From Paragordius varius (Eukaryota > Animalia > Nematomorpha), in NCBI GenBank assembly GCA_964247055.1, contig OZ176056.1, forward strand, positions 4,650,001 to 4,714,000: a stretch of 64,000 nucleotides of DNA, given 5' to 3'. Positions 1-64,000 of the stretch are shown one piece after another. The notes under the pieces were generated by a model, which saw only the letters and a list, made by a program, of their open reading frames with translations, was not told the origin of the DNA and made no database searches. Numbering within the stretch: position 1 is the stretch's first letter; the number at the start of each line of letters is the position of its first letter. The translations under genes and the position numbers were made by a program.

Positions 1-119
1 ACTACAAATGAGTGGATAACACACACAAAAATAATAATTTTACAATTGGATTTAAGAATTATCCCATAATATATAAGTTATTATCTTTTAGGTTTTTTAT
101 ATTATGATAATTTAAAACT

Positions 120-20855
<20,736 letters not shown>

Positions 20856-22489
20856 ACCGTGGTGTTTTTAAACCATAAGTTATATGAGTGCATGAATCAA
20901 AGGTTGAATAAATAAGAAAAGGATTTGAATTTCGACCTCAAATTTTGAATGATATTTAGCGAACATATTTGGAGATGAACAAATTTTAAAAATTAAATAT
21001 TTTGATATAAATGTTTAGCGATATCAAATTTTATAATTAAAAGATTTTTATATTAATACTCTTCATAAAATTTATTTAAAAAATTGAAAAGTCTCATTTT
21101 TTAAAAATTAGTTTATAATCTAGTTTAATATAATAACAGTTTATCTTTTCACTTATTTGCAATGAACGTAGTTCAGAGCTTAAATTTGTATAAACGACTG
21201 CGATTTAGTCAAATTTTTATCAAATCTTTTCTTATAAAACACTTCTATGCTTTTTCTTTTTTTTAATTTACATATTGAATAGTTTTACAGTGCCTAATTT
21301 TGTAAATGAACTATAGTTTAAAAAGTTATTTTAGTCAAAATTTATTTATAAACATTGTTGTCATGTATTAGATAAAAAGCATTTTACAGTTTTTGATTTC
21401 TTGAATCTGAAATTTGGACAGCTCCAAACACGTTGGGAACAAACAGCTGATTCTAAAATCAAATTATCAATTTGCTGGTAAAATATAGTCGGACAGTTTT
21501 TAAAGTTAATTATTTACATTTTGTAATCATAATACATATTTGCCGTCGCACTATCGATTTAAAAAAATAATAGAAAAAAATGGCCACAAAAAATTAAGAT
21601 GAAGATGTTCATTTATTTTTTGAATAAATTGTATAATGAGTCGATAAAGCTAAAAAAGGCATATTTTTAATTCGGTTTAATATCTTAAATATTTTTTAAC
21701 TTCGAAATTACATTTAGACATAAAACAACCCCAAAAGGTAGAAGAGTGTTACAAAAATCCACATTTTCGAGTTTTCTAGTTTATAGAGATAAAAATTAGG
21801 AGAGTTTCATAAACGAATAAGGCCGGTTGATTATGTAACCTAATAGTTGGTGATAAAATGATCTTGAAAGCTTTTTAAAGTTGATAATTTAACTACCATA
21901 TTATACATTTATTCGCTTTTGTTGCGATAAAATACTCCAAAAATAATGTTGCAAATTTTGAGATTGAATATTTGATATTTTTACATTTGGATTATATCAT
22001 GGCCTACAAGGAAAAAGAATGCCTATTTCTTAGTCCAACATTTTTTTAAAAATTCCTTTGGTTTAGAAAATTAGCAAGGGTTATGTACCCTACGATTTTG
22101 GTATCCTTAAAAATAAATTTTTGGCCTTTTAGGCGCATGATTAAAAATGTTTAACGAAATATAATTAAAAAATCCTCTTCTCAAACTTTCAAGTGGCCAT
22201 TTTTTATTATTTAAGCCCTTAAAAGTACTCAACTAAATTATTATGGATTAAAAGATTAAATATTAATTTAAAAAGCTAAATGACATTTTATCAGTAAACT
22301 TTTGATATTTTAAAACAGCTTGTTCGATTGGGTTTTAAAGCTATACAAATTTCGATTAGAAGTTAGAGAGGGAAACTGTAAAAACTTTACACTTTTTATG
22401 TAGCGAAAAAAACTTTTAAAATGACAGATTTTAGGTTCAATCTCTGGGGTGCTAGACCAAGCTAAGTAAATCAAAAAAAGAAAAGGTAA

Positions 22490-23010
22490 TTAACATTTGG
22501 ACAACATATTCATTTTAGTCCTTCGATTAAAATTGGAGATTTGGAGACCCCAAGCCTGTTTAAAATGGAAGGAATTGATTTTATGGAAATAATTTAAAAT
22601 TATATAACATTAATTAACCGAATAAAAAAATCATCCAAAATACATGATAGTACTTATTTTAAGGTAAAACCCAAAGGTAAAAATTTAGTCAGCAGCATTA
22701 GCTAAATTTAAAAATAAAACAAAATAAACCTCTTTTTCTGTTTCTATATATTAGATGTCATATAAACAAAAAATTAGCTTTATAGCTTTAAAAATTAAAA
22801 CACGATATTTTGGAAAAATGTTGTAAAATAAAAATGGCATCCAAACAGTTTGATATGGAAATTTTTAAAACTAAACTTTATTTAAATATTTTTTATTAGA
22901 ATAGAGGCATGAATTGAATTTGGGGCCGTTTCTCTCAGTAGTTCCTATAAAATATCAACTTAAATATGGTCTGGGGTATTTAGATACCCAAGAATCGAAG
23001 TGAGTGTTAA
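22490..23010. mobile_element. Family A TTAA-flanked MITE (piggyBac-like), older copy
   Basis: TTAACATTTGGAC ... GAATCGAAGTGAGTGTTAA. Its body aligns by eye with the copy at 35679-36250. Confidence 0.8.
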
Positions 23011-23051
23011 ATATATATTCTCCTCATGATATTTTAATTTTTTATATTATA

Positions 23052-24509
23052 CTAGCGTAAATCTCGTGCTGCTACGCAGCCCGAGCGGACTTCTGGGGGG
23101 GGGGGGGGGAATGGCATTTTACGGGGGAGCGGGAAAAAGTGGGACTAAATTAAAAAAGCGAGACGACTATGTTCGGCGCAATCGAAAATAAGTAAACAAA
23201 AATCATATTTGAAATTGAATGGTCCAACACGTTCTCAGGAAAATTGTCTCAAAGACACGATTTTTGTGGATTTCTGTTTTCAAAAAAAACCCGTTTTTCA
23301 CACGGGGTGGGCCCGAACTGGGGGCCTATTTCAAAAAAAGGGCGAAGCTATTGTCAGGGCATTCATTAATGATTATATTTTTTCGAAGTTTGGATTTGAA
23401 TGGGTTTACCGGTTTTCCTCTACCAGATCACAAAGCCAGCATTTTCCATTTTTATAAATATATAGATTACCATAAATAATGTTTTAATATCCATATATCT
23501 TTTAACATGCTATACATATGATAGATACTCCTTACTCAGCATCTATCATCAAAGAAACGCTTGACTAAAATTTTTGCCTTTTAACAGGCAATACGAAAAC
23601 TCGAATTTTTAGAGTCTCATACCGTGGGCAAAAAAATACAATCAAAAAAATATTTTTGTGGACTTTGTTTTTTAAAAAAATGGCATTTTACGGGGGGAGC
23701 GGGTAAAAAGAGGGCCTAAATCAAAAAAGTGACTCGACTATGTTCGGCGTAATCGAAAATAAGTAAACAAAAATCGAAATTGAATGGTCCAACACGTTCT
23801 CCAAAAAATTGACTTAACCCATTTTTCAAACGGGGTGGGCCCAAACTGGGGACCTAATTCCAAAAAAGGGCGAAGCTATTGTCGGGGCATTCATTAATGA
23901 TTAAATTTTTTCGATGTTTGGATTTGAATGGGTTCACCGGTTTTCCGGAGACAGATCACAAAGTTATATGAAAAATCAGTTTTTAGCGGGTAGCTCCTTA
24001 CCCAGCAGCTATCATCAAATAAACGGTAGACTAAAATTTTTGCCTTTTAACAGGGAATACGTGGAATCCATATAGAATTTTTACGGTCTCATACCTAGGG
24101 CGAAAAATCGATTTAAAAAATTATTTTTGTGGACTTTGTTTTTTGAAAAAGGTGGCATTTCACGGGGGTAGCGGGTAAAAAGAGGGCCTAAATCAAAAAA
24201 GTGGCTCGGCTATGTTCAGCGCAATCGAAAATAAGTAAACAAAAATCATATTTAAAATTGAATGGTCCAACACGTTCTCCGGAAAATTGTCTCAAAGACA
24301 CGATTTTTGTGGACTTCTGTTTTCAAAAAAAACCCGTTTTTCATACGGGGTGGGCCCGAACTGGGGACCTATTTCAAAAAAAGGGCGAAGCTATTGTCGG
24401 GACATTTATTAATGATTATATTTTTTCGATATTTGGATTTGATTGGGTCTATCGGTTTTCCTGTACCAGATCACAAAGCCAGCATTTTCCATTTTTATAA
24501 ATATATAGA
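23052..24509 (-). mobile_element. Non-autonomous Helitron with internal tandem units
   Basis: On the minus strand: 5' A|TCTATATATTTATAAAAATGG at 24509, and 3' hairpin CGGGCTGC-GTA-GCAGCACG followed by CTAG|T at 23055-23052. A second 5' TC end lies at 23466. There are three related internal units and a G15 tract at 23095-23109. Confidence 0.88.
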
Positions 24510-24829
24510 TTAAGGAGGCCCAAAATTTCTAACTTTTGGACTCCACTAATTTTATATTTTTTTCGCTTTTTATCCATTGTTTTTGATTATATCTTACTAA
24601 TAATTTTTGGAATGGTTGAATAAATATTTAAAAAATGTGGGGAATTTTTATAAGTTGATACAAAGCAGTTCAATAAAAGTGGTTTTAACATTCTTATATC
24701 AAAATCAAAGCATCATCATAATACTGATAATTTGTTATAAGACTATATATATTTTATATTCTACCCCTTCTAAATTTGTTCACTGTTTGGGCCTATATAA
24801 GGGGGACATTTTTGGAGCCAATATCTAAA

Positions 24830-25400
24830 TTAACACTTCGATTTAAATTGGGGTATATAAATACCCCAGACATAAAAATTAAATTTTTTAAAAAACACTA
24901 ACCAATTTAAATTTATGCTTCTATCCTGATAAATATTATATAAATATGCCAAAATATCTTGATAAAATTTTGTTTTGATAAAAAAGTTCCATCTCAAACT
25001 ACTTCGACGCCATTTTAATTTTACAAAGAGTTTGCAAAATATTGTCTTCATTTAATTTTAAGGGTAAAACTAAAGCTTATTTTTACATAAATTACATCTA
25101 ACATTGATAGAAATAGAAAAAGCGGTTTATTTTGTATTATTTTTTAATTTTACAATTTGACACATGTGACTTTGACTAAATTTTTACCTTTCAGTTTAAG
25201 CTCAAAATAAGTAATATCAAGTATTTTTGAATAAAATTTTTTATTTTCGGTTTATTAATGTTATATAAGTGCAAAATTTTGCCATGGTTTCGATTGCTTC
25301 CATACTATTTAAAGTATTTGATTTTAAACAGGCCTGGGGTATCCAACTACCCCAATTTTAATCGAAGGACTAAAATAAGTGAGTTGTATCCAAGTGTTAA
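24830..25400. mobile_element. Family A TTAA-flanked MITE, full length (about 570 bp)
   Basis: TTAA CACTTCGAT ... ATCCAAGTG TTAA, with subterminal GGGGTAT-N-ATACCCC hairpins at both ends. Confidence 0.9.
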
Positions 25401-25594
25401 AGACATAAGATTGATAATATTTCTATATCCATATTTTTATTATATTTTGCCAATTTTATTTATACTGTTCGCTAAATTTGCGACGACTGTTAAAAAAAAG
25501 TCAGCCTCATATTAAGATAAATTTTCTATCAATATACATATATATCTTAACAAAACACTATTATACCCCCTATATCGTGAAGCAGAAAGATTGA

Positions 25595-25616
25595 CCCCCC
25601 CCCCCCCCCCCCCCCC
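25595..25616. repeat. C22 homopolymer
   Basis: 22 consecutive C in an otherwise very AT-rich region, about 530 bp upstream of the UCP ATG. Confidence 0.9.
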
Positions 25617-26143
25617 AAAAAAAAGTCAATATTTATTCTTTTAACTTTTATTGACCTCGTTCCAAATACTTTGATTTTGAAATGTTGCATCAATCATCAT
25701 ATATATATATATATATATATATAATATTGTCTTTTTTATAAAATTTATATTGTATATACCAATTTATAGTATTTTTTTCACTATTTTATATGTTTACTGC
25801 CAAACCCCCTCTTACGTAAACAAAAGCCAAAACTTTGATTGGCTCCAGTTTAGAGGTGGAGTCAATTAACATGTGAGCATTATATTTATTTGATACAGTA
25901 TAGTCATTTTACTTCCTTGATTCTTGGATATATTAAATGTGGGAATAAACATTATATACTAATTGTTTTGAATTCCGCAACGTGAAAAACTAGTTTAAAC
26001 AAGTTTTCAAAACAATCAACTTTTAAACCTTCGAATACACATTTTTATCCATACGTATTCGAGATATCTTGGTAATTTACAATTTTTTAATCCCATATAT
26101 TATAGAAAAACTTTCATTATCTATAAAGAAAAATATTTTTAAT

Positions 26144-29100
26144 ATGGTGATAACTACGAATTCGGGAGCTCCAGATAGTATGGGAGTGAAATTTTTTAGC
26201 GCAGGAATTTCGGCATGTATAGCAGATGCCGCTACTTTTCCCCTTGATACCGCCAAAGTCAGATTGCAAGTAAAATTTTAACATGATCTATTTGATTTAT
26301 AAATATTAAATTTAATAATATACCCTATAATGGTCTACCCACGAGCCGCACGCGACCCTAAAATGCTTTTTTATGGCAATTTTTCATACTTATTTTGAGT
26401 ATAAATATCTGCAAATGTGTCAAACAACTATGATTTTTTTGGTATTAAAGGATGCAGGCCTTTGAGACAATATTTAAAACCCCTCAATTTTTGGGTTAAC
26501 AACGGTTTAAATCATATAAACAATTGGATTACCTTATATTTAGTTAGTTATAACATAGAGATCACTATCTTATACATTTTCTATAACAAAATTATAATTT
26601 TTAAGATAAATTCATTTTGATATTTATAGATTCAAGGTGAAACCAATAACAATAATATAAATAACCTAAAAACTTTAAATGCCAACCCAAAACTTGCCGT
26701 TCATAGTGCCCCTAATGCGTCTTTTCCCTCACAAAATTTAAATTACAATATCTTAAATGCTACGCCTGAAATGACAAAGTTTGCAAATACTGAACATACT
26801 TCCACTCTAAATCCCAAAATCGCCAACAATACATTTCAACATCACCCTGTGCTCTGTAGTGCAAAAAATGCTCAAATAAACCATACATATGTTCCCAGTC
26901 GATCTATGCTTAATGTGAATACAATTTGGTTAAAAAATCAAAATTTATCTACCACAACCACTAACGGCACTATTAGATATTCTGGAGTTTATGGTACAAT
27001 AAGTACAATAGCCAGAGTTGAGGGCCCAAGCGCCCTTTATAATGGCCTCATAGCTGGTCTTCAACGACAAATGTGTTTTGCTAGCATACGTATTGGCATG
27101 TATGATTTTGTCCGTGGCCAATATGAAACACTTTTGCTCAAACAAAGTTTTTCATTTTAGTTATTTATTTCGATTTTTTAAAAATTGAAATTTCGAACAA
27201 TTTTGAAGAGTTAATATGCTTTTTAGCTTCGTTTTTTCAACCATTATTCATATTTTACATAAAAAAGTTATAATTTTGGAGGGTATTTACATGTGATTAG
27301 CTTTGTTTTAGTTAGACGAATATTCACAATATTTCACATGATAAAAGTTAAAATTATGAAAACTTTTCAAAAATAAGCGTTTTAAGCGTTCTTTTTAGGT
27401 GTGTCTTTCTTTGTCATAGTTAATATTTTATAAAATACGACTATGTCTAAAAAACATTTTAGTATCATATTTTTGTTTAATTTGATTTCAAGATGTTAAA
27501 ATCTTTGTTATTAATTTATATAAAATTATTGTGATATTATTTTTAACACTACTAATATAGTATTCTGTATAAACGTTTTCCCGTTATGGATTTTAATTTT
27601 AAACTTTAATTAAAATTTAAAATTGGTTATGTTTAAAACGTATCGTTTTATAATAATTAAACATCACTAAAATAGTTTTTGGCTTTATTGTATCATAAGT
27701 GATAATAATTGTTTTTCAAAAATTGCATTGCTGATATTATTTGTACCGTTCCATATTGAAAAGACTTATGTAATTAATGAAGTAAGCTATTTTTTTCCAA
27801 TTTTTAATCAAAAATCTGATACGATTTGTGAAGTGCCTCTATTACAATTTAAAAATTTATGCATTATTTGACACATTTATTTCCTTTACCATCTTAAATA
27901 TATGCAAATCTGTTTTTTACATTATTTAATCACGAATTGAAAATATTAGATAAAAACAGTGGTGATAACTTGTTGATACAAACCAAAAAGGAACCCATTT
28001 TATTAGCGCCCGCAAAACAAAATATGTCTTCAGGGAAACTCTTATCCGGTTCCGATGTTGGTCTCCGCATTTTGGCGGGAATTACGACAGGCGGTTTAGC
28101 GGTCTGTTTTGCTCAACCTGCCGATGTGGTTAAGGTCAGACTTCAAGCCCAAACTCGAAACTTAAAGTTTGCTTTTTTTTCTTTTTCGTTTTTTTCAGCA
28201 GTAAAAAGTCTAAAAACTACCATATGTTTTGTGGGCTACATAAGAAAGCAAATGCATTATTTATATCAATTAATAATAAAAACTAAATGATTATTTGATA
28301 TATTTGATCAGACGCATTAATTAGTTTTTTATAGACCTTGATGCTTTCAAAAAATATTGCAAAATAAATAAAGATGTAAATCACTACATATATATATTCA
28401 ATTCACATTAATAGTAATCAAGGGTTTTTTAAAACATTTTAGAATACTTTATATTTTTTCTCTTTACTATAATTTTTTATAATAAAAAACTATAAATTTT
28501 GGTCATTAATTTAATAAAATGAAAAATGTGCGTTTTAAATTTTTTAGCATGATCACAACCAATGAAATTAGGTACAAGGGTGCAACCGATGCCTATCGCA
28601 AAATTTATCTTAATGAAGGCATCAAAGGACTTTGGAAAGGTTAGATTTTTTTATTTTTTATAATAATGAGAATGCAAGATTTAAATTATCACATGATTGA
28701 ATTTTCGATTCTTTATGTATCTTTGTTTGGTTTTTGAAAGTTTTTATGGGTGAAAAGCGTTAAAAATTAATTTAAATTAACCATTAACTCTAATATTACG
28801 AAAAGAAGTTTTAAAATATTTTTTACTTTTGTCAGTTATATTGTTTCGTAAAATGGGACAAACATAACATTTGGATATCTTTATATTGTTAGAAATTAAA
28901 TAAAGTATATATGTTTTGCTGCTAATGTAATGGTTTTTTGGTAGATTGCAAAATTAAATATATTAATAGATATAATTAATCAATATCTTAAAACTGCAAT
29001 AATAAACAAAATTAAAAAATTTTCTGTGCGTAAATCATAAATAATTAATAATAGAGTCAAAACCAAAAATATATCTTTTTATAATTAAAACGATATTTCT

Positions 29101-30712
29101 TAACAATGTTCTTTTTTTATACTTATGGTTTGCGCATAAATATGATCACTAATTTAAAAACAATTTTGGAGATTATAATATGGTTTTATTTAAACCAAAA
29201 AATGTAGAATTATCATATTTTGTTTTAAAATATAACAAGGTTTTACTGCGATATACACATTTAAAGTTGTCAATCCATATATTTAGTCTTATTTTACTAC
29301 GTTTCATTCATTTTATTTGTTTTTTAATTTTCCCCCAAAGGTATTTTGCCAAATATGACTCGAAATGCTGTTATAAATGCGTGTGAACTCGTAGGCTATG
29401 ACATTTTCAAACAAGCCATACTCGCCAAAACTGGGCTGAGTGATAGTTTACCTTGTCACTTTTTTGCTGCGTTTGGGGCGGGTTTTATTACGACACTCAT
29501 TGGTAGATAATTTTAATTGGAGATTGTGTACTTTTTTGATGGTTACTTATTTCACACTATAGTAGGGCAATTTACAACACAGGAGTGTATGTGGAAAAAA
29601 TGAGAAAGGAAATAATTTTTATATTCAATATTTTGTTGTTTTTTCCATACACTACTATGTTGCGCAAATTGCCCTACTATAGTGTGAAATAAGCAACCAT
29701 AAAAATGCTTACCGTAAAAGGAGTTAAATTTAAACTTAAGTAAAGAGTTTAATTTGTTTTGTAGGTCTTTTATACTGTTAATAGGGAACTTATTAATATA
29801 TATACTAATAATTTTCCTACACTTTCAAACCCTTTTTTTGTATTTGAAATTTATGATTCAAAAAATCTCTATATTAAAAAATATTCACTGTTTACTGTAT
29901 ATATGGTGACATTTCGATTTTAATCTTCTGACAGATGCTAAAAGTTTGTTTAAATATATATATTATATTTGCGTGCTACCTTTTCCGTCAAATAATAGAA
30001 TCATAATTTAAAATTAAATTTAGAAGCATATAATATAATTCAGCACAAATAGTAATTTTGGTTTATAATAAATACTTTTAATAGTTTTAATCAAATATTT
30101 TTTATTTTTGTTAAACAAAAGTAATTATATATATTTAAATTTAATTATTCAACAATTTTATAATATATGATGGTTTTTTATAGCTTCACCCATCGATGTA
30201 GTCAAAACGAGATTTATGAACTCAGCTCCAAACACTTATAAAGGCTCGTTGCATTGTGCATACCTTATGTTAACCAAAGAAGGCCCAAAGGCATTTTACA
30301 AAGGGTATACTCAAGTTTTTTATCTTTAGCTTATGTTTAATGCTTCCAAAAAAATTAGTTTAACTAGAGTTTTCAAAAAAATAATATTTAGGGTTTTTAA
30401 AACCTTTTTTTTTCAATTAGATTTTACAGTAAAGAGTGATTACATATGTTGCATTAATAAAAAAATATTTAAAAAGATTTTACTTTAACTGAAATTTTTT
30501 GGAAGTTTTTATATTTCAAATTAATTGTCAGATTGTTTTACATATTTTTTTGCAAAATATAAAATTTAAATTTTTATAATAGGTTTACACCATCGTTTAT
30601 GCGCCTAGCTTCTTGGAATGTAGTTATGTTTGTGTGTTACGAACAAATTAAACGACAAATTACAAAATTAACCAATAATAATATAAAAAATATCGATAAT
30701 AGTGTACAATAA
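26144..30712 (+). CDS. UCP2: Mitochondrial uncoupling protein, UCP1/2/3-type (SLC25), 7 exons, about 454 aa
   Basis: Exons 26144-26269, 26630-27146, 27950-28166, 28548-28639, 29341-29502, 30184-30304, 30583-30712 (1365 nt). Three carrier signatures: [34 protein letters not shown]. Also [17 protein letters not shown] and [19 protein letters not shown]. The symbol denotes the UCP1/2/3 group, not strict UCP2 orthology. Confidence 0.94.
29539..29700. mobile_element. Family C MITE, copy 2 (UCP intron 5)
   Basis: ATGGTTACTTATTTCACACTATAGTAGGGCAATTT ... AAATTGCCCTACTATAGTGTGAAATAAGCAACCAT. Confidence 0.85.
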
Positions 30713-31008
30713 TGCAAGAAAAATTTTTTTTATGTGTTGAGGTTTCCTAGAAATTAATATGATATTTTAGCTAATAATACTCATCATCTCAGTAAATATA
30801 TAAAAAACATTGGGGAACAATAATAGTTCAATTTTGATATATAATAAGTAATGATAAATCTAATCCGAAATCAGCGATTTTATGGTTATATATATATACA
30901 TGCTATGATATAGCATAAAATATAATCTCTTTATGATTAAAACCTAGTCAATTTTAGCTGAATGAAAGCTAATTAATATCTTTTAACGCCCTATACTTTT
31001 GTAAATTA

Positions 31009-31229
31009 CTGTCAGGTATCCTTTATTTCAAAAATTTATTTTTTTTCCGTTAAATGGGTATAAATATTTGGTAAAGAATGGAAAAAATAAGAGCTCTATG
31101 GTAATTCTAAATCTTTTTATGATCAGTATGATATTGTTAATACCATAGAGCTCTTGTTTTGTCCATTCTTTACCAAATATTTATACCCATTTAACGAAAG
31201 ATTTTTGATATAAAAAGGATACATGACTG
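31009..31229. mobile_element. Palindromic Tc1/mariner-type MITE, copy 2
   Basis: TA|CTGTCAGGTATCC ... GGATACATGACTG|TA. The interior matches 1846-2060. Confidence 0.85.
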
Positions 31230-33249
31230 TATTAATATTTGTATACAACTCTAAAGAACCACATATATTAATGGGTTATATGTGTCTTTTATTTGTCAAT
31301 GTGAAAAAAATAACGTGTATAAAAGTTATTAACAAATATAAAGACGTTTAAAACGATATAATATGACTCTTTACTATGTGGCTAATGTGACAATCACACA
31401 CAGTGTTAACCAAAACCTTGATTAAAAATGACCAGAGCTGCACATAATATGCAAAAAACCGCTTTCTTATTTGGCAAAAAATATGCAATGGGAAAATTAT
31501 ATATTTATATTGTATAACACTGAATTATATAGTTTTTCACTCATTTTTTAATTATTTATTATATGATTAGTTTTATTCGAATTCCCCCAAAATTTTCTGG
31601 TATCATATACCATAATTTTTATTATTCACATCATCTTAGATTGTAATCATGAATAATCATAATAAATGAGACACAACTTTTAAACATTTAATAATTATTG
31701 TATTATGGGGAAAAAATCATGGGTAGTTAAAAATGCATACACCAATTCAAATTGCTGCATATGAACCAAAATAGGATAGATAACCGATTTTATATTTTCA
31801 AATATATTTTATGACACATATGGAAAAATTTGAAGGGTTGTCTAAATTTAATGTAATACAAATTACTTCATTCAATGATATGATAAGAAATGCGGTTTAT
31901 AACACTTGAACTGCACTGATCCACACCCAAAAGTATTGCGCTTATAAAAAGAGATGAATTTAACAGCCATAATTTTCGATGTATAATTTCTGTGAATGCT
32001 CGATCATTGCTTAAGAAATCATTGTCAACTCAATAGTGATGGAAATATTTATTGAATAATCTAAAATTCATTTTTTCATAATCAGTAACGTTTCTGATAT
32101 ATAATGACATTTTTAGATGCCTATCTGGAACACTTTATGTACTGTTACTATTAAGATGCGTTAACATCGTAAACCCAAAAACGGATCACAAAGATGTTTT
32201 AGAATGATTTTTTTTCAATAAACTAAGCATAAGTGAACAACTTTTTTGAACGCTGGACTTTTTAATTTATAAAAATTTTATTAACCAAAAATTATTTATA
32301 TGCCATATTAAATCGGTTGAATTAGAACAGGATACAAGTGCATGAATTCAGCAAAAATAATTAAAATTTAACTTAAAAATTGGCATGTTGTTTATATATT
32401 TTGTATAATTTGCATTTAGACCTTTTGTCTTGTAGGAATATGATATTTTTCAATTATTAATCCATTTTGTGTCGTGGTCACAAGATTATTTACCACATAA
32501 ATGATTGGGATAATTATGAAAAAATATTTGTCAGATTTTTAATTTTTTTAAATTCCAAAATACATTTATATTTTTCGAAATCATTGAATATGTTGGGAGA
32601 ATTAGCATAAGTATTATTCGCATTGAAATAACAATTTTAATTAACGAATGTTTATTTCATTTATTAATATCACAAAAATGAAATAACTCATATACATATG
32701 CCCCGACTAAATGAGTCAAATTACCTTGAACTAAAAACATGGATGCATTACAATAAATGGACAACATATTTTTCGCTATTTCTAAATATAAAACAACAAA
32801 GCGTAGCTTGCATTTTTGGCGCCCCTTTCCCCCCTCTATGCAACCCTTGTATGTTAAAAAAATCCATTTGAAACCATGTTCATGACCACCCAAAAATGGG
32901 TGATTTTGTATGTATATTTAAAATTGTAATAACTTTTGAATACCTATTTTTTAAAAATAAAATTAAATTTTGCGACGCTCCTCTAATTATGACGCCAAGT
33001 GCACAGTTCCCCTTTCCTTCCCCCTAGCTACGCCTTTTCTAAACAAGAATGTGAGTTTTTTAGGAAGTTGTCTAAGATAGGAAATAGACGTTAAAAGAAT
33101 GCAACCATATAAATGAAACCTGGGATTAGAATCAGAATCTTAAGTTTATAATTAATAAAATTTTAAGGATAATGGGAATCTTTACTTTTTTGCAAACGTA
33201 AACTGCGCTTCCTAAAATATTTGATTTTCGACTAATTTAATACAATAGA

Positions 33250-33420
33250 CAAAAAAAGTTCAATACAATAATTCGCACAAAATCATTGGAGGCTTTCCGA
33301 ATACGTTCCTCAATCGAATAATTGAATTTGGCCTTTTCGGCCACGGTCTTAACCCCTTCTAAAAATTGGGTGAAAGATTGACCGTTGCTCCGAACAAGTC
33401 GAAAAAATTAAAATCTGCTT
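33250..33420 (-). pseudogene. Inverted duplicate of a Ty3/Gypsy gag fragment
   Basis: The reverse complement aligns with 33853-33967 over about 115 bp and translates SRF*FFRLVRSNGQSFTQFLEGVKTVAEKAKFNYSIEE. Confidence 0.75.
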
Positions 33421-33455
33421 TGAAATGATTTTATGGGATTAAATACTTTCGCTCC

Positions 33456-33972
33456 ATGATGCATCTTTTATTTTTGTGGGATACAGTCGTTGATTTATTT
33501 TGCGCACAACCAATAGACCACCATAAGCAAGCAAAGTTGTTTAGTAGTACTAGTGGAGGTCTTACCGATATCCGAACGAACATGACAACGCCAATTGCCA
33601 ATCTCGCTAACTTATGCATCGAGAAATATAATGATAATATCAAGTTTGAGGATTACGTTGAATATATGACAATTGTTATGGAGGCGAAAGATATCTCTGT
33701 AACAGAACAAGTTCTCAAAACAACTTTGCTTGCCTATGGTAGTCTTTTGGTTGTGCGCAAAATAAATCAACGACTGTATTCCAAAAATATAAAAGATGCA
33801 TCATGGAGCGAGATAATGACAACAGGCCTAAAAGTATTTAATACCACAAAATAGCAGATTTGAATTTTTTCGACTTGTGCAGAGCAACGCTGAATCTTTC
33901 ACCCAATTTTTAGAACGGGTTAAGATTGCAGCCGAAGGCAAATTCAATGATTCGATTAGGGAACTTATTTAA
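33456..33972 (+). pseudogene. Ty3/Gypsy gag remnant (frameshifted)
   Basis: ORF 33456-33854 (KFEDYVEYMTIVMEAKDI...LLAYG) continues after a frameshift as RFEFFRLVQSNAESFTQFLERVKIAAE, which resembles the Gypsy gag core pattern (RF.F..R.Q...ES...F...L...A). Confidence 0.7.
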
Positions 33973-33988
33973 ATTTGTAATTCTTAAG

Positions 33989-34290
33989 TTATGGGCATTT
34001 GTAGATAGACGCATCTTTTAGATCAATCTTAGTGAAAACTTGGCCTTCGCCAATCTTACTTACTTTATGATCAAACGTTGGAATGTTGTGAGAATCCTCG
34101 GTCAGCCATTTATTGATCGTAACTCTAAAATCGCTACAAATCTTACCTCTCCATTCGCTTTTAGCACATTGACGGTGAGCGTGGCCCATGTAAGAGTTGT
34201 AAAGTTGGGATCTATCAGCTTCAAAATGCCTAACTTTTGAAATCTTAGCTGCTCTTAGGGGAAACGGTACTCGGCGACACCAAACTTTGG
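33989..34290 (-). pseudogene. Ty3/Gypsy reverse transcriptase remnant (frameshifted)
   Basis: Across frames: RVPFPLR ... WATLTVNVLKANGEVR / ICSDFRVTINK ... HNIPTF ... FTKIDLKDA, the N-terminal Gypsy RT motifs. Confidence 0.85.
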
Positions 34291-34620
34291 GACCTCAAAT
34301 CATCATAACTATTTGATTAAAAAAGGCCAGCTTGTCGAACCCCTCACAAAAAAACTATGTTAGAAAACCAACGTGAAATGAAATCGAAAGCAGTTTTGAA
34401 CCCGATCGTAGATTGAAAAACAATTTATTTTTCCAAAATATAAACGATAAATTTATTTATTTAATTTATTCAAAAAATTTCTACATTGGGTGAAATATAG
34501 ACTAGTTATACATATATTAATTGCTAGACTACTATAATAATATATTATTTTAGGGCAATGAATGAATAGTTTTTCTAAATAATAGAATTTTCAAGAAATT
34601 TTTAAATTTTTGAACATATG

Positions 34621-37419
34621 TCATTTTCTAAAGTCAGCAGTTTTGAGTATTTGACTATTGCCTAGTACAGCTATCTTCTCCATTTCAGACACTATAGAAA
34701 AAGAAACAAAATTATTATGAAAATTCAACTCAAAAATATATAGTTCTTTAAACTCAAAAAATAATAAAATTGTTAAAGTGTATAAAAAAAAGTCATAAAT
34801 ATGTAAGGAATTACATAAATTGGTTAAATCAGAATCTCCACGGAGTTTTTCAAACAGGGTTTTATCATCCAAATCGGTACATTTGACATACTGTATAACT
34901 AATGTGTAAAAATAGGTAAAAAACAATTTTTGTGAATATATTTATAATATAAATAATATTTAAAAAAATTTAAATTTTAACATTGTAGTTTAAAAAGGAA
35001 AAACCAAAATTTATATATGATATTTAGTGTAAAGTAGGTTGAATATTTATTTTTTTTATTATATGTTAAATTTTTATCAAATATACCATTAGGGTTACAA
35101 AAAAAGAAAGGGATATATAAATTAGGCAATTTTACGTGTAAGCAAAGGTTATGAGTAAATTCAAGATTAAAAAATTGTTTTATAAAAAAATATTTTTAAT
35201 ATTTATTTTTGATCTTGTTTAAAAAAAAATCATTAAAATACCAGTTAAATTTTAATTTATAAAATAAAATAATTTGTACTTTCATGCATTTTAGTGCTAT
35301 CAGTAATAAAGGTGCCCATATGTTTCATGCTTGTGATATTGTCCTTGGCTAATTTGTCAAACAATTTAACCATGAGCTCCTTAAACTTTACAATATTCTT
35401 TTCATTTGCTTCTTTCATCACGAAAACGTTCAAACGATAATATGTATCTATTATAGAAATTTATAACTTTAATTTTAAAATGGTGGTCGAAAATTTTAAC
35501 TCTAATCAAAATTTTTAAAAATTATATTTTTAAAAATATCATGAAATTATAAAAAGAAGAAACACTTTAGTAAATAATAGAAAATAACCATTTCATTTCT
35601 TAGTATTTTATAAAAATTATCGACTTGGATCTTATTATAAAATCAAAATATTAATTCACTATATTTAACCCAGTTAAATTAACACTTGGATACAACACAC
35701 TCATTTTAGTTTTTCGATTCAAATTGGGGTAGTTGGATACCCCAGGCCTCTTTGAAATTAAATTCTTTAAAAAATATAGAAGAAATTGAAACCATGGCAA
35801 AATCTTGCACTTATCCATCATTAATAAACCGAAATATATAAAAAATTTTATTCAAAAATACTTGATATTACTTATTTTAAGCTAAAACCGAAAGGTAAAA
35901 ATTTCGTCATCCTGACATGTGTCAAATTGTAAAATTGAAAAAAAACCGCTTTTTCTATTTCTATCAATGTTAGATGTAATTTATATAAAAAATTAGCTTT
36001 AGTTTTACCCTTAAAATTAAATAAAGACGATATTTTGCAAAAATTTTGTAAAATAAAAATGGCGTAAGTAGTTTGAGATGGAGCTTTTTTTTCAAAAGAA
36101 AATTTTATCAAGATATTTTGGCATATTTATATAATATTTATCAGGATAGAAGCATAAATTTAAATTGGGACCGTTTCCTTCAGTAGTGAAAATATTAATT
36201 TAAATTTAGTCTGGGGTATTTAGATACCCTAATTTGAATTGAAGTGTTAATATATACCATTTACGATTCGAATTCACCCTCGAACAAATTCACCCTCAAA
36301 TAAAATATATGTTTTTTAAGGTTGAAAATTACCTATATTTTTAAAAAATAAAAATTTTATTTTAATTTAAATTAAAATAATACTGGAAAAATAATAAACT
36401 ATGCCATAAAAATATATTACTTATTAATAATGAGTTATATTAGTTCGAAAACACACAATTATTTTTAGAATGACTTTAAATTGTTCAAGGGTGGTTTATC
36501 GTTCGAAAGTAGGGTAAATTCAAACTGTAAATGGTATATTTACATACCGTAATCAATTAGGTTTAGTAGTAAAACAATCATATTTAATAAACTTTAAAAT
36601 TATAAAAAAAATTTTAAAACTTTGATCTTCAGGACTTCCAAAAGCGAAATTGATGTCATCAGAAAGGCGTCGAAGTGCAATATTCTTTTCTTTCTTAAGT
36701 AATGGTTTCATAGCACTAATGTAATTATTCATCCAACTAGAATCTTTCATTAAAGCTGAACGTACTTGAGCCCGTTGGGCATAAGAATCTATAAACGAAA
36801 ATTGTTTAGATATTTAAGTTTTTATGGTTTATTTTTCTAACAAAATGCACGCAATTTATATTTTCATGTATTCGCTAATTATATGATAATAGGATTTATT
36901 TTATTTATATACGCAAAACAATAACTTAAATTTTACCAAGTTCAAAAAATGCAGTTGTCATTAACAATTTTAGATTTTGGCATAATAACACAAAGTGACT
37001 AAATTAATTGATGATACAGAAGCTTATCAAATTAATGCATAGGTGACTTTATCAAAAATATATTAAAAAAATTGAAAGATTTTCATATAAAATAAAAAAC
37101 CGTATTCCCAAAGATGAGTAACTCGATTCAATGTTCCAAATTCTGTGACCCAATATCCAAGCATTTTTGAGTGCGACATTCGAGTACCAATATTATCTTT
37201 CGTGAGGGCCATAAATTTGGCAAAATGTTGTGGTTCACATTTATACATTCTCATTTCATAAAGTTTATCCATATGAATTGGACATTTGTCAGTTGAACCT
37301 CCCAAAGACATTTTATATTTTGATGCAGTGGTTAATGCGAAATTCCTCGATATGATTAACGGAATAAAACTATTTGAGACGTTGGTTAGTGTAAAGAAGG
37401 CGCAAGGCTGAACAAACAT
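34621..37419 (-). CDS. NIPSNAP family protein (NIPSNAP3-like), 5 exons, about 269 aa
   Basis: Exons 37419-37101, 36788-36621, 35447-35280, 34898-34815, 34691-34621 (810 nt, phases consistent). First domain LYEMRMY...RMSHSKMLGYWVTEFGTLNRVTHLWEYDSYAQRAQVRSALMKDSSW. The N-terminus resembles a mitochondrial presequence. Confidence 0.88.
35679..36250. mobile_element. Family A TTAA-flanked MITE, full length (NIPSNAP intron 2)
   Basis: TTAA CACTTGGATAC ... GAAGTG TTAA. Confidence 0.9.
36257..36534. mobile_element. Family B MITE immediately adjacent to family A copy
   Basis: TATA|CCATTTACGATTCGAATTCACCC ... GGGTAAATTCAAACTGTAAATGG|TATA. Confidence 0.85.
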
Positions 37420-37630
37420 AAAAAATGCAAGTCACCGTGAAATAATACAAATAAAAAAATATAAAACAGTAGATATATAGAATATTGTAAAAATATAGGG
37501 ATATGGTCAATCTATCGAAAAATATCAAGATAAAGGGCAAGTACCTGATAACGCAAGTGAATTGGGTGTCAGATGCTTTTATCAATGAAAAACAATATAC
37601 TCGCAAATTTATATTATTTTTCAGATATGA

Positions 37631-38086
37631 TTAACACTTGGATACAACACATCCATTTTAGTCATTCGATTCAAATTGGGGTGGTTAAATAATCCAGGCC
37701 TGTTCAAAATAAAATAAATGAAAAAATATGGAATGAATTTAGTCAACATGACATGTGTCAATGGTAAAATTGAAAAATAATAAAAAATATACCTCTTTCT
37801 ATTTCTATCAATGTTAGATGTAATTTAAGCAAAAAATTAGCTTTGATTTTACCCTTAAAATTAAATGACGATATTTTGCAAAATGTTGTGGAATAAAAAT
37901 GGCGTCGAACTAGTTTGATATGTAATTTTTTTTCAAAACCAAATTTTATATATTTCGGCTTATTTATATAGTTTTTATTAGGATAGAAGCATAAATTTAA
38001 ATTGGGACCGTTTCTTTCAGTAGCTTTTTATAACAATTTAAATATTGTCTGGGATTTAGATACCCCAATTTGAATCGAAATGTTAA
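37631..38086. mobile_element. Family A MITE with internal deletion
   Basis: TTAACACTTGGATAC ... GAATCGAAATGTTAA, about 115 bp shorter than full copies. Confidence 0.85.
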
Positions 38087-38161
38087 CACCTCGATTCAAA
38101 AAGTCGTTGTACCTCAGGCATTAAATAAAATATTTCAAAAAATATGAAAAAATTGAAGCCA

Positions 38162-38740
38162 ATAACACTTGGATACAACACATTCATTTTAGTCCTTCGA
38201 TTTAAATTGGGGTAGTTATATACCCCAAGCCTGTTTAAAATTAAATTCCTTAAAAAATATGAAAGGAATCGAAACCATGGCAAAATTTTGCACTTATATA
38301 ACATAAATAAACCGAATTATATAAAAAATATATTCAAAAATACTTGATATTACTTTTTTTAAGCTAAAACCAAAAGGTAAAATTTAGTCAACGTGACATC
38401 TGTGCATTGTTATTGAAAAACATTACAAATAAAACCGCTTTTTCTATTTCTCTCAATGTTAGATGTAATTTAAATAAAAAAATAGCTTTAATATTACCCT
38501 TAAAATCAAATGAAGATGATATTTTGCAAAAATTTTGTAAAATAAAAATGGCGTCGAAGTAGTTTGATATGGAACTTTTTTTTCAAAAAAATTTTCTTAG
38601 AAATTTTGGCATATTTATATAATTTTTATTAGGATAGAAGCATAAATTTAAATTGGGACCGTTTCCTTCGGTAGTTTCTTAGAAATCCTAACTCAAACTT
38701 ACTCTGGGGTATTTATTTACCCCTTGAATTAAAGTGTTAA
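38162..38740. mobile_element. Family A MITE, full length
   Basis: ATAACACTTGGATAC ... AAAGTGTTAA. It is followed by a decayed fragment and a solo end at 38942-38980. Confidence 0.85.
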
Positions 38741-39591
38741 ATAGTTTATATAAAATAAATTAACCGAAATATTATAAGAAACACTCAAAAATTTAATATT
38801 ACTTATTCAGAGTCAACCGAAAATATTTAACCAATGACATGTGTGCATAAAAATATAAATATGATGCAAAATATATCACTTTTTCTGTTAAGATTAATGT
38901 TAAATTGGAATTTAATAAATAAACCAATTTCGACTTTAAAATTAACACTTCGATTTGAATTGGGGTATCTAAATACCCCTATTGATTAAGAAATTCGTTA
39001 GTCCAATTTATTGAAAATAATTGTGCTTTCATTAGCCCGAATTCGAAAGCAAAACCTTTTATTTTGAATTTTGAGGTGATAGAAATGTTAAAATTGATTA
39101 ATATGATAAAGGTGTTTTTAAATGCAAAAAAATGATGTGTTTTGTTTGTTTTTAACAATTTTATATTTGAAATCTAATAAATATTAATTAATGTGAAATT
39201 TTTGAGAATAAAATGCGGTTCGAGAAACGATTTGTGTTGGCACCCCTGTTTTAAACCTTATATAGCATTTGATTTTAAGTTGCAACTTTAACCGAATTAT
39301 TCGCATGTCCCTCTTACCCTATCATTGATCGTAAAATTTTAGTCCTTTTTAGGATTTTAACAAATACGATATAAATTAATTTCATATTATTATCGCTAAA
39401 TATTAATCAATATCTACTTTAGTATGCGAAAATATTTTTAGGCAGTTACGATTTCTGAGTCAAACTTAACGATTAATTAAGGTTTTCTTAGTCAAGTCAA
39501 TAAAAACCTTTAATAATTGATTAAAACGTTTTTATCGAGGAAGTATCTTTCCTCATTACAATTCAATTTTAGTATTGGCATTTCTAATATA

Positions 39592-40107
39592 CCATTTGCA
39601 CTTCAAGAGTGTCCTTGAACACTTCAAGTTGGTCCTTTGACTTGTTTTTAAATTTTATCAATCAAATCGTCTATTTTATAGTTTTTAACCTTTATTTACA
39701 TAAATTTTAAATCGATATAACTTTTAATCTTTGAGAAACCGTATATCTTTATTAATTTCTTAAAATAATTTTGGATATTTATCAGATTTTAACACGAAAA
39801 TGAAAAAATATATTAGTTTTCTGGGTTATTAATTAAAATTTTTCATTAAAAACATTTAAAAGTCATAATTTTGTTCAATTGAAAAAAATAGTTTGAAACA
39901 AAAAATGGTTTTTCAAAGAAAATTTTTATTTTTAAATGAATAAATATATAACGAATAAAGAAAATTAGGTTAATAAATAATAATATTAAAAAATAAATGC
40001 AAAAATTATGGTTAAATCAAAAATGATAAGCGAAATGTTCAAGGACCAACTTGAGGTGTTCAAGGACCAACTTGAAATGTTCAAGGACACTCTTGAAGTG
40101 CAAATGG
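39592..40107. mobile_element. Family B-related MITE (B') with different 21-bp subterminal repeat
   Basis: TATA|CCATTTGCACTTCAAGAGTGTCCTTGAAC is inverted against GTTCAAGGACACTCTTGAAGTGCAAATGG|TATA. Tandem GTTCAAGGACCAACTTGA units lie at 40036-40080. Confidence 0.85.
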
Positions 40108-40166
40108 TATATTTGCGATATTTACCTGTCATTAAATTAACATTTTTTATTTTATTGTGTTAAAAC

Positions 40167-40851
40167 TAGGGTTTTGCTGACCTGGTCATGACCAGGTCAG
40201 TGATTATTTATTTTGTGACCATGGGCATTTGTAAAACAGCTGTTTATTAAAATGATGGTATTTTTTTTGGAAGAGAAATAGTAAGATTTTATTGTTTTTT
40301 TTATATATTTCCTAAAAAATATAAATTAAACATTTAAATATGCTTATTTAACAATATAAAATTGTTAAACATGCATCGTTATAACTTTAGCATTAAGCAT
40401 ATGTATCCAGTTATTCCTAAAAACAATCAAGCACTTTGCAAAATATGCAATTATTCCATATATGTGAACCAATAAAATGAAAAAACATTTTATAATGTAT
40501 TACAATGATAAAAGAAAGTGTAAAACAAACTAGGTAAAAATTTATTTGAATTATCCCGTATTAAAAGCTATGCATTTGAAGATTTAGAAGGACACGAACA
40601 TGTGGCATAATTTAATTGAAGACAAAATTCTTGATTAAATTTGATTGAAAATATTTGTAAATAATTAATATCAAAAAAATGTATAATATAAACTTTTTAA
40701 AAAAATATGACATTATTAGTGAAACGCAAGTGTCGTACGAAAATTATTTTCACAATCCTATATCGCATGATTTACTTATGTAAAAAGTGGTCATGACCAT
40801 GGTTTGACTGGGTCTGACCGGACTTGAAAAAGCAGTCAAATGCACAACCTA
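40167..40851. mobile_element. Non-autonomous hAT-type element with 8-bp target-site duplication
   Basis: GTTAAAAC at both 40159-40166 and 40852-40859. Termini TAGGGTTTTGC / GCACAACCTA. Perfect 24-bp palindrome at 40177-40200. Confidence 0.82.
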
Positions 40852-41956
40852 GTTAAAACCCTACATTCAACCTTGAAATTCACCCTTCTCGAATTCCCCT
40901 TAAACATTTCAGTCCCACCTCATTGGAATATTATTGGGTTAAAATTAAATCCTATTGTAAAATATTTTAGCAGTGTTTATCATTTTTTCTGCTTCATTAC
41001 CCTAATTTAATGATTTGTCAAATTATAATATTTTTTTAAAATAAAAAATTAGTTAATTTATAATTTTAATATTTATAAAAAATACATCATGGGCAACTTA
41101 TCAATCAATCATTTGATAATTTTGCATTTAAGCTTTGAATACACACATTATTAACAATAATATACGCTGTGAAGATCGCCGTTTATTAAAAACTAAGCAA
41201 TATCCAAATTATATAATGGTTTGTGATTAAAAATATGATGGTTTTTAACGAATGATTTGATTTGTGATTTCTTTTTTAATTAAATCTCCCGACAAACCCT
41301 TTGATGAAAATGGGAATCAATAAATTGTATATTATTTTTACCCTGTTTTACGGCGAACTCCACATCCTTAATATTACAAACCCAGTTCGTTACCTACTCA
41401 ATTAAAACTATCAATGATAGTTAATAAAGTACTTATAAATTTATGATTTTATGGTTTTTTTAAGGACATAAGTGCATATACGAAAACATTTTTTAGAAGG
41501 GAAACGGTATATTAATATTATAAATGTAGGATTTTCCTTATGATGATATTTAATGATAAAACTTTATGATGCTAAATTATCAAAGAGCAAACCTCCTTTA
41601 ATATATAAAACGTATTTATTCCTATTATTTAATATTTTATAAATTAAAAATTATAATTGTAGTAGCAAAGCATACATATAAATTAAGACGATTGGGACCC
41701 AATTACCTATTATTAATTCGTTTAAAAATTTCTTATTAATTTTTAATCACTTTAACTGCTAAAACTGTAATAAAAACGAATTGGGGAAAACCATTTTGTA
41801 AAAAAAACGTTTACAAACCTGTTAGTAAATCATCCGCGTTTAAAGACCGAGTTAGTGCAATTTAACGCTCTTTTTAGATTAAGGAACATTTATATTTTTA
41901 TGACAAAATAACTTCATTGTTTTACAATTTATCGAATTTATTTAATATTCTAGGCA

Positions 41957-44900
41957 TTAGGGAAGTGTTATGAGATCATTAGTTGCATTTTCTTCTTTAA
42001 TTAAATCATTGAGCACAGCGATTTCATTTATGTCTCTAATAAGATTAGAGGATGAAATCTCAGGGATAACATTAGATATAGGTTCTGTTTTAACATTTTG
42101 AGTTTGATTGCCGCTGTTTGTGGCAAGATTCTGGTTTTCTCCCCCATAAGGTATCGATTGATAAATCTGTACTCCATATTTGTTGAACTTTCTTATTTCT
42201 AGTTACGCAATAAAAAGATTGATTACAAAAGAAAAATATCATAAATTTAATGCGACAATGATCAATACCTGCATGCCTAATAACTTTTTCACAACTTTGC
42301 ATATTTATGAATCGACACTGAGTTTCATTCAATCCAAACATAGAAGCCAAATTCCCGATGTCATAGGGGCCCCGTAAATCAAAAGTTTGTTCAGCTCCAC
42401 TAGAAAATATAATGTTTCGTATGTTGGGTTCTAGGCACAGTAATACATGTATGTGCCCAATCATATTGCGTCGAGTTTGTTTAGATTTTATCGCTATCAA
42501 AATTGTTAAAAAAAATTAAAATTATACAAGCGAAATGTATCATATAAAGACTGATATTTTGTTCAAAATAACCGCTATATTTTTTAACCTTGATTCTATT
42601 TAATAAAATTCATTGTTTAAAACTGCGAATAAAAAATGTAAATTGGTTCAATTTTATAATTTACAATTATATTTAGATAGTTCTTATGGGAAAAATTAAG
42701 GTTAAAAAAGTATGGTTGTTTATTGAGAAAAATACGTTTTGTCTGGTATAATTTTAAAATTTATTGTAAATATTTGAAATGAACAAAAATATTATAAAGT
42801 AACAAACAGTTTGTAAACACAACCTTTTGTAAAAAGAAGGTAATTAATAATATATATTCATAAAGTAGTATATCGCTGCTCGGTGTAAATAAAAAATAAA
42901 AAGTAATATAACGGTAACAAAGGTATTATTGCGCTTTAAAACACTTTTTAATTATAATGTTGTTTTATCCAAAATATATCTAAGAGTATTATCGAATTTA
43001 CAATAAAACGGGCAGGATCTAAATTGATAAGTATGAGTAAGTACGCATTGCTGGAAACTATTATTATCTATTGCCAAATAGTAAATACAACAAAAGGCAG
43101 TATTATTGGTTAATAATTGAAAAAAGTGAAAAAATAACTAAAAGTTAATAATACTGCCCTTTGTTATTACTATTATGCAATAATTAATAACTTCTAGCAA
43201 TGTATACTGATTCATACTGTAATGTTTATATTAAAACAACCAATTTATGCCGTTATATTTCAAAAGAGTTATTAATAATGCGAAAAATAATTATTAACTA
43301 TAATAAGTAAAATATATATACGTTCTATATAAAAGTTTCAAAGTTAAATTACTTTAAAAAAAATTTATAAAAATTTATTTTAGCAATAAAGAAGAATTAA
43401 TCTCAAGGCTTAAAAAAATTAATAGAGTTCCTATATTGATACAAACGTACCTGGAGCATAATTATATTCGATTGCTAATCCGTGGTGTAGGGCACTACGT
43501 ATATGGGATCTTTTAAAGCGTAAATTATTAGTATTCTTATTTTCCAGGGTATCTAAAATTTTTCAAGGAAAGACTGATAAAAATCTTTGTTTAAAGTATA
43601 TATATATATATATATATATAAAATGTTTTTTGCACGTTAGTTATGTTATTAATAATAAAGATTTGACTATATTGTACTATATAGTTTTAAAATTGTAACA
43701 AAATTTTCGATCTTTAATACATTTTTAATAAATTTTTCATGTTATTTTGGACATAAACTGTCGTTTTGGGTTTCAAAATAAGTTATAAATTGGTAAATTT
43801 ATGAAGAGACACAAAAAACAGTTTTCTTTACAGAAATATTAGTATATGATGTTTATATGTTTTATGGATTAATTTTACCCAAATTTATATATGATAATAT
43901 ATTGATATCTTAAATTTTTCCAATCAATTAATGTACCCGTGGACATGTTGATGGAAATTATATCAAAATCAGTGCCAGCATTTTCGCATGTGGCTTGGAA
44001 AATCTTTTGATCAGTCGGTTCTATGGCTATTAAATCAAATTTTTTGGCACGATCACAACGCAAGAAGCGAAAAGAATCCAAATTATCAATGATGAATGTA
44101 CATCTATACGTACGATTAAAAAGGCCCAATTATATATATTTGTAATATCATTTAGAAAAAAATAAAATTGAATAAAAATGATAAAAACCTTTGAAGTATT
44201 TGAACTGTTTTACACCGCTTAGCCGCATCAGATTGTGCAATGAGAGATTGGATTCGTCCAACACTAAGTTCAATAGGATCTGGGATTAACTAAAAAAAAA
44301 GTTTTGTTTTTAAGTTTGTCTACTCTTCTCAAAGACACAAGCGTAGATTTATTTAAATTTGACAAATGCAATGTTATTTAGTTAAATTCTGCACCGAATA
44401 AAAAAGTGCATTTATATATTTTAAAAGTAGTTCTACCGTTTAACGTCTAAATGCTTTTTTAAAAGCAAAGTATGTGTTTCTAAAATATTTTTTAATGTAT
44501 ATTGTTGTGGCGCAGTTAGCTTCTGCCAAAAGCAGTTTAATATAATCTATTTTCATGAAAAAAAATATTAATCTACAAAATGAGCATATAAACTATGACA
44601 TATTCTCTCAAATATATTTACAATCCAAATTCACCCTCGAACAATTCAAATTCACGATTATTTTTTCAGAATTATTTTAATTTTAATCAAATTTCATTTT
44701 TTTTAAAAAAAAAATAGAGGTATTTTTAACTTTAAAAATATAATTTATTTTATGGTTAATTTAAAGTGTTTAAGGGTGAATTTGAATTATTCAATGGTAA
44801 ATTTAAAGTGTAAATGGTATATACATTGTACACTCTACAGGAAACACTCAACAAAAGGTCCAAAATATAGTAATAAAATGGGTATTTTACAAATTCAAAA

Positions 44901-47900
44901 AATAAATATTTTTGCAACAAACTAACATTTTCTTTTGATGAGAATGAACCAATTTTTCGCCGTTTTTTGCAGGCCGTGGTATCGTCTGATTGTTCATTTT
45001 GCATGGTTTTACTGTTTTGGCTAAAATCTACCATTTGGTTCAAAGCTATCCGTCTATATCCCACTATATATGAAATTGGATTAATGTCATAATATTTATA
45101 AATTATACGAATGTTAAATAAATTATTCTTATAAAGCCAGTTACTCTAACCGCGGCCCTAATTTGGCTTTTTTATGGCCCCGAATTATTTCATAATTTTT
45201 TGATATATGTATTTGTAATAAATATGATAGGTTGAAAGAGGTATTGTAACCCCTAATAAGATTGGTCCTTTAAAATTTTTAGTTAGTCCCACTGTTATAT
45301 GTTAAAGAAGATTTATTAAAGATATTCTTTTTTTCTATAAAAGTATGGACTTGAAAATTAAAGGCATAATCCAGGTAAGTCGACTAGTTTGTCCCCCAAT
45401 TCCATTACAGTTTTTTCAAAAAAACCGAGTTATGCTAAATATGAATATTATATTTTTAAAATAGTTCTGCTGTTCCTTTAAGAATCAAAAAACATAAAAA
45501 TACAATATTTAATTATATTTATTTTAACAAAAAATTTTTAACTTTATTGAAATAAATAAATTCCATAAAAATCATATTACAGATATAAAAATTAATTATC
45601 TTTTCCCCTAAAAGGGTCATGTTGCAAATGAACCATGTATTTTTCAGACAATAGCATCCATATTAAAAACGTCGGAAATATGTCAGTCGATAAATAATAA
45701 AGTACGTTTCTTATACTGATTGGACTTGGGGAAGATACGGCTTATCCACATAGCCCGTTTTAAAAAATTCAAATTAATTTTTATAATTAAATTTTTGGTA
45801 TTCATTTTTTGTAATAAAATCAAAAATATCATAATTTTGGGCAAAGAAATAAACCTCAAAAAAACTACTAATCAAACGAGTTAGTTCACCAATATAAATT
45901 CAATAAAGAAATAATGGTGATCAGCATAAGCTAATTGTTGGTTGTGCGAAAAAACTAAGGAAACTGTTTAAAGTAAACTTCACCCGAATTCCTGAAATTT
46001 TATAGATATAACTGCCGTCTATATTCAAATTTTCTCTAACATATTGATTATTATTCCAAGAGAGAATTTTAAAATAGAAAAAATAAATTAAATTTATTAT
46101 TTAAGCTCAATTTTAGGGCTTCGAAATAACTACACTAATATATATGTGAAAAGATATATTCAACTTCAAACGATTCTAACTCAAAAACTAAGTCCTTATT
46201 TATAAATTGAAAAAGTGTATGTAAACAGCATTAACTAATTACCTTAGAGGTGTTGTCCATTATGAATAGCTATTATGGGATTTAAAAGGGGCCACATATA
46301 TATACCATTTACAATTCGAATTCATCCTTGAACAATTCCAATTCACCCTCGAACATTTCAAATTCACCCTAAAAATAAATTAAATGTTTTCGTGCTAATA
46401 TAACTCATCATTAATAATATATTCTTATGGCATAATTTATTATTTTTTTAGTAGTATATTAATTTTAAACAACATTTCATTGTTTATAAATATAAAAAAA
46501 TAGGTAATTTTTATTTTTGAAAACACCTAATTTATTTTAGGGTGAATTTGCAAGGGTGAATATGAATTGTTCAAGCGTGAATTTGAATTGTAAATGGTAT
46601 ATGTAATACGGCGTTCACAAGTTATTTGTGACTTAAATAAAAAAATTATGTATATTTGAAAATTATTGACTGAATTTTATGAAATTTTCCCGTGTATTTT
46701 ATTTGACAATTAATAATTAATAATCATTTTTATTCTTTTTTTTCACTATCACCATATGTTTTTCGTTATTTCAGGGTTGGACACCTAAAATTTGCTAGAA
46801 TGGCTTACTCTTTATACAGTCATGTATGTTTAGAATTGTCAGATATACGTTTTTGATTGATTTCACTTTGTTTTTAATTGTTTACACTAATTAAGCTATT
46901 TTTATTTTAATGCTTAAAAATGCGCATGTTGAAAGTTGACATATCAAACATTAAAACAATTAAAAACAAATTATAATCATTTAAAAACGAATTTCTGTCA
47001 ATTCTACATATACATGACTGTATTTAAAGATTACTATCTATGATCGAAAAAGCAACAAATTATATAACTAAATTTGTTATTCCATTTATATTAAGGTTAA
47101 ATATGCATAAAAAAATATTCTAAGATTACAAAGTTAATATATATGTCTTTTTAAAAACATGAGGTAAATAATACTCTATTTGGTTAATCATCTTTAAGAA
47201 TAAAATGTAATAGTGAATGTTAATCCTTAATCATAAATTGTTACGATTCGGCATATGACACCCGATCCTGTGATAATGAAAACATTCGGTAATAGTCAGA
47301 TTTTCTAATTTATGTAATTTTAGTTAAACTATAACGCAAAAAAGTTGTATTAGCTATTTATACATTTTAAAAGATCCACTTTTTAGCCATTATGAGAAAA
47401 ATTCGAATAAGTATTGTCCGAGGAAGGATAACGAATGCTTTCGTTAAATCCCTACGGCCATGTATAATATCAAATAAAATAGACCAAAACATGAACCTTA
47501 GTTAAACACTTGGATTTAAGCCATTCATTTCAGTCCTTCGATTCGAATTGAGGTCGTTGAATACCGCAGGTTTAAAATTAAATATTTCAAAAAATATGGG
47601 AAAAATTAAAACCTTGGCAAAAGTGCAATTATATAACATTGTTAAACTAAAATATAAAAAAAATCATTTTTAGAATACTTAATATTACTTATTCAGAGGA
47701 TAAACACAAAGTCAAAAATTTAACCACAATCACATGTATGCATAAACTAAATATAAAAGTATGGTAAAAATACCACTTATTTTAGCCTTAGGATCAAATG
47801 AGCACGATATATTGCAAAAATGTTGTAAAATAAAAATAGCGAAGTAGTCTGACATGGAAATTTTTTTCGAAATTAAATTTTATTATTTTGGCTTAAATAT

Positions 47901-50900
47901 ATAATTTTTATTAAGATAGAAGCATAAACGTATTTTGGAACCGTTTCTTTCGGTATTAAAAATACCAACCAAAATATGTCCGGGATATTTAGATACCCCC
48001 ATATGAATCGAAGTGTTAACACAGAGTGTATTCTGATTACACAGTGTTCAAAATTGGGGAGAGGGGAATAATATACTATGAATAAATATATATAAATAAT
48101 ATATATATATTTGAAAAAAATTTATAATAAAGATTAATGAATCTTTAATTTGAAAAAAGTTAAATAAAAACTAGGATTAGATACCCTCGTTTACGTTATG
48201 CATAATTATCTTGGTGCTTTAGGTTTTTACCAATCATTTAAGAAATTATTTACACTTTTGTATCGCTCCATATAGAAAAATCGCAAAATAGCGCAATTTT
48301 TGGCTTTCTCCAATGCCGAAATCCCGTTAGAATAATTAATATATGCTTGTTAGAATATGACATTAAAAATTATTTTTGGAAAAAAACAAATACTTATACA
48401 TTTAATTTTTTACGTTTGTTGAAGCGTATCATATCGTATTTTGAACATAGTTTGTAGTGTTAACGATATAAAATGCTTATTAATTATAAAAACACCTTTT
48501 CTATATAATTGGTAATACTGAAGATCTACCGCCTCAGATTATTATTAATTTAAATATGCCCTTTACTTTAAACTAAAATAGACCTTTTCCAAAAATCCGT
48601 TTCCATACTGCTTAAAAATATCACAAAATAGGCTTTCACATAGTTTTGTTAAAATTTAATTTTTGGAGCAAAGTGGTCGTTTTTAAAAAGGTTAATTTTT
48701 ATATCAATCTAATATAATTTCCTAGTGCGCTTTGTACCAATACTTGTTCACTTACTAGCCCATTTTGGCGGCGTAAAGAATTCAAGCTTTCGGCACATAT
48801 AAAAATAAAGCATGCTAATTTTTCTGCTATTAAAATATATTTTATAATTTATTTAAAAAATATCGGGGCTTATAAATCACTTTGCTTAAAACATAAAATT
48901 TTGATTAATGTAGACCAATTTTGCGACTTTCCTAATTACCACAAGAATGAAAATATCCTTAAATGTTGAATTCAGTACAACCATCAAAATATTAAAATGT
49001 ATAATCATGGGGTTTACTCCCAATTTTGTTACTTTATTCAAGGGGTACACATCATTTAAACTTTATTGTAACAATAATATTTGTTAAAGCATTATCAAAA
49101 ATTATATTGTTATTATTGTACAATATATTTAAAATTAATTAATAGCAAAACTAGTTTTAGGAAAAAATCGATATTTATTTGCGTACAAAGTACGTACATC
49201 CTTCCCATTGCCATGAAATTTAATCCTCCGGAAATAATATAATGATACATGTTTAATATTTTGTTTTTCATAAACTTTTTCATCAAAATAACCTTTGAAA
49301 TGTGGACTTTTTAAAATGAATTGTCACGGTAACTGAATAAAAAAAGTGTAATTAGTTATATGCTTAAAAGAGGTTTTTAATTTCAGACGTTTTTTTAAAA
49401 AAAAGATACGTTATAGGTAGGATAAAGCGGATGAAGAATATGTGTATTATGAATCAATCAAAATATAATGGTGGTTATTTCTAAAGTTTTGATTGAAAAC
49501 TTAAATAAAACCAAAAAGATGTACCCTAAAGATATCAATTAATAACGCACTTAGTTTCAACTAATTTATTACGGTAACAAATACTCTCATAAATTTATCA
49601 AATTAAATGCCCCTAAAGCAAATTCCGTTTGTTGTAAAACTTGTTAGATGCATAATCTAAGTCATAATAATTGTTTTAAGGCAATTAAATTTATATTAGT
49701 TACTGGTTATTTGGATATTCCGATTTTCATTTTAAATAATATACCAAACCGAATCCAACTAGTAGCTTTGGCACACATAAGAGACCTCCTATAAACATAA
49801 ACACCTTAACCACCATCATGAGCTTATTATTAGTGGGGTGAAAATCCATAATGATACAGCTTTGAATACGCCGAAGAAGTAAATATGTTTAAACAATTTG
49901 TTGATAGGAAAAACAATTATGTTGGGTTACTTAACATAAAATATATTATTCAACAAATTATTTGTCTCAATTATACTCTAAACTACCCTTGAACGTACCT
50001 TTTAAGAGCTCAAGCCCAAAAATATTTTTTAACTAAGACACTTTCATGAGTCCAGCATAATCTTGTTAATAAGTAATCAATTTAGATTGATTTGCAATAA
50101 AAGAACTTTTAAAATCATTTATAATAATAATTTTCATGTAATTATATAGTATATGTAATCAATAGAAAATAATTTTAAGATAGATTTGATATAGGATATC
50201 TGAAATTGTTATTCAAATATAAATATAACGCATTAAATGTCTAAATTATGAGAGAGAGAGAGTATATAAAGAAAAAAAAATAAATAACCAATATATTTCT
50301 ATAATGTGCTTTATAAAGAGAATTTGTCTTTGAAGAGACTGCAATGATATGCCATCATGCTTATTGTATAACTATAACGAATTAATTAATACAACGAACG
50401 TTTAAACTTTGTTGTACAAAGCAATCATTACATTGTGAACTTTATGCGTAGTGAGGTGTGAATGATTGGATCAATTGAAAAAAACCAATTTTTTGTTTAA
50501 TAATTAAATTATACAATTAATTATGGGCACATATCTAAAAAATTAGATCACCATACAACATATTTATGAGCATGCAAAATAAAGCAAATGAATTAAAACG
50601 GCCTGACATTATTAATCGTATGCTTGAATCATGTGATTATTTTTATCGTTTGGCGTCGATACAGTATTTTCCATCTATGGTAATGGAATTCTTTTATTAT
50701 TGCTAATATTGATAGATGGGGAAAGAGACATAACGCATGATTTCGGATGCAATGAAGATGTGGGCAATGTCGATGGTTTAGCCGACATATCAAATGGAGT
50801 CGTAAGCTTGATATTTACCAATTTAGGAGGAAGAGTGGTTTGATTTTGTAATTCTGGTTGTTGCTTAATTCGTGCCACTGACATTAATGAACAATTTGTA

Positions 50901-53448
50901 GCAATGGTGGTTGGATTACAAAAGCTTGATTTGGTCGTCGTTTGTTGTTGTGTTACAAAATTTTGTGGTGAAAACGTTTTGTTGGGAAACAGAGTTGAAT
51001 TAGTATGAGATGTAGGAGAAACTGTGACAGAGTTTGCATTGCTAACAACAAATGGAGGAATGCTATGAATATTGCGAGCCAAAACAGACCTTACATCATT
51101 CACAAAGCGTAGCGCATCTAAAAAGGGTAATAAATCCAGCAAAGCCGTGTCTTTAGGATCATTAAACCAAGAACGAATGTGAATTCCATTGTGAGGATAA
51201 TGTTGTTTGTAGGCTGAGGGTGAATTATCAAGTATACACACGCGTGAAAGATCGGGTTCAACTTTAGCTATATCTTTGCTAAAACTAAAATCACTTTCGC
51301 ATGTACAATGTTGTCTAAAAAATCTACGAGGAAACAATGATTCAGAATTGGTTAATTTCGTGAAATCTTTTCCAATTGTATTTGGGTCCACAACATTAAC
51401 AGTTTCTAAAGACATATCCGTTTCTTGTTGAAGTAAACACGTACTATTAACGTAAGCCTTAACTGATCGTTCCAAACTATCAGCTACGTTTGAACCATAT
51501 ATTTGTAAACTTGCTGTATATATTACGAGATCATACCATTGACTAACTATGGATAAAAATTTATCCACGTGAGGCCTTTTATAAACAAAAAATCGTACCG
51601 GATGTCTATCTATGGCCAATTTTAAAATAAAATCAGCATCTTTCACACCAGGAAGGACATTAGTGCCTAACGTTTTGTTATTGGCAATTAATCCAATGTT
51701 ATTCAAAAAAATGTTTTGATGCCGATAATTAATTGCTTTCATCCAATTGTACATGTACATGGATATAAAACTAATTAAAGATTGGCAAAGCAGTAAACTT
51801 ACACCAAGAGAATAGCACACATAACATAAGGTTATATAAAGTGTGTAAAAAAGACATATTGACACATAAGCTATAAAACATTTGGGTAAATGATAGGTAA
51901 TTAAGAGAACCAAAGCAAAAGAACGCAGCCCGCAGACAATGCATGTTTGAGTGAAAAACTGTCCCAATGTAAATCCTTGATTTTTATTGTTTTTTGACGT
52001 TTTTTCCGTCATTGGTATGGTATTGCATTTATCATCATTCTTTTTGTGATTAATTATATTATTGTGGTCAAAATAATTGTTGTAAGCTGGTAAGTGAAAT
52101 AAAGTTTTGATACAATCCAAACTAATAAACACCAACTGAGGTATATAATTTACAACATATTTTTTATCGAGGTTATCTGCATGTTTTTTTACATTCAATT
52201 GGTCCACAATTAGTTTTTCGTAATGTGAAAGATATATTTCATATAACATAAATAATGATCCTAACCGGGACCAAAGGGATAGAGTATCAAATAAAGATAG
52301 TTTGGTTTGAGCAATAGGAGTTTTGGTGCCAACAGGTAAAACTGAAATCGGGTAGGTAAGAGATCTGACATTTGTAGGGCCTTTCAAAATACGTGAAGCA
52401 TTCAAGTCACCAAATGAAGAATTCAGTTTTGTATTAATATTCATCCAAGTTGTTGTAAAACAATCTCTTAAAGTTTGAATCATTGTGGCCTGATGAGCTT
52501 TCTGTTGTTGGTGTGAAAGAAGTGCGGTACGCCAGACAATATTATTTTCGTGATATGAATGGATAAGCGTTTCATCCAAATCCAATATAAGTACCTTCCG
52601 CTTCAAAAGAGTTAACATGTGGAAAGATAACGGACTTAAACAGAAGTATTCCGACACATGTTTGGAGAAAGGGTTAATTTTATGTTTTTTTGCTTTTTGA
52701 TTTTTTTTCGAACATTGTTTGGATAATAATTTATCATTATTACTGAGCAGAGGTATAATTGCATCTTTATTATTAAAAACGGATTCTTTTTTATCAAAAA
52801 CTATTTTGTTTTCAATATTATTGGTGGCGTCAACAGATAAACAACTTAAGTTTTGATCACATTTAAATTTTGGAAGGATTCCAAATGCATCAATAAGTTT
52901 AAAACGTTTCAATTTGGTGGGATTTATAGTTAGAAGAGAATAGATTTTGTGTAAAGTGAAATACACCTTCTTACGACCATTACTTGTAAAAAGTCCCAGA
53001 GTTAATATCGCCCAAAGTATTGTCAAAATTATATATAAACATTTAAATAATGATGTTAAAGTGACTGTTAAAGAATTTACATATTTGGTATAAAATGTCA
53101 TTAACGAAGAATCATGAGATGATTGGTTGTGTTGATAGACTAGAGTGGCTGAATGCATTTCATTGTTAGAATTATTATGTATATTTTGATAATACAATGG
53201 TTTCGACATGAATTTATACGAGGATAAAATAGATTTTCTGCACATCATCTTTCAAGATGTTAGTAAAACAATTGGTGTTTTAAAATCCGCACCACACCAC
53301 GCATAAAGCTACACACAATACATTTTAGTATAATGTCAAAAAATATTAGAAATAAAAATTACTTACATTCAAAGGCAAATTTAATAGTATCCAATAGGAA
53401 TTGATCATTTTTCTTGGCGATAATGTTTAGGTCACAAAAAGCAGGCAT
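41957..53448 (-). CDS. RPP30: Ribonuclease P/MRP protein subunit p30, 7 exons, about 351 aa
   Basis: Exons 53448-53367 ([27 protein letters not shown], phase 1, donor GTAAGT), 45063-44927, 44289-44189, 44103-43937, 43552-43451, 42493-42269, 42198-41957 (1056 nt). Motifs: [70 protein letters not shown]. No other suitable first exon was found between 45064 and 53366. Confidence 0.92.
43030..43219. mobile_element. Degenerate palindromic Tc1-type MITE (RPP30 intron 5)
   Basis: Arms AGTATGAGTAAGTACGCATTGCTGGAA / TTCTAGCAATGTATACTGATTCATACTG|TA and CAAAAGGCAGTATTATT / AATAATACTGCCCTTTG. Confidence 0.55.
44613..44817. mobile_element. Family B MITE, degenerate left end
   Basis: AAATTCACCCTCGAACAATTC ... 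GGGTGAATTTGAATT ... GTGTAAATGG|TATA. Confidence 0.7.
46305..46597. mobile_element. Family B MITE, well preserved
   Basis: TATA|CCATTTACAATTCGAATTC ... GAATTTGAATTGTAAATGG|TATA with three 21-bp units per end. Confidence 0.88.
46817..47020. mobile_element. MITE derived from the element at 55612-56738
   Basis: TA|CAGTCATGTAT ... ATACATGACTG|TA. Segment 46905-47020 matches the right TIR of 55612-56738 (CTTAAAAATGCGCATGTTGAAAGTTGACATATCAAAC). Confidence 0.88.
47503..48019. mobile_element. Family A MITE, diverged copy (RPP30 intron 1)
   Basis: TAAACACTTGGAT ... GAATCGAAGTGTTAA. Confidence 0.8.
50675..53248 (-). CDS. CTDNEP1: CTD nuclear envelope phosphatase 1 (Dullard/Nem1 family HAD phosphatase), single exon, 857 aa
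   Basis: Uninterrupted 2574-nt ORF with an N-terminal hydrophobic segment, [61 protein letters not shown] and [27 protein letters not shown]. The C-terminal motifs fit CTDNEP1 better than CTDSP/SCP. Confidence 0.95.
53249..53265 (-). promoter_or_regulatory. Candidate branch point and 3' splice site directly before the CTDNEP1 ATG
   Basis: Minus strand TACTAAC (53265-53259), then ATCTTGAAAG|ATG. Use of this site is inferred, not shown. Confidence 0.55.
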
Positions 53449-55611
53449 CTGAGATAATGGGTAAATCGAAAATCCGAACCGTAAATATTGAAAACAAAAT
53501 TTTCAAATGCAAAAAAAATAAATATTTTAAAAATGAGTAATTTAATATTTATGTACATATATATTATTTTTGATACAATTTATAACAAAAAAAACATTCA
53601 ACTATATATTGTTTTATTAAATCCATGAAAGTTTTATGATAAAAATGGGGATAGTCCTGTAAAGATATATATATATAATTTTGATAGGAAAAGTATGGAC
53701 TATCATAACACTTTTGGTATTGGTCCTAAGAGTGATTTTCATAAGTAATTGCATTTTCTGGTAACCGCACCATATCATAAGATTAGAATAGGCACATGTT
53801 ATATAATTTTTTGTAAATAGGACAAAAAAAGCAAAACGATTTTTAAAGAATTTTAGATTTTATAGTTTTTAATTATTTGGACCCCAAAATGGGTGAGTTC
53901 TCTATATAAAGATGATAGAGCCAAGATTGCCTACTAGCTATAAATATTTGTTAAATCTTGACATTACATTATGACCCTTTTATTTTTTCGGCCGCAATGA
54001 AATTGGGATAGTTTTTTTATCTCAGAGCTCAATATTATAAATAAACTTTTAAAGTCATTATTTATTCTCAAATATTGTTCACGTATATTAGATTAAAAGC
54101 TTATATATTTTCCAGAAACTAGCTCCAAAAATGGATTGAAATAAACAGCTGGTGTAAGGGGATAAATCTCCAGTATTTCTGGTAAGATGTATTCAGCTTA
54201 ATAAATTTAATTATTTTTTGATTTTAACCAATTTGACCGTATTAGCTATTATATATAATAAAAAAACGGGCGAATTTATGATGAGTTTTAGAATTGCACA
54301 TTTTTTAAAAAATATTTTTAAATTCCGCCCAATACCTTTGATACTTATTAATATATTCAATTAGAAATCCTTCTGGGATGTAAAACTAGCCGAAAAGATC
54401 ATATAGTGTTAAGAACAGAATATCAAAAAATGAACAAAGAAGCACATAAACTTAAATTTTTTAGTTCAGACGCTTTTAAACATAAAATATAATTGAGCAC
54501 AAGATCATCAATGCATAAATCCGAATGTATATCTTCTGAAAAAAAATTATTAGGAATATCATAGTGCCTTTGGTTTTGGGCCGACGAGTGATATAAGTAA
54601 AAAATTACCACTTGGGTGCTACCGTAATGCAAAATTCGCACCTTTTAGGCGCCTGCGTTTGATATCGGGGAGGGTGCATAAAATATGATCTGATGATATA
54701 TATATATATTCTGATAGAAAAATGCATCAGTTTTATCATGGTGCTTTTGGTTTTGGCCCTTACGAGAGATTTGAGAAAGTTATTTACTCTAAACTCCATA
54801 TAAAAATGAAAATATTTGCTCACAATAAATAAAGTTTTTTGGTGAAAGTTAAATGCTTCATTCCAAAATCTATATAATATCATTAAGTAGATATAAAATG
54901 TAAAAAGATATTTTTAAATTTTTTTATAAGATGTGGGCTTAAAAAGTTCTAAATTTTTTGGCTCCTAAATAGGCTAGTTATCTTAAAATACGCAACAATG
55001 CAAATTGCATTTAGAATATTTTAAATATACGCTATTTGATATCAACAAAAATTATTTTTATGCATTCTCTTTAAATAATTTCATTTTTGGCAGATTTCTG
55101 TTGCAGCGTACTTCTTCAGGCATGCACACTATAAAAGAGCTTTAGGATATTATGCACATTTTTTTATATATTTTGAATCTACACATTTCTAGCGTTTTAG
55201 AATTTTAAGTAGGTTCTTTTCATCGGTTAAATTTCGTAAAAAGGCACAATTTATATTTAACATAATTTTAAAGACGATAGAATATTTTAATCAATATTGT
55301 GAGGTGATAGAAATGTTCAGCATCAAACTATATTGAAAAAGTGTTTTTATTATATCTTAAAGGTTTTTTTACTGTTTTTATCATGACTATAGGATGAGAT
55401 ACGCTTGAAAATTTTGCTAAAATTATATTTTTGAAAAAAGATATGCACATTTTTAAAAATATTTTGAATTGGTATCAAAAATAAGCATATATTTATATTT
55501 TTCAGGCACCTTGGTATTTTTGCTTTTATTTTTAGAGAACTACCCTTTTTTAGAACAGCAAAAAAATTTGGACTTTCGGAGCCCACATCTAAAAATTAAA
55601 ATAATTTAATA

Positions 55612-56738
55612 CAGTCATGTCTATATAGAATTGTCTTTTTTTTTTATTTAAATGATTATAATTTTTTTTAATTGTTTTGATGTTTGATATGTCAACTTTC
55701 AACATGCGCATTTTTAAGCCTTAAAATAATAGTAGCCTATTTATTGTAAGAATTTTTAATTTATAATTAAAAGATATTGCAAAATATTATTCTTGATGCA
55801 CAACATGCGCATATTGTAATTTTTATCTTTTGTAAAATATTAATTATAAAATTTTATTAATAAAGTTTAAACACACATAACCAAAATATAATTTAAAAGA
55901 TAAAAATATTTATTGATTATAATATTTAAATAAATTTATAATTGTTTTCATTTTCTAGGGGTTTTCTTTGTATACATTCCAACAAAATATGTGAAGAAAA
56001 ATTAAAATAATTTTTTAGATTTTTTTCCCTTCTCTCTTCGCAAAGTCTTGAAATTTTGTTATGCTGCTCTAAAGGGGTACTACACCGGGGTTTTTTATCA
56101 AATTGATGTTTAATCTCATGAAAAAAACATTCAATGGGATTCAGTTGTGGCGAATAAGGAGGTAAATAAACAATTTTATTTCTTAGCTCACCTACAACCA
56201 CAGCTTTGTGAATAGGTGCATTATCGCAAACTATTATTGAACTTAATAAAAACTGAGGGAGCTATGTTTTCCTTTAATATTGGATTTCGTTCTGAATTTT
56301 TATTTTTTAATATAAACCTTCAAGTACACTAGCTGCCGAGCAAAGAAGAAATAATGGGTTATCGTTGATATTCATAATTTTTTAAAATAACTCTAGATTT
56401 ATGATTTATTTCTTTATATATATAGAGATTAAATGGACATCTGCTTGGGTTTTCTTATATATTTTAAGTGCATGTTAAAAACCCCTAGAAAATGAAAACA
56501 TATATTAAACTTGGTTATCATAAATTACATGCGCATGTTGTAGATAAAATGTTCAAGAATAATATTTTGCAACATCTTTTAATTATAAATTAAAAATTCT
56601 TACACTAAATAGGCTATTATTATTTTAAGGCTTAAAAATGCGCATGTTGAAAGTTGACATATCAAACATCAAAACAATTAAAAAAAAATTATAATCATTT
56701 AAATAAAAAAAAAAGACAATTCTATATAGACATGACTG
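55612..56738 (-). mobile_element. Internally deleted IS630/Tc1/mariner element with about 190-200-bp TIRs
   Basis: TA|CAGTCATGTCTATATAGAATTG ... CAATTCTATATAGACATGACTG|TA. Near-identical long TIRs, each with two CAACATGCGCAT copies. Transposase fragment inside. Confidence 0.92.
55926..56375 (-). pseudogene. DDE transposase C-terminal remnant
   Basis: IIVCDNAPIHK ... VYLPPYSPQLNPIECFFHEIK. Upstream in-frame stops, and the N-terminal part is missing. Confidence 0.88.
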
Positions 56739-56819
56739 TAATATTAATTTACTTTTTTATATGGTTTATGATATATATATTAGTGATAATTTATCGAATT
56801 AAACTTTTAGCCTGCATTA

Positions 56820-58054
56820 TTAACACTGCGATTAAAATTGGCGTAATGTCCCAGACAATATTTAAGTTGATATTTTCAAAGAGTTACGGAAAGAAACGGC
56901 CCCAATTCAATATATGCTTCTATCCTAATAAAATTTTATATAAGCCGAAATATTTGAATAAAATTTAGTTTTCAAAAAAAGTTTCATATCAAACTTTCAG
57001 CGCCATTTTTATTTTTGCAAAATATCGCGTTTATTTAACATTTCGATTCAAATTGGGGTATCTAAATACCCCAGACTAAATTTAAATTAAAATTTATAAA
57101 AACCCCTGAAGGAAACGGTCCCAATTTGAATTTATGCTTCTATCCTGATAAATATTATATAAATATGCCAAAATATCTTGATAAAATTTTGTTTTGAAAA
57201 AAAAGTTCCACCTCAAACTACTTCGACGCCATTTTTATTTTACAAAAATTTTGCAAAATATCGTCTTCATTTAATTTTAAGGGTAAAACTAAAGCCTATT
57301 TTTATATAAATTACATCTAACATTGATAGAAATAGAAAAAGCGGTTTATTTTGTATTATTTTTTAATTTTACAATTTGCCACATGTCACGTTGACTATTT
57401 ACCTTTAAGTTTTAGCTCAAAATAAGTAATATCAAGTATTTTTAAATAAATTTTTTTATATATTTCGGTTTATTAATGTTATATAAGTGCAAAATTTTGC
57501 AATGGTTTCGATTCCTTTCATATTTTTTAAAGAATTTAATTTTAAACAGGCCTGGGGTATTTAATTACCCCAATTTGAATCGAAGACTAAAATGAATGTG
57601 CTGTATCCAAGTGTTAATAAACCGAAATATATAAAAAATTTTATTCAAAAATACTTGTTACTTATTTTAAGCTAAAACCGAAAGGTAAAAATTTAGTCAA
57701 CGAGACATGTGCGTAATGATAAAATTGAAAAATGATTCAAAATAAACCGCCTTTTCTATTTTTATCAATGATAGATGTAATAAAAAAAACTAGCTTTAAT
57801 TTTATTCTTAAAATTAAATGAAGACTATATTTTGCAAAAAAATTTTAAAATAAAAATGGCGTCGAAGTAGTTTGACATATAATTTTTTTTCAAAACAAAT
57901 TTTTATTTGGATATTTTGGCATATTTATATAATTTTTATTAGAATAGAAGCATAAATTTTAATTGAGACTATTTCCTTTCAGCAGTTTTTTAAAGATCCT
58001 AACTCAAATTTAGTCTGGGGTATTTAGATACCCCAATTTAAATCGAAGTGTTAA
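56820..58054. mobile_element. Composite of three family A MITE pieces joined at TTAA sites
   Basis: Partial copy 56820-57038, full copy 57035-57617 and inverted partial copy 57614-58054. Each junction is a TTAA. Confidence 0.85.
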
Positions 58055-59064
58055 AAGTTAATGTTTCATATAAACTACATATAAAGAAAAATAATATTAA
58101 AAATTTAATATTAAGATGTGTGGCTTTGAAATTCCCTGAATTTTTCGCTTTTATAATTGTTCTCTAATAAAAGGAAACATCTTGAATGCGCGATAAAATT
58201 GAATATATGCTGAATTTTGATATCATCCTAAAACAATTTTTAAAAGTGTTATAATCTTTAAATTTATTTTTAACAATTTTTGTGAAGCGTACATCATATT
58301 TTGGCTAAATGGAAGCAGTATAAAACGTTTAAGTCACTTTGTATAATCGACGTTTGCTTAATTATATGAGATTTATAAAAAAACACAATTTAACACAAAT
58401 TTTAATACAACGGAATGTTTTAATCAAAATTTGGGAGATAGAAATCTAGTCAAGGTGTTTTATAATATGTCTTAAAGCGGTTATATACCGTTTGTATCAT
58501 GTTTTAAAATATGTAGGGTACAACACTAAAAATTAAATATTTTGAAAAGTAGGCATTTAAGAATATTTTTCGTTATTATCAAAATTTAGCATATATTTAA
58601 AAATACAATCTCGGTATTTACACGTTTTTTAAAGAACTAATCTTTTTTTAAAGTTTAAATCTTTTGAAGTCCATATCTTAAATTTTATTTTTAAAAATAT
58701 TATTTTGCTTTTTATATGTAGATTATGAATCCTTTAGTGATATTTTTTGGAATAAACTAATTAGCTTTCACTAAAATTTTGTTTAATAAAATTGCACAAA
58801 TTTTCTCATTTTCTGATATGGAGCTAGTATAAAAGCGATAAAAATCTTCTTATTGAACACGCAGGGGTCACCGAACCATGTTAATTCGATGCATTTTTTT
58901 ATCAAAAAATATATTTTATCATGATATTTTTTGTGGACACAGTTTTATTACAAATAATGGTAATTTTATTTAATTTCATATGTTATGAAATACATATTAT
59001 GACATAAGCATAAAATTAAATACCGCCAATTCAAATTCAAATTTTGTGCGACACGTAAATTGTT

Positions 59065-59940
59065 ATGAATAACAGCAAGCAAGAACACGCTAAAAGTACA
59101 AATACGATTGAATTTTGTAAACGAGGCCGACCCAAAAACTTACCAAATGAAACTGGAAATATATTTTTAATTAAAGATTTTAGCATTGAAGATCAAATAT
59201 ATTTATGCCCTGTATGTCACCGACCTTTTCCCCGCGACAAATCACTAAAAATACATATAAGGACACATACTGGTATTTTTTTACAACTATATAGGGGAAC
59301 GACCGTTTATTTGCACATACAGTGGTTGTGGTAAATCATTTGCACAGAGTGGACAAATGAAAACACATCAACGTCTCCATACTGGAGAAAAACCTTTTGT
59401 ATGCCCTTTTCCTGGTAAAAATATTTTAATATATATAATTATTGTTTATTTCTGATTAAAGTAGCATTCTAAAATTTACCATCCAGATATGTAAACTTTT
59501 AATATTTAACCCACATACTATAAAACTATTTTTATGCAGGATGTACATCTAAATTTGCACATCCAAATCGTGTATGTCAAACACATCCATTCTTAACCTT
59601 ACGACGTTCAGAAAAGACCGGAACTTCAGAAATCAAACCCATCCCTTACTTGAAATTAATCAAATTAGCTAAACCACTTAATAGCGATATAGTTAAAAAT
59701 TTACAAAACCACACGAATTCAATCAAGAAAGAATCTATTGATCAACAAACACCCTACATCAAACCATCTATTTTATCTAAATGTAACATGAATAATAAGT
59801 TAAAAAAGTCCAAAATTATATATACTAATGAAACTACAAATAGTTTTCCAGGCAAAGTACCTGATTTTACCGAAGGCAATCAAATTCATCAAGATGAATA
59901 TCAAGTGGCACATGCACTGGTTCAACTTGCCGCTTCCTGA
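59065..59940 (+). CDS. ZNF367: Zinc finger protein 367 homolog (two C2H2 fingers plus C-terminal C2HC-like finger), 3 exons, about 242 aa
   Basis: Exons 59065-59272, 59295-59414, 59540-59940 (729 nt). Motifs: [27 protein letters not shown]|[43 protein letters not shown], and C-terminal VAHALVQLA. Confidence 0.92.
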
Positions 59941-60284
59941 TTGATCATCTTTTTAGCTTTTTCGCGTTTTTTAAAAACGCATACTTTTGTAAATTCGGAC
60001 TAAAATTTATATAAATGTACGACAATAAATTATACTTTAAATTTAGTTTAATATCCTAATTTAAATCTAATTTATATAAAGAATGGATTGACGATGAAAA
60101 TCAACTACCATTATCCGGTTTATTTTATTGCAGTAACAATTTCTAACCGTGTATTTAAGATGTATGCTTCTAACAAATTTTTTCTATTTTCCAATTTTTA
60201 TTATTAACATAAAGTTTAACAAGTAATATAGTAGTAAACAAAACTTTTGCGAAATTTTGAACCATGTCTACATTTTAAAAATAA

Positions 60285-62392
60285 TCCATATACTAAAAAT
60301 GGAAAATGCTGGCTTTGTCTGTTTCCGAAAAACCCGTAGACCCATTCAAATCCAAATGTCAAAAAAATATAAATGAATGCCACGAAGCTTCGCCCTTTTT
60401 TTGAATTAGGCCCCCATTCGAGCCCACCCCGAGTAAAAAACGGTTTTTTAAAACACATGTCCACAAAAATCGTGTCTTTGAGACAATTTTCCGGAAAACG
60501 TGTTGGACCATTCGATTTCAAATATGATTATTTTTACTTATTTTCGATTGCGCCGAACAGAGTCGGCTGCATTTTTAAATTAGGCCCTCTTTTTACCCAT
60601 TCCCCCCGTAAAATGTCATTTTTTTCAAAAAAAACTAAGTCCACAAAAATATTTTTTTGGATCTATTTTTCGCTTAAGGTATGAAACCGTGAAAATCGAT
60701 AAGAATTCCAGGTATTCCCTGTTAAAAAGCAAAAATTTTAGTCGAGTTTTTATATTTTGGCTGCCGAGTAAGGAGATATTCGATAAAAAGTGACCCGTCA
60801 TATCGAAATTGCGTGCCTTTGGGGCTAAATTTCAAAAAACCTATCAGGGCATATGAGTCCAATAGCTCCTTAAAACATTATCCGTAACAAGGCAAAAATT
60901 TAGGTCGCTCGGTTTTATTAAATTAGGTAATTAGGCCCTTTACGCCCTAAAGAATGCGCAATCATTGAACTATTATTTAGTTTTGAAGCCATTCTTCCAA
61001 AAACTATTAAGAACATGTGGAATGAATTATGAATCCAGGTATTCCCCTATAAAGGCAAAAGTTTTTATCGAACGTCTTTTTTGTATCAGCGTCTGGGTAG
61101 GGAGCTACGCAGCTAAAACTAGGCCACCATATCAAAATAGCGTTGTTTAGTTGATTTTCAGAAATTTATCAGGCCATATAAGTTTAATATCGGCCTGAAA
61201 TATTATCCGTAAATAGGCAAAAATTTAAGTCCAGCGGTTTGAATTAGCCGTTAATTAGGCCCTTTATACCCTAATAAGTGCGCTTTCATTGAATGACTTT
61301 ATTGATGCAATTTTTCGAAAATGGAATCAATCATGATTCCAGGTATTATCCGAATTAAAGAAAAAATTATAATCGAGCGTTTTTTTATTATGCCCCTTGT
61401 TAGGGGGCTCGCTTAAAACTGCGTCACCATATCGATACAGCATGTCTTTGGAGCCAAATTTCAGAAAAATATGAACTATGTGAGTTCAACAAGGGCCTAA
61501 AATATTTATTACCTTTTAAAAAACAAACATAGGGGGTTATTTCAATGAGTCGCTAAGTAAAGTTTTACGCCCTGAAAAATGCGCCGCCATAGAACAATTT
61601 TTTAGTTTTTAGGCAATATTTCCAAGATAGGATCATATGAAATCCATGATAATTCCAGATATTCCCCATATAAAGGCAAAATTTTGCCCAACGCTTTTTT
61701 TACCTGCCCCTGGGTAGGGAGCTATCCGCCAAAAACTGCGCCACTAGATAGAAATTGCGTTGTTTTAGGGCTAATTTACAGAAAATTTATGAAGCCATAT
61801 GAACTCATTAAAAGCTTGAAATATTCGTAACTAAATAAAAATTAAGGTCAGGTGAGGCCTTTATTTCCTAAAAATACGCCATCATATAACGATCGATTAT
61901 TTAGTGTTGAGGTATTTCTTCAAATAACACATGAGACGATGGTGTCAGAGATGATTCCAAATATTTGCCCTATAAAAGCAAAAAATTTAACTCAGTGCTT
62001 TTCCATATAGGTCTATGAGTAGGGGTCTATCGGTTGAAACTGAGACGCCATACAAAAATGGCGTGGTTTTGGAGCTAATTTTCAAAAACTTAAGAAGCCA
62101 TACGAGTTAAATAAAGGTTTTAAATAATACCCATAAAAAGGTTAAAATTATAGTATAGCGGTTTTTTCCGTTAGTTATCAATTTGGGGCCCTGACAGTGA
62201 ACAATATATTAGTATGAATGCACAGTTTTGAAAATGCTATGAGATCATAACTATTAAATAATGTTTCGAAATAATCCACATATATAGATTACAATTGTGT
62301 TGATCGCTTTTTTCAAATAGCGCCCCCTCCCCTTTCTTCAAGAAGTCCGAATGACTTCTTCGAGCTGCGTAGCAACCCGAGATTTACGCTAT
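60285..62392 (+). mobile_element. Non-autonomous Helitron, same family as 23052-24509, with about 310-bp tandem array
   Basis: 5' A|TCCATATACTAAAAATGG, 3' CGAGCTGCGTAGCAACCCG-AGATTTACG-CTAT|T. Repeat units start near 60709, 61036, 61339, 61655 and 61955. Confidence 0.87.
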
Positions 62393-63464
62393 TTTAATAA
62401 AATACCTTATGAGCTGTAGAATTCATGTGTTAAAACGCCAGGGAATTAGTCGAAATGCGATAACTACATTAAAATGACGAAATTCTTTTAAAGAGGAACG
62501 TTAAATTTTAATAATAACAATGATAATAAGTTAGTGAAGATATATACAGGAAGAATTAATATTCTTCATAATATAAAATGCCCTTTTTACTTTATTAATT
62601 ATAAAAAGCAAAAATAAACTTATAGTCAAACAATGCAGAGTGTATTCCCAACTAAACATTTTTTTCAAAACAGCTTTATCTTAGTTGTAATTTAGTAAAT
62701 TATAATTTATAATGCATTAGTTAGATTAATAATATTAAATTTTTTAATCTAGTGATTTAAACCAGTTTCCAACCATTTAAAAATATTTATTTAGCTATCA
62801 TTCGATTGCTATAAAAGATTTGATGATAACTATCATTGATATAGTCTTTAGGCTAAACATTTCTTGATAAATTGTTGAAATTTTTTACATATATTTTAGA
62901 AATTATATTTTTCCATAAAATCCTGCATTATATTAATCTACCAATTTAGATAATTCTTAAACCTTATATATTTATTCAATATTAAATTGAAACTTTTAAA
63001 ATTAAATGCGCTAAAAAACTGCTATTTATAAGAAAGAGAGAGGTGTTTAAAAGAGTTTACATAATTAATTATTAATTTTCGTAGGAACCTGGTTTTCAAC
63101 AGAATATATATGAAAATATTTTGATATAGATTGTAAAAATTTATAATATTTCACTCCCATTTTTGAACTACCTTAGGAATAATCAGATATTTAATGTATG
63201 AATAATAAAGGTTATATCAAATCCTGCCTAATAAAATAGTAATTTGTTTTATAAACCTGCAATAATATAACCATGTTCTAAACTTAGAAAAATGCGAATT
63301 CATAACAATAATACAGAGTAGGCAAAACAAAAATATTATATTATACTAACTAATTAATAATCGATTTTAATAATATTCTCCGCATATGATCATGAATCTT
63401 TTTTATTAGCGAAGCAAGAAAACCAACAAGTGTCACGTTTCTTAATTAAGTATTTACTCAAATT

Positions 63465-64000
63465 ATGGTACCACATCATATTCCAAATAGTTTTCAAATA
63501 AATATAACCTTGTCCAATTCAAATAAACCACAAGTTTCAGTGTTTGAATGGACAGATATCCCAAATTGTCTTACGTCAACCCTTGGCCCCGGCAACAAAA
63601 TCTTTCGTCACATCATAATACCCATTTTGCTGTTGATTGGGATAGTAGGAAATGTATGTGGCTACATAATCTTAACAACGCTCCTACGCTCCTTTAAACA
63701 GCCCGTCTATTATTTCTGGAAGATTGTTACGATTGAAAATATGTTAGTTTGTTTACTGCTTTGGAGCCGTTATTTTGCAAAGGCACCATTTTATCATTAC
63801 CGGTATGCGGTGGAATCGAATGTTTGGTTAGCTTTTTACGTATACAATAAAATTTTGGCACGTTCCCTCTTTTATAACAGCTTTGTTGTCATAAGTTTCG
63901 TTATGATAGATCGGTTGTTAGCTTTGTACCAGCCATATGTTTATGCCACTTGGATCAGTACTAATAAGTTTTGGAAATTTGCTCCTTGGATAGCTTGGAT
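63465..64000 (+). CDS. Class A (rhodopsin-like) GPCR, divergent; 5' part only, runs off the window
   Basis: Open frame from ATG 63465 to the window end. Peptide MVPHHIPNSFQINITLSNS (N-glycosylation sequon NIT), TM1 IIIPILLLIGIVGN, TM3 end ISFVMIDRLLALYQP and start of TM4 (APWIAW). Missing from the ORF track because there is no stop in the window. Confidence 0.88.
   Translation, partial: MVPHHIPNSFQINITLSNSNKPQVSVFEWTDIPNCLTSTLGPGNKIFRHIIIPILLLIGIVGNVCGYIILTTLLRSFKQPVYYFWKIVTIENMLVCLLLWSRYFAKAPFYHYRYAVESNVWLAFYVYNKILARSLFYNSFVVISFVMIDRLLALYQPYVYATWISTNKFWKFAPWIAW

What the first reader, a model, noticed from the sequence alone, without database searches (positions are those of the whole stretch)
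41957..53448. Intronless CTDNEP1 nested on the same strand inside RPP30 intron 1, probably sharing its promoter and first exon
Seen: RPP30 exon 1 (82 nt, GTAAGT donor at 53366) is separated from exon 2 by 8303 nt. The complete 857-aa CTDNEP1 ORF starts 118 nt after that donor on the same strand, directly after TACTAAC...AAG|. An ATTAAA (minus strand, 50501-50496) follows its stop. Established: nested genes are more often antisense to the host; RPP30 is an RNase P/MRP subunit, and CTDNEP1/Nem1 dephosphorylates lipin at the nuclear envelope. Inference: one transcription unit makes two unrelated enzymes by choosing between a proximal acceptor plus intronic polyadenylation (CTDNEP1) and a distal acceptor (RPP30). 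An intronless ORF in an intron-rich genome suggests a retrocopy that trapped the RPP30 promoter. Such a switch could couple tRNA/rRNA processing to membrane-lipid control.
Basis: partly seen in the sequence, partly recalled or inferred. Interest (0 to 1): 0.9.

Follow-up and report, generated by a model that had tools for sequence, protein, structure and literature searches.

The report
CTDNEP1 gene nested in RPP30 intron

Summary
An 857-codon CTDNEP1/Nem1-type ORF (50675-53248, minus strand) starts 118 nt after the GTAAGT donor of an 82-nt RPP30 exon 1. It lies inside an 8,303-nt intron of a clean seven-exon, 351-aa RPP30 gene.

New evidence comes from run X5, which behaves like RNA:
- It holds 0.67 of the sampled words in the CTDNEP1 stretch but 0.21 in the RPP30 exon/intron stretch, and has zero depth over plain intron.
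- One X5 contig runs without a gap from 53110 to 53452: CTDNEP1 start, spacer and all of RPP30 exon 1.
- No 53367->53248 joint was listed.
- X5 contigs are colinear through most of the ORF, including almost all of the ~294-aa insertion.

The proposed acceptor is weak. It is AAG, whereas all six RPP30 acceptors are TAG, and TACTAAC is no commoner in the window than chance. Splicing there would make an out-of-frame upstream ORF that overlaps the CTDNEP1 start.

Best reading (about 0.5): shared 5' region, with the outcome set by intronic polyadenylation versus removal of the 8.3-kb intron, not by a choice of acceptors. An independent internal start site is not excluded. I found no retrocopy hallmarks and no relatives for a synteny check. 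The closest known analogue is the ChAT/VAChT cholinergic locus.

The parts
53367..53448 (-). RPP30 exon 1: ATG plus 27 codons plus 1 nt (phase 1)
   Evidence: Joined to exon 2, it matches Pfam RNase_P_p30 profile positions 1-40. It is the only ATG..F.DLN.. candidate with a phase-1 GT donor in 45064-53700.
53361..53366 (-). Donor GTAAGT of RPP30 intron 1. If the intron is retained, the RPP30 frame stops at TAA two codons later (GAA TGT AAG TAA).
53249..53366 (-). 118-nt spacer between the donor and the CTDNEP1 ATG. It holds two short upstream ORFs, a unique GC-rich 16-mer (53287-53302), TACTAAC (53259-53265) and an in-frame TGA two codons before the ATG.
   Evidence: Folding shows no special RNA structure (z = -0.19).
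50675..53248 (-). Single-exon CTDNEP1/Nem1-type phosphatase ORF, 857 aa, stop codon included
   Evidence: The listed X5 contigs are colinear with it.
52544..52645 (-). Catalytic piece 1 (aa 202-235) with the DLDETLIHS motif
   Evidence: Alignment to human CTDNEP1 8ujl.
51662..52543 (-). Lineage-specific in-frame insertion (aa 236-529, about 294 aa) with hydrophobic segments at aa 431-499
   Evidence: The listed X5 contigs cover it from 51686 upward almost continuously, without gaps. No relative of it was found in 1.8 billion representative proteins.
51062..51661 (-). Catalytic pieces 2 and 3 (aa 530-595 and 631-729), separated by a 35-aa insertion
50496..50501 (-). ATTAAA, the candidate poly(A) signal, 174 nt after the stop. 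A T-rich run (TTGGTTTTTTTC) follows within 25 nt.
   Evidence: X5 depth falls from 13 (50601-50800) to 3.3 (50401-50600), then 1.8 (50201-50400).
53110..53452 (-). Stretch covered by one ungapped contig of the RNA-like run X5 (343 aligned nt of a 381-nt contig, depth 3.8). It spans the CTDNEP1 5' end, the spacer and RPP30 exon 1, and ends 4 nt upstream of the RPP30 ATG.
   Evidence: table 8, record 32. It is the only X5 contig laid on 53201-53600: depths of 3.8 and 0.99 equal that contig alone.
45064..53366 (-). RPP30 intron 1 (8,303 nt), which hosts CTDNEP1
44927..45063 (-). RPP30 exon 2
44189..44289 (-). RPP30 exon 3
43937..44103 (-). RPP30 exon 4
43451..43552 (-). RPP30 exon 5
42269..42493 (-). 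RPP30 exon 6
41957..42198 (-). RPP30 exon 7, stop codon included

Best explanation
CTDNEP1 is an expressed, single-exon gene nested on the same strand in RPP30 intron 1. Its transcripts, or at least some of them, begin at or upstream of the RPP30 start codon.

One start region at about 53450-53500 then gives a primary transcript with two possible fates:
1. It stays unspliced and is cut and polyadenylated inside the intron, at the ATTAAA at 50501 or somewhat beyond. This gives a CTDNEP1 mRNA whose leader is RPP30 exon 1 plus the 118-nt spacer.
2. The polymerase passes that site and the whole 8.3-kb intron is removed from the GTAAGT donor to the acceptor at 45064. This gives RPP30 mRNA.

The switch is splicing versus intronic polyadenylation, not a choice between two acceptors. 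In the unspliced mRNA the RPP30 reading frame ends at a TAA inside the donor motif, after 29 residues. CTDNEP1 would therefore be translated by leaky scanning or reinitiation past short upstream ORFs.

Shown: the anatomy, and an RNA-like contig that joins exon 1, spacer and ORF.
Inferred: a single start site, the poly(A) site, the competition between the two fates, and the mode of translation.
For: - X5 behaves as RNA of this same organism. It holds 0.67 of the words on 50300-53700 but 0.21 on 41900-45100. Coding exons make up 974 of those 3,201 nt, roughly 0.25-0.30 of the words by my estimate. The DNA runs X1-X3 hold 0.73-0.99 of both stretches.
- X5 depth is 0 at 48601-48800, 49201-50000 and 53601-53800, against 1.7-13 over 50201-53400. 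It shares haplotype SNPs with X2 and X3 (table 3).
- X5 record 32 covers 53110-53452 with no gap and no differences. It is the only X5 contig on the spacer and exon 1.
- No 53367->53248 joint is listed for any run.
- Plain intron downstream of CTDNEP1 has zero X5 depth. The unspliced RNA therefore ends after CTDNEP1 and is not whole pre-mRNA or lariat.
- ATTAAA at 50501 is the only canonical hexamer, and X5 depth drops across it.
- The retained-intron frame stops at once, and the upstream ORFs are short.
- The RPP30 ATG has C at -3 and the CTDNEP1 ATG has A at -3.
- Exon 1 is the only RPP30-like first exon upstream of exon 2.
Against: - The support is one assembled contig of depth 3.8. A contig can merge reads from different molecules, for example RPP30 mRNA or pre-mRNA over exon 1 plus a CTDNEP1 mRNA that starts in the spacer.
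- The run's library type is not on record. I inferred RNA from its coverage pattern.
- Contigs drop rare variants, so a minor spliced form cannot be excluded.
- Six upstream ATGs in the unspliced leader make it a poor template. That argues for a start site nearer the ATG for the main mRNA.
- X5 clearly holds RPP30 exons, yet the contig does not break at the donor. I cannot explain this fully.
- Only 24 of 121 loose ends were shown, so leader or junction ends at 53248 or 53367 may have gone unlisted.
Confidence: 0.5

Rival explanations
1. Nested but independent. CTDNEP1 has its own promoter and start site inside the spacer or RPP30 exon 1. The X5 contig is then an assembly merge of its mRNA with reads from RPP30 transcripts. 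The only interaction would be that RPP30 transcription must read through the CTDNEP1 poly(A) site.
For: - A start near the ATG would avoid the six upstream ATGs.
- A unique GC-rich 16-mer, GCGTGGTGTGGTGCGG, lies 39-54 nt upstream of the ATG in a 25% GC genome. It could be a promoter element.
- The tool itself warns that a contig across two genes shows no single transcript.
- Independent promoters for a nested gene inside the host's first intron are documented for VAChT (PMC3053374, citing Cervini 1995).
Against: - The spacer, including its donor-proximal half, is covered in X5 at the contig's mean depth, while plain intron is at 0. Some unspliced RNA therefore starts upstream of the donor and ends after CTDNEP1.
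- The contig does not break at the donor, as a mix with spliced RPP30 reads should make it.
Confidence: 0.3
2. RPP30 exon 1 is cis-spliced either to a proximal acceptor at 53249|53248 (followed by intronic polyadenylation, giving CTDNEP1 mRNA) or to the distal acceptor at 45064|45063 (giving RPP30 mRNA).
For: - A GTAAGT donor, a 118-nt interval, a TACTAAC 11 nt before AAG, and the AG lying directly before the ATG.
- The cholinergic locus works partly this way (PMC3053374).
Against: - No such joint is listed, and the X5 contig crosses the interval unspliced.
- The acceptor is AAG with a poor pyrimidine tract, against TAG in all six RPP30 acceptors.
- TACTAAC is at chance frequency.
- The spliced mRNA puts the RPP30 ATG into a 38-codon out-of-frame ORF that ends 33 nt past the CTDNEP1 ATG. 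This would hinder CTDNEP1 translation more than the unspliced form does.
Confidence: 0.1
3. Operon-like resolution. The CTDNEP1 mRNA is made by spliced-leader trans-splicing onto the AAG|ATG acceptor of an RPP30-driven precursor, as in the operons of nematodes, the sister phylum.
For: - An acceptor-like AG lies directly before the ATG.
- Other readers' unchecked notes report several same-strand, tightly packed gene pairs in this genome.
Against: - The X5 contig passes 53248 with no break, and no loose end is listed there.
- The window has no spliced-leader RNA match in Rfam.
- The paper library holds no paper with both 'Nematomorpha' and 'spliced leader', and only one with 'nematomorph' and 'trans-splicing', which I did not read.
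Confidence: 0.05

Closest known systems
Cholinergic gene locus (VAChT inside the first intron of ChAT; unc-17/cha-1 in C. elegans)
   Same: A single-exon ORF for an unrelated protein lies in the first intron of its host, and the locus uses shared upstream regions. The arrangement is conserved in nematode, Drosophila and mammals, with multiple promoters and alternative splicing (PMC3053374). That the two genes share orientation and a 5' exon is from my memory.
   Different: - The two products here are not in one pathway.
- The host's first exon is coding, whereas from memory the shared cholinergic exon is non-coding.
- The only RNA evidence shows no splice onto the nested ORF.
- Conservation in relatives could not be tested.
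Host/nested gene pairs with intronic ('premature') polyadenylation of the host
   Same: Nested genes sit preferentially in first or 5' introns of their hosts. Expression of the nested gene has been linked to polyadenylation of the host upstream of or at the nested gene (PMC11694760; Kaer 2011, PMC3192792, is cited there and listed).
   Different: Those cases mostly involve a nested gene with its own promoter, often a retrogene at an imprinted locus, and a truncated host isoform. Here the 'truncated host isoform' would itself be the nested gene's mRNA.
Nematode operons resolved by spliced-leader trans-splicing
   Same: One promoter would serve two unrelated housekeeping genes on one strand. The organism is probably from the sister phylum; this rests on other agents' notes and on the 26.9% GC of Gordionus.
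   Different: The downstream gene lies inside an intron of the upstream gene, not after its 3' end. No spliced leader was seen.
Retrogene that landed in an intron and uses the host promoter
   Same: An intron-free ORF in an intron-rich gene neighbourhood, on the same strand, next to the host's first exon.
   Different: No poly(A) remnant beyond A6 and no target-site duplication. A parental copy could not be searched for. If it is a retrocopy, it is old and is now the working gene.

Membership tests
CTDNEP1/Nem1 (FCP/SCP-type HAD phosphatase) | NIF/FCP1-homology domain scoring above Pfam's threshold | tested here: met
   PF03031, 132.6 bits against a cut-off of 21.8.
CTDNEP1/Nem1 (FCP/SCP-type HAD phosphatase) | DxDx(T/V) catalytic motif, and closer to CTDNEP1 than to the SCP or TIM50 branches | tested here: met
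   [12 protein letters not shown] aligns to human CTDNEP1. 8ujl scores E 7e-62, against 6e-26 for SCP1 and 8e-14 for TIM50.
CTDNEP1/Nem1 (FCP/SCP-type HAD phosphatase) | N-terminal hydrophobic membrane anchor | tested here: met
   A hydrophobic stretch at aa 59-91, maximum Kyte-Doolittle score 2.27. This is a sequence prediction only.
CTDNEP1/Nem1 (FCP/SCP-type HAD phosphatase) | Binds NEP1-R1/Spo7 and dephosphorylates lipin | not testable with these tools
   Biochemical property. The 294-aa insertion after motif I could affect it.
RPP30 (RNase P/MRP subunit p30) | RNase_P_p30 domain along a complete in-frame gene model | tested here: met
   Seven exons give 351 aa with no internal stop. PF01876 matches profile positions 1-40, 68-120 and 148-208. 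Human RPP30 6ahr_I matches at E 6e-8.
Shared-promoter nested pair of the cholinergic-locus type | Nested ORF in the host's first intron, on the same strand | tested here: met
Shared-promoter nested pair of the cholinergic-locus type | Nested-gene mRNAs that contain the host's first exon | tested here: inconclusive
   One X5 contig (depth 3.8) joins exon 1 to the ORF. An assembled contig does not prove a single molecule.
Shared-promoter nested pair of the cholinergic-locus type | Host first exon spliced onto an acceptor in front of the nested ORF | tested here: not met
   No 53367->53248 joint is listed, and the contig is unspliced there. Rare forms cannot be excluded.
Retrocopy | Poly(A) tract at the 3' end and flanking target-site duplication | tested here: not met
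   Only an A6 run follows the ATTAAA. No direct repeat pairs the 5' spacer with the 3' flank. These marks decay, so an old event is not excluded.
Retrocopy | An intron-containing parental copy elsewhere in the genome or in relatives | not testable with these tools
   Only this window is readable. The scan's notes list no other CTDNEP1 in this genome.
Spliced-leader operon | A common non-genomic leader on the downstream gene's mRNA | tested here: inconclusive
   None seen at 53248 in X5. However, only 24 of 121 loose ends were shown, and depth is low.

The most novel reading that the evidence does not exclude
This animal is probably a horsehair worm. Its genome may systematically place intron-free genes on the same strand in the first introns of housekeeping genes, about 120 nt behind the donor. 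Unchecked notes report Myt1 in RPS11, CHMP5 in DKC1 and DPAGT1 in MRPL53, besides this case. One promoter would then drive two unrelated mRNAs, with the outcome set by competition between intron removal and intronic polyadenylation. That would be an operon substitute without spliced-leader trans-splicing, in the sister phylum of the nematodes.
Probability: 0.2. Interest if true: 0.75.

Novelty: new member of a known kind. Interest (0 to 1): 0.45.

Why it matters
Whatever promoter CTDNEP1 uses, every RPP30 pre-mRNA must read through a complete same-strand gene and its poly(A) site. The output of an essential RNase P/MRP subunit is therefore structurally tied to the processing of a lipid-metabolism gene.

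If the shared-start reading holds and recurs at the other nested pairs noted in this genome, it would show how a relative of the nematodes packs genes under one promoter without classical operons.

In practice, gene finders will probably miss either the nested gene or the distant RPP30 first exon. I also found a run (X5) that behaves as RNA for this genome. Other agents working on it reported having no RNA data.

Tried and rejected
- **Relatives and synteny.** The whole-ORF search, the C-terminal-half search and HMMER against 1.8 billion representatives found only ordinary CTDNEP1 cores at about 50-64% identity. Local phmmer and BLASTP against the fetched proteins found nothing matching the N-terminal extension, the insertions or the tail.
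- **Candidates with inserts.** On look-up these were fungi, yeasts and other non-relatives.
- **Exact look-up.** The exact protein is not on record.
- **RPP30 route to a relative.** The RPP30 exon 6 ORF found no candidates. The length filter excludes full-length RPP30, and I did not type the assembled protein.
- **Short exon peptides.** Alone against PDB they gave nothing.
- **Rfam.** No RNA family matched in the window.
- **TACTAAC as a branch signal.** Rejected: 5 occurrences against 7.5 expected.
- **In-frame RPP30-CTDNEP1 chimera.** Rejected: the join is out of frame, and an in-frame TGA lies two codons before the ATG.
- **Alternative RPP30 first exon in the intron.** None has the N-terminal motif with a phase-1 donor.
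- **Structured leader.** z = -0.19.
- **Target-site duplication.** None found.
- **X5 loose end at 51253.** It has no match in the window and is unexplained, perhaps an assembly or haplotype effect.
- **Selection from SNPs.** Among the listed haplotype SNPs in the ORF, 4 are synonymous and 9 are not. That is too few to show selection.

Full report
**Observation**

The minus strand carries an 857-codon ORF at 50675-53248. It is the outlier of the window: only four ORFs of 130 aa or more occur in 64 kb of about 25% GC DNA. At that composition, a stop-free run of 857 codons has a chance near 1e-31 by my calculation.

The ORF is a CTDNEP1/Nem1-type phosphatase. Pfam NIF scores E 1.3e-38. Human CTDNEP1 (8ujl) is the best solved relative at E 7.4e-62, well ahead of SCP1 and TIM50. 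It aligns in three pieces: aa 202-235 with an intact [12 protein letters not shown] motif, aa 530-595 and aa 631-729. The protein therefore carries:
- an extension of about 200 aa at the N-terminus, with a hydrophobic stretch at aa 59-91;
- an in-frame insertion of about 294 aa, with hydrophobic segments;
- a 35-aa insertion;
- a tail of about 130 aa.

**The host gene**

From the sequence I built a seven-exon RPP30 model: 53448-53367, 45063-44927, 44289-44189, 44103-43937, 43552-43451, 42493-42269 and 42198-41957. It reads through as 1,056 nt, or 351 aa, without a stop.

Pfam RNase_P_p30 matches the exon 4 and exon 6 ORFs at 38.7 and 52 bits. The 44-aa N-terminus made by joining exon 1 to exon 2 matches profile positions 1-40 across the junction, at 17.8 bits and E 0.0024. 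Human RPP30 matches the exon 6 ORF.

A scan of 45064-53700 for any other ATG-led peptide with the F.DLN-type start and a phase-1 GT donor found only the exon at 53448.

**RNA evidence**

Runs X1-X3 are genomic DNA. Their depth is flat across intron and ORF, and they hold 0.73-0.99 of the sampled words in both stretches I asked about.

Run X5 is filed under another organism label, but it shares haplotype SNPs with X2 and X3. It behaves differently from the DNA runs:
- It holds 0.67 of the words on 50300-53700, which is nearly all CTDNEP1.
- It holds only 0.21 on 41900-45100. Coding exons make up 974 of those 3,201 nt, roughly 0.25-0.30 of the words by my estimate.
- Its depth is zero at 48601-48800, 49201-50000 and 53601-53800, against 1.7-13 from 50201 to 53400.

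I therefore treat X5 as RNA of this organism. The library type is not on record.

Three things follow from X5:
1. Its listed contigs are colinear with the genome over 50854-51468, 51529-51679 and 51686-52901, with no gaps. No intron is seen to be removed from the ORF, and almost all of the large insertion (from 51686 upward) is present in the RNA.
2. One contig (record 32, depth 3.8) runs without a gap or mismatch from 53110 to 53452. That covers the CTDNEP1 start, the whole 118-nt spacer, the donor and all of RPP30 exon 1, ending 4 nt upstream of the RPP30 ATG. The binned depths (3.8, then 0.99) show it is the only X5 contig there.
3. No 53367->53248 joint is listed in any run.

Plain intron beyond CTDNEP1 is at zero depth. 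The unspliced RNA that covers the spacer is therefore not whole pre-mRNA or lariat. It ends after CTDNEP1.

**The proposed acceptor**

All six RPP30 acceptors read TAG after T-rich tracts. The proposed one reads CATCTTGAAAG. TACTAAC is not a genome signal here: 5 copies in the window against 7.5 +/- 2.8 expected.

Joining exon 1 to 53248 is out of frame. It gives a 38-codon ORF from the RPP30 ATG that overlaps the CTDNEP1 start. An in-frame TGA two codons upstream of the CTDNEP1 ATG rules out any N-terminal fusion.

Left unspliced, the RPP30 frame stops at a TAA inside GTAAGTAA after 29 residues. Short upstream ORFs follow, the last ending 9 nt before the CTDNEP1 ATG. The RPP30 ATG has C at -3 and the CTDNEP1 ATG has A at -3. 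The leader shows no special fold.

**The 3' end**

ATTAAA at 50501-50496 is the only canonical hexamer from the stop down to 49900, and a T-rich run follows it. X5 depth falls across it from 13 to 3.3 and then 1.8. Some transcripts may therefore end further on.

**Most likely mechanism (confidence about 0.5)**

One start region just upstream of 53452 produces a transcript with two possible fates. Either it is polyadenylated inside the intron and serves as CTDNEP1 mRNA, with RPP30 exon 1 as an upstream-ORF-bearing leader. Or it reads past that site, loses the 8.3-kb intron and becomes RPP30 mRNA.

One point holds whatever the start site: RPP30 expression requires read-through of a same-strand poly(A) site.

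The main rival (0.3) is an independent start site in the spacer, with the contig being a merge of reads from different molecules. The six upstream ATGs in the leader and a unique GC-rich 16-mer at 53287-53302 speak for it.

One oddity remains. X5 holds RPP30 exons, yet the contig does not break at the donor, as a mix of spliced and unspliced reads should force. Low 5'-end coverage of RPP30 mRNA, or graph cleaning during assembly, may explain it.

**Origin**

I found no retroposition marks: only an A6 run behind the hexamer and no flanking direct repeats.

Between haplotypes, both listed indels inside the ORF are 3 nt long (at 50955 and 52862). The ten listed indels outside it are 1, 2 or 5 nt. 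This fits a maintained reading frame. The listed SNPs (4 synonymous, 9 not) are too few to judge.

No protein in the large libraries shares the extension, the insertions or the tail. The orthologous locus in relatives could not be reached.

**Organism**

Other agents' notes call this genome a horsehair worm, and one of them reports Myt1 nested in RPS11 intron 1. The 26.9% GC of Gordionus montsenyensis fits. I did not verify the identity myself.

**Comparison with known systems**

The nearest described system is the cholinergic gene locus. There the single-exon VAChT ORF lies in the first intron of ChAT, in nematode, fly and mammals, with several promoters and alternative splicing (PMC3053374).

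Mammalian host/nested pairs also favour first introns. In some, nested-gene activity is linked to intronic polyadenylation of the host (PMC11694760).

This locus is a new example of that kind. It has a coding host first exon and, so far, no splice onto the nested ORF.

The wider idea is that this genome uses first-intron nesting as an operon substitute. It rests on unchecked first-reader notes, and I give it about 0.2.

Noticed in passing
window 47801-53800 (run X5): Run X5, filed under a different organism label, behaves as an RNA data set of this same organism: it covers exons only and shares haplotype SNPs with the DNA runs. Several other follow-ups on this genome reported having no RNA evidence. 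X5 might show their 21-26-nt introns directly.
   Followed up: partly
window 51662-52543 (-): The ~294-aa insertion directly after the DxDxT motif of CTDNEP1 is present in the RNA-like contigs from 51686 upward, so it is not a hidden intron. It contains hydrophobic segments at aa 431-499. No homologue was found in 1.8 billion representative proteins.
   Followed up: partly
window 48384-49122: A structural polymorphism inside RPP30 intron 1. All three DNA runs have contigs that leave the reference at 48384, and X5 has a form that skips 48394-49121 with 13 other letters in between. It is probably a transposable-element insertion carried by one haplotype.
   Followed up: no
window 47801-48000: A very high-copy repeat: word depth is about 44,000-102,000 against 100-600 for the flanks in the DNA runs.
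   Followed up: no
window 53449-53470 (-): The RPP30 ATG is itself directly preceded by an acceptor-like TTTACCCATTATCTCAG|ATG. The X5 contig ends only 4 nt upstream of the ATG with no extra letters. An upstream non-coding exon or very short 5' UTR is possible.
   Followed up: no
window 41819-41827 (-): TACTAACAG lies about 130 nt downstream of the RPP30 stop and about 110 nt behind the AATAAA at about 41930. It might be an acceptor of a following same-strand gene, or a chance match.
   Followed up: no
window 55926-56201 (-): A fragment of a DDE_3 (Tc1/mariner-type) transposase, E 5.6e-8, in the 5.6-kb gap between RPP30 and the ZNF367-like gene on the plus strand.
   Followed up: partly
window 50955 and 52862: Both listed haplotype indels inside the CTDNEP1 ORF are 3 nt long. 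The ten listed indels outside it are 1, 2 or 5 nt.
   Followed up: partly
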